This document shows, piece by piece, positions 1 through 64,000 of a stretch of DNA of 64,000 bases (its first letter is position 1; each line of letters starts with the position of its first letter). This DNA is from a virus: IMG/VR virus record IMGVR_UViG_3300009149_006183, positions 1 to 64,000 of that record. One strand, 5' to 3'. The notes below the pieces were generated by a model that worked only from the letters and a program-made list of their open reading frames with translations, did not search any database and was not told the origin of the DNA. A program made the position numbers and the translations under genes.

Positions 1-311
1 ACAATATTAGAATATCGTCTAATCATATCTAAATCATTATTATTAAAACATGATGTCAAAAAACCGATTCCCGCATCGTCACATATTGCCTTAGCAAGAG
101 CGTGTCTTTCTTCCGTCATCTCCGATTTTATATAGTCCTCCCTACGCCCATCAGAGTCCCACGGACCAGGGGCTAGATTCTCTACCTTCCATGTTTGGAA
201 TTTGGCGTAATCAGCTCCGCTATCTTTCGCAGACTGAACCATCTCTCTAATTAAATCATAATTCCCTAAATGGTTCATACTCAATTCAGCAATTAACTTT
301 ATTTCAGACAT
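1..311 (-). CDS. neuB: NeuB-family nonulosonic acid synthase, N-terminal part (runs off window edge; not in ORF track)
   Basis: Manual translation from ATG at 311: MSEIKLIAELSMNHLGNYDLIREMVQSAKDSGADYAKFQTW...GIGFLTSCF; IAE-x-x-x-NH and GADxxKFQ are NeuB motifs. ATG overlaps the TGA of the upstream gene. Confidence 0.88.
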   Translation of the reverse strand, partial: MSEIKLIAELSMNHLGNYDLIREMVQSAKDSGADYAKFQTWKVENLAPGPWDSDGRREDYIKSEMTEERHALAKAICDDAGIGFLTSCFNNNDLDMIRRYSNI

Positions 312-1269
312 TTAATTTTCCTATCTCGCTAATCCATAGATCAACAGCTTTATCCATATCTAAGTATTTCTGGTAATATTTATACGGATTCCAGTTCCCC
401 CGTAAACACTTATCAATTCCCTCTGATAATTTCTTATCGGAAATACATAGACCTGTGTGTTTAGTAATATATTTTTCTCTCCAAAAATTAACATTTGATG
501 TCACGACAACGGGAATATTACATGCAAGATATTCTGGAATTACTCTAGGGCAGGAATCATAATTAGAAGAACAGCATACGCCAACACGACATGAAGAAAT
601 CAAGGCTGGCAAATTTTTACGAAGATGCCAACCTGCCCAATGAATATGTTTATACTTCCGCATCAAATCTTTATTCGTATTACCAATAATCATTGTCTTT
701 AAATTTATTTTACTTACAGATTGAATTAATAATTCATGTCGTTTAATAGATTGTTGAGTAGAATTAGCCGTAAAACAAACATCGTACTTTTTATTGCACT
801 TAACAGGAGAGAATAAGGTTGCTGCCGGTTTAATAAATAACGACACATTTTTCTTTTGTTTTAAAATATAATCTCTTTGACTAGGAGAGTCAACAAAAAA
901 TAAATCATAATTATTATAAGTGTCGGGGTAAAACCTCTTACCAGCACCATAATATATTTTTTTAGCAGATTTAAATCTTTTAATAAATTTCAGATAATAA
1001 GGAAAACCTCCACGACAAACAATAATATCTGGCTTAAATGGTGGAGAGTATTTTTTAAGATTAACCCATTTTTCTGTAAAATTACCATCAATAAAAGTTA
1101 TTTTGTTGCTTCCCTCATATAATATTTCTGCTTTAGCGTCTAATTTTTTAGCGACATAATAAAATAATTGAGTCCACATATCCTCGCACTGTTGAATAGT
1201 GTCATACTTCAATTTCTCGGGATGTTCATTAGGTGGGGGAACAGAGCCTCTTAGAAATACTATATTCAC
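304..1269 (-). CDS. GT-B fold glycosyltransferase (GT4-like)
   Basis: C-terminal DSCPRVIPEYLACNIPVV matches the GT4 E-x7-E type region; K-R-H-E-L-L-I before it; lies in a GT cluster. Confidence 0.75.
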   Translation of the reverse strand: MNIVFLRGSVPPPNEHPEKLKYDTIQQCEDMWTQLFYYVAKKLDAKAEILYEGSNKITFIDGNFTEKWVNLKKYSPPFKPDIIVCRGGFPYYLKFIKRFKSAKKIYYGAGKRFYPDTYNNYDLFFVDSPSQRDYILKQKKNVSLFIKPAATLFSPVKCNKKYDVCFTANSTQQSIKRHELLIQSVSKINLKTMIIGNTNKDLMRKYKHIHWAGWHLRKNLPALISSCRVGVCCSSNYDSCPRVIPEYLACNIPVVVTSNVNFWREKYITKHTGLCISDKKLSEGIDKCLRGNWNPYKYYQKYLDMDKAVDLWISEIGKLNV

Positions 1270-2184
1270 TTATTTCCCCCCGATATGTTTAATTAAATGC
1301 AGCATATTGTCTTTTCTCGACCCTATTTTAGTATTTAAAACCGATCTGAGATTCGCATTTAATTCGCTCCTTAATTGTTCATTACTTAACAATTCAGAGA
1401 TATATGACTGAGCTACCTTTAAATTTCTTGCGGGATAAACTAATGCTGTTTTATTATGAATCGCAAAATCAGAGACTCCAGACATATAGTGATCTGTACA
1501 AACTAATGAACAACCACAAAGACCGGCTTCCATTGGGGGATTGTGCAATCCTTCAAGCTCGCTAGGCGAAAACCATATTTTAATTTTATTATACCACAGC
1601 CTCAATTCTTTTTCTGAAGCATCCACTATATTTTTATTCAGCATTCTAAATTTTTTGTGCATTGAGGTTGCTAAAATTTCTGCATCACAATGTCTTTTCG
1701 TCACATGTCTTTTGCTATATAATGCTCCAACATCTTTAGTCCGCGAAATGTCCATCATATTAAATTTGTCGAAATCAAGACCTGGATATATTAATCTAGA
1801 CGGTATCCCATGTTTTAAAAAATAATCTTTTAACCATTCAGAATTGACAATACAATTTATCTTTTTGTACATGCCAAATAACTCTTTTTCAGGAGCTACC
1901 CATCTCTCTAATCCACGAATATAGCAGTACTTTTTAGCGGCTGGAGCTTTTATTGTCGATTTTATACTTTTAAAGCCAGTTGCGATAGAGACATCACAGT
2001 GCGGATGCGTATTACCATATAATATTTTTGATTTAATCTTACTCCATGTGAATTTATTTGGCTGGTTTGTAAATAGAACAACATCCTGTCCAAGAGTAGA
2101 CAACGTATCTGCACACTTTATAAGTGTTCGGCTTCCTCCGTTATTGCCCAATCCGACATTTAATAAATTAAATACTATTTTCAT
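1270..2184 (-). CDS. GT4-family glycosyltransferase
   Basis: N-terminal NGGSR, C-terminal PSELEGLHNPPMEAGLCG (EGxxxPxxEA). Confidence 0.85.
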   Translation of the reverse strand: MKIVFNLLNVGLGNNGGSRTLIKCADTLSTLGQDVVLFTNQPNKFTWSKIKSKILYGNTHPHCDVSIATGFKSIKSTIKAPAAKKYCYIRGLERWVAPEKELFGMYKKINCIVNSEWLKDYFLKHGIPSRLIYPGLDFDKFNMMDISRTKDVGALYSKRHVTKRHCDAEILATSMHKKFRMLNKNIVDASEKELRLWYNKIKIWFSPSELEGLHNPPMEAGLCGCSLVCTDHYMSGVSDFAIHNKTALVYPARNLKVAQSYISELLSNEQLRSELNANLRSVLNTKIGSRKDNMLHLIKHIGGK

Positions 2185-2966
2185 TTTATTTGGTTTAAAA
2201 AATTATCTATATATCTTTTATATGTTATGTAAGCTCCATTTTTACATACTGCGTGAGATATTTTTGGACAAGTAGATCTACTTCTTACATGATCAGTTTT
2301 CTTCCAAAGGACGAGTCCTGTCATATTTAAAGCACCAGAGACATGGTACAGTCCCGTATCGTTAGATATAAAGTAGTCACACTGGCCAAGTAAACTAACA
2401 GAGTCTTTTAAAGATAATGCTCCCATATAATTCAGACATCCATGCAGTTTGTTTCTGCTCCAATAAATTTTAAGATCTCGCTTCGAGCCTAATATGACTG
2501 GAATATGGTTTTTAGAAAGAATAGAGTTTATAATATATTGTCTAGTTTTACTCCCTAAGTCTTTCGCAGCCTTGTAAATATCGCCCAAACAACCGTGAAA
2601 AACTGCTATATATTTTTTCCCTTTTATTTTATCTAATTTTTTAGTGACATCATAATCGACATATGTATTCTCCATTTTTTTTATATCACGGTTAGCGACT
2701 ACTCGGAACAAAGATTCGCTATCAGACTCCCTAGTTCTTCTATATTTCTTGCCTGTGGAGGTTGTAGCAAAAGCTTTAGTTTTAGGAGCGATATCTAATA
2801 TATTTATAAAGGGACATTTTCGATATAGTGTCTCTATCTTTTTGTCAGAAAAATAAACATTGACAGGCTTTTTGGAGCCCAAGTATCTCAAGGCTGGCGT
2901 AGCCATTACAAAATTACCTAACCCGAAACCCTCTTCCTGTTTAAACCATTTAATTTCTTTACTCAT
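2181..2966 (-). CDS. GT9-family (heptosyltransferase-like) glycosyltransferase
   Basis: GLGNFVMATPAL at the N-terminus and ISNDTGLYHVSGAL (DTGxxHxA) motif. Confidence 0.85.
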   Translation of the reverse strand: MSKEIKWFKQEEGFGLGNFVMATPALRYLGSKKPVNVYFSDKKIETLYRKCPFINILDIAPKTKAFATTSTGKKYRRTRESDSESLFRVVANRDIKKMENTYVDYDVTKKLDKIKGKKYIAVFHGCLGDIYKAAKDLGSKTRQYIINSILSKNHIPVILGSKRDLKIYWSRNKLHGCLNYMGALSLKDSVSLLGQCDYFISNDTGLYHVSGALNMTGLVLWKKTDHVRSRSTCPKISHAVCKNGAYITYKRYIDNFLNQIK

Positions 2967-2978
2967 GTTAGAATATCT

Positions 2979-3860
2979 TTATTTGCGTTTTATTTTAAGC
3001 TTCATTTTAGATCTGGGTATCGGTTTAATGACTGGTTTTGCTTTAATCCTAGGTTTAGCCTTAGATCTTTCTCTGGTTTGTATTTTAGGTCTTGGTTTCG
3101 AAGATGACTTATTATTCGGTTTGTTCTTCTTCCAGTTTATAAATGTGAAAGCCCCCTGGCCGCCAGGTCTATGCCATCCATTTTTTGCCATCCAATCTCG
3201 ACCTGTATCTATAACCATAACAGCACGCGTTAGTGGCGGATGTTGAAGCCCAGTATAGTTTGTTCTGTTTTTTCCAACCGTGTTTTGTACTGTCCAAGGG
3301 CGGCATTGTTTCTCAGGATTTTTTGTTATATCCATCCTCTCAGCCATATATTTAGCCCATCGCGTCATGACCATTCCGGGAGACAAACACACTCTAGTAT
3401 CTTTAATAGTAGAATAAGCCCTTAATGTTACTATGACGGTTCTATTTTTTTTACTTTCAAAGTCGCCATTTAGGTTTAATTTACCATATAATGCTCGAAT
3501 ACCAAAAGGTATCTTTAAAACCCAATCCTCCTGCAAGGTAAAGAAAAACTCGCCGGTAGGTTGCTGCCATGTCCACTTATGACCGGCACAGAAATTACAA
3601 GTCTTTGGTAGATTATAAACAACATTGCCAAAGTAATTTTGGCAGATTTTAATAATCTCGCCGGGTTCGCATTCACCACCAATAGGGTCTATATTAACAT
3701 ATAGAGTAGATTTTTTCCAATCTACGCCTGTCATGTTCTTATGAAAAGAATTATAAGTTCTATCTATTAAACTAGAACGGCAGGTCGCTGTAGTTGTAAA
3801 CTCTAATGGGATATCCTCCATTTTTAAACTCCTATATTTAACATTATATCGTCTATTCAT
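2979..3860 (-). CDS. Putative GT-A fold glycosyltransferase with long Lys/Arg/Pro-rich tail
   Basis: TTATCR, VNID and FFTLQEDW (xED-W) pattern; last ~50 aa strongly basic. A better start may be the ATG near 3821 (MEDIPLEF), which follows AGGAG. Confidence 0.55.
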   Translation of the reverse strand: MNRRYNVKYRSLKMEDIPLEFTTTATCRSSLIDRTYNSFHKNMTGVDWKKSTLYVNIDPIGGECEPGEIIKICQNYFGNVVYNLPKTCNFCAGHKWTWQQPTGEFFFTLQEDWVLKIPFGIRALYGKLNLNGDFESKKNRTVIVTLRAYSTIKDTRVCLSPGMVMTRWAKYMAERMDITKNPEKQCRPWTVQNTVGKNRTNYTGLQHPPLTRAVMVIDTGRDWMAKNGWHRPGGQGAFTFINWKKNKPNNKSSSKPRPKIQTRERSKAKPRIKAKPVIKPIPRSKMKLKIKRK

Positions 3861-3863
3861 AAT

Positions 3864-4766
3864 CTAAATAAAATGAGAAATATATTTTTCTCTTCTAATA
3901 ATCATTTTTTTAGTTATTGGGTCGTAAGTATTTCTAGCCATTCCTTCTCTAGAAAATATATTTGAGATATATACGTAATAATATCCACTGTCTATTAAAT
4001 ATTCTCTCAAATCAAACAAAGAGTCCTCTTCTGTTGATACCCCCGAATATTTATTCGCAGGAAAAACTTTCAGTAGATGTATCGGTATCTTTTTAATGTC
4101 TAGAGGAGAAAGAACCTCATCTATCCACTTTTGATAATGCTCGATATCTGGGTATACAGGTATGCTAATCTCTACGTTTTTTACGATTTTTAATGCATAT
4201 GTAATATTGTTTAATATTTGGTCAGAGCCTAGACAGTCACATCTAGTTTCATAATCCGCTTTAGCCCCTTTTAAATCTATATTCATAACGTCACAACTAT
4301 GGCACACGTTCCTCCAATATCGAGAAGTTAGATATGCATTTGTTTTTATTCCAAAAAATAAATTATTTTCGCGAGACAATCTTGATAATGAAGACAATCT
4401 CTTGTAATAAATGGTCGGTTCAGTGTAAGAAAAGAATATTCCAGAAGCTTCATACTGCATAGCCAGATCCACAAGCTCTATGTCAGTAAAACTAGAAACT
4501 TGTTGAGGAATTGATGTAGAGATTTTATAATTTTGGCAACAGACACATCTCAGAGAGCAGCCACAACCACCCAAACTTAGTATTTTAGAGTTATGTTTAA
4601 AGTGAAAAATAGGTTTCTTTTCTATAACATCTAGATTAATAGAAGTAATGCGTAAAGGCTCTTCTACAATAGACCCATTACGCATTCTCCAAGCAAAACA
4701 TTTGCCTAACTCTTCTTCCGCCAAGTCACAGTAATTGGGACAAATTCTGCAAGGTATTTTATTCAT
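3864..4766 (-). CDS. AmmeMemoRadiSam-type radical SAM enzyme
   Basis: N-terminal CRICPNYC...GKC, D-x-IEKKPIFHF, GCSLRCVCCQNYKIS (CxxxCxxC), FSYTEPT. Confidence 0.85.
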   Translation of the reverse strand: MNKIPCRICPNYCDLAEEELGKCFAWRMRNGSIVEEPLRITSINLDVIEKKPIFHFKHNSKILSLGGCGCSLRCVCCQNYKISTSIPQQVSSFTDIELVDLAMQYEASGIFFSYTEPTIYYKRLSSLSRLSRENNLFFGIKTNAYLTSRYWRNVCHSCDVMNIDLKGAKADYETRCDCLGSDQILNNITYALKIVKNVEISIPVYPDIEHYQKWIDEVLSPLDIKKIPIHLLKVFPANKYSGVSTEEDSLFDLREYLIDSGYYYVYISNIFSREGMARNTYDPITKKMIIRREKYISHFI

Positions 4767-5415
4767 TTTCCGCGATAACTGATAAGTCTTCCTGTTTAAC
4801 TCTACTTCGTTGAGTCAGCTTCTTCATCTTTTCCTGTTTATTTTTCCACGCGTCTCCTACCTTGCAAATACCAAAAGTGTGATCTATCTCATGCTGTATC
4901 AGAACAGATTGAAACTTTTCAAATTCTTCTACGTGCAATTTCATATCCTCGTCATAATATCTAACTTCAATTTTTCTTGGACGAGATATTTTGACATAAA
5001 AGCCAGGATAAGATAGGCAACCCTCTTCTGTTTCATACGCTCTAACGCGCGGCTCAGCTTGAGGATTATTTAAACTTTTTTCTTTTACGGGAGTATAGTC
5101 CGCATTTAGCATAACTATATAATTCTTATTTTTAAGAGGGTCTACAATAATAGCTCTTTTCAAAATGCCAATTTGACTTGCCGCAAGACCGACACCTTTA
5201 TTAGATGTTTTTAAGACTTCTTTCATTTCTTTGATAAAAGACAAATCGTCAGCAAGAGAGACATCGCCACACAATCTGTTCAGCGCTGGATCGTTATATT
5301 TAAGTATTCTATCCTTATTAGCTTTAGCAATAAGTAGCTTGCGCATACTGTTTTTGCGTTTTTCTAGCTTTCTCTTATTATCTCTGACTTTTCCTCTTGG
5401 CTTTTTATTTGACAT
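4759..5415 (-). CDS. def: Peptide deformylase
   Basis: All three PDF motifs: GVGLAASQIG, EGCLS, QHEIDH. Confidence 0.95.
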   Translation of the reverse strand: MSNKKPRGKVRDNKRKLEKRKNSMRKLLIAKANKDRILKYNDPALNRLCGDVSLADDLSFIKEMKEVLKTSNKGVGLAASQIGILKRAIIVDPLKNKNYIVMLNADYTPVKEKSLNNPQAEPRVRAYETEEGCLSYPGFYVKISRPRKIEVRYYDEDMKLHVEEFEKFQSVLIQHEIDHTFGICKVGDAWKNKQEKMKKLTQRSRVKQEDLSVIAENE

Positions 5416-5423
5416 ATTTGATA

Positions 5424-5819
5424 TTAAACTCCTATTCTAACTTTAATAGCGATAGATCCATCTTTTCTAACTTCTGATGATTTAACAGACAGTTTTCTTG
5501 TCTTTTTTATATATCTAGTTATCTTTGCTTTTTGATAAATTTGTTTTAATTTATTTGTCTGGAATCCATGTTGGTCAAATTCCGATAAATGCATAATATA
5601 TTTCCCCTTGACCTTCTCAAAACCGACATCATTACTCGCTGATCCGACCTGAGATCTGGGAATTATAACGTGAGCTTTTTGATCTCTTAAATCGCCCCGA
5701 TATCCATGAAGCCGTTGAGCAGTTTCATTAACTGTCGGTTTATATCCCATTTCGCCTAAAGCCTCAAGAAGACAGTCTATATCATCGAAATCAAGATCAA
5801 AAATATGAAACTCGCTGAT
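5424..5819 (-). CDS. DUF1257/Ycf35-like protein; probable ATC start 23 codons upstream of the track start
   Basis: LHGYRGD..AHVIIPR..GSASNDVGF..Y pattern; frame extends upstream as ISEFHIFDLDFDDIDCLLEALGEMGY to ATC at 5817-5819, preceded by AAGGTAGGGT and bounded by an in-frame TAG. Confidence 0.7.
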   Translation of the reverse strand: MSEFHIFDLDFDDIDCLLEALGEMGYKPTVNETAQRLHGYRGDLRDQKAHVIIPRSQVGSASNDVGFEKVKGKYIMHLSEFDQHGFQTNKLKQIYQKAKITRYIKKTRKLSVKSSEVRKDGSIAIKVRIGV

Positions 5820-5842
5820 GTCGCTACCCTACCTTTCTTTAT

Positions 5843-6349
5843 TTAATCTAGAAATATAACTGGGCCTCGTGCTACAGCCAAAATAAATTCTTCAACAATA
5901 CTAGGAATACCAGATGCTCTATCCACGACTACAAGAGATTTAGCTGAAATACGTTTCTTAAGAGAATCTGTATCGCTCAATAATATAGACGGAGGGTTAA
6001 CTAAAGTTGAATTATGAATAGCATAAAAAAGTTCGAATACAGAAACAATTGTAGAGTTCGCTTCTGTATCTGCATCGTAGCAGTCTTTTCTATATGAAGA
6101 TATCTCTTCCCAATGTTCAATATCTCTATTTATCACAACAACATCTCTAACCATTGAGAGATAAGCGGTTAAAAAAGTGTGACCAGAGCCTTTTGGTAAT
6201 TTTATTTTAATTTGACTGGATTTATTTAAATCGTAATCAGAAAATGATTGATTTTCTTCTTTATCCCGGTATTCCAGGCTCTTGCCAATTTCTTTCATAA
6301 CCCAGCTTTGCCAATCACGCAATACAATTTTTTTCGCAAAATCACCCAT
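5843..6349 (-). CDS. Hypothetical protein, possibly degenerate P-loop NTPase fold
   Basis: LPKGSGHT resembles a degenerate Walker A; LVVVD resembles Walker B. Confidence 0.45.
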   Translation of the reverse strand: MGDFAKKIVLRDWQSWVMKEIGKSLEYRDKEENQSFSDYDLNKSSQIKIKLPKGSGHTFLTAYLSMVRDVVVINRDIEHWEEISSYRKDCYDADTEANSTIVSVFELFYAIHNSTLVNPPSILLSDTDSLKKRISAKSLVVVDRASGIPSIVEEFILAVARGPVIFLD

Positions 6350-6869
6350 TATCTGTCTCCAATAAATAATTTATAAAATCAGCTACAGCCCCATGACCAC
6401 CTTTATATGGGCTTATGTAGTCTGCTATCTCTATTATCGGTTTTTCTGCGTCACATGGGCAAGCAGATATTGCAGCTTTTTTCATAACTTCTAAATCATT
6501 TTCGGCATCGCCCATATATGCAATGTTTTTCCAACCATCCTCTACTTCCACTTCTATTCCACGGCCTTTAGCAAAAATAGATATACCGCCTTTTTCTATA
6601 AAGTTTTTCTTATCGCAACACTTATTAACAATAAAAAAGTTATTATATTTCGTTAAGAATCCATTGGTTGAGCATTTATTATAAAAACAATTGTCCTCAG
6701 AACTCGTAATAGCAGGAACTATATATCCTCTTTTGAGTAGCTTTTCAATCGCGGCGAAATCTCGCGTATAGAAAGATTTAGAAATAATGCCGTCAGATGA
6801 GACTTGATATATTCCATCTGTTAATGTGCCATCGATATCAAATGCCACGATTTTTATATTTTTAAGCAT
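6342..6869 (-). CDS. kdsC: KdsC-like HAD phosphatase (KDO-8-P / KDN-9-P phosphatase family)
   Basis: FDIDGTLTDG, F-x-x-RD, AYMGDAEND, GGHGAV. Confidence 0.9.
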   Translation of the reverse strand: MLKNIKIVAFDIDGTLTDGIYQVSSDGIISKSFYTRDFAAIEKLLKRGYIVPAITSSEDNCFYNKCSTNGFLTKYNNFFIVNKCCDKKNFIEKGGISIFAKGRGIEVEVEDGWKNIAYMGDAENDLEVMKKAAISACPCDAEKPIIEIADYISPYKGGHGAVADFINYLLETDNG

Positions 6870-6933
6870 AATTATTTCTTAATCTATTTTGATTTCACTT
6901 GCCGATAAAATAGTGAAAGGTTAATATAAAAAA

Positions 6934-7788
6934 ATGCTACCGACAAACTATAAACCTGCAATTATTATAGCCGAAGTAGGCTGCACTCATATAGGAAAAA
7001 TGGACAGGGCTAAATATCTCATCGATTTGGCAAAACAGTCTGGAGCTCATGTCGTAAAATTTCAAAAAAGAAATCCCAAAGAATGTGTGCCTAAGCACCT
7101 ATGGAATAAACCGCACCCAAACGAGATATTCTCTTACGGAAAAACGTATTTAGAGCACAGAATTAATATAGAACTGAATCTAGAACAACACAAAGAATTA
7201 AAAGATTATTGTGAAACAATTGGCATAGAGTATTCTTCATCTGTCTGGGATATGACATCCGCAAAAGAAATCATTAGTTTACGTCCTAAATTTATAAAAA
7301 TACCAAGTGCCTGCAATATGAATACATCTTTAATAAATTTTATTAAAGATAGTTATAATGGAGAAATTCACATCTCATTAGGAATGCTATCCCCATTAGA
7401 AGTTTTTAAGGTTTTTAATTATTTTGAAGATATCCGAGATAGAGTGGTAATTTATCATTGCACCTCTATTTATCCATGCCCTTTTGAGAAATTATATTTA
7501 AAAGAAATTTCAAATATTCTACTTTCATGGAACAGGGTTGGATTTAGCAATCATGGATACGGAATAGCCGCCGATGTCGCCGCCTATATACTAGGAGCAA
7601 CTTATATAGAGAGACATTTTACAAATGATAGGTCTTTTAGGCACACAGACAGTGCAGCCTCTTTAGAACCTACTGGATTATCGAAATTATGTAGAGACTT
7701 AAAAGCTGTACACGCCGCATTGAAAAATAAACCAAATGAACTGTCACAAGAAGAAGAAAAAGAAAAAAATAAATTAAGAAATGTTTAA
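6934..7788 (+). CDS. neuB: NeuB-family nonulosonic acid (9-phosphate) synthase, short form lacking the SAF domain
   Basis: IIAEVGCTH, VKFQKR, KIPSA, HCTSIYP, GFSNH, IERHFT, D-x-AASLEP. Confidence 0.93.
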   Translation: MLPTNYKPAIIIAEVGCTHIGKMDRAKYLIDLAKQSGAHVVKFQKRNPKECVPKHLWNKPHPNEIFSYGKTYLEHRINIELNLEQHKELKDYCETIGIEYSSSVWDMTSAKEIISLRPKFIKIPSACNMNTSLINFIKDSYNGEIHISLGMLSPLEVFKVFNYFEDIRDRVVIYHCTSIYPCPFEKLYLKEISNILLSWNRVGFSNHGYGIAADVAAYILGATYIERHFTNDRSFRHTDSAASLEPTGLSKLCRDLKAVHAALKNKPNELSQEEEKEKNKLRNV

Positions 7789-8138
7789 TATGGAGGAAAA
7801 TCTCCAGAGTCATCCAGATAATCATCATAATCATCGCTATCGAAGCTCTCGTCTGAGCCTATTGATTCGCCATACTCCCCGTCCTGGTCCATCTTCATTA
7901 GATAAATACTGTCTTCGCCAAACCATAAATTGATACCAACCTCTTCCCCATCATCGTCAAGTATACGCTCTATCGAATCCATCTCTGTTTTAGTCTTATC
8001 GCCATCACCCCAAATCGCGTATAAAAAGTGGTCATCAAATTCAAAAGTTTTAATTTCAGGGTTTCCGGGGCTAGGATTATAAAACCCCATAATGAAGGAA
8101 ATTCCGTCTATTAATCTATACTCTTTATCTACTATCAT
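7785..8138 (-). CDS. Acidic hypothetical protein
   Basis: 117-aa ORF coupled to neuA by ATGA overlap; Asp/Glu-rich. Confidence 0.6.
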   Translation of the reverse strand: MIVDKEYRLIDGISFIMGFYNPSPGNPEIKTFEFDDHFLYAIWGDGDKTKTEMDSIERILDDDGEEVGINLWFGEDSIYLMKMDQDGEYGESIGSDESFDSDDYDDYLDDSGDFPPY

Positions 8139-8851
8139 ACTATACCATAAACTTTTCCGATACTCTCTACTATCTCAAAATCTTCTCTAGTATCTATTTG
8201 GTAACTCTGGTATTTATCAGTTTTATATACTGATATTTTACCCCCTAGCCTATTATTATTTTGTATTAGTATATTATATTTAGTTATATATATATTCCCA
8301 TTATCTATTAGCGAAAAAGAGCTGTCTTTAATATCTTCCCTCATTGGACGGTCAAGATAATACATATTAGGACAAACGACCTCACTACCATAATCATTCC
8401 AAATAAAAGGATAATTAGGAGTAACCGTAACTAAACTGTCAGAGTCCTCCTGCTCCATCTTCTCTATACATCTATCAAGAAGATTATCATATCTTATTGG
8501 AGAAGTTGGTTGCAGCGTGACTATTAAATCAGCAGTAAAATTTAGACTATCTTGACACTCGACAATAGCGTGTCTCAAAACATCTTCATTTTTTATAGAT
8601 GGACCATTTAGCTCTTCTGGCCTATTAATGAATGTAGAGAAACTACTTTTATCATATTCTTTCCAGCTTTTTTTGACATAAGGACAACAACTAGACACGA
8701 CTATCCGATCTACATATTTACTTTTTTCTGCCGCCTTTACTGACCATAAGAAACAGGGCAAACCCATTAATGGCTTGTAATTTTTTCCCGGAAATCCAAT
8801 CGAATTCTTCCTAGCAATTACAATTGCCAATACTGTTTTATAATTAATCAT
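8135..8851 (-). CDS. neuA: CMP-nonulosonate synthetase (acylneuraminate cytidylyltransferase)
   Basis: IARKNSIGFPGKN, LQPTSPIR, NGNIY, IDTREDF. Confidence 0.93.
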   Translation of the reverse strand: MINYKTVLAIVIARKNSIGFPGKNYKPLMGLPCFLWSVKAAEKSKYVDRIVVSSCCPYVKKSWKEYDKSSFSTFINRPEELNGPSIKNEDVLRHAIVECQDSLNFTADLIVTLQPTSPIRYDNLLDRCIEKMEQEDSDSLVTVTPNYPFIWNDYGSEVVCPNMYYLDRPMREDIKDSSFSLIDNGNIYITKYNILIQNNNRLGGKISVYKTDKYQSYQIDTREDFEIVESIGKVYGIV

Positions 8852-9599
8852 TATCCAGTCTCTTCAAAAGATCTTCGTACTTTTCTTTTTTAAAACACTC
8901 TAAAATTCCACCAGAAGCGTTAATTATATTTATATTCTGGTCATTAGCGTGTCTCGCTAAATTCTTAAAATAATTTAAAAACGCCATGCTATGATGATCT
9001 ACAGGTTTTCCTCCAATACGCCCACAATTAGGAGCACAAAAATTAGTTTTTCTATCTAGCCTGTAAGGCTTTTTTTCTCCCTCAAATTGCCAAAAATATC
9101 TTTTATTTCCTGCATAACAGCAATCTGCTCCTAATAATATAATCGGGTCACACCCCATTATATAAGCAAGGTGTATAGCAGAACCAGTAGAAGTCCTTGC
9201 TCCTATAATCGGCTTTTTAGGATCTTTTGTAAAAACTAATCCGTCATCGTAATATTTATTTTCCTTCGGGACGTACCAAAACTTATGATCATACCAAACT
9301 TTATTTTTTATATGATTAGAGCATTTTTTCATTTTAGCCTTGTATAGCAAAGAAATACAAGATTTTAATTTGGGCAGATCTATTCTGTAATAGCTCCAAT
9401 TACTTACATCAGTATCATCCGTCACAAAGTAATTAGCAAAATTCACCTTGCAGATTCCCGAGTTGACCGCTATCGTGATATGTTTTTTAAGCGGAGTTAA
9501 ATCCTGAAAATGCAGGGACGGGCCTGCCCCTACGATAAAACAAGGCTTACCTGTGTGCTTATCCGCCAGATCCGACATTTTCATTAAATATCCCTTCAA
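8844..9599 (-). CDS. Maf/DUF115-like (MptE-like fold) putative nonulosonate transferase
   Basis: CFIVGAGPSL, TIAVN, AIHLAYIMGCDPIILLGAD, IINAS. Likely start is one of the downstream Met codons (MKMSDL). Confidence 0.75.
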   Translation of the reverse strand: MKGYLMKMSDLADKHTGKPCFIVGAGPSLHFQDLTPLKKHITIAVNSGICKVNFANYFVTDDTDVSNWSYYRIDLPKLKSCISLLYKAKMKKCSNHIKNKVWYDHKFWYVPKENKYYDDGLVFTKDPKKPIIGARTSTGSAIHLAYIMGCDPIILLGADCCYAGNKRYFWQFEGEKKPYRLDRKTNFCAPNCGRIGGKPVDHHSMAFLNYFKNLARHANDQNINIINASGGILECFKKEKYEDLLKRLDND

Positions 9600-10272
9600 A
9601 ATTAATTTTATCGAAAACTTTAATTTGTCCCCTCAAGCTACAATCGAAAATATCGCACTTTTTATACTCTGCAAATTTTTTAAGAGCGACATATGCTTCT
9701 TGATTTTGCGAGAAAACAAATTGTTGCATAGTCACAGGAGCAATGTGCCCCTTTGTAGTCGGTTGATCTTCTTTTGCGTATCTTTGCCAAAAATGACTTT
9801 TATTATTTATTGTATAATGATCGCAACCTAATAAAAATATTTTTTTACAACCCATTTGAATCGCCAAATCTATTGCAGTTGGAACAGAGCTTACAAAAGA
9901 TAATTTATCTTCTTTAAAATCTATTTTACTACTTGAAAGTCTAGGAGAAAATACTAAAAAATCTTTAGGAATTTCATTATAATATTTTTTCCAAGAGTCT
10001 CGAATAATCCTAGTAGATTTACATCTCTTAACCTGCTCCCAATATGTCCACAATCTAACGGCAGAATCATTAGATATCCAATATCTATTCTCAACGCTAC
10101 CGTCATTCCAGGGCATAGCTATAATACTCGAATTTACTGATACGACGACGTTATCGAATATATTATTAAAATATTTCGAGTTTATTATATCAAAAAAACT
10201 CAAACCGGCACCGCAAATAAAACAAGAACCGCCAATATGTTTATCTTTTAATATATTATAGTATTTTAACAT
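9559..10272 (-). CDS. Maf/DUF115-like putative nonulosonate transferase (paralogue)
   Basis: CFICGAGLS, VVSVN, AIDLAIQMGCKKIFLLGCDH. Confidence 0.75.
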   Translation of the reverse strand: MLKYYNILKDKHIGGSCFICGAGLSFFDIINSKYFNNIFDNVVVSVNSSIIAMPWNDGSVENRYWISNDSAVRLWTYWEQVKRCKSTRIIRDSWKKYYNEIPKDFLVFSPRLSSSKIDFKEDKLSFVSSVPTAIDLAIQMGCKKIFLLGCDHYTINNKSHFWQRYAKEDQPTTKGHIAPVTMQQFVFSQNQEAYVALKKFAEYKKCDIFDCSLRGQIKVFDKINFEGIFNENVGSGG

Positions 10273-10273
10273 G

Positions 10274-10750
10274 TTATTCTAAATCTATGATTTCTCCCAA
10301 ATCCGACTCATTTAATTTTTTAGCTTTTTCGTTAATAATAGCGTTAGTGCAGATCTTTAAGTCCAAAGGATTAAACTTAATAAAAAAAAGATATTTATGT
10401 TCATTCTTATTATAAACTATTCTTTTTATTTTGCAATCTATAGTATCTTCATTTATATGTAATTTACCTTTTAGTTCACACTCCATTGGAGACAACTCTA
10501 TTGCTGTTTTATAATTAAAAATAGATAAATATTGTTGTATAGTTAGTGGGACATATATAGCAATTAAAGCAGAACGAGGTAATGATATATTTATATAAGA
10601 TATATCATCAATCAAAATTGTATGACCTTCAATAGAGACATAATCTTTGTTGGACGGGATACAGCACCTTAATATGTTATTACTATCTAACATATGAAAA
10701 TCCAGTCTTAAACACTGCATCTTCTTTAGCCTTAAGTAGCCCAGATTCAA
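10274..10750 (-). CDS. Hypothetical protein
   Basis: ORF fills the gap between uvrD and the Maf gene; probable start is MLDSNN near 10693. Confidence 0.55.
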   Translation of the reverse strand: MNLGYLRLKKMQCLRLDFHMLDSNNILRCCIPSNKDYVSIEGHTILIDDISYINISLPRSALIAIYVPLTIQQYLSIFNYKTAIELSPMECELKGKLHINEDTIDCKIKRIVYNKNEHKYLFFIKFNPLDLKICTNAIINEKAKKLNESDLGEIIDLE

Positions 10751-12635
10751 AAAGAAACTGACTAGGATATGCCGGCTTATGTCTTAACTCTCGCTGTTTG
10801 TCTCTATACTTCCTATTTTGGCAATACGATAAATGAAGATGCTTTTTGGCCCTTGTCATCCCGACATAGCATAGTCTAGTTTCCTCTTCCAGTGCTTCTT
10901 TCGCCGCCGATGGGTTTGCGGCCCCTGTAATCGGCCACACATGAGGTAAAATCCCATGTTCTACCCCAACCATAAAGACAATAGGGAATTCCAAACCCTT
11001 ACTTGCGTGCAAAGTCATTAATGTCGCACTATTTTTATCATTCTCTTTATCGCTAGAAGCTATTAAAGATATATTTTGTAAATAGGCGTCTATACTCTTG
11101 TTCCCTTTACTGAACTCTGTCGCATTTATGATAAGCTCGCTAACATTATTTTTCCTGTCGAACAATTCACTTTCTTTTTTACAAAATGTATCGAGATGAC
11201 CCATATAGTCAAATTCGTTAACGAGATAAGATAGGCAGTCACCGGCATTTAGTTTTTCTAATTTCTTAGAAAATGTATTAAATATTTTCATAGAACCGTT
11301 CTTTACAGCAGCCCTATTGCTATAATCATCTATATTAGAACAAATATCCAATATAGAAGTGTTATGCTCCTTGCTTTTATTCTCTATCATTCCAATATTT
11401 ATACTGCCCAAACCGGGTATTATTTCAGCGACTCTGTGAAATGCCAAGATATCTTTTTTATTAGTTGCGAATTTTAAAAGAGCCAGGCAGTCTTTAATCT
11501 CTTTCCTATCAAAAAAGTTTTGACCACCTATAACAGTGTATGGGACTCCTGCGTTAGATAATGCTGTTTGTAAATCAAGAGACATTCTATTTAGTCTATA
11601 GAAAATAGCGATATCGGAGAAGTCCCAGCCGTAATTATTAACGTATTCTTTGATTTTAGAAGCTATCTGTTGGGCCTCATATGATGAATCAAAGAACGAA
11701 GAGCAATGAACGGGATCACCACTAGCGTTATCTGTTAAAAACTCATTCTTTAAATGCGTAGTATTATACTTTATAAGATTACTAGCCTTTTCTATTATCT
11801 GAGGAGTAGATCTATAATTTTTGGACAGCATAATCTGCCGACAATTATACTCTTCAATAAAATCTAATATATTTTTATATCTAGCACCACGAAAGCTATA
11901 TATGCTCTGCTCTACGTCCCCGATTAAGACTATATTAGCGTCTTTGCCGCCAAGAAGCTTGACCATCTTAAATTGTGCATAATTGGTGTCTTGAACTTCA
12001 TCTACCTGGATATATTTAAAATACCCTCTCAACTGATCTAATACTTTTTCATTACTTTCAAGCAGTCCAACGGTGTTATATAATAACCCTGTAAAATCGC
12101 AGGAATTATTTTCTGATAGTTGTTTTAAATACTCCTCCTCTATCTCTCTATATATAGAGTTCTCCGTATCGTCTAATATCTCTTCTGTGGTCATCAGAAG
12201 CTCCCTGGAGCGATTAAGATGGTCCACAATGCGAGATACGTCAATACTATTTTTTGTTTTGCTGTATGCTAGTTGTTTAATAATTTTTGAAATGTAGTCT
12301 TTCTGGTCAGAGTCATCCAGTATAGACATAGAATGATTATAACCTAATGTTCCTCCGAATACGCGTAACAAATTAGCACATAATGCGTGAAATGTCCCCA
12401 CAAACATTTTAGTATTATCATTACCGAGTCTACTAAATATTCTATTTCGCATTTCCTTAGCAGCCTTATTCGTGAATGTTATACTAAGAATACTACTAGG
12501 GGCGACACCGGATTCTATTAATTTAATAGTTCTTTCTACTAGCATAGTAGTCTTACCGGAGCCAGGAACGGAAGTTACAAGACATGGACCGTCAAGATGA
12601 TTAACGGCTTCGATTTGCTGCTCATTTAATTGCAT
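10683..12635 (-). CDS. uvrD: UvrD/PcrA SF1 helicase
   Basis: LNEQQ, PGSGKT, TFTNKAA, VDEVQD, GDVEQSIYSFRGA, NYRS, TLHASKGLEF, EETRLCYVGMTRA. Confidence 0.96.
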   Translation of the reverse strand: MQLNEQQIEAVNHLDGPCLVTSVPGSGKTTMLVERTIKLIESGVAPSSILSITFTNKAAKEMRNRIFSRLGNDNTKMFVGTFHALCANLLRVFGGTLGYNHSMSILDDSDQKDYISKIIKQLAYSKTKNSIDVSRIVDHLNRSRELLMTTEEILDDTENSIYREIEEEYLKQLSENNSCDFTGLLYNTVGLLESNEKVLDQLRGYFKYIQVDEVQDTNYAQFKMVKLLGGKDANIVLIGDVEQSIYSFRGARYKNILDFIEEYNCRQIMLSKNYRSTPQIIEKASNLIKYNTTHLKNEFLTDNASGDPVHCSSFFDSSYEAQQIASKIKEYVNNYGWDFSDIAIFYRLNRMSLDLQTALSNAGVPYTVIGGQNFFDRKEIKDCLALLKFATNKKDILAFHRVAEIIPGLGSINIGMIENKSKEHNTSILDICSNIDDYSNRAAVKNGSMKIFNTFSKKLEKLNAGDCLSYLVNEFDYMGHLDTFCKKESELFDRKNNVSELIINATEFSKGNKSIDAYLQNISLIASSDKENDKNSATLMTLHASKGLEFPIVFMVGVEHGILPHVWPITGAANPSAAKEALEEETRLCYVGMTRAKKHLHLSYCQNRKYRDKQRELRHKPAYPSQFLFESGLLKAKEDAVFKTGFSYVR

Positions 12636-12649
12636 TTTTTCTCCATCGT

Positions 12650-12907
12650 TTAATTGTGTAGGTATTCTTCAATATCTTCGAGAAAAAATACGCCACATCG
12701 TTCAAAAATTAGAGTATTACTATCATCATAAATTTTGATATGAGGAATCTCATCGATATTATGTTTATCGCAAAAATCTTGAGTGTCATCTTCTAGGGCA
12801 TCAATATAAATAAAATTATGTTTGTGCAAAAACCTAGATTTATTTAATTCATTATAGGAGATGGCACAATTCACACAATCTGGACTTGCAAAAAATAAAA
12901 TTTCCAT
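12650..12907 (-). CDS. Thioredoxin/glutaredoxin-like protein
   Basis: FASPDCVNC (CxxC) and IDEIPH cis-Pro motif in 85 aa. Confidence 0.75.
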   Translation of the reverse strand: MEILFFASPDCVNCAISYNELNKSRFLHKHNFIYIDALEDDTQDFCDKHNIDEIPHIKIYDDSNTLIFERCGVFFLEDIEEYLHN

Positions 12908-12910
12908 TAT

Positions 12911-13615
12911 TTAGACCATTTGACGTAAACTAAAAAATCCACTTTCAAAATCATCTGGACGTTCAGCAATCAATCCGTAAGTATGGGAGATACTCGATAT
13001 TGTATTAAAAATCTCATTTATGTCTTCTTCTGAAAAAGATTCAGCATTCTGACTTTTCCACACACCAACAAAATAAAATTTTTCGGCCAAAGATGTGTCA
13101 TTTCTTTTGATGATTTGTATACGGCAATTATTAGCTTCTAATTGACGATTGACATGTTCAACCAGTTTCATCCTTAGACTATCGATATTTCCATCATATA
13201 TATTTTGAGCAACCCTACTAAATGGATAATCATTAATTTTATTATTGATAGAGGACAGCACATCTTCTTGACCTTCGGCCTTTTTAATATCATCAGGGAT
13301 ATTGTTCTCGTCACCACATATTAATAAAAACTTCTCTTTTCCCTTAAAGGCTTCACAAGCCTGCAATATAAGATCGTCATTAAAGATAAAATCAAATCCT
13401 AGAAGATATCCTAACTCTTCGCCGGGGATAGCTAGGACTAGCTGCTTCCCAGTATCGAATTCTACTTTCCACTCTACTAAATTATTTACTTTAGTATAGT
13501 TAGTATCTAAAATTTTTACCTTCTTAGGTATTGCCTTGGGGATTGCATTTGCAGTTAGGGTTTTCTCCTCCGGGACATTCTCCTCCGCATGAGCATTTGT
13601 GTTTTGATTTTCCAT
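12911..13615 (-). CDS. Hypothetical protein
   Basis: 234-aa ORF with AAGGA upstream of ATG; no recognised motif. Confidence 0.65.
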   Translation of the reverse strand: MENQNTNAHAEENVPEEKTLTANAIPKAIPKKVKILDTNYTKVNNLVEWKVEFDTGKQLVLAIPGEELGYLLGFDFIFNDDLILQACEAFKGKEKFLLICGDENNIPDDIKKAEGQEDVLSSINNKINDYPFSRVAQNIYDGNIDSLRMKLVEHVNRQLEANNCRIQIIKRNDTSLAEKFYFVGVWKSQNAESFSEEDINEIFNTISSISHTYGLIAERPDDFESGFFSLRQMV

Positions 13616-14411
13616 GATCTGTATCCTTCATTTTATTTACTATATGCTGTTTAAGCTCTTTCATTAAAAATTGTATAGCCTCTTCTTTATCTTTACTATC
13701 TCCATTGAGTCTAACTTGTGTCAAATCCATTAATGTCTGAGGATGAAAAACATGTAATAGAATATGATCATGATATGTCCTGTATGACCCGTCTGGACCA
13801 TCATTTATGCTATCCTCGGGAACGAATTCGGCCTCTATTTTTGATAGCATACCCCACCATCGGCCGGTGTCTTTTGTTGTTATTGGCTCTCCATCTTCTA
13901 TTTTTACCAAAGAACACTGGTCTCGCAAGACAACTAAAGGATCGTTTTTATAATGCTGTCTTAATGCGTGTATTTTAGGATTAAATTCTTCTGGTGGGAC
14001 GATCCCATATGTCCTACAGTTATAGGGTCTAGTAAGATGCTGACCGCATGTCCTTTTTTCTCGATCAAAGAAGACACAACCTTTAGTAACACTAGATGTT
14101 AAATAATTTTGCAACGACTTTTCTACTACAGATAGGACATCATTCGTGTCCCAGAATCGCAGAACGTATCTCCAAGTATTCAAAAACTCACAATATAGAA
14201 CCTGCGGGGTTTGAAATCTACAGCACCAGGCGGCACACCCATTTTCCTTATTTATATTGTCTAAACATCCTGTTGTCTTTGGGATTTTGCTATAGACACT
14301 AACTATCTTGTTGACAACCTTTCCGATACGAATATCGGTCAAGACATCTCTAATTAGTTGATAACCTTTAGGTCGTTTTTTAATATTTTCTTTTTTATTT
14401 TTATGTCTCAC
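13524..14411 (-). CDS. YkgJ-family cysteine-cluster (Fe-S/Zn) protein
   Basis: CAAWCC, CVFFD...C..HLTRPYNCRTYG. Confidence 0.8.
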   Translation of the reverse strand: MRHKNKKENIKKRPKGYQLIRDVLTDIRIGKVVNKIVSVYSKIPKTTGCLDNINKENGCAAWCCRFQTPQVLYCEFLNTWRYVLRFWDTNDVLSVVEKSLQNYLTSSVTKGCVFFDREKRTCGQHLTRPYNCRTYGIVPPEEFNPKIHALRQHYKNDPLVVLRDQCSLVKIEDGEPITTKDTGRWWGMLSKIEAEFVPEDSINDGPDGSYRTYHDHILLHVFHPQTLMDLTQVRLNGDSKDKEEAIQFLMKELKQHIVNKMKDTDHGKSKHKCSCGGECPGGENPNCKCNPQGNT

Positions 14412-15025
14412 TAAATATCTACTTCCTTATTTTCAAGACTATCATAATTGTCCAAATCTTCTGGGGTATCATCGTATTCATATTCTTCTATCTTATTAGT
14501 ACTCTTTTTATCAAACGTTATCATCAAACTGGTATCTTCTTTTTCTTTATTAACCAGTTTAGAGATAGCGTCTGAAGATGACAAAGAGTCTAATATTCTA
14601 TTTAACGCCTTTTTCACGATAGACTGTTTTTGCACGACTACTTCTGAAAACTCATCAGCACTTAATTCTTCCTTTAGAACTTCAATTAAAGAACCCTCAT
14701 CCAAAATATTCCATTTACCGCTATTTGTTTTGGAAGTCACTTTCCCAACACCTGGAAAATTTAGAGCCTTATGGTCGAATGCTTCTAAAGTTTTTGATAT
14801 AACGCCTTTGAATTTATCTTTTTTAGATAAAAGCTTCTCTATCTCTTCAGATATCGCTTTAGTTCTTTCTTTTTTAAGCCTTTCTAAAAAAGAAATCTTG
14901 CCGTCTATATCTTTTATAACTAATATAAGATCTTCTATTTCTATATCCGATTCCAGAGGTTCTACGTCTTCCGATTGAAGAATATCAAATATCTTTTTCT
15001 TATTTATAATCATTTCTATCTCCAA
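14411..15025 (-). CDS. Coiled-coil protein resembling Gam-like / Gp157-like DNA end-protection proteins
   Basis: Heptad-rich helix followed by FPGVGKV and K-x-x-LN pattern; recombination neighbourhood. Probable start is the ATG near 15013 after GGAG. Confidence 0.5.
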   Translation of the reverse strand: MEIEMIINKKKIFDILQSEDVEPLESDIEIEDLILVIKDIDGKISFLERLKKERTKAISEEIEKLLSKKDKFKGVISKTLEAFDHKALNFPGVGKVTSKTNSGKWNILDEGSLIEVLKEELSADEFSEVVVQKQSIVKKALNRILDSLSSSDAISKLVNKEKEDTSLMITFDKKSTNKIEEYEYDDTPEDLDNYDSLENKEVDI

Positions 15026-15043
15026 CTACGTCTATAATAAGAA

Positions 15044-15394
15044 TTATTCACTTTCTTCGGGAGCCAAACACATTACATTTAAAACGATAGCTGTCCTATC
15101 TAAATCCCCATCAAATGAAACAGAAGTAAAACTAGGAGAGATAACAAGATCTAACCCGCTTTCGCTCCTGGCTACAGCTACAGATTTAATCCCATTATTG
15201 ATAGATGCTGCACCGACACAACGCAAATTCGCCTTATTATGCTTCTGATAAACAACCAACACTGCCTTGGCTAAATTTTTTACATAGTTTTTAGCGGCAA
15301 GCTTGTCATCGAAATAGCCCTTTACAGCTAAAAATGTTGGGTCGTCTGAATCAACAAAACTCTTCTTCTTATTCCCGTCGTTTGTTTCTAACAT
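15044..15394 (-). CDS. spoVS: Stage V sporulation protein S (Alba-like fold)
   Basis: CVGAASINNGIKSVAVAR...DLVISPSFTSVSFDGDLDRTAI aligns by eye to SpoVS (AIGAGALNQAVKAVAIAR...DLICIPAFTDIQIDGEERTAI). Confidence 0.88.
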   Translation of the reverse strand: MLETNDGNKKKSFVDSDDPTFLAVKGYFDDKLAAKNYVKNLAKAVLVVYQKHNKANLRCVGAASINNGIKSVAVARSESGLDLVISPSFTSVSFDGDLDRTAIVLNVMCLAPEESE

Positions 15395-15450
15395 ATTCTT
15401 TCTCCTAAATAATTAAAACTACAACTTATTACAACTTCTATCGGAAATTT

Positions 15451-16479
15451 TTATAATAAAGTTCCATAAAAGTTTTTTCTTTTCGTGTGCAAATTCTGGT
15501 CGTCCCATATTTTAGAGCTATGGCAGATATCTTTGAATGGACAATGAGAACACTCATAATCATCTTTTTCCGCCGGTCGTGGCGGTGGCAATAGCTTTAA
15601 ATCGGTCATATTATTCATCGTCTCAACTTGCTGTTTAATTTGGCTGAATATTAGATCAGTATCTTTATCTATTTTATAAGCAGCGAGAGCGGAAGTATTT
15701 TTATTTTCATATATTAAAACACCATAATCTAAATCTAGTATATTAGCATAAATAACCAATTGTATTCTATAATCAAGACCTGGGCCTTTTCTCATTAACT
15801 GCTGAAATCTGTAATCATTTGCTGTTTTCATATCAACGACAACTGGAGTCGCTGGAAGATGATCGATATTAAAAGCTAAAGATGTTCCTCCAAATCGTTC
15901 TTTATTAAAATTAGAAAAATCTAATATCATATCAGCGTGACCGTATAAGTTTAGATCTACATCTCTAACGGCTACCTCTTGGTATTTAAAATCTTTATTC
16001 CCACAATGGCAAACCTTTGGCTTAAAACAACCGATCTTATCATCTATTCCATACCTCCGAGGTTTGTCTATTTTCGAAATATCAAAATCATGGGCTGTGT
16101 TAGATTTTAAAGCCGGGGATGAAGAAGATATGTCACGGTCTAGAAAGAGTTCGCACATTGGATTTGTGCATTCCCAGATGCCCCTTAAGACGCCTATCTC
16201 TTCGAAATAGACAGTCCAACGCTCATGCATATTATGTCCCTTGTCAAATAGCCGTACAAGCTTACTCTCTATTTCTGTAGATTTAGATTTTAGAAAACCT
16301 CTTTCCTCATACCTTAGATACTGCATAAGCCTAAGACATTTACCGAAAGCCGATGGGTGATATTTTTCGTATCCTCTTGGTCCACCATTAGTGTGTTTCC
16401 ATCTAGCATAAGTATCTACAACACCCGTTATCGCACTTATTTCTGGGGGAACAACAAAAAAACTATCATTAGAAGCCAC
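15451..16479 (-). CDS. Cas4-like / PD-(D/E)XK exonuclease with Fe-S cysteines and inserted Zn ribbon
   Basis: HPSAFGKC, GHNMH, GHAD, VDMKT, QLVIY, CSHCPFKDIC; additional CTNPMC/CHC pair. Confidence 0.85.
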   Translation of the reverse strand: MASNDSFFVVPPEISAITGVVDTYARWKHTNGGPRGYEKYHPSAFGKCLRLMQYLRYEERGFLKSKSTEIESKLVRLFDKGHNMHERWTVYFEEIGVLRGIWECTNPMCELFLDRDISSSSPALKSNTAHDFDISKIDKPRRYGIDDKIGCFKPKVCHCGNKDFKYQEVAVRDVDLNLYGHADMILDFSNFNKERFGGTSLAFNIDHLPATPVVVDMKTANDYRFQQLMRKGPGLDYRIQLVIYANILDLDYGVLIYENKNTSALAAYKIDKDTDLIFSQIKQQVETMNNMTDLKLLPPPRPAEKDDYECSHCPFKDICHSSKIWDDQNLHTKRKNFYGTLL

Positions 16480-17239
16480 TGTACGTCTCCTTTATTTTAT
16501 CTTCATTATCTTTTCTACTCTTACGCAACAAATCAATAAACGAATCAGTTCCATTTTTATAGATGAACACATCAGGATCTGTTTTCTCCGGCAAATAAAC
16601 TGGAATTATAGAAATATTATAATATGGTAAAGCATTAATCTTTTTAGCCAAACCATTATCAATCATTTTTTTAGTTGCTGTCGAACCAGCGACATCTCCG
16701 TCTAAAACTATAAAAATTTCTCTGCAATAACGACACAACATAGCAATATGACTTAAACCCAAAGCACTTCCTAAAACTCCTACTGTAAAATTAAAACCTT
16801 TAAAATGTAGATATTGAACATCAAATTCGCCTTCCACAATTATAGCCATTCTATGCTTAATTATATTCTTTTTAGCAACATTCAAGCCATATAATATGTT
16901 CCTTTTTATAAAGCTCTCATGAAAAAATTTAATTTTCGCATTTGGTCTAAAATCTCTAGAGGATAGAGCCACCAATTCATTATACGCATCATAGACTGGC
17001 ATAATAAGCCTACCAGCAAATTCGTGGACATCGCCATTAACGTTAAGAACATTATGAGGGATATATCCAATTTTAAACTGATCTATTGACATTTTTACGA
17101 ACATGTCATCAAAATGTCGTTGATCAGATTTTAAGTACTCAATAGCATCTCTACCATCATCCGATAAGATGCATTGATTAGCAAGCTCGACAAGCTTACT
17201 CCTCTCGATCTCCGGAATCTTCATCCTCATGTTCGTCAT
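16469..17239 (-). CDS. dnaG: DnaG primase catalytic core (TOPRIM), lacking zinc-binding domain
   Basis: FAGRLIMPV, LYGL, IIVEGEFDV, LDGDVAG, DPD; no CHC2 finger. Confidence 0.9.
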   Translation of the reverse strand: MTNMRMKIPEIERSKLVELANQCILSDDGRDAIEYLKSDQRHFDDMFVKMSIDQFKIGYIPHNVLNVNGDVHEFAGRLIMPVYDAYNELVALSSRDFRPNAKIKFFHESFIKRNILYGLNVAKKNIIKHRMAIIVEGEFDVQYLHFKGFNFTVGVLGSALGLSHIAMLCRYCREIFIVLDGDVAGSTATKKMIDNGLAKKINALPYYNISIIPVYLPEKTDPDVFIYKNGTDSFIDLLRKSRKDNEDKIKETYSGF

Positions 17240-18386
17240 AGTTTTCCTCTAAATTTGTTATTTCATCTTCTGCAGCGTTATAGCATTTTGTTATTTCGGG
17301 CGGAAGAAAACTGTTAGTCTCTGCTGCCTTTTTAACTAAGTCTTTATAAAGAGATTCTCCCAAGCCTCCATTTTTAATCATATCTGTAAATGCTTTTTTA
17401 CCTTCAGCATTATGCCCTTCCCATTTAAAAACTCCCTTATAAACAGAAATAACTTTAAGTTGTCTTCCGCAATCGAATAATAAATCCTCTATATCTGGGA
17501 AATAAGGCTCATAATAGATCGGGACATCTATTGAGTCGAATAAAGGCTTTGCAAATCTGTTTTTAATAATTCGTACTATAGAATTACGTCCTACGATAAT
17601 AGACCTACCTTCGCTATCTAATACCTCTATATTAGCCTCTTTAGTATTACGTTTTGTCATCTGTAATCTTAGAGAACAATTATGTTTTAAGGATCTGCCA
17701 CCTGGGCTTGTCTCGGGGCTTCCCCAGAGTACTCCTATTTTTTCTCGAAGTTGGTTAATGAATATGACGCTAGCACCATACTTTGCTGTCGCATTAGCGA
17801 TTTTACCCAGATTCTGACTTAATAATCTAGCCATTACCCCAATTGTCTGTTTTTCTGCACTATTTTCGAAAACAACCTTCGGGACCATATTCGCAACAGA
17901 GTCTAGAACTATTATTTTAATACCAGATTTGCAAAGGTTAGTAATGGCATCTAGAATATCTTCGGCATAATATGTTATCTCTTCATTATCCTTATTGGTC
18001 ATGTCTGCATAATAAATATTATCTTCGTCAGCTCCATTAATCTTTGCTAATCCGCTAGAGAAACTATTCTCAGTGTCTATCCAAGCGACTTTGTGGCCCA
18101 TTTTCTGGGCATAGCCAACAATCCGGTATGCTAAAGAAGATTTTCCGCCGCCCTCTTCTCCAAAAATTTCTATTAGTTTTCCAAGTGGGACACCCAAAGG
18201 AATTGCAGGGTCATACCCTTCAAGATTAGAAAGGTCGGCGTCTTGCGGAAGCATTCCATAATGTATCGCAAAATCCAAATTAAAATGTCCAGTCGGGATA
18301 CTTCCAGGCGAATTCGTCAATGCTCCCAACCTTACAAATCCTTTTAAGTTTTCTAAAACAATATCTTTTTTCTCTTTTTTAGCCAT
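17196..18386 (-). CDS. recA: RecA/UvsX recombinase
   Basis: IPTG, EIFGEEGGGKS, IDTE, VLDSVA, FINQLREKIG, ETSPGGRSLK, KNR. Start moved to ATG 18386 behind AGGAG. Confidence 0.95.
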   Translation of the reverse strand: MAKKEKKDIVLENLKGFVRLGALTNSPGSIPTGHFNLDFAIHYGMLPQDADLSNLEGYDPAIPLGVPLGKLIEIFGEEGGGKSSLAYRIVGYAQKMGHKVAWIDTENSFSSGLAKINGADEDNIYYADMTNKDNEEITYYAEDILDAITNLCKSGIKIIVLDSVANMVPKVVFENSAEKQTIGVMARLLSQNLGKIANATAKYGASVIFINQLREKIGVLWGSPETSPGGRSLKHNCSLRLQMTKRNTKEANIEVLDSEGRSIIVGRNSIVRIIKNRFAKPLFDSIDVPIYYEPYFPDIEDLLFDCGRQLKVISVYKGVFKWEGHNAEGKKAFTDMIKNGGLGESLYKDLVKKAAETNSFLPPEITKCYNAAEDEITNLEENYDEHEDEDSGDREE

Positions 18387-18396
18387 TTTATATCTC

Positions 18397-19005
18397 CTAA
18401 ATGCCAAAAGCCACGCTGTCTAGTTTTACGCCTTCTGCTTTATTCGGGCAGTTATCATGAAGAATGTCTCCGAATAAAACATCTTCGATTTTAGATGGGT
18501 CTGTTGCCTTATATATCTTTTGTAAATTATGTAGCCCCTGTTTTTTAATCAGAGCAACATCCTCGTCCGATAAAGAATGTGGACCCGAGAAAGAAGCGGA
18601 GTATGCCCATCTGCCATTATTTTCGAGAAAAGACATGTTATATTGAGCCCCATTTACAGCCCCAGGATCTTTTCCTGTTTTTTCAAAGAAAATTCTAAGT
18701 TCTCTTGCCACTTTAATTGATGTTTCTAAAATTTTAATTATATTATCTCTACGATCTATAATATTTATCGCATACCTAACTGATGGTAGTATATTATGTT
18801 TCATAGCCACTGGGCAGGAATCTTCGTCTAGACAAACAGCTATTCTCCACCTACCTGCATGATTAAACATATACTTCTTAAATGTATATAGATCACCTAT
18901 TGGCCTAAATTTAGCCTTAGACTCTCCTTTTTGTAATTTAAAGTAGATATTATTGCTAAAAGATGAAGATTTTTGGTCTATATCTGACCATCCTATGAGT
19001 CCCAT
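18397..19005 (-). CDS. gp32-like single-stranded DNA-binding protein
   Basis: YFKL, KFRPIG, CLDEDSCPV, RYAINIIDR, DP..G..Y pattern; directly upstream of recA. Confidence 0.65.
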   Translation of the reverse strand: MGLIGWSDIDQKSSSFSNNIYFKLQKGESKAKFRPIGDLYTFKKYMFNHAGRWRIAVCLDEDSCPVAMKHNILPSVRYAINIIDRRDNIIKILETSIKVARELRIFFEKTGKDPGAVNGAQYNMSFLENNGRWAYSASFSGPHSLSDEDVALIKKQGLHNLQKIYKATDPSKIEDVLFGDILHDNCPNKAEGVKLDSVAFGI

Positions 19006-19016
19006 TGTTTTTCTTT

Positions 19017-20195
19017 CTAGATAAAGTCATCCCAACTTGTTTTTTTTGCAGCATCTTCAAGGTTTATGTTTTTTTCTAAGATTTCGGTTGGTTCATGGTC
19101 ATCTTCTTCCTTGACTGATAATAACTCATCAAAACCCTTTAGCTCTTCTGGTATCTGTTTTACTATTGTCTCTACTTCTACTTCTGTCTTTACTTCTGGC
19201 TCAGAAACTATTATAGCCGGATTTCTATATGCTGGTTGAGATGGCGAAGCAGAAGCGTAATCCGCAGGCTGTGCTGAACCATATATCACTCTATCTTTTT
19301 GTGGCATAGCCAGCGTCAATTGTCTTGATAAACAGTCATTAGCGCTTTCCAAACATTTATCAATTGCCTCGGCGGCTTTGTAAATATCTTTTAGTTCTGC
19401 ACAGTATAATTCTAAATCTCCCAAATGCTCATAAATAACTCCAGCTTGTTTTTGTGCTGGTTTCGCGTACTCGACGCGGGCCAAGAGGCCAATCAGGAGT
19501 TCCACCGCTTTTTCGCACTTAAGATATCGACATTCCATCTGTATCTCTTTGACTCTATTTCTCCAGCCTTGAACTTCTTGCATTTTAGCATGTATTCCAG
19601 GTAAGTCATATAAAGATAAAGAGACATCAACCTTCGCAGAAATTAATTCTTTTATATACTTTTTAAAATTCTGCCTGCCATCTGAACCCATTAATTCTTG
19701 CAGAACATTTCTCTTTTCTCTATAAAAACTATCGAATTTTGGAGACGGAGACTCTATATTCCAATCATCTAATCTAATGACATCTTTAATATATAAACTA
19801 TCTTCCTCTGGTACTGACGGGGAAACTGACGGGGAAACTGACGGGGAAACTGACGGGGAAACTGACGGGGAAACTGTTGGAGCTGGAGCTGGAGCTGGAG
19901 CTGGAGCTGGAGCTGGAGCTGGAGCTGGAGCTGGAGCTGGAGCTGGAGCTGGAGCTGGTCTCTCTGGCTCGTTCTGAACTAAAGTATCGGTTTTTTCAGG
20001 TTCACTAGATAATGTGTCCATATTTTTTTCTACAGCTGTGTTCTGTTCTTGTATAATATCATTAACTTCTACAACCTCATTACTAAAAGTCTCTGAACTT
20101 TTAAGATTTGTATATATCTCCTCATCTTCGTTATCTATAGACTTGGGTTTTATATCAAATAAATCTGCAATTTCATCAAAAGTTGGTGTTGCCAT
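19017..20195 (-). CDS. Hypothetical protein with Pro-rich repeat linker and helical core
   Basis: 392-aa ORF; (PA)13 and (VSPS)5 tract; acidic termini ending SWDDFI. Confidence 0.7.
   Translation of the reverse strand: MATPTFDEIADLFDIKPKSIDNEDEEIYTNLKSSETFSNEVVEVNDIIQEQNTAVEKNMDTLSSEPEKTDTLVQNEPERPAPAPAPAPAPAPAPAPAPAPAPAPAPTVSPSVSPSVSPSVSPSVSPSVPEEDSLYIKDVIRLDDWNIESPSPKFDSFYREKRNVLQELMGSDGRQNFKKYIKELISAKVDVSLSLYDLPGIHAKMQEVQGWRNRVKEIQMECRYLKCEKAVELLIGLLARVEYAKPAQKQAGVIYEHLGDLELYCAELKDIYKAAEAIDKCLESANDCLSRQLTLAMPQKDRVIYGSAQPADYASASPSQPAYRNPAIIVSEPEVKTEVEVETIVKQIPEELKGFDELLSVKEEDDHEPTEILEKNINLEDAAKKTSWDDFI
19813..19956. repeat. Compound perfect tandem repeat: (ACTGACGGGGAA)x5 then (GGAGCT)x13
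   Basis: Read directly: 12-mer 19813-19872, 6-mer 19879-19956. Confidence 0.97.
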
Positions 20196-20208
20196 TTTTT
20201 ATCCTTTA

Positions 20209-20565
20209 TTAGATACTATCAAAAAGTTCGTCATTAATTTTTTTATTATCTATTCTCTTATCCACTGGCTCCGGTTCGTTATCCGCTGACGACCAAGCTG
20301 AAACATGCGTCAGTCCTAATTCTGCGAGAACGGCAGTAGAAGTTTTTTTAAAGTCATCGATAACGTGTTGAGATACAGCATCTAATTTTTGTTGCCTCTC
20401 CTTTAGCGTCCTCCATTCTATAACCTCTTCCACATGAGAACATATTTCTATGCCCTCATATTTAGCTGTCCATATCCTTCTGTTGATACCTTTCGTAACT
20501 TTAGAAGTTCTAGGATTATCAAGAACTATACCATCAACGTTAGATTTTTGTTCGTTTTCTACCAT
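20209..20565 (-). CDS. Hypothetical protein
   Basis: 118-aa ORF with GGAG SD. Confidence 0.65.
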   Translation of the reverse strand: MVENEQKSNVDGIVLDNPRTSKVTKGINRRIWTAKYEGIEICSHVEEVIEWRTLKERQQKLDAVSQHVIDDFKKTSTAVLAELGLTHVSAWSSADNEPEPVDKRIDNKKINDELFDSI

Positions 20566-20576
20566 TATTCTACTCC

Positions 20577-23009
20577 TTAATCAAATAAACTTTCATCCCC
20601 AATTCCCTTTTTGCCAGATCTTTTTTTATCTTTTCTCAACTTGTCAAATTTATCAGCCATAGTAAGACCGAATGCCTCTAACTCAATTTTATTCTCTCTA
20701 TTTCTTCCCCTATTTACTGATTTAAATTCGTCCTCAAAAAATCTGTCTTCAACCAAGCATTTTAAAGAGTCTCTTGTAAAAGTATTACCCGTTTTATATG
20801 CCAATTCTCGTAAATTTTTAAAAGGACGGTTATCAACAATTTCCTGAGCAGTTTCAGCACTAACCCCCTTACACATAAGGGAAGGCAAAATCTGCGTCTT
20901 GGATGAACCAGACCCCTTTTTAACAATTTCATAATCCACATTGCACTTATTAATATCTCTACCTAAAAGATCTATATTAAACTTTTTAAGATCTTTCTCT
21001 AAAATCTTAACTTTTTTGTGACTATTTTGTTGTTTTCTATAATTCTCCACATTTAAATAACAACACATGAATTCATCAGTATAATTTGCTTTTAAATAGG
21101 CTGTAACGTAAGAAGTGTAGGCGTACGAACAGGAATTTTTACTTATAACATATTTATTATCATCTTTTTTATCATATATTGCATAATTGTGTTGGCTAGA
21201 AGCCATAGTTAAATTATAAGTTTTTTCTTTTCTAACTTTTTTAACCGAAACAACTTTGCATTTCTTCAAATCTTGCATATTTTCGCTATATATTATTTCT
21301 AGATCGTCCCGTAAAATTTCACTAACAGTATATTCTTTTCCGTCTGAACAATAAAATTTATGCTCTAATGTGCATTCTAAAGTCATACCATTATTTAAAT
21401 TTATTTGGTATATATCTTTTTCTCCAGTTTCAAAAACATCTATTATAGTGTCATCAATGATAGTTCCGTCAATATAAGAATCAATAACCAGATTTGATCT
21501 TTTATTTTTATCTAATTCTATTAGCTCATCAATTGTATACAAATTACCAGTTATTTTATCTTTTACTCTCATTTTTCCAGAGATACAATGCGCCCTGTTA
21601 AATCCATAAGCGGCGAAAGGCGTGATAAACCTTTCCCAGTATTGCTCGGATAAATTTTCTGGAAGATCGTTTTCATTAGCCCCCTTAATAAATTGCTTTT
21701 TATATTTTTCAATTAATTCTACTTTTTTCTTACCTATACCCTTGATTACGATATAACCGTCTGTTACAGAAAAACCAGCCAAAGCATTACAAATCTGCAT
21801 AATTTGTTCTTGGTATACTAATAACCCATAAGTATCCTTTAGATATGGTTTTACATGTTTTTCTATTGATGGGTGAAAATATTCTACGTTTTTATGCCCT
21901 TTTTTTCTGGCACAATATTCAGGAATTGAGGCCATCGGGCCTGGGCGGTATAGCGATATTGCCGCCATAATATCATTAAAAGATGTCGGCTCTATCTCTT
22001 GCATCGTCTCTTGCATCCCATGCCCCTCGCATTGAAAAACACCCACAAGTTTGCCCGTCTTATATAGATCATAAGTTTTTTCGTCAGTCAATTTTAAATT
22101 CTTGATATCGACAGAAATGCCATAATTATTTTTTATCATCTCTGCGGTTTTTTGGATAACGGTTAAAGTACTAATGGCGAGAATGTCAAATTTTATTAGA
22201 CCCATATCCTCTAAATCTTCATAGGGATATTGCGTTGCAAAACCGGCCTTAGATGTTCTTAATGGGGCGAGATCACATAGCGGACTATTAGAGATTACAA
22301 TTCCGGCGGCATGAATTCCATAATTAGATATTGTCCCCTCTATGTCTTTAGCGTAATTTAAAAAATTAGGTATCTTATCTATATGTTTTCTAAAATCTGG
22401 ACAATGATCATAGGCGTCCTGTATCGTTTTAATCGCATGATCGTTGCCATCTTCATCCGTCATTTTCAGAATTGCCCCACGAGCATCTGGGAGAGTGTCT
22501 ATTATCTCTTTTACTTTAGCCTCATTCAGTGTTTTATTGTCCTTGTCCCCTTTATGAAAAGCATTTGCAACATCTAAAGCTTTTCCTATTCTGCGAATGG
22601 CAGACTTTAGTTTTAATGAAGAATAAGTTCCGATATTCCCCACGTTTTCTCTTCCATATTTATCAATTATATAGTCATAAACTTCTTGACGACGAAAATA
22701 ATCAAAATCTGAGTCGATATCAGGGAATCCCGCTCTAGCAAAAGCTCTTCTAAGTGGTAAAAACTCACCCTGTGGACGAGCCTCTGTCATCCCCAAGCCA
22801 TAAGCTGTCCAACTATTTATATCGTTTTTATGCCCCTTCTTATCTATGTTCTTCTTCCATAAATTATAAAAATTATCAAGATTATTTATAGAGTTTATTC
22901 CGTCTGTCACCTCTAAGATATCCAACTCCTTATCTATCTTTTGTAGAATAGACGGATCGGAAATTTTAAGACTACCGATTATATCATTCCTTTTTTCTAC
23001 CGATGTCAT
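20577..23009 (-). CDS. dnaE: DNA polymerase III alpha, catalytic (palm/fingers/HhH) part, with mini-intein
   Basis: FPDIDSDF, GIHAAGIVI, GLIKFDIL, GVFQCE, SLYRPGPM, TYGLLVYQEQIM, YGFNRAH, YLKANY. Confidence 0.95.
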   Translation of the reverse strand: MTSVEKRNDIIGSLKISDPSILQKIDKELDILEVTDGINSINNLDNFYNLWKKNIDKKGHKNDINSWTAYGLGMTEARPQGEFLPLRRAFARAGFPDIDSDFDYFRRQEVYDYIIDKYGRENVGNIGTYSSLKLKSAIRRIGKALDVANAFHKGDKDNKTLNEAKVKEIIDTLPDARGAILKMTDEDGNDHAIKTIQDAYDHCPDFRKHIDKIPNFLNYAKDIEGTISNYGIHAAGIVISNSPLCDLAPLRTSKAGFATQYPYEDLEDMGLIKFDILAISTLTVIQKTAEMIKNNYGISVDIKNLKLTDEKTYDLYKTGKLVGVFQCEGHGMQETMQEIEPTSFNDIMAAISLYRPGPMASIPEYCARKKGHKNVEYFHPSIEKHVKPYLKDTYGLLVYQEQIMQICNALAGFSVTDGYIVIKGIGKKKVELIEKYKKQFIKGANENDLPENLSEQYWERFITPFAAYGFNRAHCISGKMRVKDKITGNLYTIDELIELDKNKRSNLVIDSYIDGTIIDDTIIDVFETGEKDIYQINLNNGMTLECTLEHKFYCSDGKEYTVSEILRDDLEIIYSENMQDLKKCKVVSVKKVRKEKTYNLTMASSQHNYAIYDKKDDNKYVISKNSCSYAYTSYVTAYLKANYTDEFMCCYLNVENYRKQQNSHKKVKILEKDLKKFNIDLLGRDINKCNVDYEIVKKGSGSSKTQILPSLMCKGVSAETAQEIVDNRPFKNLRELAYKTGNTFTRDSLKCLVEDRFFEDEFKSVNRGRNRENKIELEAFGLTMADKFDKLRKDKKRSGKKGIGDESLFD
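21135..21587 (-). mobile_element. Mini-intein (151 aa) in DnaE
   Basis: FNRAH|CISGKMRV...ECTLEHKF (block B)...TYNLTM...HNY...ISKN|S; removal restores FNRAHSCSYAY. Confidence 0.9.
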
Positions 23010-23019
23010 CTTATAACCT

Positions 23020-23667
23020 CTATATCCTAATTTTACTATAAAAGTCTGAAGGCTTTTTTATAACATAATCCACAATTCCATATTTCAAAGCCTGATCCGA
23101 TCTAAGGTATGAGTTTTTTAACATTAAGCCCTTTATTTCTTTCTTACTAATCTTCGTATACCGCAATATAAAAGATTCAAAATCAGCCTGAATTTTTTTC
23201 CATTCTTCCATCTCAGTATCTAACTCATGTATTTTTCCATACATCCCGGAAGATATAGAATGAATCATAACACGAGAATTCGGAGTTATAAATCTTTTTC
23301 CGGGCATACCACTCATAAGAAGCATTTGCCCAACACTCATAGCCTTACCGACACAGATAGTAGCAATATCACATCTAGACATTTTCATCATGTCATGAAT
23401 CGATAAAAAACTATCGCAATAACCGCCATAAGAATCTATAAACATAAGGATATCAGAAAATGGATCAGAAGATTCATATTTTATAATATCAGATATAACT
23501 TTTTGAGCACAAATCTCATTAACCTGGCCGCTAATATAAATAATTCTATTAGATGAATCACTTTTAGATTGAGCCGTATTACAGTATGGAGGTTCTACTT
23601 GAGATATAATTCCTAAATCCTCATCAAAAGGAGCTACATTAGGGATTTCATTATTTTTCCATGACAT
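23020..23667 (-). CDS. clpP: ClpP-family protease subunit
   Basis: RIIYISG, IDSYGG, GKAMSVG (Ser), GKRF..PNSRVMIH (His), ALKYGIVD. Confidence 0.92.
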   Translation of the reverse strand: MSWKNNEIPNVAPFDEDLGIISQVEPPYCNTAQSKSDSSNRIIYISGQVNEICAQKVISDIIKYESSDPFSDILMFIDSYGGYCDSFLSIHDMMKMSRCDIATICVGKAMSVGQMLLMSGMPGKRFITPNSRVMIHSISSGMYGKIHELDTEMEEWKKIQADFESFILRYTKISKKEIKGLMLKNSYLRSDQALKYGIVDYVIKKPSDFYSKIRI

Positions 23668-23697
23668 TTTGTGGGACTCCTATAAAAATAAATAGCG

Positions 23698-25134
23698 TTA
23701 ATACCGATCAACCCCTCCCAGATCATCATCCAAACTGCGTTCGGACTCTAGATCGTCCCCGTCTTCATCGTCTTTAGCGTCGATTAGTTTTGATATATCG
23801 AATTCCTCTTCGAATCCGAAGTCATCGGCTTTTATAAATTGACGATTATCAAATCCCAAAAATCTTTCCCAAATTAAACTATGTTGCAGGGGGTCTGTCC
23901 CATAGCAGATATTTAAGCAATGTAAAATTACACTCGCATATCCCGAACCTCTACCAGCCCCAGTTAATATTCCAGAGTCATTAGCGAATCTCATTATATC
24001 CGCTTCAATTAAAAAATAAGTAGCAAAATCATATCCGTTATTTTCCCAAGCGACTCTCGTATCTGTCAATTCTATTTCTAATTGCTTTAAGTGCTCTGGG
24101 CTACTATCCCAGCCCTTCTTTTTCATCCCAATATTAACAAGATGCTTAAGATACCCAAACTTATTTTCAAACTCGCTAGAGGTAACTTTAAATTCCTTTG
24201 GAATGTCGAATTTAGGGAGCTTCATGCCTCCAAAAAGTTTCTTAGAAATATCTATATCGTCAATACGAGAAGCGAACTCTACTGTATTATAAATAGATTC
24301 TGGAATGCTAGAAAACATTTGAGCCATCTCTGTAGCAGATTTAAGATAAAACTCGTCATAAGGGAATTTAAGATGTTTTGGATTCGTAATGCAAGACGAG
24401 GTAGACATGCACATAAAAACTTCGTGAGATGTGCCTTGATCTTTATTAACATAATGTGTATCATTCGTAGCTATAAGGGGGATAGACATCTCTTTCCCTA
24501 GTTTAATGATATCTCCTAATATTAATTTTTCTTCTGGAATGCCATGATACATTATTTCTAAAAAGAAATCTTCTTTGAATATCTCTTTGAAAATTCCACA
24601 TACTTTTTTAGCGACATCATATCTATCGTATAATAGGTTAGCATTGACAAGACTGCCAAGACAAGCGGTAGAACATATCATTCCCTCTGAATGGGAGGAG
24701 AGAATATCAAAATCTATTCTTGGATCGAAATAGAACCCTTCTGTCCAAGATTTTTCCGATAAATGGCATAAATTTTGATATCCCTTAAAATTTTTGGCAA
24801 ATAAATTTAAATGTCTATTACCCTTTTGCCCATCAAACTGTTCCTTTTTAGATTTCCACAAACGATTACCACTAAAATACATCTCGCACCCCAATATCGG
24901 TTTGATAGTCGGATAGGGAATAGCAACACCAGATTTATCTTTGGTGGCCCTACACTCTTTAATAAGCTTGATTAATCCACCAACAGTCCCGTGGTCTGTT
25001 AATGCTATCGCTGGAAACCCAAGCTCGCGGGCTCTTAACACTAATTTTTTGACAGGAGCCAGTCCATCAAACTGGGAATAATCTGAGTGATTATGTAACG
25101 GCACGAATTCTGAGTTATTCCAGACTTTACTCAT
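23698..25134 (-). CDS. dnaE: DNA polymerase III alpha, N-terminal PHP part
   Basis: LHNHSDYSQFDG, ALTDHG, GCEMY, PRID, ATNDTHY, YLKS, GAGRGS, WERFL. Confidence 0.95.
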   Translation of the reverse strand: MSKVWNNSEFVPLHNHSDYSQFDGLAPVKKLVLRARELGFPAIALTDHGTVGGLIKLIKECRATKDKSGVAIPYPTIKPILGCEMYFSGNRLWKSKKEQFDGQKGNRHLNLFAKNFKGYQNLCHLSEKSWTEGFYFDPRIDFDILSSHSEGMICSTACLGSLVNANLLYDRYDVAKKVCGIFKEIFKEDFFLEIMYHGIPEEKLILGDIIKLGKEMSIPLIATNDTHYVNKDQGTSHEVFMCMSTSSCITNPKHLKFPYDEFYLKSATEMAQMFSSIPESIYNTVEFASRIDDIDISKKLFGGMKLPKFDIPKEFKVTSSEFENKFGYLKHLVNIGMKKKGWDSSPEHLKQLEIELTDTRVAWENNGYDFATYFLIEADIMRFANDSGILTGAGRGSGYASVILHCLNICYGTDPLQHSLIWERFLGFDNRQFIKADDFGFEEEFDISKLIDAKDDEDGDDLESERSLDDDLGGVDRY

Positions 25135-25195
25135 ATATTAATTCCTCTTTAACCTATTTTTAGAATAACAATTTTCAGCGACACAGTTTATATTT

Positions 25196-25552
25196 TTAAG
25201 TAAAATCTATAAATTCGCCGACAGAAATGCCGCCTTCGTCTTGAGATATTATTGAACGTCCGGTTGTCACTTTGATACACTCTATATTATTTATATTTAT
25301 ACCGTTAATAACGGCCATCGATTTTCCAACAAAAGATCTAATCTTTACGATATTATTTTCGATATTTAAAATTCTTACTCTTTCACAAACCTTAATAAAA
25401 TCCCTTATAGGATCTCTATATTCAAAATGTATATCTATATTCGTTTTAATTAGATTTTCTATTAGCCTTACAATCGATTCTTCGTCGTCTAAAACCCCGT
25501 TATAAATTGTTTTAGTTACAATCTGATTTCTTATATATCTCATAATTAACAA
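25196..25552 (-). CDS. Hypothetical protein
   Basis: ORF in co-directional run; probable ATG at 25543. Confidence 0.6.
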   Translation of the reverse strand: MLIMRYIRNQIVTKTIYNGVLDDEESIVRLIENLIKTNIDIHFEYRDPIRDFIKVCERVRILNIENNIVKIRSFVGKSMAVINGININNIECIKVTTGRSIISQDEGGISVGEFIDFT

Positions 25553-25824
25553 TGTTTTGTTGGGTCAAAAATCTCTCGATGACCATCACGATATTTTACA
25601 TATTTTGGTTTCATCTCTTTATAATAATCAGGATGCTTTTCGAAACCTTCTTTTCCATTAACAACAACACCGCTTTTATTACTACTCATATTCTGTCCGA
25701 CCGGCTCACAGACTATTCCATCTGGAGATTTAAATTCATCATTCGCTCTCTTGACATCACGAAAATCAGAGAAGATCTCATGAGTCTTAGGATGTTTAAA
25801 TTTATATATCTGAAATCTAGCCAT
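25546..25824 (-). CDS. Hypothetical protein
   Basis: 92-aa ORF with TAATG coupling to the upstream gene. Confidence 0.6.
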   Translation of the reverse strand: MARFQIYKFKHPKTHEIFSDFRDVKRANDEFKSPDGIVCEPVGQNMSSNKSGVVVNGKEGFEKHPDYYKEMKPKYVKYRDGHREIFDPTKHC

Positions 25825-26579
25825 TAGAACTCCATTAAATCAAAACTATAGTCATCAACTATGTTTGCAACAATACTATTTAAACTTTTTCTATTATGCA
25901 ACTCTATTATATTATTCCCTAAAGTTATAGCACGCTCCTTCATCTCGTTTTCTATCTTTTTTCTATACTTTCCCAAGATTCTTTTTTGAACGCTTAAATT
26001 TTTCCTATTAAAGATTTCTAGATCTTCTGCGGATAATACTTTTTTAATGATAACATTTTTATCGACTTTACCCATCAGATATGGAAGGAATATTGTACTA
26101 ACTATATATTCATCCGTCCTACCCTTATCTCTCAAATAATCTATAGAATTTATGTACGCAAACTCTTCTTCTATTTCAACGCTATAACTCGTAGCAAGCG
26201 ACAAGTCAGAAACGTAATGGAGCATCTCATGAACAATTGTTTCATCTACATCTCCCTCATTGCATATAATAATAGTTTTTAATATTTTCTCGAAAAAGCC
26301 CCCAAGACCAACATACCCTAAATTTTTTAAGAACCCTTTACTACAAAGAAAGACTGATACGTCCTTGACTTTATTGCCAGGAAATTTATTATCTACATAA
26401 TCAAAAGACTCCTTGTACTCAGGATATCTAATTTCGCGAGTATTAGCGCTAGATTTTATTTTTCCAATATGTTTTAATATGATGGCACTTTTTTCAGCGT
26501 AATTGGCGGCATACATTTTCCTGCGTTTTATAGCTAAAGTAGGATTATCACCTTTCATAATTTTCCTCATTTTCCTCAT
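25824..26579 (-). CDS. Putative zinc metallopeptidase-like protein
   Basis: TIVHEMLH (HExxH) followed by EEEFAY. Confidence 0.6.
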   Translation of the reverse strand: MRKMRKIMKGDNPTLAIKRRKMYAANYAEKSAIILKHIGKIKSSANTREIRYPEYKESFDYVDNKFPGNKVKDVSVFLCSKGFLKNLGYVGLGGFFEKILKTIIICNEGDVDETIVHEMLHYVSDLSLATSYSVEIEEEFAYINSIDYLRDKGRTDEYIVSTIFLPYLMGKVDKNVIIKKVLSAEDLEIFNRKNLSVQKRILGKYRKKIENEMKERAITLGNNIIELHNRKSLNSIVANIVDDYSFDLMEF

Positions 26580-26832
26580 TTTCTACTATACGACTCTCTT
26601 CTTTTTTTATATCAGCCTCTGATAGATACCCAGAACAAGCGGTTACACAATATGGAGTATTCCCGCGTTTAAAAATTCTACATTTTATAACAACCCCATA
26701 TACAGAGTATTCCACATACTCTATAGGATTAGTACAATCTCTACATTGGCATGTATTACAGATTGATAGGGCTATGCCATCTTTAGTATGAATATACTTA
26801 TTAACACTCGCTAAGTCACATGAATATTCCAT
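26548..26832 (-). CDS. Small Cys-rich protein
   Basis: CNTCQCRDC...C..C...C in 94 aa. Confidence 0.6.
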   Translation of the reverse strand: MEYSCDLASVNKYIHTKDGIALSICNTCQCRDCTNPIEYVEYSVYGVVIKCRIFKRGNTPYCVTACSGYLSEADIKKEESRIVENEENEENYER

Positions 26833-27402
26833 TTATGATCTCTTTACTATCGTCTTGCCAGTTCCGACATCAGGTTTTTTGTCTCTCATTAGCCATTCTT
26901 TTTCAACATCATCTTCTGTCAATTCTCCACTTTTAATTTCTGGAGCAGTCAGCTCCTCGATATTCTCTGCGAATTTTTTAATTATAATATCATTAGAGTT
27001 TTTATCGTCATCGGACTGGTCATCAAGTTGGTCACTCAATAATATTTCTGATTCGCCTTCTATCTGCGGTATGGCTAGCCCGCCGCCGAAACCAGAGACT
27101 CCAATCTCTTCACTAACTGATAGCTTTGGACTTAAAAAACTGCTAATTTTATTGTCGGGTTTTTTATCCTTCTCAGCCCCATCTTCAGTCTTGCCATTTT
27201 TAATAAGATGTTGCTCCTTCACAAATATCCCAATATCCATAATCATAGCAGCAGGATAAGAAAGGTAATCGCTTCCATTTTCAGATAAAGATATTGTATC
27301 GCCTAGCTCTTTAGTCTGATGAAATCTGATTTTATAATCAACAGCGTCGTCTGTATACCCAAAATCTAATGTTATTATTGTATTGTCTAAATTTATAGCC
27401 AT
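26833..27402 (-). CDS. Acidic hypothetical protein
   Basis: 189-aa ORF with AGGAG SD. Confidence 0.65.
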   Translation of the reverse strand: MAINLDNTIITLDFGYTDDAVDYKIRFHQTKELGDTISLSENGSDYLSYPAAMIMDIGIFVKEQHLIKNGKTEDGAEKDKKPDNKISSFLSPKLSVSEEIGVSGFGGGLAIPQIEGESEILLSDQLDDQSDDDKNSNDIIIKKFAENIEELTAPEIKSGELTEDDVEKEWLMRDKKPDVGTGKTIVKRS

Positions 27403-27414
27403 AATTCTCTCCTA

Positions 27415-27439
27415 TATACTATTTTCGGAAAATAGTATA
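27415..27439. promoter_or_regulatory. Perfect 11-bp inverted repeat in intergenic gap
   Basis: TATACTATTTT-CGG-AAAATAGTATA, abutting the SD of 26833..27402. Confidence 0.55.
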
Positions 27440-27442
27440 ATT

Positions 27443-27847
27443 TTAATATGTCTTTTTTCCTACTTTGTCATCTAAATACTCTGAATCTACAATTCTTGTC
27501 TCCCAGAAATGCTTCCAAAAATCTGTACTCTCTCTAACCAAATCCGGAAAAGGTTGAGGTACTTTCCAGCCAGACTCTTGAGCCCAGAACGATAAAAATC
27601 TTATATCTGGATTATAATAAGCGTCATTCCCAGGCGATGAATTAAAACTCATTATATATATACTGCCATCATAATATAGGTGTAGTAGAAACGAAGACTC
27701 TCCAAAGCTACTAGTTATTGAGACTTCAGATTCTAGCATCCATTCTTTAGCGAAGTCATCTGACATTATTTTTTGTACTTCTTTATATAATCCATTTGCT
27801 TCTAATAATGTAATATCACCAAAATCTATTTCAAAATCCTCAGCCAC
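27443..27847 (-). CDS. Hypothetical protein
   Basis: 134-aa ORF, GTG start overlapping upstream TAG. Confidence 0.6.
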   Translation of the reverse strand: MAEDFEIDFGDITLLEANGLYKEVQKIMSDDFAKEWMLESEVSITSSFGESSFLLHLYYDGSIYIMSFNSSPGNDAYYNPDIRFLSFWAQESGWKVPQPFPDLVRESTDFWKHFWETRIVDSEYLDDKVGKKTY

Positions 27848-28701
27848 TAGAATAGTCCCTCCTTTTTATTTTTTAATGTTTTATACGACTTTATGCGCTC
27901 TGATCTGGGAACATAAATTTCTGGAAATAAGGAATTATCAACTTGCTCTATTCTATCTCTGGCGAAATCACAATATTTTTCCTCATTATCTATACCAATA
28001 TATTTCCTGCCGAGCCTATATGCAACATAAGGAACAGTTCCACTACCAGAAAAAATGTCCATAATAGTATTCCCTCTATACGAGAATAATTTTATAACTC
28101 TTTTTGCCAGTTCTTCCGGAAATGGGACGGGATGACCGCCGACCTTCTTGGTTTCAGGGTGGATAAACCATGTCGAAAAAGTCCAGGCTTCGAACTCTTC
28201 CTTTGACATGTCTGATAATTCTGGATCTCCACCTAACTTCCATCCATCTTTAGAGAATACTAAAATATATTCGTGATTACGCCGTATAATAGGGTTAGAA
28301 CACGAAAGGTAACTCCCCCAAGCCGTAGCTTTTCCAACCGAATTTTGCTTATACCAACAAATTTCGGTTCTGAATAGAAGACCTATTTCTGTCATTATAT
28401 TATACAAATGTGCATAAATACATCTGACATATTCTTTATCCTTGTCTACCTGCCTATTCGTCATGGCATCAATATTTATAGCGATTCTTCCGCCAGGAAC
28501 TAATACTCTTTTACATTCTATAAAAATTGTTTTTAGCCACAATAAATAGTCATCGTACAACATGTCGTCTTCATGATTCCCATAGTTTATTTTTACATTA
28601 TAGGGGGGCGACGAGAAAATAAGATGAACAGAGTTATCGGTTATCTTTTTTAATCCAGACAGGACATCGTCACATATTATTTTATTGACTGTTTCTTCCA
28701 T
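27847..28701 (-). CDS. N4-cytosine/N6-adenine DNA methyltransferase, beta class
   Basis: SSPPY precedes HPVPFP and DIFSGSGT. Confidence 0.92.
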   Translation of the reverse strand: MEETVNKIICDDVLSGLKKITDNSVHLIFSSPPYNVKINYGNHEDDMLYDDYLLWLKTIFIECKRVLVPGGRIAINIDAMTNRQVDKDKEYVRCIYAHLYNIMTEIGLLFRTEICWYKQNSVGKATAWGSYLSCSNPIIRRNHEYILVFSKDGWKLGGDPELSDMSKEEFEAWTFSTWFIHPETKKVGGHPVPFPEELAKRVIKLFSYRGNTIMDIFSGSGTVPYVAYRLGRKYIGIDNEEKYCDFARDRIEQVDNSLFPEIYVPRSERIKSYKTLKNKKEGLF

Positions 28702-29315
28702 TTATTATCTTCCCATTTTTTCTGTTTTAATCTAAAAGGCGGAATATGATATTCGTTTTCACCTAATATAAAATTATAAACCTCTATCAATTCGTTAATA
28801 TTCTCGGATGATATAAGAAAATCTATTTTCTGATAAACCTTATCAAGAAAGTCTAATTCGTTTTCCTCGTAGTCCACCTGTTCTAAATACATTAATCCTA
28901 AAGATGATATTTCTAATGAGATATCATCAAATATTTTTTTAGTCTCTTCTCTACCAGACTGATAATCTTTTTTAATACTATTTATTAAAAAAGGTAGTTC
29001 CTGCTCTCCTGATACGTCTATACTCCCGCCCAACATCTCTAGAGCCTTTCTCCAGGAGATATTATTCAAATTAGCATATAGGGATACCACATCTCCACTT
29101 TTCTTACATCCAAAACAATAATAGTTTTGATGAGACCCAGGCTTGTCATATACGGTAAATGATGGTTTAGTCTCTGTGTGCCCGGGCATCGGGCAAAGAT
29201 ATAGCAACTTGTCTCTATAGGTTGATACGGGAATATGTCCAGCAGATTCTAAAAGATCAGTTATTAGATTGTTACTTTGGACCTGTTCTATAATTATTAA
29301 ATTTTTATTATCCAT
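28677..29315 (-). CDS. Stand-alone primase CHC2 zinc-binding domain protein
   Basis: CPMPGHTETKPSF...YYCFGCKKSGD...W..AL; no TOPRIM. Start placed at ATG 29315 overlapping the dnaB stop. Confidence 0.85.
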   Translation of the reverse strand: MDNKNLIIIEQVQSNNLITDLLESAGHIPVSTYRDKLLYLCPMPGHTETKPSFTVYDKPGSHQNYYCFGCKKSGDVVSLYANLNNISWRKALEMLGGSIDVSGEQELPFLINSIKKDYQSGREETKKIFDDISLEISSLGLMYLEQVDYEENELDFLDKVYQKIDFLISSENINELIEVYNFILGENEYHIPPFRLKQKKWEDNKWKKQSIK

Positions 29316-32136
29316 TATTACAGTTAGAAAGAAACTCATCAAAGTTATTTGAGGTCTCATCCTTTTTAATATGTTCATCGAAATTCAGGGCATCGCTATC
29401 ATTTATTTTATTCATAATCTCTTCCTGGTTCTGAGTGTAAAAAGTAGTATTAATACTTTTAATTAAACTAATTTTTGGGTCTACTTCTAACATGGTTTTA
29501 TTAGACCCGTTAGAAAATACGTTTTTGCCGTATCTAGATTTAATCTGTATAAATTCTATTCTTGTATTATCATTGGCCTGTTGAGGCTTCATCTGCGCAT
29601 ACATAGCATCTGAATCAGCACTATATTGATGAGATCCATGAATATCTTCGGAATAAAAAACACCCTTAGAGCCTGACTTCCTGTATCTTTTTAATCCCTC
29701 TCTTCCTAGTTGAGCTCCAGAAACAACACAAAGCCCCTCTTCATGAATAGCCCCTGGTTTTCCCATCGTTCTTAGATATTTTAACATATCTCCAACTTCT
29801 AAATCGTTTCTATCTCTACGGTGGGTTGTTTCGTCGGGAATTAAATTTGCGATATAGTCAACAACAACAAGATTAGGCTTGAACACGTCGATATTTCGCT
29901 CTATTTCCCTGCGGATAGTAGACACTGGAATTTGCTCTGGAGCCTCCATAATATAAAAACTACAATGGTGCTCATTCTCGATTGATTTCACTTGGAACTC
30001 AAAATCGCGAGCTTTATTTAACTGATCTACAGATAAGAATTTTGGATGTTGCAATTGCTCAAATGGTATTTGTGTTTCTCTAGACATAAATTTTTGATAC
30101 ATCTTCTCCCTTGGCATCTCTAACGGGACATATAATACATTTTTATGAGATAATTTCCATACATTAATAGCGACGTTTAGCATCATCGTAGAATTATGCG
30201 TAACAATATTATTAGAAACAAAATTATGAGATCCAGCCATACAGACCTCATATGTCTGTTCTTTTCCAATATATTCTATGTTAGATATCTCATCCCAATA
30301 AATATCACTATTCGCTATATCTAATAATTCTTGATCATTATTTAGATATTGAGCAATACGAGACAAAACAGCCCTGCTTATAGAGCTATCCTTATTACCG
30401 CAATGTCCTAAATCTTGTTTCCAATTATCATAAACCCCTCTTCTATAATATCTTCTACATCCAGTTTTAGACTTATTATATTCTTTAAACTTGCTATCTA
30501 ATAACTCCCAAATTTTTGATGGGATAACATCTCTATTAGTATTAGATTTTGAGCTTTTCTCTTTTATCCTATCTATATTGTCTAATAATAATTGCTGTTT
30601 TTTACCGGTGAAACCAATTTGTTCGTAAAATGAATGTATTTGAGGACAATCCGTTATATTAACTCTCCACGTAAATCCCTTATCGATTTTAACAGAATCT
30701 TTTTTATAATATGATTTATACTTTTTTATAGACGCTATTATTCCAAATTTTAATAAAAGATCCCTAACATCTTTTGACAATTGTTCTGATGAAGTGTAAT
30801 AAGAAATAACATATTTTTCTCTATTTCCACTCGCAGATATTTGTAGCCCTCCATCTACAGAATACATCATTCTCAATAAAGAAGATAAGGATTTTTTATT
30901 CCACGAAAATACATCATTATGGATTCTTTTATCAACAGCCTTACACCCTATGTCAAATTTATTAATAAGATCTTGAGCTCCACGTATTCCATATTGTCCC
31001 TTAATTCTAATACCATGTTTGTGTTTACAGACCATTTTCATGTTAATTTTATAACAAGAAGATTTCATAATTTTCACAATAGCGGGGTCCAGGTTCGTAG
31101 AAGTAATGTTTGTAAAAGTTCCACCCTCTGAAAGCAATCCGCCTAAAACGACAGGAATTCCTTCTTGCACAGAAATTTTACCGAATGGAGATTTTCTAGA
31201 AATGGCTAGCGTATCTCCTTTCGTTAATGTAGATGTCGCTCTATATCCCTCCCAGGATAAATGTCTATGATCTTCTGTAGACTTTATTTCATGACCAAGA
31301 CGCGTTGTAATTTTATAACAGTCTTTCTTTCCAGTATCTATAACATCTAAAATATTTACAAATTCTATTTTATGATTACAAGGATTAAATTGCATCAACT
31401 TATCTTTTCGTCCTAACCGATTTCTCCTATATAATTCTTCAAGCGTGACCCTCGTTCCATCTTCTAAATTCTGCAAATTATTATAATGTCCGCACTTATA
31501 GCCTCCGACATCTCCACAAAATAAGATTAGAGAACCAGGAGCAAACCCCGTTCCCAATGTCTCATCTATTTCTTTAATATGGCATAGTATCGTATCATCT
31601 CCACCCTTTTTATTTCTATTTTCTACTAGTTTATTATAGAATATCGGGGCGTAATCCGAAACAGATTCATAATATATTTTATTTTCACTCGAAGAATCTA
31701 CTACTATATCACCCAGATTAAGAGCTAATCTTTTGGCGGCAATCAGTCCGCCACTTATTTTCGTGTCTTTTTGATAATCTTCAATGCATTTTAAAGTATT
31801 TCTATCTACAGATGCCTCAAAAATTTTATTCTTCAAGTCTGGATAATCATTGATATCGACATTTAACATATTAGATATATTAAATATATGCTCTTGAGCC
31901 TGTATATCTAATTTGGCCTTAACATTCTTTTTAATAAAAGAGATAAAGGTCTTTCTGGTTAATAATACCCCGTCGTTAAACGATGCCGTAATCGCTCTGA
32001 GGATGTAGTGATGTGCCTCATCGAAGTATTTAGTACTTAGCGGGCTAGTCAACCAGTCAGACACTAATTCCTTATTCTGTAAAAGAAGACTGATAAAGTC
32101 TTTCTCTATTTTAAGTTTTTCTTTATAGTCTATCAT
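29308..32136 (-). CDS. dnaB: DnaB-like replicative helicase with intein
   Basis: GFAPGSLILFCGDVGGYK|STMM (Walker A after splicing), LEM, VVVDY, AQLGR, DSD, KSRYG. Confidence 0.92.
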   Translation of the reverse strand: MIDYKEKLKIEKDFISLLLQNKELVSDWLTSPLSTKYFDEAHHYILRAITASFNDGVLLTRKTFISFIKKNVKAKLDIQAQEHIFNISNMLNVDINDYPDLKNKIFEASVDRNTLKCIEDYQKDTKISGGLIAAKRLALNLGDIVVDSSSENKIYYESVSDYAPIFYNKLVENRNKKGGDDTILCHIKEIDETLGTGFAPGSLILFCGDVGGYKCGHYNNLQNLEDGTRVTLEELYRRNRLGRKDKLMQFNPCNHKIEFVNILDVIDTGKKDCYKITTRLGHEIKSTEDHRHLSWEGYRATSTLTKGDTLAISRKSPFGKISVQEGIPVVLGGLLSEGGTFTNITSTNLDPAIVKIMKSSCYKINMKMVCKHKHGIRIKGQYGIRGAQDLINKFDIGCKAVDKRIHNDVFSWNKKSLSSLLRMMYSVDGGLQISASGNREKYVISYYTSSEQLSKDVRDLLLKFGIIASIKKYKSYYKKDSVKIDKGFTWRVNITDCPQIHSFYEQIGFTGKKQQLLLDNIDRIKEKSSKSNTNRDVIPSKIWELLDSKFKEYNKSKTGCRRYYRRGVYDNWKQDLGHCGNKDSSISRAVLSRIAQYLNNDQELLDIANSDIYWDEISNIEYIGKEQTYEVCMAGSHNFVSNNIVTHNSTMMLNVAINVWKLSHKNVLYVPLEMPREKMYQKFMSRETQIPFEQLQHPKFLSVDQLNKARDFEFQVKSIENEHHCSFYIMEAPEQIPVSTIRREIERNIDVFKPNLVVVDYIANLIPDETTHRRDRNDLEVGDMLKYLRTMGKPGAIHEEGLCVVSGAQLGREGLKRYRKSGSKGVFYSEDIHGSHQYSADSDAMYAQMKPQQANDNTRIEFIQIKSRYGKNVFSNGSNKTMLEVDPKISLIKSINTTFYTQNQEEIMNKINDSDALNFDEHIKKDETSNNFDEFLSNCNNG
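30193..31494 (-). mobile_element. Intein (434 aa) with in-frame LAGLIDADG endonuclease, inserted in the DnaB P-loop
   Basis: K|CGHYNN...STEDH...LGGLLSEGG...LRMMYSVDGG...TYEV...HNFVSNNIVTHN|S. Confidence 0.93.
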
Positions 32137-32933
32137 TTATTACTCGCCAAAGAAATTATAAAAGTTTTTGGATCTCTAATTATTTTAGTTATAGCGACTC
32201 CCAAAGCATCTTCTGAATTAAATTTAGTTATATCAAATCTAATGACTAAAATAGTGGGCAACCCGTCATTTAGTCTTTCTAAGAAAAAGGCGTCTAGAGC
32301 CTGTTTTCTCCAGCGCTGGTCAGTGTACGTTATGTCATCTACCACTAGCCAATCAGAAGAACATAATTCGGAAACGCTAACATCATCTTTTTTAAGAACT
32401 TTATTTTCTAATATGGGATATTCTATCCAGTCATATGTTTGGCAAAAACTATCATCACCAGAAAGTCTACTTTTTATAGCTTCTTTCATTATTAATGATG
32501 CAATAAGAGTTTTGCCTTTTGGGCTTTTACCTGACTTTTGATTCAACGATGAGTCATCGAAAATAACTACATTACTGCCAGTTAGACGCCTTTTAGATAT
32601 ACAAGAATGACTATCTAGAACCGTAGATGGTGTCTCTTGTATTTTTAAAATGTCAATACCTGTCCAACAGTAATCAACGACTTTTTTCTTAGCCTCAAGA
32701 GCCACACCAGCATCAATAAGCAGATTATTATCGAGAGATAGACCGTCAAAATCATGAATAGTAAATTTATAGTATGGGTGGGGTATTACGCAACGCAGAT
32801 ATGCCTGAGTCTCTGCCGCGATCTTACAAGTACACTTGTCTCCCTTTGGACACTTTGAGATATCGTCAACATTACAATATTTTTTAGACATATATCTCTC
32901 TAGCTCTTGTTTAATATTAATTATATCTTTCAT
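32133..32933 (-). CDS. DnaC/DnaI-like helicase loader
   Basis: N-terminal Cys cluster, KGKT, WLVVDDI, R....LPTI; coupled by ATGA to dnaB. Confidence 0.7.
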   Translation of the reverse strand: MKDIINIKQELERYMSKKYCNVDDISKCPKGDKCTCKIAAETQAYLRCVIPHPYYKFTIHDFDGLSLDNNLLIDAGVALEAKKKVVDYCWTGIDILKIQETPSTVLDSHSCISKRRLTGSNVVIFDDSSLNQKSGKSPKGKTLIASLIMKEAIKSRLSGDDSFCQTYDWIEYPILENKVLKKDDVSVSELCSSDWLVVDDITYTDQRWRKQALDAFFLERLNDGLPTILVIRFDITKFNSEDALGVAITKIIRDPKTFIISLASNK

Positions 32934-32934
32934 T

Positions 32935-34605
32935 TTATATCTCTAATTGTTTAACATCATCATAGATAGTGGAACCAGCACACTGAGAAGGAGGTCTATT
33001 AGCCATAGTGCAACAATCTTTTGCCCACGACCGCATCTCGTCAATAACGTCACTTCGCATGACAGATAGGGGTTTAAAAGATTTTAATGCTGATAGAATA
33101 TCGTTATCAACTATAGTCCTTTTAGATTCTGAAAAACCAACGAATAGAGCAGAAACGATAGCTTTTTCAATTTCTGCCCCACTATAGTTTTCGCTATTTA
33201 ATGCGAGACAATCGATATCAAAATCGCCATCATTTCTTTTATACCTTTTTAACAGGGCTTTAAAGATAGCTTTTCTTTCATATAGGTGGGGAAGGTCAAC
33301 AAAAAATATCTCATCAAATCTTCTCATAAATTCTGGAGGTAATTGCGTATAATCGTTAGCCGTGGCGAATACGAATACGGGTTTTTCTTTTTCTTCCATC
33401 CAAGTTAAAAACGTAGAGATAACTCTATTTGTAGTTCCCCCATCTGTTTGCCCGCTTGATTTTCCACCAGACAAACCTTTTTCTATTTCGTCCAGCCAAA
33501 GAATACACGGGGATACAACCTCAGCCAGTTTAATCGAATCTCGCGATCTCTCTTCGCTTTCTCCCTGTAATGATCCGAATAGTCTACCGAAGTCTAATCT
33601 CAAAAGCGGCATCTGGTATAAGCTAGCGACAGCTTTAGCACATAAGCTTTTTCCTGTCCCACTGCAACCGATAGTTAATACTCCCTTTGGACATGGAATA
33701 CCATACTCTGCGGCTTCGGGATGGAATGCTAATAGCCGAAGTTTTAGCCAATCAACAAGATTATCAAGCCCACCGATATCATCCATAGAGACTTTAGGTT
33801 CTAAGAATTCTAATGTGCCTTTTTTCCTAATAATTTGTCGCTTCTCTTTAAGTATTGATGGAATAACAAACTTTTTATGTAGAACTAGAGATTTTGCATA
33901 AGCCATCTGAGCCTCTACTAGAGTTAAACCACTAACAGATTTAATAAGGGTGTTTTCATTTTTTGTTGTTTCTTTTTTTAGGTTAGGTAATTTACCTTGT
34001 TTCTCGACAGCTTTAACCATACTCCATAGCGCTTTTTTAATTTCTAAATCGTTTGGGTATGGAAAATCTACAACAGAAATACTATTTTCTAATGCTGGAG
34101 ACGTTCTAAAAGATGGGCCAGTCATAATTATATGTGTCATAGAATTTATAGATGCGAATGTCTTTAATCTTCGTTCTATATCTGGAGTAACAACATCTGG
34201 GGCTATCCACCTATGAAAATCTAAAAGTATATAGATATTTCCAGATATTCCATTAGTCTTCATAAACTTCGCGTTTTGAATATCCTTCTCAGCCTCTCCT
34301 ATTATTTTAGTTAATATCTCTTCTGGGATAGTCAAGTCTGTTGTAGTCGCGGCGTCTTTTTGTCCAGAAAGCAAATCGATAGCTCCCAAATAGCAATCCC
34401 AAACGTGCGTTCTGTATCCTCTAACCGCAGACAAATATTTAAAATAATCTTTAAGTCTTTTTTCCTCACTACATGTCAAGAAAATAAGAGGTGAGCGGCT
34501 TTTAAGTAGAGCCAGTATATCATTGTGAAAATCTTGAGTCGCCATCATCTCTAGATTCTGTTCGTAATTAGACACGCCTATCTTTTCTTCGTCTTGGGCC
34601 ATCAA
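32935..34605 (-). CDS. Ycf46-like AAA+ ATPase
   Basis: EEKR, LLDFH, DIGGLDNL, GCSGTGKS, WLDEIEK, ATAN, LPPEFMRRFDEIFFVDLP, SGAEIE. Confidence 0.9.
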   Translation of the reverse strand: MMAQDEEKIGVSNYEQNLEMMATQDFHNDILALLKSRSPLIFLTCSEEKRLKDYFKYLSAVRGYRTHVWDCYLGAIDLLSGQKDAATTTDLTIPEEILTKIIGEAEKDIQNAKFMKTNGISGNIYILLDFHRWIAPDVVTPDIERRLKTFASINSMTHIIMTGPSFRTSPALENSISVVDFPYPNDLEIKKALWSMVKAVEKQGKLPNLKKETTKNENTLIKSVSGLTLVEAQMAYAKSLVLHKKFVIPSILKEKRQIIRKKGTLEFLEPKVSMDDIGGLDNLVDWLKLRLLAFHPEAAEYGIPCPKGVLTIGCSGTGKSLCAKAVASLYQMPLLRLDFGRLFGSLQGESEERSRDSIKLAEVVSPCILWLDEIEKGLSGGKSSGQTDGGTTNRVISTFLTWMEEKEKPVFVFATANDYTQLPPEFMRRFDEIFFVDLPHLYERKAIFKALLKRYKRNDGDFDIDCLALNSENYSGAEIEKAIVSALFVGFSESKRTIVDNDILSALKSFKPLSVMRSDVIDEMRSWAKDCCTMANRPPSQCAGSTIYDDVKQLEI

Positions 34606-34617
34606 ATAATCTCCTCT

Positions 34618-35121
34618 TTACGTCTTAGGGGTTAGTACTATACTAAACATCTTATCTCCGGGCTCTTCTTTTCCGAAATCCGCCTTGTCTGCGAAAGCGT
34701 TAGCATTCTCTCTAAATTTAATCTTTGCTTGAGCCTGATGGGGCATAGGGCAACCCTTTAGTTTTAAAGTATACTTCACCTTATATTTCTTATCTAGGAA
34801 TTTGTGGACTAATCTATGCTTGGTCTCAAGATCGTGATCAGATATGCCGTGTCCAATTCTAACTTCCTTTATGATTACGACATTGTGAGAATTCTTTTTA
34901 TCTTTTTTAGATTGATGATATTTATATTTTCCATAATCTATTATTTTACAAACTGGAAAAGTTTCGCTACCTACAGAGAATTGAACAAGATCTAGTCCCA
35001 AATCCCTAGCCTGGCTAATTCCCTCATCTCTGCTGACAACACCCTTAAATTCTCCGTTCTCATCTATAAGCGTAATTCGTTTATTATAGATGTCATAATT
35101 CAACTTCTTTTCATCGCTCAT
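34618..35121 (-). CDS. infC: Translation initiation factor IF3
   Basis: LIDENG, LDLV, PVCKIIDYGKYKY, KEVR, I..HDL..K, FL. Confidence 0.92.
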   Translation of the reverse strand: MSDEKKLNYDIYNKRITLIDENGEFKGVVSRDEGISQARDLGLDLVQFSVGSETFPVCKIIDYGKYKYHQSKKDKKNSHNVVIIKEVRIGHGISDHDLETKHRLVHKFLDKKYKVKYTLKLKGCPMPHQAQAKIKFRENANAFADKADFGKEEPGDKMFSIVLTPKT

Positions 35122-35135
35122 TCCCTATATTTCTC

Positions 35136-35906
35136 CTATATATCAATAATAATTGAATAGTCTTCTTTTAACTTTTTTATAATCATTTCTTTAGTGACTT
35201 TTCCCAGATTGTTGTTATATTTTTCAGTTTTTTCTTTTATCTTAGCGATACTCCCATTCTGAGTTGATGATGTAATAACCTGCGACACCTTCTCATATAA
35301 TCTGGCTTCGCTTAATAAGTTTTTTTCCAATAAATAATTAATTGACAATATCAATCCGTAATTAAAAACTAAAGCCTCGAAACTTAAAGAATAAAACATA
35401 TCTAAGTCTTTCTCTGAAACAGAATTATCTACATTTGTTGAGGGCGAGGTTGTCGCTGCTGGGGTGGAATTATCTTGATAATTATAAGCAGAACAAAACG
35501 CACTTAGAGGCTTCTTATTTAACATAAAATGCAGCCAGAATTTTATGTTAAAATCTTTACAATAGAGCAGCCACTCTCTATAAAAATAATCAATATAAGC
35601 TTTTAATAATATATTATCGCAGAAGCCGTAAGAATCTCTAAGCTGAGTCTTTACCCTACTTAAATATGTTGTAACCCCAAGCAGGTTAAAGCTCCAAGGT
35701 TCTCCAACAGTCTCTGAATATTCTTTTTCCATATAAAATGAAAAATCTCTTTGACTCCATTCTGCTAAATCTCTAGACTGATAGCGTGAAACTTTTCTAG
35801 ACTTGGGCCAATGCGAAAATGTATTTTCTTTCTTTTTTGCAGCACTATTTTTCGGGTTTTTAGCCCCATTAAGGTTATCTATTAAAATAGATTCTATATC
35901 AAACAT
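35136..35906 (-). CDS. Hypothetical protein
   Basis: 256-aa ORF with AGGAG SD. Confidence 0.65.
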   Translation of the reverse strand: MFDIESILIDNLNGAKNPKNSAAKKKENTFSHWPKSRKVSRYQSRDLAEWSQRDFSFYMEKEYSETVGEPWSFNLLGVTTYLSRVKTQLRDSYGFCDNILLKAYIDYFYREWLLYCKDFNIKFWLHFMLNKKPLSAFCSAYNYQDNSTPAATTSPSTNVDNSVSEKDLDMFYSLSFEALVFNYGLILSINYLLEKNLLSEARLYEKVSQVITSSTQNGSIAKIKEKTEKYNNNLGKVTKEMIIKKLKEDYSIIIDI

Positions 35907-35922
35907 TTACTTCTCCTGGTGG

Positions 35923-37017
35923 TTAAGCCACTATAAGATATTCAACACTATCAGATTTTTTCCTATACTTATACTGGTGATTTACTGCATAAACTTCTCT
36001 TATTTTCCTAACTTCAGAAATCACTTCTTTAATTTTGTCTATATTCGACCAGCTTGAATCATTGTAACTTATTGCCCAGACAGGGATATAAATTAACTCC
36101 GAAATTAGCTGCCTAAAATTTTCTTCGTAATTACTTATATCAACAAATTTTTTGCAGTTTCCACTAAAAATATCTGTACTTTGTCGGATATACGACTCGC
36201 AGAAACCATACATCGCAGCGTAATCACTTTGTGCGGCCCCGTACGGAGGATCAATATAGGCGATATCTACGGCTGGCTTGTCGTTCTTTAATAATTCTAT
36301 ACAGTCTTTGTTATAAACCTCATGCCCACCAAGATCATTTTCTATATTTAAATTCTTCCACTCTATTTTATTAAAGTTAATTTGCTGCCCACGATTTCTA
36401 TGATGCTTAATGCGATGGTCTACCTTAGCCAAGATTTGCCCGTTATTTAATCTGCCGCCGATAAAGCACCTATCCATTATAAATAATTGTATATTAGCGA
36501 AAACTAGAGCTCTTTTAGTCTTATCTAAAGCGGAATCGCTAGGGAATACCTTATAGATATTATAATATATCCTATCTAAATTATTTGCTTCTTCTTCTGT
36601 AAACCTATCGATAAAATTATCTAAAACGAAATGATTATGGTTATCGAATCCTTCGTCATTTTTTATAAGAAACTCAGATTCGTCTGTAGATATTTTCACT
36701 ATATTGTTTTTGACAAAAGCTTCCGCATAAACAGAAGAAGATAAAAGAATATCATTAGATACAACCCTCTTCCCCAACAATTTCATCATCATAGAAACAC
36801 AGGCACTACCACAAAATAAATCTAGAATTGAATCATATTCTATATTGTTCTTTTTTAAAACATTTATAATTTCTACAATCAAATCTCTTTTATTACCGAT
36901 ATATGGGTTTTTAAAATTTTTAATTATATTTCTAAAATATAATATATTCGACTCTTTTGTATTGACACAAGATTGACTAACAAAATCTATTTCTTCTGGG
37001 CAACTGAATTTTACCAT
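35923..37017 (-). CDS. DNA adenine methyltransferase (D12/alpha class)
   Basis: PYIGNK, DLFCGSACVS, SND, YIDPPY, ISY, EYL. Confidence 0.92.
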   Translation of the reverse strand: MVKFSCPEEIDFVSQSCVNTKESNILYFRNIIKNFKNPYIGNKRDLIVEIINVLKKNNIEYDSILDLFCGSACVSMMMKLLGKRVVSNDILLSSSVYAEAFVKNNIVKISTDESEFLIKNDEGFDNHNHFVLDNFIDRFTEEEANNLDRIYYNIYKVFPSDSALDKTKRALVFANIQLFIMDRCFIGGRLNNGQILAKVDHRIKHHRNRGQQINFNKIEWKNLNIENDLGGHEVYNKDCIELLKNDKPAVDIAYIDPPYGAAQSDYAAMYGFCESYIRQSTDIFSGNCKKFVDISNYEENFRQLISELIYIPVWAISYNDSSWSNIDKIKEVISEVRKIREVYAVNHQYKYRKKSDSVEYLIVA

Positions 37018-37020
37018 TAT

Positions 37021-39777
37021 TTATACCTTAATATCTTTAATATTAAATGCTGGTTCTGTCTGATATATCTTTTTTCTTTTTTTTCCGTGAGCGGAAAGAT
37101 ATTTACAACTATCTTGTATATCAACCACAGTGGCCGAGTCTTTTACCCTGCCAGATGGAGAGGTATAAGGTCTTAGAACTCTTCCCACTCTTTGCAAAGC
37201 ACGAGTCTGACTTTTTCCCCCACCGGCAAGGATTAGAGTGTCAAGAGGTTTACAGTCAATTCCTTCATCGAAAATCGAGGTTGCGACAGTCACTCCTGCC
37301 CTACCTTCTCTCATTTTTTGCAGGTGATCTTTTCTTTGTTTGCTAGAATGTTCGCCATGTAGAAAAACACTACCATCTATCAGTTTTTCAAGAATCTTTC
37401 CATGACTAACATGCTGACATAAAATTAAAACGAGTCTTCCCTGCTCCTCAAAATTTTTAGCTATTTTAGCTATATATTGATTTCTTTGTAAATTTTCGAC
37501 AATGCCCGTTTTATAATATTCATGATATGAGAATAAATCTTCCTTTGGCATTCCGAGATCAAACGGCAACAGGTAAATATCTGGTCGAATCAAATATTTA
37601 TTAGGATGTTCTATTAAATATGATGCTGTAATATTGCAAATTTGCCTACCAAAACAAGCATCAATCAAAATATCATCTCCCTTGTCTCTCCAGGGAGTAG
37701 CACTTAGCCCCCATCGATAACGGGCGGAAATAGAGTTATCTGCTATTATTTGAGCCGTTTCTGATGCCCAATGCTGACAATTGTGAACCAGCATCCCATT
37801 TGCGAAAAAACAATGAGTTTTTTCTACCGAAATATCATAAACAGTATCTTCATTTATATTCTCAATGCTTTCTATCTCCATATATTTTATACTGCATAAA
37901 TGATGGGATATATTCTTCGACAAGGGGGCGTATTCTTTGAGTGGCTTTTTTTGACAAATATAAGATATAATACCTTCTTGCTTTTTGAATAGTGGTTTTT
38001 CCATATTTATTAGAGAACCATTCAGAACACAATTTAACCTCTTCAAAAGAAAATCCTTCAGTATGAAGTCTAATTCCTGGGCCATGTGCCGACCCGTCAT
38101 CTCCGATCCATAAAGCGAGTCCAATATGTCCGATATTATTAAGCCATTCTGTTGTAATTCTTTTCTTACCGATAGCATATGCGATCTGGCATGCTCTAAA
38201 AAGATCTGGGAGGCAAGGAGTTCTAAAACAAATAGACATCTTTCCGAACCCTTTATTTTCTGCTTCATAATATTTTGGAAATAAATTTTTAAAAATATTT
38301 GCTTTGTACTTTGCCCATTCCTTTTGACATAATCCATGATTCCAACAAAATCTTGCGTTTTTACTCCTAACAGAAGGAAAAGTAATAAAAGAATCTCCCA
38401 AAAGAGTACCACAAATTGCTTGAAACTCAAACTGTGATAATTTAAAGTCATATAAAATATTTTTCTTGTCATGACCATAAATGTATTTTCTATAAGAAGA
38501 TCCCCCTTTGTTCTTAATAAAAAGATCCAAGGAGTTATATCGTAAATTAACTTTTTTTCCACATCCGCATTTACATAAAGGCGCCGAGGCAACCATTTGT
38601 TCAAATTTTTCATTCCATTCTGATCTACTACGTTTTTTGATTTGATGGCCCAATACATATTTTGGATATCTACTAGGGCTTTTTGATCGCACATCGATTT
38701 TTGTTCCACATCCGCATTGACAAAGGACAAAATCTTGTCTTTTGTTTCTAAATTCCCTGCTTGGACCCATCCTCTTTTTGTCTTGATTAAATGATTTTTT
38801 GTGCATTTTATTGACTTCCCAGAACAAAGCCTTATCTTAATTAATTTTTTCTTACCTTTATTTACAAAATGAGTTATTTTGTTCCATACAGCACTAGCTC
38901 CATTAAAACTAAGTATTTCCTCTCCAATAAATTTATTTAATTCTCTCATTTTTACATGACCAAAATTTTTAACAAAAACAAGAGCGTCTCCTGTTATGCA
39001 CTCGTCAGCCATAAAACCTTTTGCCGACTGTATTAACAATAGAATATCGTTTTTTTTCTGCTCTATTACTTTTAATTCTTCTTTTGATACCTTTTCCTTA
39101 TCTTCGTCATCGAATCTAATATATTTACCGCCCAATGATCGAACTGCCGTTTGGACAGTCATAACGTTTATATCTTTAATATCAAACTTTCCATTTCCAA
39201 TTATTCCAACCCCCAACGGCGAACCATTATATCTCAAAAATTTACCAAACTCTTGCTGTGTCTGCTGGAGTAAATCTATAGATGGAACATAAAAAACAAA
39301 TGGAGATACACCGATCTCTTGGATTATGCCAGCAGCTATAGCAGTCTTGCCAGACCCTGTTGGGCACTTTATTAGCCCTCTTTGCATCTCAACAGACTTT
39401 TTTATTACTTCAGTTTGGTAATCTCTAAACTCAAAATCTGCCGACATCTCTAATTCTATATTTTTACTTACGGCATCTCTTATATCAAATATCTCTAACT
39501 CGATACCGTTAGATACTAAAAAGTCTCTGGCTTTATTAAAAAGTCCTGTGGGGAAATGAGTGCCTTTCTTTTTTATAGAACACTTACACGACCTTTCATT
39601 GAAGTGCAAAGTACTTTCTATCCCATCCCAATTTTTATTGCCATATTTTATTTTAAAAATGGCAGTTTCCGGACGATAACCAAGAAGCTTTCTTAGACCT
39701 TGATATACGTCAGAGGGGAGCCGGTCAGCGATATAAGTTACAGTATTAGAAACGTATAGTTTTACTTTTTCACTCAT
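37021..39777 (-). CDS. SF2 (UvsW/Res-like) helicase with intein
   Basis: RDYQ, PTGSGKT, DE|CQH after splicing, GLSATP, FDEGID, QRVGRVLR. Confidence 0.92.
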   Translation of the reverse strand: MSEKVKLYVSNTVTYIADRLPSDVYQGLRKLLGYRPETAIFKIKYGNKNWDGIESTLHFNERSCKCSIKKKGTHFPTGLFNKARDFLVSNGIELEIFDIRDAVSKNIELEMSADFEFRDYQTEVIKKSVEMQRGLIKCPTGSGKTAIAAGIIQEIGVSPFVFYVPSIDLLQQTQQEFGKFLRYNGSPLGVGIIGNGKFDIKDINVMTVQTAVRSLGGKYIRFDDEDKEKVSKEELKVIEQKKNDILLLIQSAKGFMADECITGDALVFVKNFGHVKMRELNKFIGEEILSFNGASAVWNKITHFVNKGKKKLIKIRLCSGKSIKCTKNHLIKTKRGWVQAGNLETKDKILSFVNADVEQKSMCDQKALVDIQNMYWAIKSKNVVDQNGMKNLNKWLPRRLYVNADVEKKLIYDITPWIFLLRTKGDLLIENTFMVMTRKIFYMTLNYHSLSFKQFVVLFWEILLLLFLLLGVKTQDFVGIMDYVKRNGQSTKQIFLKIYFQNIMKQKIKGSERCLFVLELLASQIFLEHARSHMLSVRKELQQNGLIISDILDSLYGSEMTGRHMAQELDFILKDFLLKRLNCVLNGSLINMEKPLFKKQEGIISYICQKKPLKEYAPLSKNISHHLCSIKYMEIESIENINEDTVYDISVEKTHCFFANGMLVHNCQHWASETAQIIADNSISARYRWGLSATPWRDKGDDILIDACFGRQICNITASYLIEHPNKYLIRPDIYLLPFDLGMPKEDLFSYHEYYKTGIVENLQRNQYIAKIAKNFEEQGRLVLILCQHVSHGKILEKLIDGSVFLHGEHSSKQRKDHLQKMREGRAGVTVATSIFDEGIDCKPLDTLILAGGGKSQTRALQRVGRVLRPYTSPSGRVKDSATVVDIQDSCKYLSAHGKKRKKIYQTEPAFNIKDIKV
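37780..39000 (-). mobile_element. Intein (407 aa) in helicase motif II; endonuclease encoded in a different frame
   Basis: DE|CITGDALV...KCTKNHLIKTKRGW...VYDISVEKTHCFFANGMLVHN|CQH. Confidence 0.93.
37862..38827 (-). CDS. LAGLIDADG homing endonuclease with two CxCGCG modules, nested out-of-frame in the intein
   Basis: CQCGCG..KYVLGH, CKCGCG..KYIYGH, ICGTLLGDS, LALWIGDDGS, LHTEGFS. Probable start ATG 38806 after GGGAAG. Confidence 0.88.
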   Translation of the reverse strand: MFWEVNKMHKKSFNQDKKRMGPSREFRNKRQDFVLCQCGCGTKIDVRSKSPSRYPKYVLGHQIKKRSRSEWNEKFEQMVASAPLCKCGCGKKVNLRYNSLDLFIKNKGGSSYRKYIYGHDKKNILYDFKLSQFEFQAICGTLLGDSFITFPSVRSKNARFCWNHGLCQKEWAKYKANIFKNLFPKYYEAENKGFGKMSICFRTPCLPDLFRACQIAYAIGKKRITTEWLNNIGHIGLALWIGDDGSAHGPGIRLHTEGFSFEEVKLCSEWFSNKYGKTTIQKARRYYILYLSKKATQRIRPLVEEYIPSFMQYKIYGDRKH

Positions 39778-39989
39778 TAGATACTATTTCGAGGGGGTTT
39801 TTTCATCTTTTTCTTTGTTTGTTGAGGAGTTTTCCATTTTTTTATAACATCTTTTGTGCTATCGGGGACAATAGAAGGATCATATAACGAGAAATCCTGC
39901 CCCTTATTATCTCTTTTTTTAAAATTGGGTTGATCGTCAACAGAGGGACCGGTGTCATTAAGATATGTCGCTGTTTTTATTACTTTCAT
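39777..39989 (-). CDS. Small basic hypothetical protein
   Basis: 70-aa ORF with TAATG coupling to the helicase. Confidence 0.55.
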   Translation of the reverse strand: MKVIKTATYLNDTGPSVDDQPNFKKRDNKGQDFSLYDPSIVPDSTKDVIKKWKTPQQTKKKMKKPPRNSI

Positions 39990-40173
39990 TGTCTTCTGTC
40001 CAATTACTTACCCGTTGCAGCATATATCCTAACTTTTGATATATCCCTAACATTTTATTTCTGGCAAAATGGGTGGAAGAATTATCTAATAAATTAATCG
40101 CACCTTGAGTTTTTGCCATTGAATCTTTCAACTGTTTAACCATAAAATCTTTTTCATTTTCATATTTTTTCAT
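39958..40173 (-). CDS. Small hypothetical protein
   Basis: 71-aa helical ORF. Confidence 0.55.
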   Translation of the reverse strand: MKKYENEKDFMVKQLKDSMAKTQGAINLLDNSSTHFARNKMLGIYQKLGYMLQRVSNWTEDNESNKNSDIS

Positions 40174-40202
40174 ATTTTTTCAGCTTTCCAGGCTCCGATT
40201 GG

Positions 40203-41204
40203 CTACCATATTCTATCTGAGCCCAAATTCTCTTCTATTAATTTAACATCTCCTGGCTGCACTTCTCCGGAAATAGTCCGCAACAGAGCCTCATAAGTCA
40301 GTCCCGCCCTTCCAGCCGCTTTTCTTGCTTTATCAATTTTGTCTTGCACTTCTTTATAATATGGAGCCATTTCTTTATAAGTTGACCAATCAGACCCTCT
40401 AACAGGATCTAATAGTTTTTCTATTATCCCTAGAAACCACCAGGATGCCCCAGGACCGTTCATCTGTGCGGTTTTAAGAGTAGTAGACAAAACTTTCCAC
40501 TCCTCGTCTAAATCCAATCCAGAGAATACCTTCAGCATAATAATAAAGTCTGATGCATCACTATCATTATCGAACGACAGTTTAGCTACACCGCTAATTT
40601 TATCTATAATCTCTGTACCATCTATATATGAAATAACATCTTTCGCATTTAAACCGTGAAGCTTAAGTGCAGCACATAGTAAAGCCGATTGCTTAATAAC
40701 CTCATTCGAGATATCCGTATTTAATATCACAAAATCTTCTTTTTCATTCTCGGAATAACAGGAAACGTCTACCCAAGCAGTAGGCGTTAATATAACAGGG
40801 CAGTTTTTAACCTCAACCTCGAAAGCCGGACAAAGGATATCTTTCATAATAATCCAAGTAAGGGTCTGCTGGTATAGCCGCTGCACGACATTCTCATTCT
40901 CCTGGAATGAAGAAATTTTACGCAAATAATTAAAAATAGCATTTAATAAATTTAATCTATAAATCTCATTACAAAAAACGTCTTTAGAATAAATATTTTC
41001 AAAATTTGTAATATATAAACTAATCATACGATACATCGCTAAAGATAAATTACTAGGATTTCCAATAAATAATTTACCATTGATAAAACCTATTTTATCT
41101 TCTTTATCAAATTTAATTTCTATATCTATAAATTCTACATTATGATATTTACAAATAGAGCGCAGAATAGATTCTACTATTTTATAATTACTAATGTTAT
41201 ACAT
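40203..41204 (-). CDS. Hypothetical protein
   Basis: 333-aa ORF, TAATG-coupled. Confidence 0.65.
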   Translation of the reverse strand: MYNISNYKIVESILRSICKYHNVEFIDIEIKFDKEDKIGFINGKLFIGNPSNLSLAMYRMISLYITNFENIYSKDVFCNEIYRLNLLNAIFNYLRKISSFQENENVVQRLYQQTLTWIIMKDILCPAFEVEVKNCPVILTPTAWVDVSCYSENEKEDFVILNTDISNEVIKQSALLCAALKLHGLNAKDVISYIDGTEIIDKISGVAKLSFDNDSDASDFIIMLKVFSGLDLDEEWKVLSTTLKTAQMNGPGASWWFLGIIEKLLDPVRGSDWSTYKEMAPYYKEVQDKIDKARKAAGRAGLTYEALLRTISGEVQPGDVKLIEENLGSDRIW

Positions 41205-41692
41205 TAAACACCGTTTTTCCGATTGTTGAATTCTTTAACGCCATCCTGTTTATATTGCTCTACCGACGAGGAAGAAAATCCTAATTTAATTAAAAAATCC
41301 TCCCAATATTCACAACTATTTAACTCGTCTATCATCTCACCAAACTCACTATCCGATATTTTTGAGGCCACCGAGGTTTTCCTGTCTATCTTTTTCTTAG
41401 AAATAACTCCTTCATCTATTTCCTCATCTATTCCTTCATCTATTCCTATTCCTTCTGTATATTCCTGGACCATGTCGCTAACAAAATCTTCAATTGTCAT
41501 AAAGTCTAATTCTACTATAATCTTATGTTCGCAAGGACATAAAAAATCAAAGAAAAATACAGTTTTCTCTTTATATTTAGAGCTAACTCTAATTCCTATT
41601 CCCAAAATCCCGTTTTCATCCATAGTCTTTTGACATTGTGGACATCGATATTTATGCAAATCTTTTTTAAGCCACGTTGGAAGATCTATCAT
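41204..41692 (-). CDS. Hypothetical Zn-ribbon protein
   Basis: CPQC and CPC pairs. Confidence 0.6.
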   Translation of the reverse strand: MIDLPTWLKKDLHKYRCPQCQKTMDENGILGIGIRVSSKYKEKTVFFFDFLCPCEHKIIVELDFMTIEDFVSDMVQEYTEGIGIDEGIDEEIDEGVISKKKIDRKTSVASKISDSEFGEMIDELNSCEYWEDFLIKLGFSSSSVEQYKQDGVKEFNNRKNGV

Positions 41693-41742
41693 ATTTATAA
41701 TCCTATTAAAAATTGAAAAACTGAATCTCTACTCAACACCAT

Positions 41743-42963
41743 TTACCTCTTCTCATCTAAATGTAGATTATAAGACCAGGTTATCCCTCTCTTATCGTGT
41801 ATGCCAAATATTTTCTGTTCCGCTCTTGAACTCCTTTGTAAGTTTTTAAGTGAATAGATGTCCGAACCAACGAATGAACCATTAAACAAAAGTTTTCCGT
41901 GATTTGTTGTTATCTCTGCTGCATTATGAAAGTGAGCAGCGAGAGTATAGTCTGGAATTTCCCCCAAAACTCCAATCATTTGCTGCTCATAAGTTTGAAG
42001 ACCTTTTAGCGGAGTTCCGCCCCCGCGAACGTCCTCTCCATGAATTAATAAAAATTTATGATGTCTAATTTCCTCTAACATCCACCAGGTCTTAGGTACT
42101 ACAAATTTTACTCTAGGATTATTAGAAAATCTAGACTCTAAGAATTTATAACATAAGAAATCCCAATTAACATATTCTTTTTCAAATCCTTTAGGAGCGC
42201 ATCTTCCGTGATTCCCTGCAACACCATAAAATTTTATGTCATCAAAAATATCTAGCCAATAATAAATCATATCAGATATGGCATCATAACCCGCAATCAT
42301 TTGGTCATAAATTGGCATGTTAATATATGTTGGGCTCCAATTCCCGACATTATTCATCCCAGCCACTATGTCACCAAGACAGAATATATGAAGGGTTGGA
42401 ATCTTATATAAATGTGAATGCAGTTCAACTATATCTTCTGTTCCTCTTTTTAAAGTTTCGATACGCTTATAAAAGATATCTTGGTTATATTCGCTTATAC
42501 CGCCAGTTTCTTCTAAAGAATGTTCATGACCAATATGGGTATCAGAGAATAAAAGCCCGACATCCTCATTTGAATGCTCATATTTTGTTATACTTCTAAC
42601 TTTTGTTGCTTTACTTTTTATCTCTTTAGTTGGTAAACGTTCGATAGCCGAAACTATTCTGTCTGCTATTAAATCTGTTTTATACATGTCAGCTTTGAGT
42701 CGTCTATCGTTTAAATTCGACAGATGTTGTCCATAGCCCCTTTTTAAATCCTCTTTCATGCGGTGAGTATTTTTGTCGTAGAATTGAGTCTCTGTCCAGT
42801 TTGTAGCTCTATATTTTTTTTCACAGGAAGCAACACTTCTTTTTAGGTCTAAAGCTATTAGCCTATATGGAATATTTTCCAATCTTAATGCATATAATAT
42901 TTCCATTTCTTTTTCCGTCCAAGCTTTTGTATTAAAATTACTATTGCTTGTTTTTTTATTCAT
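41743..42963 (-). CDS. Calcineurin-like metallophosphoesterase with N-terminal Myb/HTH-like domain
   Basis: WTEKE..IAL.LKRS; SDTHIG, LGD, GNHGR, HG, AHFH. Confidence 0.85.
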   Translation of the reverse strand: MNKKTSNSNFNTKAWTEKEMEILYALRLENIPYRLIALDLKRSVASCEKKYRATNWTETQFYDKNTHRMKEDLKRGYGQHLSNLNDRRLKADMYKTDLIADRIVSAIERLPTKEIKSKATKVRSITKYEHSNEDVGLLFSDTHIGHEHSLEETGGISEYNQDIFYKRIETLKRGTEDIVELHSHLYKIPTLHIFCLGDIVAGMNNVGNWSPTYINMPIYDQMIAGYDAISDMIYYWLDIFDDIKFYGVAGNHGRCAPKGFEKEYVNWDFLCYKFLESRFSNNPRVKFVVPKTWWMLEEIRHHKFLLIHGEDVRGGGTPLKGLQTYEQQMIGVLGEIPDYTLAAHFHNAAEITTNHGKLLFNGSFVGSDIYSLKNLQRSSRAEQKIFGIHDKRGITWSYNLHLDEKR

Positions 42964-44080
42964 GATATTTATCCTTTTTTATTAAATCGTAATATCTACT
43001 TACTATGTTATCAAAACAGAAGTCACTCTGTGCTTGTTTCTGCCCTTCTAAAATAAGTTTATTTCTATACTCACTATTCTCTAAAATTTTAATCAATGCC
43101 TCTGAGAAAGTGTTAAATATCTCTTTGTCATAAGTAAAATTGTTATCTATATCTAAATTTTTATTAGCGATAATAATACCGCCGGACAATTCTGAGGAAT
43201 TTCCAACAGGTAACGAAACCCAAGGAGTTTGTGACGCCATAGATTCAATCAGAACTAATGGAGCCACTTCTTTCTGAGAGGGAAAGGCAAAAACATCTGC
43301 GGCTAAGAACGCAGAAACAACATCTTCTCTGTCTATATCTGTTAATAATTTAAAATCTATATTTTCGTTTTTAGCGATATTTATAAATCTATCTTTTAAA
43401 ATTTTAGAAAAGGGAACATCCGTTTTTGCGCTTATAAAAATAGCGATAGAATTTTTAACTTTATTTTGTACCCTTTTAATAATTTGTGGTAAAAATTCCT
43501 GTCCCTTACCTGGAAAGAAATTAGAAACACACAGAATTATCTTTGCATTCTTGTCTACGTTATATTTACTTCTAAAATCAACTTTACAATTTCGGAATTC
43601 TGAAAAATCAACACCGTTTGGAATTACAGAGACAGGTATCTTGTAATGTTTGCACATTAAATAGTCTATGTATTTTTGAGAATGAACAACAACATTTATA
43701 TCATTTTTGTTTTGAATTAACTTTTGTAAGAGTCTACCGTCCTGTCTCATTGCATTCATACCAACTAAAGCTATTGTTTTTCCACATTTTATATTTTTAA
43801 TATTATTTAAAAAATATGACCAATGAAAAAACATATCGCTATAAATTAGAACATGGTCAGGTTTTTCTTGTATTAATTCTTTTAAAAATTTTTGAGGAGA
43901 TGGACTTAAATTTTTATATAAAACATTATTATATCTGATTGCGGGACCAACATGAGATTTGCTTATAATTGAACAATCACAATTAAATTGTTGGTACAAA
44001 GATTCAGCAATTTGTTGAACAACTTTCTCACATCCCCCACAATGAGGCCATGAATGATTTACTAATATAAAAATTTTCAT
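42956..44080 (-). CDS. GT4-family glycosyltransferase
   Basis: GGCE, IPNGVD, KGQ, ADVFAFPSQKEVAPLVLIESMA. Confidence 0.92.
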   Translation of the reverse strand: MKIFILVNHSWPHCGGCEKVVQQIAESLYQQFNCDCSIISKSHVGPAIRYNNVLYKNLSPSPQKFLKELIQEKPDHVLIYSDMFFHWSYFLNNIKNIKCGKTIALVGMNAMRQDGRLLQKLIQNKNDINVVVHSQKYIDYLMCKHYKIPVSVIPNGVDFSEFRNCKVDFRSKYNVDKNAKIILCVSNFFPGKGQEFLPQIIKRVQNKVKNSIAIFISAKTDVPFSKILKDRFINIAKNENIDFKLLTDIDREDVVSAFLAADVFAFPSQKEVAPLVLIESMASQTPWVSLPVGNSSELSGGIIIANKNLDIDNNFTYDKEIFNTFSEALIKILENSEYRNKLILEGQKQAQSDFCFDNIVSRYYDLIKKDKYHE

Positions 44081-44089
44081 TATCAGTTA

Positions 44090-44893
44090 TTATTTAAACT
44101 CTGGTAAATATTTTTGCTTTAATATAGGTATGTCTTTTTTATTCCACTTGGTTTTAAATTTACTCCAACTACTTTGAAGAATGGCTTGCTTTTCCGTAAT
44201 TCCGATATTCCCTAAGGTTTGATGAGCCATATGAATTATTTTTGCTTTAAAATTCCACCCGATTTTAAATCCGGCTTTATGAGCTCTAAAATTAAAGTCA
44301 GGATCTTCGAAATAAGCTGGATTAAAAATTACATCAAACATACCTATTTCATCAACAACTTTTTGTTTAATTAACATTCCTCCACAACCAACATAACTAA
44401 AATCTTGATTTAATTTATCGTTTTTTCTACAAGGCATAAATACGTCATTAAGTTTCCAAGCCTCTACACCAACTAAATCATAACCAGAATTTAAAACAGA
44501 TAAATGATGGTCTAACCAGCCTGGACAAACATACTGGTCATTATCTAAAAACATTATATGATTTGGTTTCCTATTCTCATCTTTAGAAGTATTATATCCT
44601 AAATTTCTTCCTCCAATAACACCTAAATTCTCAGGGCATAAAACTAAAATTGAATTAAATTTATTTGTTTTATAAACATTGTCAAGAAGAAATTCTACTG
44701 TTCCATCTGTTGAACCGTTATCAATCCATACCAGACGAATGGATGTTTTTGGAAGATTTTCTGAGAAATGTTCTAAGAAGTTTTTAGAGACTTGAAGATG
44801 ATTATTAGATAAAACAATTATATCGACATTAATTTCTTTATGGTCTAAATCATTAAAGAATACTTTTGTTTTTGAAAATTTTTCTGTGTACAT
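44090..44893 (-). CDS. GT2-family glycosyltransferase
   Basis: IDNGSTDGT, NLG..GGRNLG, FLDND, GMFD, YFEDPD. Confidence 0.92.
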   Translation of the reverse strand: MYTEKFSKTKVFFNDLDHKEINVDIIVLSNNHLQVSKNFLEHFSENLPKTSIRLVWIDNGSTDGTVEFLLDNVYKTNKFNSILVLCPENLGVIGGRNLGYNTSKDENRKPNHIMFLDNDQYVCPGWLDHHLSVLNSGYDLVGVEAWKLNDVFMPCRKNDKLNQDFSYVGCGGMLIKQKVVDEIGMFDVIFNPAYFEDPDFNFRAHKAGFKIGWNFKAKIIHMAHQTLGNIGITEKQAILQSSWSKFKTKWNKKDIPILKQKYLPEFK

Positions 44894-44910
44894 AAGCTCG
44901 CTTCGCTCGC

Positions 44911-44936
44911 AAAAACCGTTCTTTTCAAGAACGGTT
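44911..44936 (-). terminator. Intrinsic terminator-like hairpin at the end of the virion gene block
   Basis: Minus strand AACCGTTCTT-GAA-AAGAACGGTT running into a T5 tract. Confidence 0.6.
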
Positions 44937-45058
44937 AGTAGTTTTATTTTTAATTATCTTGTAACTTCTATAAATATATTTTTTAGTACTCTCAAGTACA
45001 TAAGGATACAAAAATAAAATACACTTCTTCAAACAAAATTAGAAGTTTTGAAAATTTA

Positions 45059-48000
45059 TTATTCATCTTTTTTAAAAAGATATCCCCAACCATAGATTTT
45101 GACAGTAGAATCTGTATTATAGTTTTTAATTTCATTGGCTATCTTTAAAAATTGTCTATTGGCAATATTAATCGTAAAATTACTGTATTTCTGCGTTTTA
45201 AATAATATCTCTCCACGCCTGGGGTATGCAAAGTATTCACTATTGTTTACTATATCTCCGTCACTATTAAATAAAACAATAAATGCCCCATCAGCCCACG
45301 GCCCATTTGTAGTTTTATAAAGAAATTTGTCAACTCGAATTAAAGGCTCGAAGGATTGTCCTAAAAATTCTCCGTCTCTTTTAGGAATAATAAACTTGCC
45401 ATTTTTATCTTGAGAAGGAACTCCGTAATTCCCAAAATCTAGCCAGTCAGCCGAAGTACTAGACAATGATATTCCAGATTTAATAAATTGACTATATATA
45501 TCTGTTGAGTCTGTTTCTGTGCTAACAACTATTTCTTTTATTGGAGTCAACAAATCAATAGAATTAGTGAATATATAATCGATCTTCGGTTTTGTTATAT
45601 CTATAAAAAGCCCAGTGACTAAAGGATCTGGAAAAGATCCGCCATATTCATTATAAACTAAGCCTGATAATAATTCAAAATCGAATTTAATATATTTTCC
45701 ATCTATTTCGCTCAAATTAACGGTTGCATTCGGTTCAATCCAGTTAGAATACTCTGTATAATTATACCGATCCTGACTAATTGCAAATCTCCACCTACCA
45801 TCCGAGCTAGACGGTAGAGTAAAATACGCTGTCAAATTATTTATTCTATAAATATCTAAAAAGTCATAAATATACGTTGCAGAGCCATAGCCTAACGATC
45901 CACGAACGCCACCAGATAATAGACCGATATAATCGTTGATAGAATCAGTGTCATTTAGCGTGAGACTCTGTCCTTTTGTTTTATTAGATATGAGATTATA
46001 ATCTTTTATTATAGTCTGTTCGTATAATGATGGAGAAATATCATTGAATGATATATTTGAAATAATTACAGGAACATTTTCTGAACCTATTCCCAAAACC
46101 CTATCTATGGCCCCATTAGTGGTTATTGTTGATGAATTAGGCTCGTCGTCACAAAATACCATAATCAATTTTTTGTCATCGTCGTATAATATATTTGATA
46201 AATCAATAGTACTTTCCTCGATAGCCGATTGTAAAGGAGAGTTCCCTATAGGCTCTAAAGTCGAAAGAGTATCTATTATATCTATCGCTTCGTTGCCACC
46301 AATCGGAATTGCGGTTAATGTCTCTATTTCTGAAATATATCCAGAACTGGATTTGCAATTTATATACGAAGCATTATTTTGATATAATTTGTTTGATAAA
46401 ATAGAAATGATTTCGTCTTCACCGGTCATCTGTTTGATTGTAATATTATTACTAATATTCGATCCATCGATATCAAGATAAACAATTGGATTATCTATTG
46501 AGACAAACCCAATAAAGTTCTTGCCAACATAATTACTATCTATAATAGTAACCTGTAAAACTATTTTATATTGAATATTATCTTCTGACTCGTTAAATAA
46601 AGCCGTATTCGTTACTAGATTTAAAACGTCTTCTGACCGGGCACGGACAAGGACATTTCCGCTACCATTTAATAATATTAACCGACCGTCATCCAACTCT
46701 ACATTATAACTGGCGAATTCAGTTGGTATTGTATATATAAGTTCTCCTGTAGCAGAAGCTGATTGTATAAACCCTTTGATACTAACCTCGATATCTCCTG
46801 TAAATTCAGTTCCAGTCTCATCTTCAAGATTTATATGTATATTTATTCCCTGCTTATTGTTCAATAACAAAGTGCCTGTTGATATTTCAGAGTTTATTAG
46901 TAAGAAGCTTTCCGACTTGCCGCTTTTAATTCCACCGTAGATATATAAATAAGTAGTCCCAGCAACGCTAGCAACCGAACAAGCCGCCCCATTAAGTCCA
47001 TAGATTAAACCGTCTTGTTCGGTAGCATTAAACTCTGAAGAGGCGTAGTTTACAACATTAAAACTTCTTAAAAATTCGCTATCGATATTAGCTCCACCCA
47101 TTATATATAGATTTTTCATATAATTACACGCCGCCGACTTATAATTAGGAAACGGCATATTCAACCAATATTTATCAGATAGTTCTACAGTTTCTGTAGA
47201 GATATTATAATTAAAACTATCTTTCATTATTACTTCAGTTCCACTTATATCTGATGCTCCACCTAAAACGTAAATAGTACTATCCTTTACAAAAGAATAA
47301 GGGGAGAATCTTAAATAAAACGACAACTCGCTGTCTATAGTATCAGAATACGACCAAGAATTTCCGGCTATATTATATTTAAGAATTCTATCATTATAAA
47401 TATTAGTTCTACCATCAAAAGAGATGTCCCTTATGCCGCTTAATATATAAACATTTCCAGAAATGATTTCTGCGACACCATAAGCTATTCCATATTTAGC
47501 GTCAGATTCTACAATATCTATCTCGCTAATCGACGGCATATCTCTCAAAATTAACCAAGAGTCGTTAACTGTATCATATCTTTCTACTGATTGGCTTACC
47601 GACAAAGCATTACTCTCGACATCGTATACTAATCCACCAAATATATAAATATAATTTCCTAAAACAATGGACTCTGCGGCAAATTTTTTAATGGGAGACG
47701 GCTCTTTTGTCGTCCATGTCTCAGTAGTCGGATTATACTCTTCTACCGAATCTTCTATTATATTGCTATTTAGTCCACCAATAACATATATCTTATTATT
47801 AACTGTTTGCCCTACAAAAAAAGCTCTAGAAATGGTCATGTCATCCTTTGATTCCCAACCAGAACTTAAGCCGGTATCAATATCCATACGGTACGTTTCT
47901 TTTGAAAACATGTTTCCCTCATTACCTGCGGCAGTATCTTCGTCATCAAAAAAGAATTTAATTTTAAATACTTTGACAGTGTTTACTGCTTCGCCAAGAT

Positions 48001-51000
48001 TATAAGGAAATATCACATACAACTCTGACTTAAACGTCTCATTTGCGGGTATTGGATTTAAGACAATAGAAGCATAACTTCTTATATCTTCTGAATAGTC
48101 AGGTATAATATGATTTATGCAGTAAACTAGATTGTCTTCAACATTTAGCACCGGATCTCCAAAGTTAACGGTCTGACAGAATATAGGAGTTCCGGCTTCT
48201 ACTGGGTATCCTCCACAAGAAACATCTATAATAATCTCGTTTTTAGAAATTCCATCGACAACTAGATTATCAACAGTAGCTCCATTTACTCTTTTGTCTA
48301 TTACTGTTATATGCAACGACTCGCGAGGAATAAGTATTGACGGGATAAGAGTATCACTGACACCTCCTCCACCCGTCAAGGATATAACTTTTCCGTCGAA
48401 TACAGTTGTTAGTGATCCTGATATTGTAATCTCATTAAGATATTCTATAATATTATTATCTGGCATGCACCCGCATATTGGCTCAACGGTTTGAGTTCCA
48501 ACCGAATATTGATTATAGTTCTTAATTTCTCCTTCTGCTACCGGCCCAGGATTTTTGTACCATTGAGCGGCCATGATAATCATGTCTTTCACGGTTATCG
48601 CCCCGTCACCGTCCAGATCCCCCTCTGCCAACGTAGCTCCGTTTGTTCCATAATATGATATGAGTGTCGCAAAATCCGCCGAGTCTACGCTTCCATCTCC
48701 AGTTAGATCTCCTGATGCTCCGGAAATTCCCAAAGACTCTCCGAACACTTTGTTAATCCTAAAATATACGTTAGTAAACAGTGCATCTTCCAAGGCAACA
48801 TAAGCATGACCGAATGATGATGACGCGTTGCTTGTATCTAATTCGGCCCGGCCGGTATACGGATCTATTATTTCGACAACATCTCCCCATAAAATTTCGA
48901 CTGCTGGATCGCTTGCAGAAATATAAACCAATTGCCCAGGCTCTAACTCGTATATGGTTTTGCCGAGAGTTAGCATACAACCCCTAAAGCAATCAGAATA
49001 TTTTGTAGTAGAGCTAGAAGCATCATGAGATATCGTCATTTTAGCGTAGTCAATACCATCAGAAAATACCTCTTGTTTTAAGTCGTCAAATTCCATTAAA
49101 AAGTGAGAAGAGGCAGATGATTGTCCGGTATCTAGTAATGGTTTATAGACTAAAGTAGAAGAAACCGTCTCTGAAACACCATTATATATAACAGAAGCGG
49201 TTAAAACATTTCTCTCAAATACCGGCTGCGAATTGTCATTATAGCTTAATGGTTGTATCGCAAATAGCGGCCCAATAAAGACATTATCAGCAACACCATT
49301 CGTTATATAAGAATACACGCCATCTGATTTAGAAACAGAATCTCGCGAAAAGATTGGACGACTAGTAGAGTTATCATCTTTTGCTAGAGTCCATTTAACC
49401 AGAGTATTATCATCCGGATAAGAAACTAAATCTAAGTCGTCTGGATTATCTGGATCTACAATATATACATTGGCAAATTGTTCTAGAGTATTAATTCCAT
49501 CAGATAATGGAACATTTGGAAGTAAATTTATTTTTAGGGTATTAGCGAACACAACAAAAAACTTTTTAATTATTTCAAGACTATTTACAGTTGCTTTAAC
49601 ATATATTAAAATCTTTTGCGGAGTTTCTGGGGGCAAAATATCTATATCGCAATATCTCATAGCCGCAGCAGCTTCAGGCTCTCCAGACGAGTCTAGGGGG
49701 TCTAAATCTCTTACTAAGGTCGGTAATACTCCAGAACTAGCCCGTATTATATCATTTCTTGTTGAAGCAATAGGCTCGATATTTGACGATAAATCTTTAT
49801 CTGCGTTATATATAGCAACTTCTATTTTATTTGGTCCCAAATATCTATTTCCACCAGAAGAAAACGAATTATAAGAGAATAAAGATCTTACTGTAAAGAC
49901 CTCTGACGAGTTAATATATGCTCCATCATAGGTTTTAATTTCTTTAGTAGCATTGTTTAAAGCTTCAACTTCTTTTTGAAAAACAAGATTAATAAATTTA
50001 TTTTTTAGGTTAGATAATTGCAAAGAAAAAGGATTAGAAAACCTTATTAAAAGCGGAATGGTCGTATATTCAAAAATATTTTCAGTATACGCCCCATTAG
50101 CATCTATAGTACTATTAACGTCTTCTACATAAAATGTGGGAGTTATCGTTACATTTATCTTATCCAGGTTCCTTAGTAATTTTCCATTATCAGAAATAGA
50201 TTTTATTCTCAAAGAAAATAACCCACTAGAATATCCAGACACAATATTAGACGTTACTATCCTAGATAACTCAGCATCGCTGACTGGAGTAAATGAAGTT
50301 TCCCCGTTAAAGATATCTTCAGCGTAATCGTCCGCTAAAACCTGTTGCACAGAAATATTTAATGATACCTTAATATCTTTATCCAGCACAGCTCCGAAAT
50401 CGTTCACTATCTTAGAATAGATGACCATTTCCTCAGAGAATAGAGCATCAATAGTTCTATCTTTAATCGGATCATCCCACGATAAACTTATAGAATTGCT
50501 ATCGAGTATTTCATAAGATAACCCTGTTACCATTTTTGTAGGGATGTCTTCATTGTTATTTCTAGAAGATGGTAAGCCAACAATGTTCTCTACAGGAGAG
50601 GTTCTTCTATACCTATCTATTGAGAATATAGAATAAAAATGTGTGATTTCATTAACCAATTCAGTATGCACATACTCTTCTAAAACACCTTCAAATATTT
50701 TTGTGCCAGTCTTCTTGCCGTCTTTTATGATAGGATAGGAATCATTAGAGTAATATATAGCACTTCGCCTGCTACCATCAAAAGAATTACCTGACCACTC
50801 TAAGTGTGTTTTGTTTTTTCCAGATGAAATTGACACACTATTTAAAGATAGCATTACATTATCAACACTTATATTCTGAAAAGCTTCAGCGGACATTCCA
50901 GGAATATAAACCGGAAGATTTGGCGACTCAAAGATGTTGCTATAGACACCATCGCTATTAACAGAGAATATTCTAAAATTGTAAGTACTATCTACAATAA

Positions 51001-52537
51001 AATCTTCTCTATACGAAAAATAAGTATCTCCGATGACTAGCGGTCTATTATATACAGATGTTCCATCTTGTTCATTAGAAGGTATTGTAAAATCATTTTT
51101 GATAATCTGAATAGCATTTATATTAGAAATATCGGGGATAGTAAAATCTAAAATAACAATTCTATCTCCATTATCAGTATCGGTAACGATAGATTCTGAG
51201 GCATAAGAACTAATATACGCTGGAGGTCTATACGCTTCGTGAACACTAATTTCCGTCATATACCCGTGAAAAAATGAAACATCATCACCGCCGATATATA
51301 TATTCATATCAGTAAGAGCAGAAAAAACAGAAGATGTAATTACACTATCTGTCTGATCGATTTCTCCGTTTATATACATTGATAGGCTTCCGGTCGCACC
51401 TATAGAAACTGCAACATGAACCCACTCATCCGCCGCTATATTGCTAATCGAATCTGTAGTGGACCCATTTATATTAAACCTCAATTTATTATTATTTAAA
51501 TATAAGCCCCAATCTATATCTATTCCATTAGTCCTTGTAATTATTGGAATATTCGCCCCAGAAGTATCAAAAGCGTGTACCCATCCCATAACTGCAAATG
51601 GACTGCTATATATTAACGAATTATACTCGTCGTCTGTTATTAGAAGATTGTCTACTCCATTAAATCTTAAACCAGATTCTCCAACTGGAACTTGATCTTT
51701 ATTAAGCCAGTACGGGCTTGAACCTTCAATAGATAAGTCATTAAGAGTAGTAAAGTCGTAGGCAATATCTCCATCACCCTCGTCAAAATGCCAGACGGAT
51801 AATACATTATCAACCACAACCGACGATCCCTTCAACACTCTATAACTAAAATTATTTATCGCCGGAGGAGCAGTAGAATCCTTTGGAAGTACCATCATTT
51901 GCGTAGGATCGCTAAAATTGCCATTTTCATCATAGGTATACACATTGTAATAATAAAGTGTTCCAGCGGTTAGAGAACTGTCTATTACTTTATTTGCAAG
52001 GCTGTCCAGAACTTCTTCTCCATCTGTCGGTCCGGTAGGAAAAGACCCAATTTTTCTAACGACTTTCACCCCATATATATTGTTAATTTGATCAGCATAG
52101 GCGTTATCCGTCTGTATAAAATTTACATTAAATAAGTCATTAATAGATAAAGCCCCAGTAAAAATAATTTTTACTCTTTGTCCCCCATATTTAACGATAT
52201 TATATTCAACGTTACCAGGATAAGACTCGGAAATATTACTAATGAGACCTGTAATAATGTCAAATCTATTTTTATCGATATCGTTCCAAGACATACTTCC
52301 ACTGTGATCTACGATGATATTTATCAATTTGTCTGTTAAGTCTAGAGAAATATCTTTTCCGCCAGATAAATTATTTACAAGTTTTGTCTCATTTAGATCA
52401 ACACCTGTAAATGTATTCTCGCTAATTGTCTCGCTAACAGGCGGATTGGTTTCGATATAGTTTCCGTACGCGTCTAGCGGATCGAAATCACTAAAGACTT
52501 TGAAAGCAAATTTTTTATTATAATCTAATGTCCACAT
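45059..52537 (-). CDS. Giant virion/adhesin-like protein: discontinuous vWA, FN3-like, LamG, dockerin-like, Kelch propeller
   Basis: IIVDHSGSM; WHFDEG..LRFNG..EWVHVAV..YING (LamG); GDLTGDG/GDLDGDG; repeated IYVIGG...VEEYNP...W (Kelch); GNSPL/VFCDDEPN. Confidence 0.8.
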   Translation of the reverse strand: MWTLDYNKKFAFKVFSDFDPLDAYGNYIETNPPVSETISENTFTGVDLNETKLVNNLSGGKDISLDLTDKLINIIVDHSGSMSWNDIDKNRFDIITGLISNISESYPGNVEYNIVKYGGQRVKIIFTGALSINDLFNVNFIQTDNAYADQINNIYGVKVVRKIGSFPTGPTDGEEVLDSLANKVIDSSLTAGTLYYYNVYTYDENGNFSDPTQMMVLPKDSTAPPAINNFSYRVLKGSSVVVDNVLSVWHFDEGDGDIAYDFTTLNDLSIEGSSPYWLNKDQVPVGESGLRFNGVDNLLITDDEYNSLIYSSPFAVMGWVHAFDTSGANIPIITRTNGIDIDWGLYLNNNKLRFNINGSTTDSISNIAADEWVHVAVSIGATGSLSMYINGEIDQTDSVITSSVFSALTDMNIYIGGDDVSFFHGYMTEISVHEAYRPPAYISSYASESIVTDTDNGDRIVILDFTIPDISNINAIQIIKNDFTIPSNEQDGTSVYNRPLVIGDTYFSYREDFIVDSTYNFRIFSVNSDGVYSNIFESPNLPVYIPGMSAEAFQNISVDNVMLSLNSVSISSGKNKTHLEWSGNSFDGSRRSAIYYSNDSYPIIKDGKKTGTKIFEGVLEEYVHTELVNEITHFYSIFSIDRYRRTSPVENIVGLPSSRNNNEDIPTKMVTGLSYEILDSNSISLSWDDPIKDRTIDALFSEEMVIYSKIVNDFGAVLDKDIKVSLNISVQQVLADDYAEDIFNGETSFTPVSDAELSRIVTSNIVSGYSSGLFSLRIKSISDNGKLLRNLDKINVTITPTFYVEDVNSTIDANGAYTENIFEYTTIPLLIRFSNPFSLQLSNLKNKFINLVFQKEVEALNNATKEIKTYDGAYINSSEVFTVRSLFSYNSFSSGGNRYLGPNKIEVAIYNADKDLSSNIEPIASTRNDIIRASSGVLPTLVRDLDPLDSSGEPEAAAAMRYCDIDILPPETPQKILIYVKATVNSLEIIKKFFVVFANTLKINLLPNVPLSDGINTLEQFANVYIVDPDNPDDLDLVSYPDDNTLVKWTLAKDDNSTSRPIFSRDSVSKSDGVYSYITNGVADNVFIGPLFAIQPLSYNDNSQPVFERNVLTASVIYNGVSETVSSTLVYKPLLDTGQSSASSHFLMEFDDLKQEVFSDGIDYAKMTISHDASSSTTKYSDCFRGCMLTLGKTIYELEPGQLVYISASDPAVEILWGDVVEIIDPYTGRAELDTSNASSSFGHAYVALEDALFTNVYFRINKVFGESLGISGASGDLTGDGSVDSADFATLISYYGTNGATLAEGDLDGDGAITVKDMIIMAAQWYKNPGPVAEGEIKNYNQYSVGTQTVEPICGCMPDNNIIEYLNEITISGSLTTVFDGKVISLTGGGGVSDTLIPSILIPRESLHITVIDKRVNGATVDNLVVDGISKNEIIIDVSCGGYPVEAGTPIFCQTVNFGDPVLNVEDNLVYCINHIIPDYSEDIRSYASIVLNPIPANETFKSELYVIFPYNLGEAVNTVKVFKIKFFFDDEDTAAGNEGNMFSKETYRMDIDTGLSSGWESKDDMTISRAFFVGQTVNNKIYVIGGLNSNIIEDSVEEYNPTTETWTTKEPSPIKKFAAESIVLGNYIYIFGGLVYDVESNALSVSQSVERYDTVNDSWLILRDMPSISEIDIVESDAKYGIAYGVAEIISGNVYILSGIRDISFDGRTNIYNDRILKYNIAGNSWSYSDTIDSELSFYLRFSPYSFVKDSTIYVLGGASDISGTEVIMKDSFNYNISTETVELSDKYWLNMPFPNYKSAACNYMKNLYIMGGANIDSEFLRSFNVVNYASSEFNATEQDGLIYGLNGAACSVASVAGTTYLYIYGGIKSGKSESFLLINSEISTGTLLLNNKQGINIHINLEDETGTEFTGDIEVSIKGFIQSASATGELIYTIPTEFASYNVELDDGRLILLNGSGNVLVRARSEDVLNLVTNTALFNESEDNIQYKIVLQVTIIDSNYVGKNFIGFVSIDNPIVYLDIDGSNISNNITIKQMTGEDEIISILSNKLYQNNASYINCKSSSGYISEIETLTAIPIGGNEAIDIIDTLSTLEPIGNSPLQSAIEESTIDLSNILYDDDKKLIMVFCDDEPNSSTITTNGAIDRVLGIGSENVPVIISNISFNDISPSLYEQTIIKDYNLISNKTKGQSLTLNDTDSINDYIGLLSGGVRGSLGYGSATYIYDFLDIYRINNLTAYFTLPSSSDGRWRFAISQDRYNYTEYSNWIEPNATVNLSEIDGKYIKFDFELLSGLVYNEYGGSFPDPLVTGLFIDITKPKIDYIFTNSIDLLTPIKEIVVSTETDSTDIYSQFIKSGISLSSTSADWLDFGNYGVPSQDKNGKFIIPKRDGEFLGQSFEPLIRVDKFLYKTTNGPWADGAFIVLFNSDGDIVNNSEYFAYPRRGEILFKTQKYSNFTINIANRQFLKIANEIKNYNTDSTVKIYGWGYLFKKDE

Positions 52538-52540
52538 AAT

Positions 52541-54889
52541 TTACTCGTTATATACCGATGGTTCGAGAGAGTACTCATCTGCGTCTACTCTCTCCCAAGT
52601 TATAAAGTTTTTATTATTAGATCCTGATACAGAAAAATATAGAGCATAAGAATCTAAGAAATCATTTGTTAAAGAAGAATCTATAAAATTCAAATCAAAA
52701 TTATACCACCCATCCTGCCGCAACTCACTAATAGATGTTTTAAAATCATGGATATATAGCGGCGTAGTCGGCTCAGAAGATCCATCGACTTCATACACTC
52801 CTATATGTGCAGTTATAAAAGGAGATTCTGTTTGTGTTAAAGCTGAATTTCCCGCCGGGGCGGCGCTTGGATTAATAGCTATCTGATCAAGGACAATATC
52901 TTCCGTATATAATCTTATTCCTAGATCATAAATGTTTCCATTTGATAGAGATATTGATCCAAGGCTATGCCACTCCCAATCTAATCCTGCAAAAGTTATA
53001 TTATATACGGATTTAAGGGCGGAATTAATATTAACTTCTATATTACAAGAGCCGATTCCTCCTGGATCTTTTAAGCGAACGTATAAATCATTATTTCCTG
53101 TATTTTTTATAGGATACTGGACTATACTAAAATCATCGGGGTCATCGGCTATCACGTAATTGATTATGCCATCAATATCGGAACCAACTGTTGTTATATT
53201 AAGATCCTCGCCAACTCCACATGTAATTTGAGCATTCGTCGCAACCCCTCCGTTAACCCCAACCGGAACCACTCCAGTAGAACTATCGCCCGCTGATAAC
53301 CAAGTATAACTTCCAGGGGCTAATGACGCCCCAATATACCAACCGACAACTCTAATTTTTTGTCCAGATGTCCCGCTTATAACAGCGAGACCCGTAGATC
53401 CTGCTGCAACATTTATGGCGACATCAAAAATACCGTTTTGGGCATCAACTAAAGAATAATTAAGAATTCCATCTATATCGGTCCCAACAGATGTTATATT
53501 CAGATCTTCTCCAACCCCACATGTAATTTGAATATCTGTGGAGACAACTCCATTAATACCAATAGGAATTACCCCGGTTTTAACATCCGTACCAGATAGC
53601 CACGTATAACTTCCAGACGCTATAGATGCTCCTAAATGCCAACCTGAAACCTGTATTCTCTTTCCTGGGACTCCATCTAGAACTTTAGTAGTACCAGCAG
53701 AAACATTAATAATAGAATCTAAATCATTAACCGAGGATACTTCGTCTTCTAAGGTATAATTAATAACTCCATAGATACCAGAGCCAACGGTTGTTATATT
53801 TAAATCTTCACCAACGCCACACGCTATTTTCATATTCGGCGTACCGCCACTGAAAACTCCGATAGGAATAGTTCCAGTCTTAGGGTTTGCGGCAGATAAT
53901 AGAGTATAACTACCAACCGCAACCGTTGATGCAAAATTCCACCCAGTAACTCTGATAATCTTACCGGGAACGCCAGTCACCACAGTTAAGCCAGTAGATC
54001 CAGCCGGTGCAGAAATAATAGCATCTAGAGTATCGTCTTGAGCGTCAATGACCCTATAATTAATTAAACCATCTATATCAGAAACGACCGCTGTTAAATT
54101 AAGGTCTTCTGAAGATCCACATGTTATTTGCTTTAATGTTGAGCTTCCACCATTTGCTCCGACAGGAATAATCCCAGTCTTGGGAGTTATATTTGAAACC
54201 CAAGTATAACTTCCGGCCGTATTAGCCCCCGCATACCATCCTACAATTTGTATTATTTTTCCAGCAATGGCATCTAATACTTTTGTGGTTCCAGCGGAAA
54301 CATTAATAACGGCATCTAATATGTCATTAGTATCTACAGACGGGTCAATAATTTCATAATTAACTATTCCATCTATATCCGCCCCAACAGTTGTTATGTT
54401 GAGGTCATCCCCGGTGGCACAAGTAAATTGAACATCGGTATTGCCACCTCCATTTATTCCTACAGGAATTACTCCAGTTTTGGAAGTAACGCCCGATAGC
54501 CAGGTATAGCTCCCCGGAGCTAAAGATGCTGCGACATACCATCCCAAAACTCTAATTTTCTTTCCAGGAACGCCAGCAACAATGGTTGTCGTCCCAGCCG
54601 AAACATTAACTGAAGCATTTAAAGCATTTGTAGAAAATGAAGGATAGGCATCTGACGGATAAATTAGATATCCAGATCCGCTATATCCTGCTTCAACATC
54701 TGTATAAAAAATTCTTTTAGGGCTATCTGTTAAAACGGAGAAATTACCTGCATCTATAACCGTTTGAGAAGAAACATCGAAAAATGCTCTATTATTAAAT
54801 AAACTTGTCAGTAGATAAGTAGAAGTTTTTGTCGGAATAAACTCCCCGTTTACTGAAAATATTTGAGCAGCCTTTGTTGCATTTATCAT
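52541..54889 (-). CDS. Virion protein with five ~97-aa beta-rich tandem repeats inside a CBM-like domain
   Basis: Repeat consensus INVSAG...GxPGKxIRVxGW...GSYTWLS...KTGxIPxGxNGG...ITCGxGEDLNITxVGxDIDGxxNY. Confidence 0.7.
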   Translation of the reverse strand: MINATKAAQIFSVNGEFIPTKTSTYLLTSLFNNRAFFDVSSQTVIDAGNFSVLTDSPKRIFYTDVEAGYSGSGYLIYPSDAYPSFSTNALNASVNVSAGTTTIVAGVPGKKIRVLGWYVAASLAPGSYTWLSGVTSKTGVIPVGINGGGNTDVQFTCATGDDLNITTVGADIDGIVNYEIIDPSVDTNDILDAVINVSAGTTKVLDAIAGKIIQIVGWYAGANTAGSYTWVSNITPKTGIIPVGANGGSSTLKQITCGSSEDLNLTAVVSDIDGLINYRVIDAQDDTLDAIISAPAGSTGLTVVTGVPGKIIRVTGWNFASTVAVGSYTLLSAANPKTGTIPIGVFSGGTPNMKIACGVGEDLNITTVGSGIYGVINYTLEDEVSSVNDLDSIINVSAGTTKVLDGVPGKRIQVSGWHLGASIASGSYTWLSGTDVKTGVIPIGINGVVSTDIQITCGVGEDLNITSVGTDIDGILNYSLVDAQNGIFDVAINVAAGSTGLAVISGTSGQKIRVVGWYIGASLAPGSYTWLSAGDSSTGVVPVGVNGGVATNAQITCGVGEDLNITTVGSDIDGIINYVIADDPDDFSIVQYPIKNTGNNDLYVRLKDPGGIGSCNIEVNINSALKSVYNITFAGLDWEWHSLGSISLSNGNIYDLGIRLYTEDIVLDQIAINPSAAPAGNSALTQTESPFITAHIGVYEVDGSSEPTTPLYIHDFKTSISELRQDGWYNFDLNFIDSSLTNDFLDSYALYFSVSGSNNKNFITWERVDADEYSLEPSVYNE
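53143..54626 (-). repeat. Five diverged ~290-bp coding repeats
   Basis: Five copies counted in the translation; approximate boundaries. Confidence 0.9.
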
Positions 54890-57800
54890 TATAATCCTAT
54901 GCCTTTACTTATTCTTATCGGATCTATACTTCCTATCTTAACTGAATTATAGTTAAATGTCCATAAAATATCGTCTATAAATATCGCGAATTTAATAGCA
55001 GGGACCTCTAGATCTACTTCCGTGAAAGTCGCTCCGTCGTTAGTTGTGTACGATTTTCCCTCAGAAGAAAAAGCAATAAAATCATCATTATGAGCAAGAA
55101 CAAAGTTTATTTTCAGGGCAGAAGATAAACTTATATCATTTAAAATATCGACAAGAGATAATTGAGCATCCCCAGTAGTGAAAGTAGAATTACTATATCT
55201 CAATCCGCTACTTGTCCCTATAGCAATTAGAGATAAGTATTTAGCGAAATTATTAACAAATACGTTGCCAAAATCTCCACCGGCAGACCAACTTAAAGTA
55301 TTTATACTAAAATATATTTTATTATCGTTTATAATGTAATAAATATAATCAATAATAAACATATCAGATATGGAGGTATAATCACTACTAATTAAACTCC
55401 AATTTTCTAAATTATTATTTAATTTGTATAGCCCCGCCTCAGATGCTAATAAAATAATATCCCCATTCGCAAGTAAAGCTAAATTCTTATAACCCATATC
55501 CTTCATCGTCAATTGATTCCATGTTATCAAATCTTCTGACCAAAACACCTTATAGTCAGTTAAGATATATATCTTTCCATCATTAACTTGTATACTGATT
55601 ATATTTTCTATATTATTATAAGAAAATAAATCTATTTTATCTATTTCGAGGGTAGATGGGTCTAGAGTCCATAATCCCTGAGAATAAGACCCTAATAAAA
55701 CTGTGCTATTAAAATAGCCAACACATGTTATATACTGTATCGTTTCTACTTCGTCGCTAGTTAATTCCTCGATATAATCTACTGTAGAATTAAAAGTATC
55801 ATATTCTGTTAGAAAAACTCTATCAGCCCCGACTAGACGGGATAGAGGGCGAGATCCATCGCTATTATTAATGTCGCCGATATTCTCTTGAACAAAAGAA
55901 ATAGAACTAGCCAAATTGGACTGCTGTGTAAGAGCAAGCGATGCTGGAAGTCCAGAGTTTATATTCTCAAAAACAGAGTCTTCTAAATATCCGTGTCCAT
56001 ACTCGCCAAATGATATTAGGCTTGAGGAGATTGTGACGGTAGGGTTGTCATATTTACCTAACGAAGAATTAAAAACGAAAAGGCCATTACTGCCATCTAT
56101 CATTTCAAAATTTATATTTGTCGCCAAAACCTCTGGCAAGCTCGGGACCAAGGTGAATCCCCCATAAAACTCTGAAGACTGGTTTTCTAAAACGCGTAAG
56201 AAACCGAAAATATAATAATTAGAACTATTTATTGTTATAGGACTATAAAACTTTACAGGAGCTATAAATTGTTTACATATTTGATCATAGTTATTCCAAA
56301 TATCTCGGACAACCTTGTCTTTTAAAGGCGTATCTTCTAAACTCAAACTAGCAATATTGCTATTAAAATCTTGTATATATTCGTTTGCTCTAGTTACATT
56401 CGCTATATACTCTGTCATTGTCGGAAAACTAACATCTCCCCAGGCCGATGTTACCTCTGATAGCATTATAGCGTCAATGACAGATGTTAATTCTCCATTA
56501 ACTTTAATATTTATTGAGGCATCGTACTTTTCGTTTATCCATCCGCCATTCAGAGATTTAAATATTTTATATTGATTAGCAACACTGACAGTAGAAACAT
56601 CGGAGACTCTATCGATAAAATAAACCGTATTATTGGGTAAGTCTAAAAAGACATTTATTGACATCTTTTGATTATTAACAAAAATAGTAGGAGCGAAAAA
56701 CCCTTCCGATCCAGTTTCGTCATAGATGGCCCTATTAGAATTCTCGCTAGAGGCCATAAATAATTTACCATCAGTTCCAGAGAATATAGCATTGTTGATT
56801 ATATTTAAAGATGTAATATCATAATTTGATCCGTTTCCGTTAATCCCGACTAGTTTATTACTGAATGTTAAGATATCGTCAGTATATATATCTTCATCTG
56901 GTGTAGAGAAGAGTACACCAGCATTAGATAGTATAACAAGACGATCTACTCCATCATAGTTAAAAATTGCTATTTTATTGACGTAATCTGCATTTATATA
57001 TGCAGATAGTTCGAACTCAACGCTAGATGTTTGAGTTCTATATATCCCACAATTGGAAACGGCAAAGATATAAGACGATTCTTCTATAAAATCATAAATT
57101 GGGCATTGAGCCAAAGTACTATCGATACTGGTCCAGCTTATGGCGTCTATAGAGGAGAATAATCCCAAATCTGTTGATAATATAAATTCGCTGGATGCAG
57201 AATTAAAATATATTCCGTAGCAATTAGAAACGGCAGGAGAAACATAACTAATATTACTAGCAGATATAGTATCTATATCTAAACGATATATGCCACTATC
57301 GGTGGTCAAATATATGTTTATTCCATCATCACATGCCCCCCGAACGGCGTTGGTATTCTCAAGCCCAGAAATTTTAGCCCACGATTGCCCATCAGTGGAA
57401 TAATAAGCAGCATTATTACCTAGAGCTAAATAGCTAGACAGAGAGTTAGATTTGAATAATTTATGGACGACCCCATCTGGTGAATATATTAACGTCCAAC
57501 TCGAACCGGTATCAGAACTTATAAATATACCTTTGCTGGTAGCTGCCAATAATTCGCTAGAATACGCCGTTGTATTAGTAATATCATAAAAAGTTAAACA
57601 GTTTCCAAAATTCTCGCCTGTCGTTTGAAAAGATGAGAAATTATATCCATCTTGCGTTATAAGAGGTATCTGCAATGGAATTAAAGACTCGTCTTTTCTA
57701 TTGTCATGGGCTATGACTGGTAGCTGCTGTCTCAGGAGCTTGCCAGAATCGACCAGGGCAGCATATAATTCGTTTTGTAGCCGGTTCTCCTTAAAAACGC

Positions 57801-60420
57801 CAGATGTCTCCTGTAGGCCGATACACTCTAGAGTTACATCTTGGCTATTAGTCTCAGACTCAAAAACTATTTTTTTATTAGTCGGGCTTACTTCATAGAA
57901 GATGTTCGTGGCTACACTATCAACATAGGCCACAAACGATGTTCCTGAGAAGTCTTGAGTAGTCGTATAGGTTTTATTATCAGATGTTGTCCAATCAGAT
58001 AATATAACATTTTCTATTAAATCTACTCTTTTATCAGAATAAGTATTTAATAGATGATGTTGTTTAGATAGAGCCTCCGACATAAAAGATTGTACTACGT
58101 CTGCTACATCTTTTATGTTTGTTGACAAATCCGTTATATCTAAAACCCCATCCTCGCAGGAAATTTTAGCTAATAAAATAGAATTATCCGGAGTCTCTGT
58201 AGAAGTACTTATTGTTATCTCTGCTTCATTTTTATATTTTCTAACCATATAAAAATATGTATATCCGTCAACGAGTAGGGAATCGGTATCTAAATACTCG
58301 AATACACCATAGCCAACACTTCCTATTTTTTCCCATGAATATTTATTATTGATAGATCTGTATATTTCCCACCCATCAAATGTATCAAGAGCGGCATCCC
58401 ACGATATTAATGTATTAAAATCTCCTATCTGATCTACTGTTAAAGCTGAAACCTCATCAAACCCATTGTCGTGTGGGGTTGCCATAATAAGTTCATAAGT
58501 TATAAACCCATCATCGACGGGATTTAGAGACTCATTCTCATATATATCAACTGTAGTTATAAAATATATATATTTTATATCATTTATTACTGTATGATCA
58601 ACATACGAACTATTAGATTTGTCAATAGTATCTATTAAAGAAAAATCGCTAGAGCTATATGCGGAAGAGTTTTTATATATTGCTCTCCAAACTTTAAAAT
58701 ATTTAGAAGTATTTGGGATAGCGTCTTGCCATCCCAGAAAGACCTCTCTATCGCCATTCAGAGCAAACTGTAATTTTGGAATATCTGGTTTAATGGTAGG
58801 CTCCACACCAGTCGAGTATGTCTCATTTATTTCTTGGCTATATTGATTAGATACAGAGTCATAACATTTTATATATAACTTATATTCAGAATAGAAATCC
58901 AAAGGATTATCTATGATATAGGGCGTATCTGTTCCTATATTTTCATCTGTTGTTATATTCGCAACAATTAAAGTACTTAAATCTGTTTTTGTTACTGTAA
59001 TTATATTATACGAAAAGGCATTTATACTATTTTTCCAGGTAAATAACAAATCTTTATCATTTTTAAGTGTAATATTTATATTAGATGGTGATGCAGGAGA
59101 AATATAACGACTTGTTGTTATATCTTTTATTATGCCTGCATTTATATTTCCAAACTCATCAACAGCCTTAACCTGTATTATATAATATTTATCCGGCAAA
59201 ATTTTTCTATACGCCCCATTAGATATGTAATTTTCTATATCTACAGAAAAAGAGCTAGAGGTCATATTATTAAAAACTTCTATCGGATCTGAGACGAAAT
59301 TAGAGTTTTCTACGACATACACCATAAATTTAGTCGCCACAGGGAAATACGCAGAAATATTCCAAGACCACGACACTCTAAGATTAATGCCAGTAGGATT
59401 GTCAGAGCTTTGAGAATCTATAATTCCCAGATTATAAATCTCATTTGGCCCAGGATTAAGGATAAGGGAGGTAGTGATATACGATCCAGACGAAGCCACA
59501 CCATTATCGCTTATAGTGTATAGGTATACTTTATATATCCTGCCGACAATCAGTTCGCTTATTATTATATTATTATCCGCTGTTGTAAGACTATCAACAA
59601 AATTTTCTGAAGACTGTTCCTCATCAAGATAATATATATTTATAAGATAATGGCTAATATTATTATTTTTAGGAGCAGTCCATGCTAGTTGGATAAAACT
59701 ATCTCCTACAAATTTTATGATATTCTCTGGGTTTTCAGGAGCAGTCAAGTTTAATAATGTCGTGGAGGTTATAACCGCCGATGGAACGCTATTATTCCCA
59801 CTAAGATCGTAAGCGATTACCCTATAATAATATATAGTGTTTTCTTCCAAATCTTCGTCTGTATGGCTGTGGCCTGTTGTCGTGTCTAAATCGCTATATA
59901 TAATTCCATCCGAGCTTCTTTGTATAATATATCCATCCATATCTTCTTCAGTATTAGTATTCCAAGACAAACTTATAGAATTATAGGTAGTGTCTGTTAC
60001 TGCTAATCCAGTTGTAGCATCAGGAGCAATGGTGTCGCTTGCTGTTATACTTCCCAGAGAAAAACCGCTAAAAGGATAAGTGAAATCATCTTTTCTTGTC
60101 ATATAAATATACGAAGGAAACTCTGATATTGTTGAAAGATCTATTGTCCCAAAAGTTCTAGTGTATTTTCTGTTTATAAGGCCAGATCCCTCAATGGCTC
60201 GAATGCCGGTTCCACTGCATGAGGCAACCGGATAGATAGATGGAGATCCAGATCCTTGATCGATAATAGTCCACCCATCGATAACCCCATCACCAATTAG
60301 ATCGGATATAAATGCTAATTGGGTATCTATTATTCTAAAACGTCGCTGGTCGGCAAACGCAGAATAAGGCTCTCCATAAATGAATGCGGTTAAACCATAG
60401 TTTTTAGTTATTACTGACAT
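54889..60420 (-). CDS. Large tail fibre/spike-like protein with FN3 array and Asp-box (BNR) propellers
   Basis: SISLSW..GYIIQRS..YYYRVIAYD..GN.S (FN3); SSDTGSSW, STDGQSW, SIDAISW, SEDLITW, TNDGATF. Confidence 0.75.
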   Translation of the reverse strand: MSVITKNYGLTAFIYGEPYSAFADQRRFRIIDTQLAFISDLIGDGVIDGWTIIDQGSGSPSIYPVASCSGTGIRAIEGSGLINRKYTRTFGTIDLSTISEFPSYIYMTRKDDFTYPFSGFSLGSITASDTIAPDATTGLAVTDTTYNSISLSWNTNTEEDMDGYIIQRSSDGIIYSDLDTTTGHSHTDEDLEENTIYYYRVIAYDLSGNNSVPSAVITSTTLLNLTAPENPENIIKFVGDSFIQLAWTAPKNNNISHYLINIYYLDEEQSSENFVDSLTTADNNIIISELIVGRIYKVYLYTISDNGVASSGSYITTSLILNPGPNEIYNLGIIDSQSSDNPTGINLRVSWSWNISAYFPVATKFMVYVVENSNFVSDPIEVFNNMTSSSFSVDIENYISNGAYRKILPDKYYIIQVKAVDEFGNINAGIIKDITTSRYISPASPSNINITLKNDKDLLFTWKNSINAFSYNIITVTKTDLSTLIVANITTDENIGTDTPYIIDNPLDFYSEYKLYIKCYDSVSNQYSQEINETYSTGVEPTIKPDIPKLQFALNGDREVFLGWQDAIPNTSKYFKVWRAIYKNSSAYSSSDFSLIDTIDKSNSSYVDHTVINDIKYIYFITTVDIYENESLNPVDDGFITYELIMATPHDNGFDEVSALTVDQIGDFNTLISWDAALDTFDGWEIYRSINNKYSWEKIGSVGYGVFEYLDTDSLLVDGYTYFYMVRKYKNEAEITISTSTETPDNSILLAKISCEDGVLDITDLSTNIKDVADVVQSFMSEALSKQHHLLNTYSDKRVDLIENVILSDWTTSDNKTYTTTQDFSGTSFVAYVDSVATNIFYEVSPTNKKIVFESETNSQDVTLECIGLQETSGVFKENRLQNELYAALVDSGKLLRQQLPVIAHDNRKDESLIPLQIPLITQDGYNFSSFQTTGENFGNCLTFYDITNTTAYSSELLAATSKGIFISSDTGSSWTLIYSPDGVVHKLFKSNSLSSYLALGNNAAYYSTDGQSWAKISGLENTNAVRGACDDGINIYLTTDSGIYRLDIDTISASNISYVSPAVSNCYGIYFNSASSEFILSTDLGLFSSIDAISWTSIDSTLAQCPIYDFIEESSYIFAVSNCGIYRTQTSSVEFELSAYINADYVNKIAIFNYDGVDRLVILSNAGVLFSTPDEDIYTDDILTFSNKLVGINGNGSNYDITSLNIINNAIFSGTDGKLFMASSENSNRAIYDETGSEGFFAPTIFVNNQKMSINVFLDLPNNTVYFIDRVSDVSTVSVANQYKIFKSLNGGWINEKYDASINIKVNGELTSVIDAIMLSEVTSAWGDVSFPTMTEYIANVTRANEYIQDFNSNIASLSLEDTPLKDKVVRDIWNNYDQICKQFIAPVKFYSPITINSSNYYIFGFLRVLENQSSEFYGGFTLVPSLPEVLATNINFEMIDGSNGLFVFNSSLGKYDNPTVTISSSLISFGEYGHGYLEDSVFENINSGLPASLALTQQSNLASSISFVQENIGDINNSDGSRPLSRLVGADRVFLTEYDTFNSTVDYIEELTSDEVETIQYITCVGYFNSTVLLGSYSQGLWTLDPSTLEIDKIDLFSYNNIENIISIQVNDGKIYILTDYKVFWSEDLITWNQLTMKDMGYKNLALLANGDIILLASEAGLYKLNNNLENWSLISSDYTSISDMFIIDYIYYIINDNKIYFSINTLSWSAGGDFGNVFVNNFAKYLSLIAIGTSSGLRYSNSTFTTGDAQLSLVDILNDISLSSALKINFVLAHNDDFIAFSSEGKSYTTNDGATFTEVDLEVPAIKFAIFIDDILWTFNYNSVKIGSIDPIRISKGIGL

Positions 60421-60431
60421 ATTTTATATCT

Positions 60432-62054
60432 TTATAAGTTGATGCGGACTTTACTGTTATTTACAAGACTAAATATTAGACCGAAATTTGATACTTGCGG
60501 CAAACTACTGTAAGGGTCAGGGTTGCTTGTTCCCTGGGACGTAAAAAATGTATATCCAGAAGCTTCTGAACCCCAAGAACTGCCATCCCAGGCGTCTAAA
60601 ATAAGATAATATACTTGATCAGGAACAAATAGGCTTAGGTCTGGGTAGTAAGATACTGTCTCAGATTCGTCAGCGGTAAATAAATACCCCTCTGGCGGAA
60701 TAGAGATATCTGTGCCTAAAATCCATCCCTCTTGATTAGTTCGGCTATCTGCCTCATAAAACTTATTTACGAAACCCGCGTCAGTATACCACCTAGCCCT
60801 GAAATGAAAATTAAGAGAACTCAAAGAATCATTAACAAAGATAAATTCTATAACATCTTCAAAATTAGTATCACTAGCTCCGATAGGCGAACTATATATA
60901 AATTTGATTCCAACGCGCAAATCTGTTCCAATATAATCTATATCAGAAAGAGTTTCCTCATCTATCACTTGATAATCACTAAAATCTACAGAGCCTGTTG
61001 TGTTTATCCCGAATGTCACGCTTGAACCTTCAGGGACGAATTTATTACTAGTTAATATAGTGTTTTTTATTTCCGAAGTAAGTTCTATATTCTGTGTAAA
61101 GAAATAGGTTGTTCCTCCACCAGAAGGTAGCCCAACAATCCTGTTGTCGGTGGTGTCGATAAAAGCTGTGCTATTTACGCTATCACTTAGACTATCAGGA
61201 GAAATGCCTGGCATTATTATAAACTCATTACTAAAAAACTGGTCTATATTATTATAGGTATTTTTGAGGAAAATAGTGCTTTGTAATAGATTTACAGATG
61301 TAACCTCTCCCATTAAATTCTTATAAACTATATTATTAGAGTCGTTAAAGTCTATGATAGCATCCGCCAAAGAATCTAATTCAGAGTGAGTCATTACTCC
61401 TTTTTCTGATAGGCTACTATGGGCAATAACAGGAGACCTATCTTGATCAAATCGACCAGTAGTTATCTTTAGGGCATCGAATCCCTCTATTCTGGCACTT
61501 GATAATTCATTTTTTGTCTCCGACAGAAGATCTACTTTTGGAGGTGTTCCCCTATGTTTGTGAGAATCTATTAAATCTGTAGCTATTTGCTCAAAACTTA
61601 TATATTCTCTAACAGTATTGTCGATAGATACTATACCATTAGTAGATGTTGTTATCTGTGCTATTAGAATAGAAGACGGAGGGCGTGAGGTGTCTAGGAC
61701 AAAAACAACAGATCTTGTTACAGCAGTTGCTCCCGTAAGAGTAGCATAAACATTAAAAGTTTGCGAAGCGGTGATATTTTCGATTAAATATGTTATAGTT
61801 GTTTGAGCAGATATGTAATTTATTATCCCCTGCCCAATAGTAATTCCTATAGATATTCCGCCAGCCTCTGTAAAACCATTATCAAAAACCTCCCAGCCCG
61901 CGACCATTCCGTTTTCAAAGACAGAATATAATCCATATAATTGATTGTCTATCGTTAGAAAACGGTCTATTTCTTTACTAACATTAATAGCATAGTCTAA
62001 CCTATCATGAAAATCAAAGTATGCTAAATTATACCAGGGCGTTTGTCCTGCCAT
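60432..62054 (-). CDS. Tail fibre-like virion protein, paralogous to the N-terminal part of 54889..60420
   Basis: Shared RFxxIDxQL..G.V.GW, SILxAxI, HxH..xVDL and G......PVIAH segments. Confidence 0.65.
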   Translation of the reverse strand: MAGQTPWYNLAYFDFHDRLDYAINVSKEIDRFLTIDNQLYGLYSVFENGMVAGWEVFDNGFTEAGGISIGITIGQGIINYISAQTTITYLIENITASQTFNVYATLTGATAVTRSVVFVLDTSRPPSSILIAQITTSTNGIVSIDNTVREYISFEQIATDLIDSHKHRGTPPKVDLLSETKNELSSARIEGFDALKITTGRFDQDRSPVIAHSSLSEKGVMTHSELDSLADAIIDFNDSNNIVYKNLMGEVTSVNLLQSTIFLKNTYNNIDQFFSNEFIIMPGISPDSLSDSVNSTAFIDTTDNRIVGLPSGGGTTYFFTQNIELTSEIKNTILTSNKFVPEGSSVTFGINTTGSVDFSDYQVIDEETLSDIDYIGTDLRVGIKFIYSSPIGASDTNFEDVIEFIFVNDSLSSLNFHFRARWYTDAGFVNKFYEADSRTNQEGWILGTDISIPPEGYLFTADESETVSYYPDLSLFVPDQVYYLILDAWDGSSWGSEASGYTFFTSQGTSNPDPYSSLPQVSNFGLIFSLVNNSKVRINL

Positions 62055-62070
62055 TGTAAGTCCTCTCTAT

Positions 62071-62286
62071 TTACCCACTAACTATTGGAGAATTATAACT
62101 GCCAATAGTATAATCGGAATCTTCACGATTAGAATACCTTAAAAATTGCTGTGCTCCTAATGCCCTATAACCATTAATCGTTGTATTTTGGACATTGGCT
62201 ATTTCATTATTTTTAGCCATATTGGCTGAGATCCTTCTTTCGACATAATCTCTCAATCTCTCTACAAAAACATCAAAATCTTCCAT
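62071..62286 (-). CDS. Small hypothetical virion-module protein
   Basis: 71-aa ORF with AAGGA SD. Confidence 0.6.
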   Translation of the reverse strand: MEDFDVFVERLRDYVERRISANMAKNNEIANVQNTTINGYRALGAQQFLRYSNREDSDYTIGSYNSPIVSG

Positions 62287-62363
62287 AGTTATTTTCCTTA
62301 ATTATTAATATTGGTCTATTCTTCGCCAAAATCCTCTTCCGATCCATACCATTCGCCCTCAAC

Positions 62364-64000
62364 CTATTGCCACCATAAATTCTTTTTCGGATCGAAGTTG
62401 TTTGAAACACTAGTTACGATGAGTTTCTGACCATTAACAGATACTACATCAAAACATCTCATTGGCAACCCATAACTTGAAAACTTATATACTGTTGGGG
62501 CGTTAAAAAATTTACTTTTATAGTGTGTCGCTAGCTTCTCTAGAGTATTTAATGATCCAAATATACCATCTTGTTGCATAAACATTTTTTTATAGCCCAA
62601 GAAACCAGGTGAATTTTTGTCATATAGTGACGGCCAATTAACATCGTCTAAGATGAATAGCTCCCTATCTGGTGTCGCTGTCATTAAGTGTATAATATTA
62701 AAGATATCAACAACAGATCTTTCTCTCGTTATTGCATCGAATACCATCTGTCCCTCACCGGTATTGAGCGTTGTATACTCCCATAGTGGCTCGACTTCTG
62801 ACTCGTCTGCCGAGCCATATAAGAATTTATCATATGGCAAGTTTTCGAAATGGAACATTCCATATGAATCAAAAAACATTGTTTTTCCGGCTTTTTTACA
62901 TATAGATTCAAGAGCCGACCAATAAGTAGTCCCATCTTGAAATTTAAAAAATGGATTCGTCAATCTGGCATATGAACTAGGAAGGACATATGCACTTGAA
63001 AAGCTTCCTCGACCATCGAGAGTTGTAGACTGAAAAAGTGGTCCATCATTAGCCGATTGTAAAGCACTAAGATATGCAGGGCCGTAGTCATTATCCTTTA
63101 CTTTATCTTTAAAACCGAGCATCTTCAGTAATGTATAAGCCGCATTAATATCTCTCATACCATCAAAAAATGGAGAGTTGAAGATATACGATTCTTTTAA
63201 TATCTGGCTATAATCAACTACTTGGCATGTTAGCGTTCTTTCTCCCGCTTTTTCTTCTAAAACTCCCCCATAGCATATTCCAGTAAATAATTTATAGCCC
63301 TTATTTATCTCTAATTGAGAGTAGTTGCATGTCACATAACCGCCCCAAATTTCGACATAAAAAGCTCTATTTCTTAAACTTTCTAATTGATCTACTATAG
63401 TGTTCTGAGTAGCCATACTTTTATTCATCAAAAATGTTAAAGTCGCAGCATGCGTCATAGAATGAAAATCTGATGAGCTGTAATTTTCGGTATATTTTAG
63501 TACTAAATCAGTAACGTCTATTGGATCGCTAATTCCCCAGGCTTCTGCCTCAGGGTCAGGTTCTGCGACTAATCTTATTTGCGAGATAACTGGCGTCTTG
63601 CAATTAGCCAATATCACTTGGCTCTGAGTTCCTTGATTCGCCGTATTATATGCATCGCTTAAAACGTCCTGTACAGCGTCTGGATTTGTAAATATATTAT
63701 CAAAACCATTATCCTGCCCTATATAGTGAGACCCAGCCTGCAAAGACGCTCTCAAATCGAAGCTAAACATCTCGTTATTTTGGCGGTTTATTACAGAAAA
63801 AGCGTCAAGATCTATAACACAGTTTTGAGCAACCTTGTCAAGTCCAGGCTCGAAATTTATATATCCACTAGCAGTTTCTTTTAAATACTGTTTAGTAGTC
63901 GAGAAAAATGTTGTAGATAACTTTGTTTTTTCAGCAACGACTGTAGTGTCTGAGACTGTAAAAATAACCCCATTTCCGAAGTGAGTGTCTGAAGAATAAA
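62364..64000 (-). CDS. Baseplate hub / tail-tip-like protein, 5' partial
   Basis: Frame is open from the window edge; KLFTG, VDYSQIL, W.AL..I....G..MFFD.YG.FHF and DVVSVNG...VTSVS patterns resemble hub proteins. Confidence 0.55.
   Translation of the reverse strand, partial: YSSDTHFGNGVIFTVSDTTVVAEKTKLSTTFFSTTKQYLKETASGYINFEPGLDKVAQNCVIDLDAFSVINRQNNEMFSFDLRASLQAGSHYIGQDNGFDNIFTNPDAVQDVLSDAYNTANQGTQSQVILANCKTPVISQIRLVAEPDPEAEAWGISDPIDVTDLVLKYTENYSSSDFHSMTHAATLTFLMNKSMATQNTIVDQLESLRNRAFYVEIWGGYVTCNYSQLEINKGYKLFTGICYGGVLEEKAGERTLTCQVVDYSQILKESYIFNSPFFDGMRDINAAYTLLKMLGFKDKVKDNDYGPAYLSALQSANDGPLFQSTTLDGRGSFSSAYVLPSSYARLTNPFFKFQDGTTYWSALESICKKAGKTMFFDSYGMFHFENLPYDKFLYGSADESEVEPLWEYTTLNTGEGQMVFDAITRERSVVDIFNIIHLMTATPDRELFILDDVNWPSLYDKNSPGFLGYKKMFMQQDGIFGSLNTLEKLATHYKSKFFNAPTVYKFSSYGLPMRCFDVVSVNGQKLIVTSVSNNFDPKKNLWWQ

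Follow-up and report, generated by a model that had tools for sequence, protein, structure and literature searches.

The window analysed here, a 64,000-nucleotide stretch of viral DNA (positions 1 to 64,000 of IMG/VR record IMGVR_UViG_3300009149_006183), contains a phage SF2 helicase gene that very probably carries a mobile unit of an intein and a homing endonuclease, with the two functions encoded on one strand but in different reading frames. The dual-frame layout is real, well supported and conserved in dozens of relatives; elements of this kind are already on record.

The helicase precursor is an uninterrupted ORF in the ORF listing, and Pfam profiles place an Intein_splicing domain at residues 271-666 (E = 8e-18) alongside ResIII and Helicase_C. 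We mapped the intein to residues 260-666 of this ORF, in exact agreement with the coordinates 37780-39000 given in a first-pass annotation of the window, with the insertion point in helicase motif II (DE/C...HN/CQH, the slash marking each junction). The splicing motifs listed in that annotation, C1 (CITGD), TKNH, VYDIS and HN/C, were all found in the helicase ORF. The residues are those of a class-1 intein, namely a Cys nucleophile, TxxH, a block F Asp, His-Asn and a +1 Cys (CQHW), and intein positions C1, T67, H70, D389, H406 and N407 are invariant in 40 homologues. An AF2 model of the intein in the host frame scored highly at both ends (residues 1-96 and 370-407, pLDDT above 92) but not between them (residues 97-368, pLDDT about 30, with a few low-confidence helices). 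The N- and C-terminal parts are beta-rich in this model (pLDDT 92-97), as in a predicted HINT fold.

The nested ORF (37862..38827, minus strand) lies wholly inside the intein in the +2 (equivalently -1) frame relative to the helicase, and encodes 321 residues from a TTG or 314 residues from the ATG at 38806 (ORF listing). Profile searches of both frames returned Intein_splicing in the host frame and LAGLIDADG_2 (PF03161, E = 3e-24) in the nested frame. The two CxCGCG...GH modules and the two LAGLIDADG motifs (ICGTLLGDS and LALWIGDDGS) previously noticed in this ORF were all present, and the frame table reproduced the proposed shifted readings, in which the intein-frame VNADVEQK derives from CQCGCG and FVVLFWEILLLLFLLLGV from the first LAGLIDADG region. 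With two LAGLIDADG helices in one chain, the sequence is that of a putative monomeric enzyme of the LAGLIDADG_2/I-SceI-like type; the ORF is full length and retains every Cys, His and Asp that is invariant in the family alignment. The AF2 model (pLDDT 88.9, disordered at residues 1-20 only) predicts a pseudo-dimeric alpha-beta-beta-alpha-beta-beta-alpha fold, for which the top Foldseek matches were I-WcaI (6x1j, E = 1e-12) and I-SceI (1r7m, E = 7e-12) with target-normalised TM values of 0.72-0.73. The Cys3-His modules gave a single, sub-threshold Pfam match (DUF6527, E = 0.0013).

Table 1. Features of the helicase gene, its intein and the nested endonuclease gene (window coordinates).
Feature	Coordinates	Strand	Details
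SF2 (ResIII + Helicase_C) DNA helicase precursor gene	37021..39777	-	918 aa, single ORF
N-extein	39001..39777	-	residues 1-259, ending ...FMADE in helicase motif II / Walker B
Class-1 intein (by residues)	37780..39000	-	407 aa; first residue C1 (CITGD), last residues HN, next residue the +1 Cys
N-terminal splicing domain	38713..39000	-	intein residues 1-96, pLDDT 92-97; block B TKNH at residues 67-70
Host-frame filler	37894..38712	-	intein residues 97-369, predicted disordered (pLDDT about 30), stop-free
C-terminal splicing domain	37780..37893	-	intein residues 370-407, blocks F and G (VYDISVE...VHN), pLDDT 93-96
C-extein	37021..37779	-	starting CQHWAS
Homing endonuclease gene (predicted)	37862..38806	-	314 aa, LAGLIDADG_2, I-SceI/I-WcaI-like fold, -1 frame; ATG 38806..38804, stop 37864..37862
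Cys3-His module 1 (CxCGCG...GH)	38645..38728	-	residues about 27-54; C29, C31 and C33 invariant
Cys3-His module 2	38471..38581	-	residues about 76-112; C78, C80 and C82 invariant
LAGLIDADG motif 1, QAICGTLLGDS	38390..38422	-	putative catalytic D138 (nearly invariant)
LAGLIDADG motif 2, GLALWIGDDGS	38090..38122	-	D236 and D237 invariant
Shine-Dalgarno-like GGGAAG	38815..38820	-	8 nt before ATG 38806; pairing with the anti-SD at -4.3 kcal/mol
Second conserved in-frame start, Met13	38768..38770	-	column is NTG in 47/47 relatives scored; overlaps the intein's conserved Gly-Trp

Both the endonuclease frame and the host frame are free of stops over the nested ORF, as had been reported. The -1 frame contains 64 stops in the remainder of the helicase ORF versus none in codons 313-636. 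In genes of the window the corresponding offset frame has stops at a rate of 8.5 per 100 codons, hence about 27 host-frame stops would be expected over these 324 codons. When the endonuclease was re-encoded with the codon usage of the window the mean was 12.7 stops and the minimum 3 (5000 trials), and when its own synonymous codons were shuffled the mean was 5.8 stops, with none of 2000 shuffles stop-free. NTA codons are depleted three-fold (3.4% vs. 10.7%).

Among metagenomic and viral sequences, 54 non-redundant loci share this frame offset, and not one host-frame stop was found in them. The out-of-frame layout is also present in about 24 cyanobacterial genomes, in dnaX genes. Endonuclease identity among the loci sharing the layout falls to about 31%; the window endonuclease is 31-34% identical over residues 1-313 to dnaX-resident ORFs of Nostoc, Tolypothrix, Anabaena and others, and joins these ORFs in a single alignment and a single tree. 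Within the interior, pairwise amino-acid identity reaches 41% for the endonuclease frame, compared with 21% for the host frame and 20% for the unused third frame, which served as control. The order is reversed over the first 30 codons, where the intein frame gave 59% and 43% (two bins) versus 32% and 22% for the endonuclease frame. These data support the endonuclease frame as the one under protein-level selection, with the host-frame interior as filler. Six relatives (L021, L093, L102, L104, L108 and L165) have a decayed endonuclease frame and an open host frame, as expected if frame 0 must be translated.

The same six loci bear on the reading that the endonuclease ORF is inactive in the window phage, that only the host frame matters there, and that the ORF is open because its decay has not yet happened. 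The homing cycle indeed predicts decay after fixation, and these relatives exemplify a broken endonuclease frame beside an open host frame. However, the window ORF retains its full length and its invariant residues, its predicted endonuclease fold is of high confidence, and family conservation in the endonuclease frame is twice that of control frames; we therefore consider an inactive relic improbable, although it is the strongest of the alternatives.

The start of the endonuclease provides a second point at which readings diverge. The first-pass annotation had offered two routes to the nuclease, its own start at ATG 38806 after GGGAAG or a frameshift, and both the ATG and a Shine-Dalgarno-like motif proved to be conserved among relatives. 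The first start column is ATG in 26/36 relatives, and the second is ATG in 18 of the 21 in which the first-column ATG is absent, compared with 13/26 otherwise. Anti-SD pairing before first-column ATGs averages -5.6 kcal/mol versus a background of -2.1 kcal/mol, with a Mann-Whitney p of 1e-10 that is inflated because the signal lies partly on intein-frame residues that are conserved (a Gly plus Lys/Glu/Arg) and because the loci are phylogenetically related. The window value is typical of the phage's own genes, yet it is reached by 15% of internal ATGs. This pattern suggests that the endonuclease may be initiated independently at its own ATG, although both start signals are confounded by constraint on the intein frame.

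Alternatively, -1 ribosomal frameshifting could produce the endonuclease, for example at A_AAA_AAT inside ACA-AAA-AAT (the T-K-N of block B), the product being a fusion of N-extein, partial intein and endonuclease. The endonuclease frame does lie at -1 relative to the host, and a correctly phased A_AAA_AAT heptamer can be read 3 nt after ATG 38806. This heptamer is, however, not conserved, relatives encoding MHKR, MYK and so on at this place, and the dnaX clade has endonuclease-frame stops between the two start columns; the conserved feature is instead the ATG with its SD-like motif. Moreover, a fusion made in this way would include neither the His of block B nor the C-terminal splicing domain. 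Frameshifting is thus somewhat less probable still than an inactive endonuclease, and independent initiation is the reading that we favour.

The claim that the intein interior is filler holds for the middle of the host frame but needs slight amendment at both ends, where endonuclease codons overlap folded splicing domains. At the 5' end the first ~31 endonuclease codons encode, in the host frame, the last folded part of the N-terminal splicing domain, with block B in it; at the 3' end the last ~10 endonuclease codons coincide with the start of the C-terminal splicing domain. It might be argued that the host-frame interior has a role of its own, for instance in tuning splicing as a linker that is disordered or regulatory, given that its length is always about 270 residues, that it is never deleted in 54 loci and that the AF2 model contains those few helices. 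Since its amino-acid identity (21%) is that of the untranslated control frame (20%), its pLDDT is about 30 and its constant length is accounted for by the overlapping endonuclease, we regard such a role as very unlikely.

The interval 37732-39200 is identical and gap-free in an independent re-assembly (Logan contigs, depth about 27), which was compared as contigs and comes from the only public run holding the stretch, probably the source sample itself; no RNA run was listed as containing it. The window is a metagenome assembly and could in principle owe its layout to two compensating indels that displaced an ordinary in-frame intein endonuclease from the host frame, but such errors would leave about 27 host-frame stops where none is present, and the same offset recurs in about 78 independent assemblies, including those of cultured cyanobacteria and Xanthomonas phage FoX3, so that together with the unchanged re-assembly the chance of an artefact is negligible.

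Collectively these observations are consistent with a model in which ribosomes translating the helicase would read through the intein in frame 0, as the open frame suggests, to give a precursor whose HINT domain of ~135 residues (1-96 and 370-407) is split by ~270 unconstrained and probably disordered filler residues. The long filler includes a strongly hydrophobic stretch and could hinder folding. Judging from the intact catalytic residues and the predicted fold, the intein would then remove itself together with the filler and join the two exteins to give a helicase of 511 aa. Other ribosomes may start inside the intein at ATG 38806 in the -1 frame, in line with the conserved ATG and SD-like motif. 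Their product would be a separate endonuclease of 314 aa, in which two Cys3-His modules accompany a double-LAGLIDADG core like that of I-SceI. By homology, this enzyme may cut intein-less helicase alleles at the DE/CQH-coding site and so drive homing of the unit. Selection would act on the host frame only by excluding stops and on the -1 frame through protein sequence, with structured intein regions lying opposite predicted disordered endonuclease tails and vice versa. Intein-less alleles of the same helicase do exist, with DEVQHW or, in L170, DECQHW at the site; their C-extein identity of only 54-58% is too low to demonstrate recent homing in the window lineage. GenBank phages yielded no blastn match to the helicase.

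With regard to origin, the first-pass annotation had proposed that a free-standing gene invaded a mini-intein and that the host frame was subsequently purged of stops. This origin is not established, and gradual purging was rejected as stated because a single stop destroys the helicase and would be lethal to it. In-frame LAGLIDADG_2 inteins occupy the same DE/C...N/CH site in dnaX of Chloroflexi and in a helicase of the SNF2 type (L081), so that the out-of-frame gene could alternatively have arisen by a frame change of an in-frame intein endonuclease or by exchange with one. The loci also include an in-frame LAGLIDADG_2 intein in RecA (L067), a set of class-2 loci (L057-L063) and free-standing relatives (L066, L076). 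We also put forward the hypothesis that the second frame was open by chance in a GC-rich ancestor. Stop-free synonymous shuffles reach up to 5% for L050 (a truncated 201-codon ORF) and about 2.5% for the full-length L051, and are 0.5% or less in the other members with an endonuclease GC above 50%.

In the tree the dnaX clade is tight, and the clades residing in helicases show much greater diversity; after rooting, the topology did not discriminate between dnaX and the helicase as original host. A split relative of this lineage occurs in Pectobacterium phages, where three overlapping CDS of Ymer encode the N-half, a LAGLIDADG endonuclease and the C-half. We tentatively suggest, as a possibility that we would put a little below even, that the dual-coded layout is a long-lived stable state rather than a rare transitional accident. 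One ancient element targeting DE/C-H (Walker B / motif II) would have diversified to about 31% identity across phage SF2 helicases with the same offset, and would be the parent both of the cyanobacterial DnaX intein, by an extein switch between unrelated P-loop proteins, and of the split 'fractured' helicase genes of cultured phages. Its stability may come from a partition of constraint, each protein being disordered where the other is folded.

The element offers a clean natural case of two proteins from one DNA, in which selection can be read per frame as protein sequence versus only the absence of stops. It connects the DnaX intein, familiar for many years, with a large reservoir in phage helicases and relates contiguous, split and decayed forms of one element to each other, with a bearing on how inteins acquire endonucleases and on the rise of split inteins. 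Gene callers and, as had been anticipated, in-frame intein annotation overlook such endonucleases: gp40 of Xanthomonas phage FoX3 shares the layout and its nested ORF is unannotated there. FoX3 and the Pectobacterium phages are cultured, which makes internal initiation, cis-splicing across the 270 filler residues and homing amenable to direct experiment. The endonuclease carries extra Cys3-His modules and is a candidate for a new meganuclease scaffold.

Elsewhere in the window, a DnaB intein (29308..32136) is canonical and has an in-frame LAGLIDADG endonuclease. Canonical inteins such as this one and those of Chloroflexi DnaX (L074, L109) resemble the helicase intein in class (class-1) and in the place of the LAGLIDADG endonuclease, between blocks B and F, and the Chloroflexi examples also have a LAGLIDADG_2 core at the same DE/C...N/CHML site. 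Their endonuclease is, however, a domain of the intein polypeptide without Cys3-His modules, and their splicing-domain sequence differs (CFRYED...VAN). The ShiLan out-of-frame HNH insertion in a phage methylase (PMC11855218) is similar in hiding an endonuclease in an alternative frame of an insertion that is open in the host frame, but it has no splicing domain and is thought to be retained as a protein loop, whereas the window has a complete intein. Fractured genes (Dassa et al. 2009, PMC2677866) likewise have an endonuclease with its own start and stop between N- and C-terminal splicing parts; in the window the host ORF of 918 aa is unbroken and stop-free throughout, splicing would be in cis, and the gene is neither fractured nor a split intein.

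A further comparison is offered by the non-canonical actinobacteriophage inteins of Gosselin, Arsenault and Gogarten (bioRxiv 10.1101/2025.01.02.630785), whose endonucleases lie between the splicing blocks in another frame while the host frame is open, and are proposed to be independently translated and free-standing in origin. As same-strand out-of-frame intein endonucleases are already reported there, the novelty implied by the first-pass annotation was overstated. Their same-strand case is endonuclease VII-like and in frame 3, in contrast to their LAGLIDADG and VSR-like cases, which are antisense, and the hosts are DNA polymerase, minor capsid, terminase and thymidylate synthase, with no helicase among them. 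The layout is regarded as rare by these authors, whereas here it is found in at least 54 loci with identities down to about 31%.

The nearest known system is the cyanobacterial DnaX intein, of which the Ssp example is credited to Gorbalenya 1998 in bioRxiv 10.1101/2025.01.02.630785. An out-of-frame homing endonuclease in this intein, of the same family as the one described here, is reported in the title of a 2026 preprint (bioRxiv 10.64898/2026.09.14.751524), which further reduces the claim to novelty. The word 'helicase' occurs nowhere in that preprint, hence the phage helicase branch appears to be undescribed in it. The two systems share the endonuclease family (31-34% full-length identity, both Cys3-His modules and the LAGLIDADG_2 core), the strand, the frame offset, the CxTGD...HN/CH type and the DE/C insertion in Walker B, and differ in the host, which is a phage SF2 helicase here (DE/CQHW) and the clamp-loader DnaX there (DE/CHMLS). 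With an out-of-frame ORF between its splicing blocks, an open host frame and homology to the dnaX element, the helicase intein can be assigned on sequence grounds to the same-strand dnaX-intein type.

Pfam searches of both reading frames identify the long ORF by its ResIII and Helicase_C domains and by an Intein_splicing match that a long gap interrupts, and the ORF nested within it by LAGLIDADG_2 (E 3e-24). PHROGs is concordant, giving a DNA helicase and a homing endonuclease with LAGLIDADG motif, respectively, and the extein flanks place the intein in helicase motif II. This agrees with the dual-coded intein proposed in the first-pass annotation; every motif quoted there is found in the sequence, and a codon-aligned comparison of the frames shows that the segments it described as shifted readings of one another do correspond. 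Conserved residues comprise the intein catalytic residues C1, T67, H70, D389, H406, N407 and the +1 Cys, and, in the endonuclease, D138, D236 and D237 together with two Cys-x-Cys-x-Cys...His modules.

Features of the dual-coded locus, the canonical intein of the same phage and a split relative (L172, a homologous locus)
Feature	Position	Strand	Detail
Helicase ORF, unbroken, 918 aa	37021..39777	minus	ORF listing
Intein, residues 260-666	37780..39000	minus	flanked by ...FMADE and CQHWAS
Nested ORF, 321 aa; 314 aa from ATG 38806	37862..38827	minus	frame +2 (= -1) relative to helicase
DnaB-like helicase with canonical intein	29308..32136	minus	Pfam Intein_splicing 224-648, LAGLIDADG_3 420-508 (in frame), DnaB_C
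Split helicase of Ymer (OP748252.2), same lineage	L172:1731-4937	all three CDS same strand	N-intein; endonuclease with one CxCGCG module; C-intein

The -1 frame contains 64 stops in the remainder of the helicase ORF and 0 over codons 313-636. At the host-equivalent offset the window's other long ORFs carry 8.5 stops per 100 codons, so that about 27 would be expected over the endonuclease ORF; arithmetic from this rate puts the probability of zero stops at the order of 1e-12. With the endonuclease protein held fixed, codons redrawn from window usage gave a mean of 12.7 stops and a minimum of 3 (5000 trials), and when the codons of the ORF itself, already biased, were shuffled the mean was 5.8, with 0 reached in none of 2000. 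NTA codons are depleted three-fold in the endonuclease ORF. The observation is real and departs strongly from chance expectation. An indel artefact is ruled out, as it would not explain the open host frame. In the sole public run that contains the stretch, contigs from a second assembler match it with 0 differences at a depth of ~27; since this run probably represents the source sample itself, the support is weak but consistent.

Searches with the endonuclease protein as query yielded 3 IMG/VR loci, 80 metagenome loci and 80 loci of species-representative genomes. The layout is identical in every locus matching the full-length endonuclease, namely 54 non-redundant viral or metagenomic loci (31-56% identity, 24-64% GC) and ~24 cyanobacterial genomes: an endonuclease ORF of ~310-380 codons is nested in a larger one, 900-1400 codons long and open at the +1 offset. 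Host-frame stops, which would speak against dual coding, number zero in all full-length relatives. The hosts are SF2 helicases (ResIII and Helicase_C) and, in one clade, DnaX (DNA_pol3_delta2, gamma3), and the insertion point is invariably DE|C...HN|C(H/Q), the Walker B or motif II site. Six loci (L021, L093, L102, L104, L108 and L165) have a broken endonuclease frame and an open host frame, implying that translation is required in frame 0, that of the helicase and intein; these loci would be the decay stage expected of the homing cycle. Five relatives (L002:2994-7067, L010, L015, L021 and L028) have, besides the dual-coded intein, one or two inteins of canonical type (Hom_end_hint / LAGLIDADG_3) elsewhere in the helicase, making multi-intein genes of 1170-1400 aa. 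In GC-rich members (L040, L041, L034, L042, L043, L045 and L046) the endonuclease ORF ends 2 to 4 codons from the intein end, so that its C-terminal tail covers all of the C-terminal splicing domain (blocks F and G).

Pairwise amino-acid identity was calculated per frame after 47 endonuclease ORFs had been aligned by codon. In the interior it is 41% for the endonuclease frame, 21% for the host frame and 20% for the never-translated third frame, so the host-frame interior is without protein-level constraint except that of being stop-free. Over the first 30 codons the order is reversed (intein frame 59% then 43%, endonuclease frame 32% then 22%), because the endonuclease ORF starts within intein block B (KCTKNHLIKTKRGW). 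The structural models agree with this. That of the endonuclease (50 homologues) has a mean pLDDT of 88.9, falling below 50 only at residues 1-20, and superposes in Foldseek on I-WcaI and I-SceI (E 1e-12 and 7e-12; target-normalised TM 0.72-0.73). The host-frame intein model (40 homologues) reaches pLDDT 92-97 at residues 1-96 and 370-407 and only ~30 at residues 97-368; hence each protein is disordered where the other is folded. Comparative, statistical and structural evidence gives dual coding good support; expression, splicing and cleavage at the window locus are predicted.

The endonuclease is likely made by internal initiation. The column of ATG 38806 holds ATG in 26 of 36 relatives. At the Met13 column (38770) NTG is present in 47/47 scored loci, its TG being forced by the overlapping intein Gly-Trp; where the first ATG is missing, this column is ATG in 18 of 21 loci, compared with 13/26 where it is present. 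Mean anti-Shine-Dalgarno pairing is -5.6 kcal/mol 5' of the first ATG and -2.1 at the remaining internal ATGs of these ORFs (p 1e-10); at second-column ATGs in loci without the first it is -4.3 (p 1e-4). Common descent and a conserved intein-frame Gly plus basic/acidic residue inflate these start-site statistics, and for this reason we go no further than likely. The window has GGGAAG 8 nt 5' of the ATG (-4.3 kcal/mol), in the range of the phage's bona fide genes. Frameshifting from the helicase frame is a minor alternative: a phased -1 slippery-type heptamer, A_AAA_AAT, directly follows the endonuclease ATG (38790..38803, minus; codons ACA-AAA-AAT, block B), but it is not kept in relatives, and the cyanobacterial DnaX clade has endonuclease-frame stops just 5' of the start. 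No Shine-Dalgarno-like motif precedes the helicase ATG (39777; +0.1 kcal/mol), which directly adjoins the end of an upstream ORF (39777..39989), and a D12-class Dam methyltransferase gene (35923..37017) begins 4 nt past the helicase stop; the genes look translationally coupled.

As to origin, the first-pass annotation envisaged a free-standing nuclease gene that invaded a mini-intein, with stops purged later. This is only partly tenable: ORFs that look free-standing (L066, L076) are among the closest outside relatives, but gradual purging after invasion is ruled out because a single stop inactivates the helicase. Exchange with an in-frame intein endonuclease is equally possible, since in-frame LAGLIDADG_2 inteins occupy the identical site and also occur in an SNF2 helicase (L081) and RecA (L067, L122). 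Those of Chloroflexi dnaX (L074, L070, L080, L109) sit at exactly the DE|C...AN|CHMLS site of the out-of-frame dnaX inteins, although their splicing domain differs (CFRYED..., no penultimate His). The second frame may possibly have been open by chance in a GC-rich ancestor and then maintained by purifying selection while the element spread to AT-rich phages. Synonymous shuffles reached zero stops in 2.5% of trials for a full-length GC-rich member (L051), in 5% for a truncated one of 201 codons (L050) and in at most 0.5% for the remaining members above 50% endonuclease GC.

The window endonuclease has an I-SceI-like LAGLIDADG_2 core, distinct from the LAGLIDADG_3 of the DnaB intein; as the latter is in frame, the same phage carries a canonical and a dual-coded intein. 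The window derives from a large phage of a subsurface metagenome (GC 34%), with genes at 20577..23009, 10683..12635 and 32935..34605 for DNA polymerase III alpha domains, a UvrD-like helicase and an AAA ATPase. A second out-of-frame class (L057, L058, L059, L062 and L063; e.g. L059:1473-2687 within L059:704-5212) has an N-terminal LAGLIDADG_2 core and a treble-clef-like C-terminal part (DUF2116), with the host ORF at the +2 rather than the +1 offset and in different host proteins, one terminase-like; these features suggest an independent origin of dual coding.

Intein-less helicase homologues in IMG/VR read DEVQHW or DEIQHW at the site, and L170 exactly DECQHW. Their C-extein identity is only 54-58%, which indicates that the intein is sporadically distributed, not that it homed recently. 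In the endonuclease tree, which leaves the position of the root ambiguous, sequences group by extein type, and the CQHW helicase clade includes the window alongside L008 and L007. The DnaX sequences form a single shallow clade (support 100); the helicase clades are much deeper.

Cultured phages carry the element too. Xanthomonas phage FoX3 gp40 (MT161383.1; L173:1740-4274) is a contiguous dual-coded helicase whose nested LAGLIDADG ORF (252 aa, L173:2339-3097), at the -1 offset as in the window, is unannotated in the GenBank record; a second FoX3 record labels the gp40 region 'head morphogenesis'. In Pectobacterium phages Ymer, Amona and others the gene is split into three mutually overlapping CDS (N-half, LAGLIDADG endonuclease, C-half), which makes it a "fractured gene" as defined by Dassa et al. 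2009 (PMC2677866).

The idea of an out-of-frame intein endonuclease is already known. Among actinophage inteins, a case with an endonuclease VII-like gene in frame 3 of the same strand has been described, and others in which a LAGLIDADG or VSR-like gene runs antisense (Gosselin, Arsenault, Gogarten; bioRxiv 10.1101/2025.01.02.630785); the same work proposes invasion by free-standing endonucleases, credits the Synechocystis dnaX intein to Gorbalenya 1998 and names no helicase among its hosts. A September 2026 preprint has as its title subject an out-of-frame endonuclease in a cyanobacterial dnaX intein (bioRxiv 10.64898/2026.09.14.751524), and the word "helicase" does not occur in it. The phage helicase branch thus appears to be unreported so far. 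The window element is homologous to the cyanobacterial dnaX element but resides in a different host protein: it represents a kind that was described only recently, here in a new host protein and as part of a large, deep clade.
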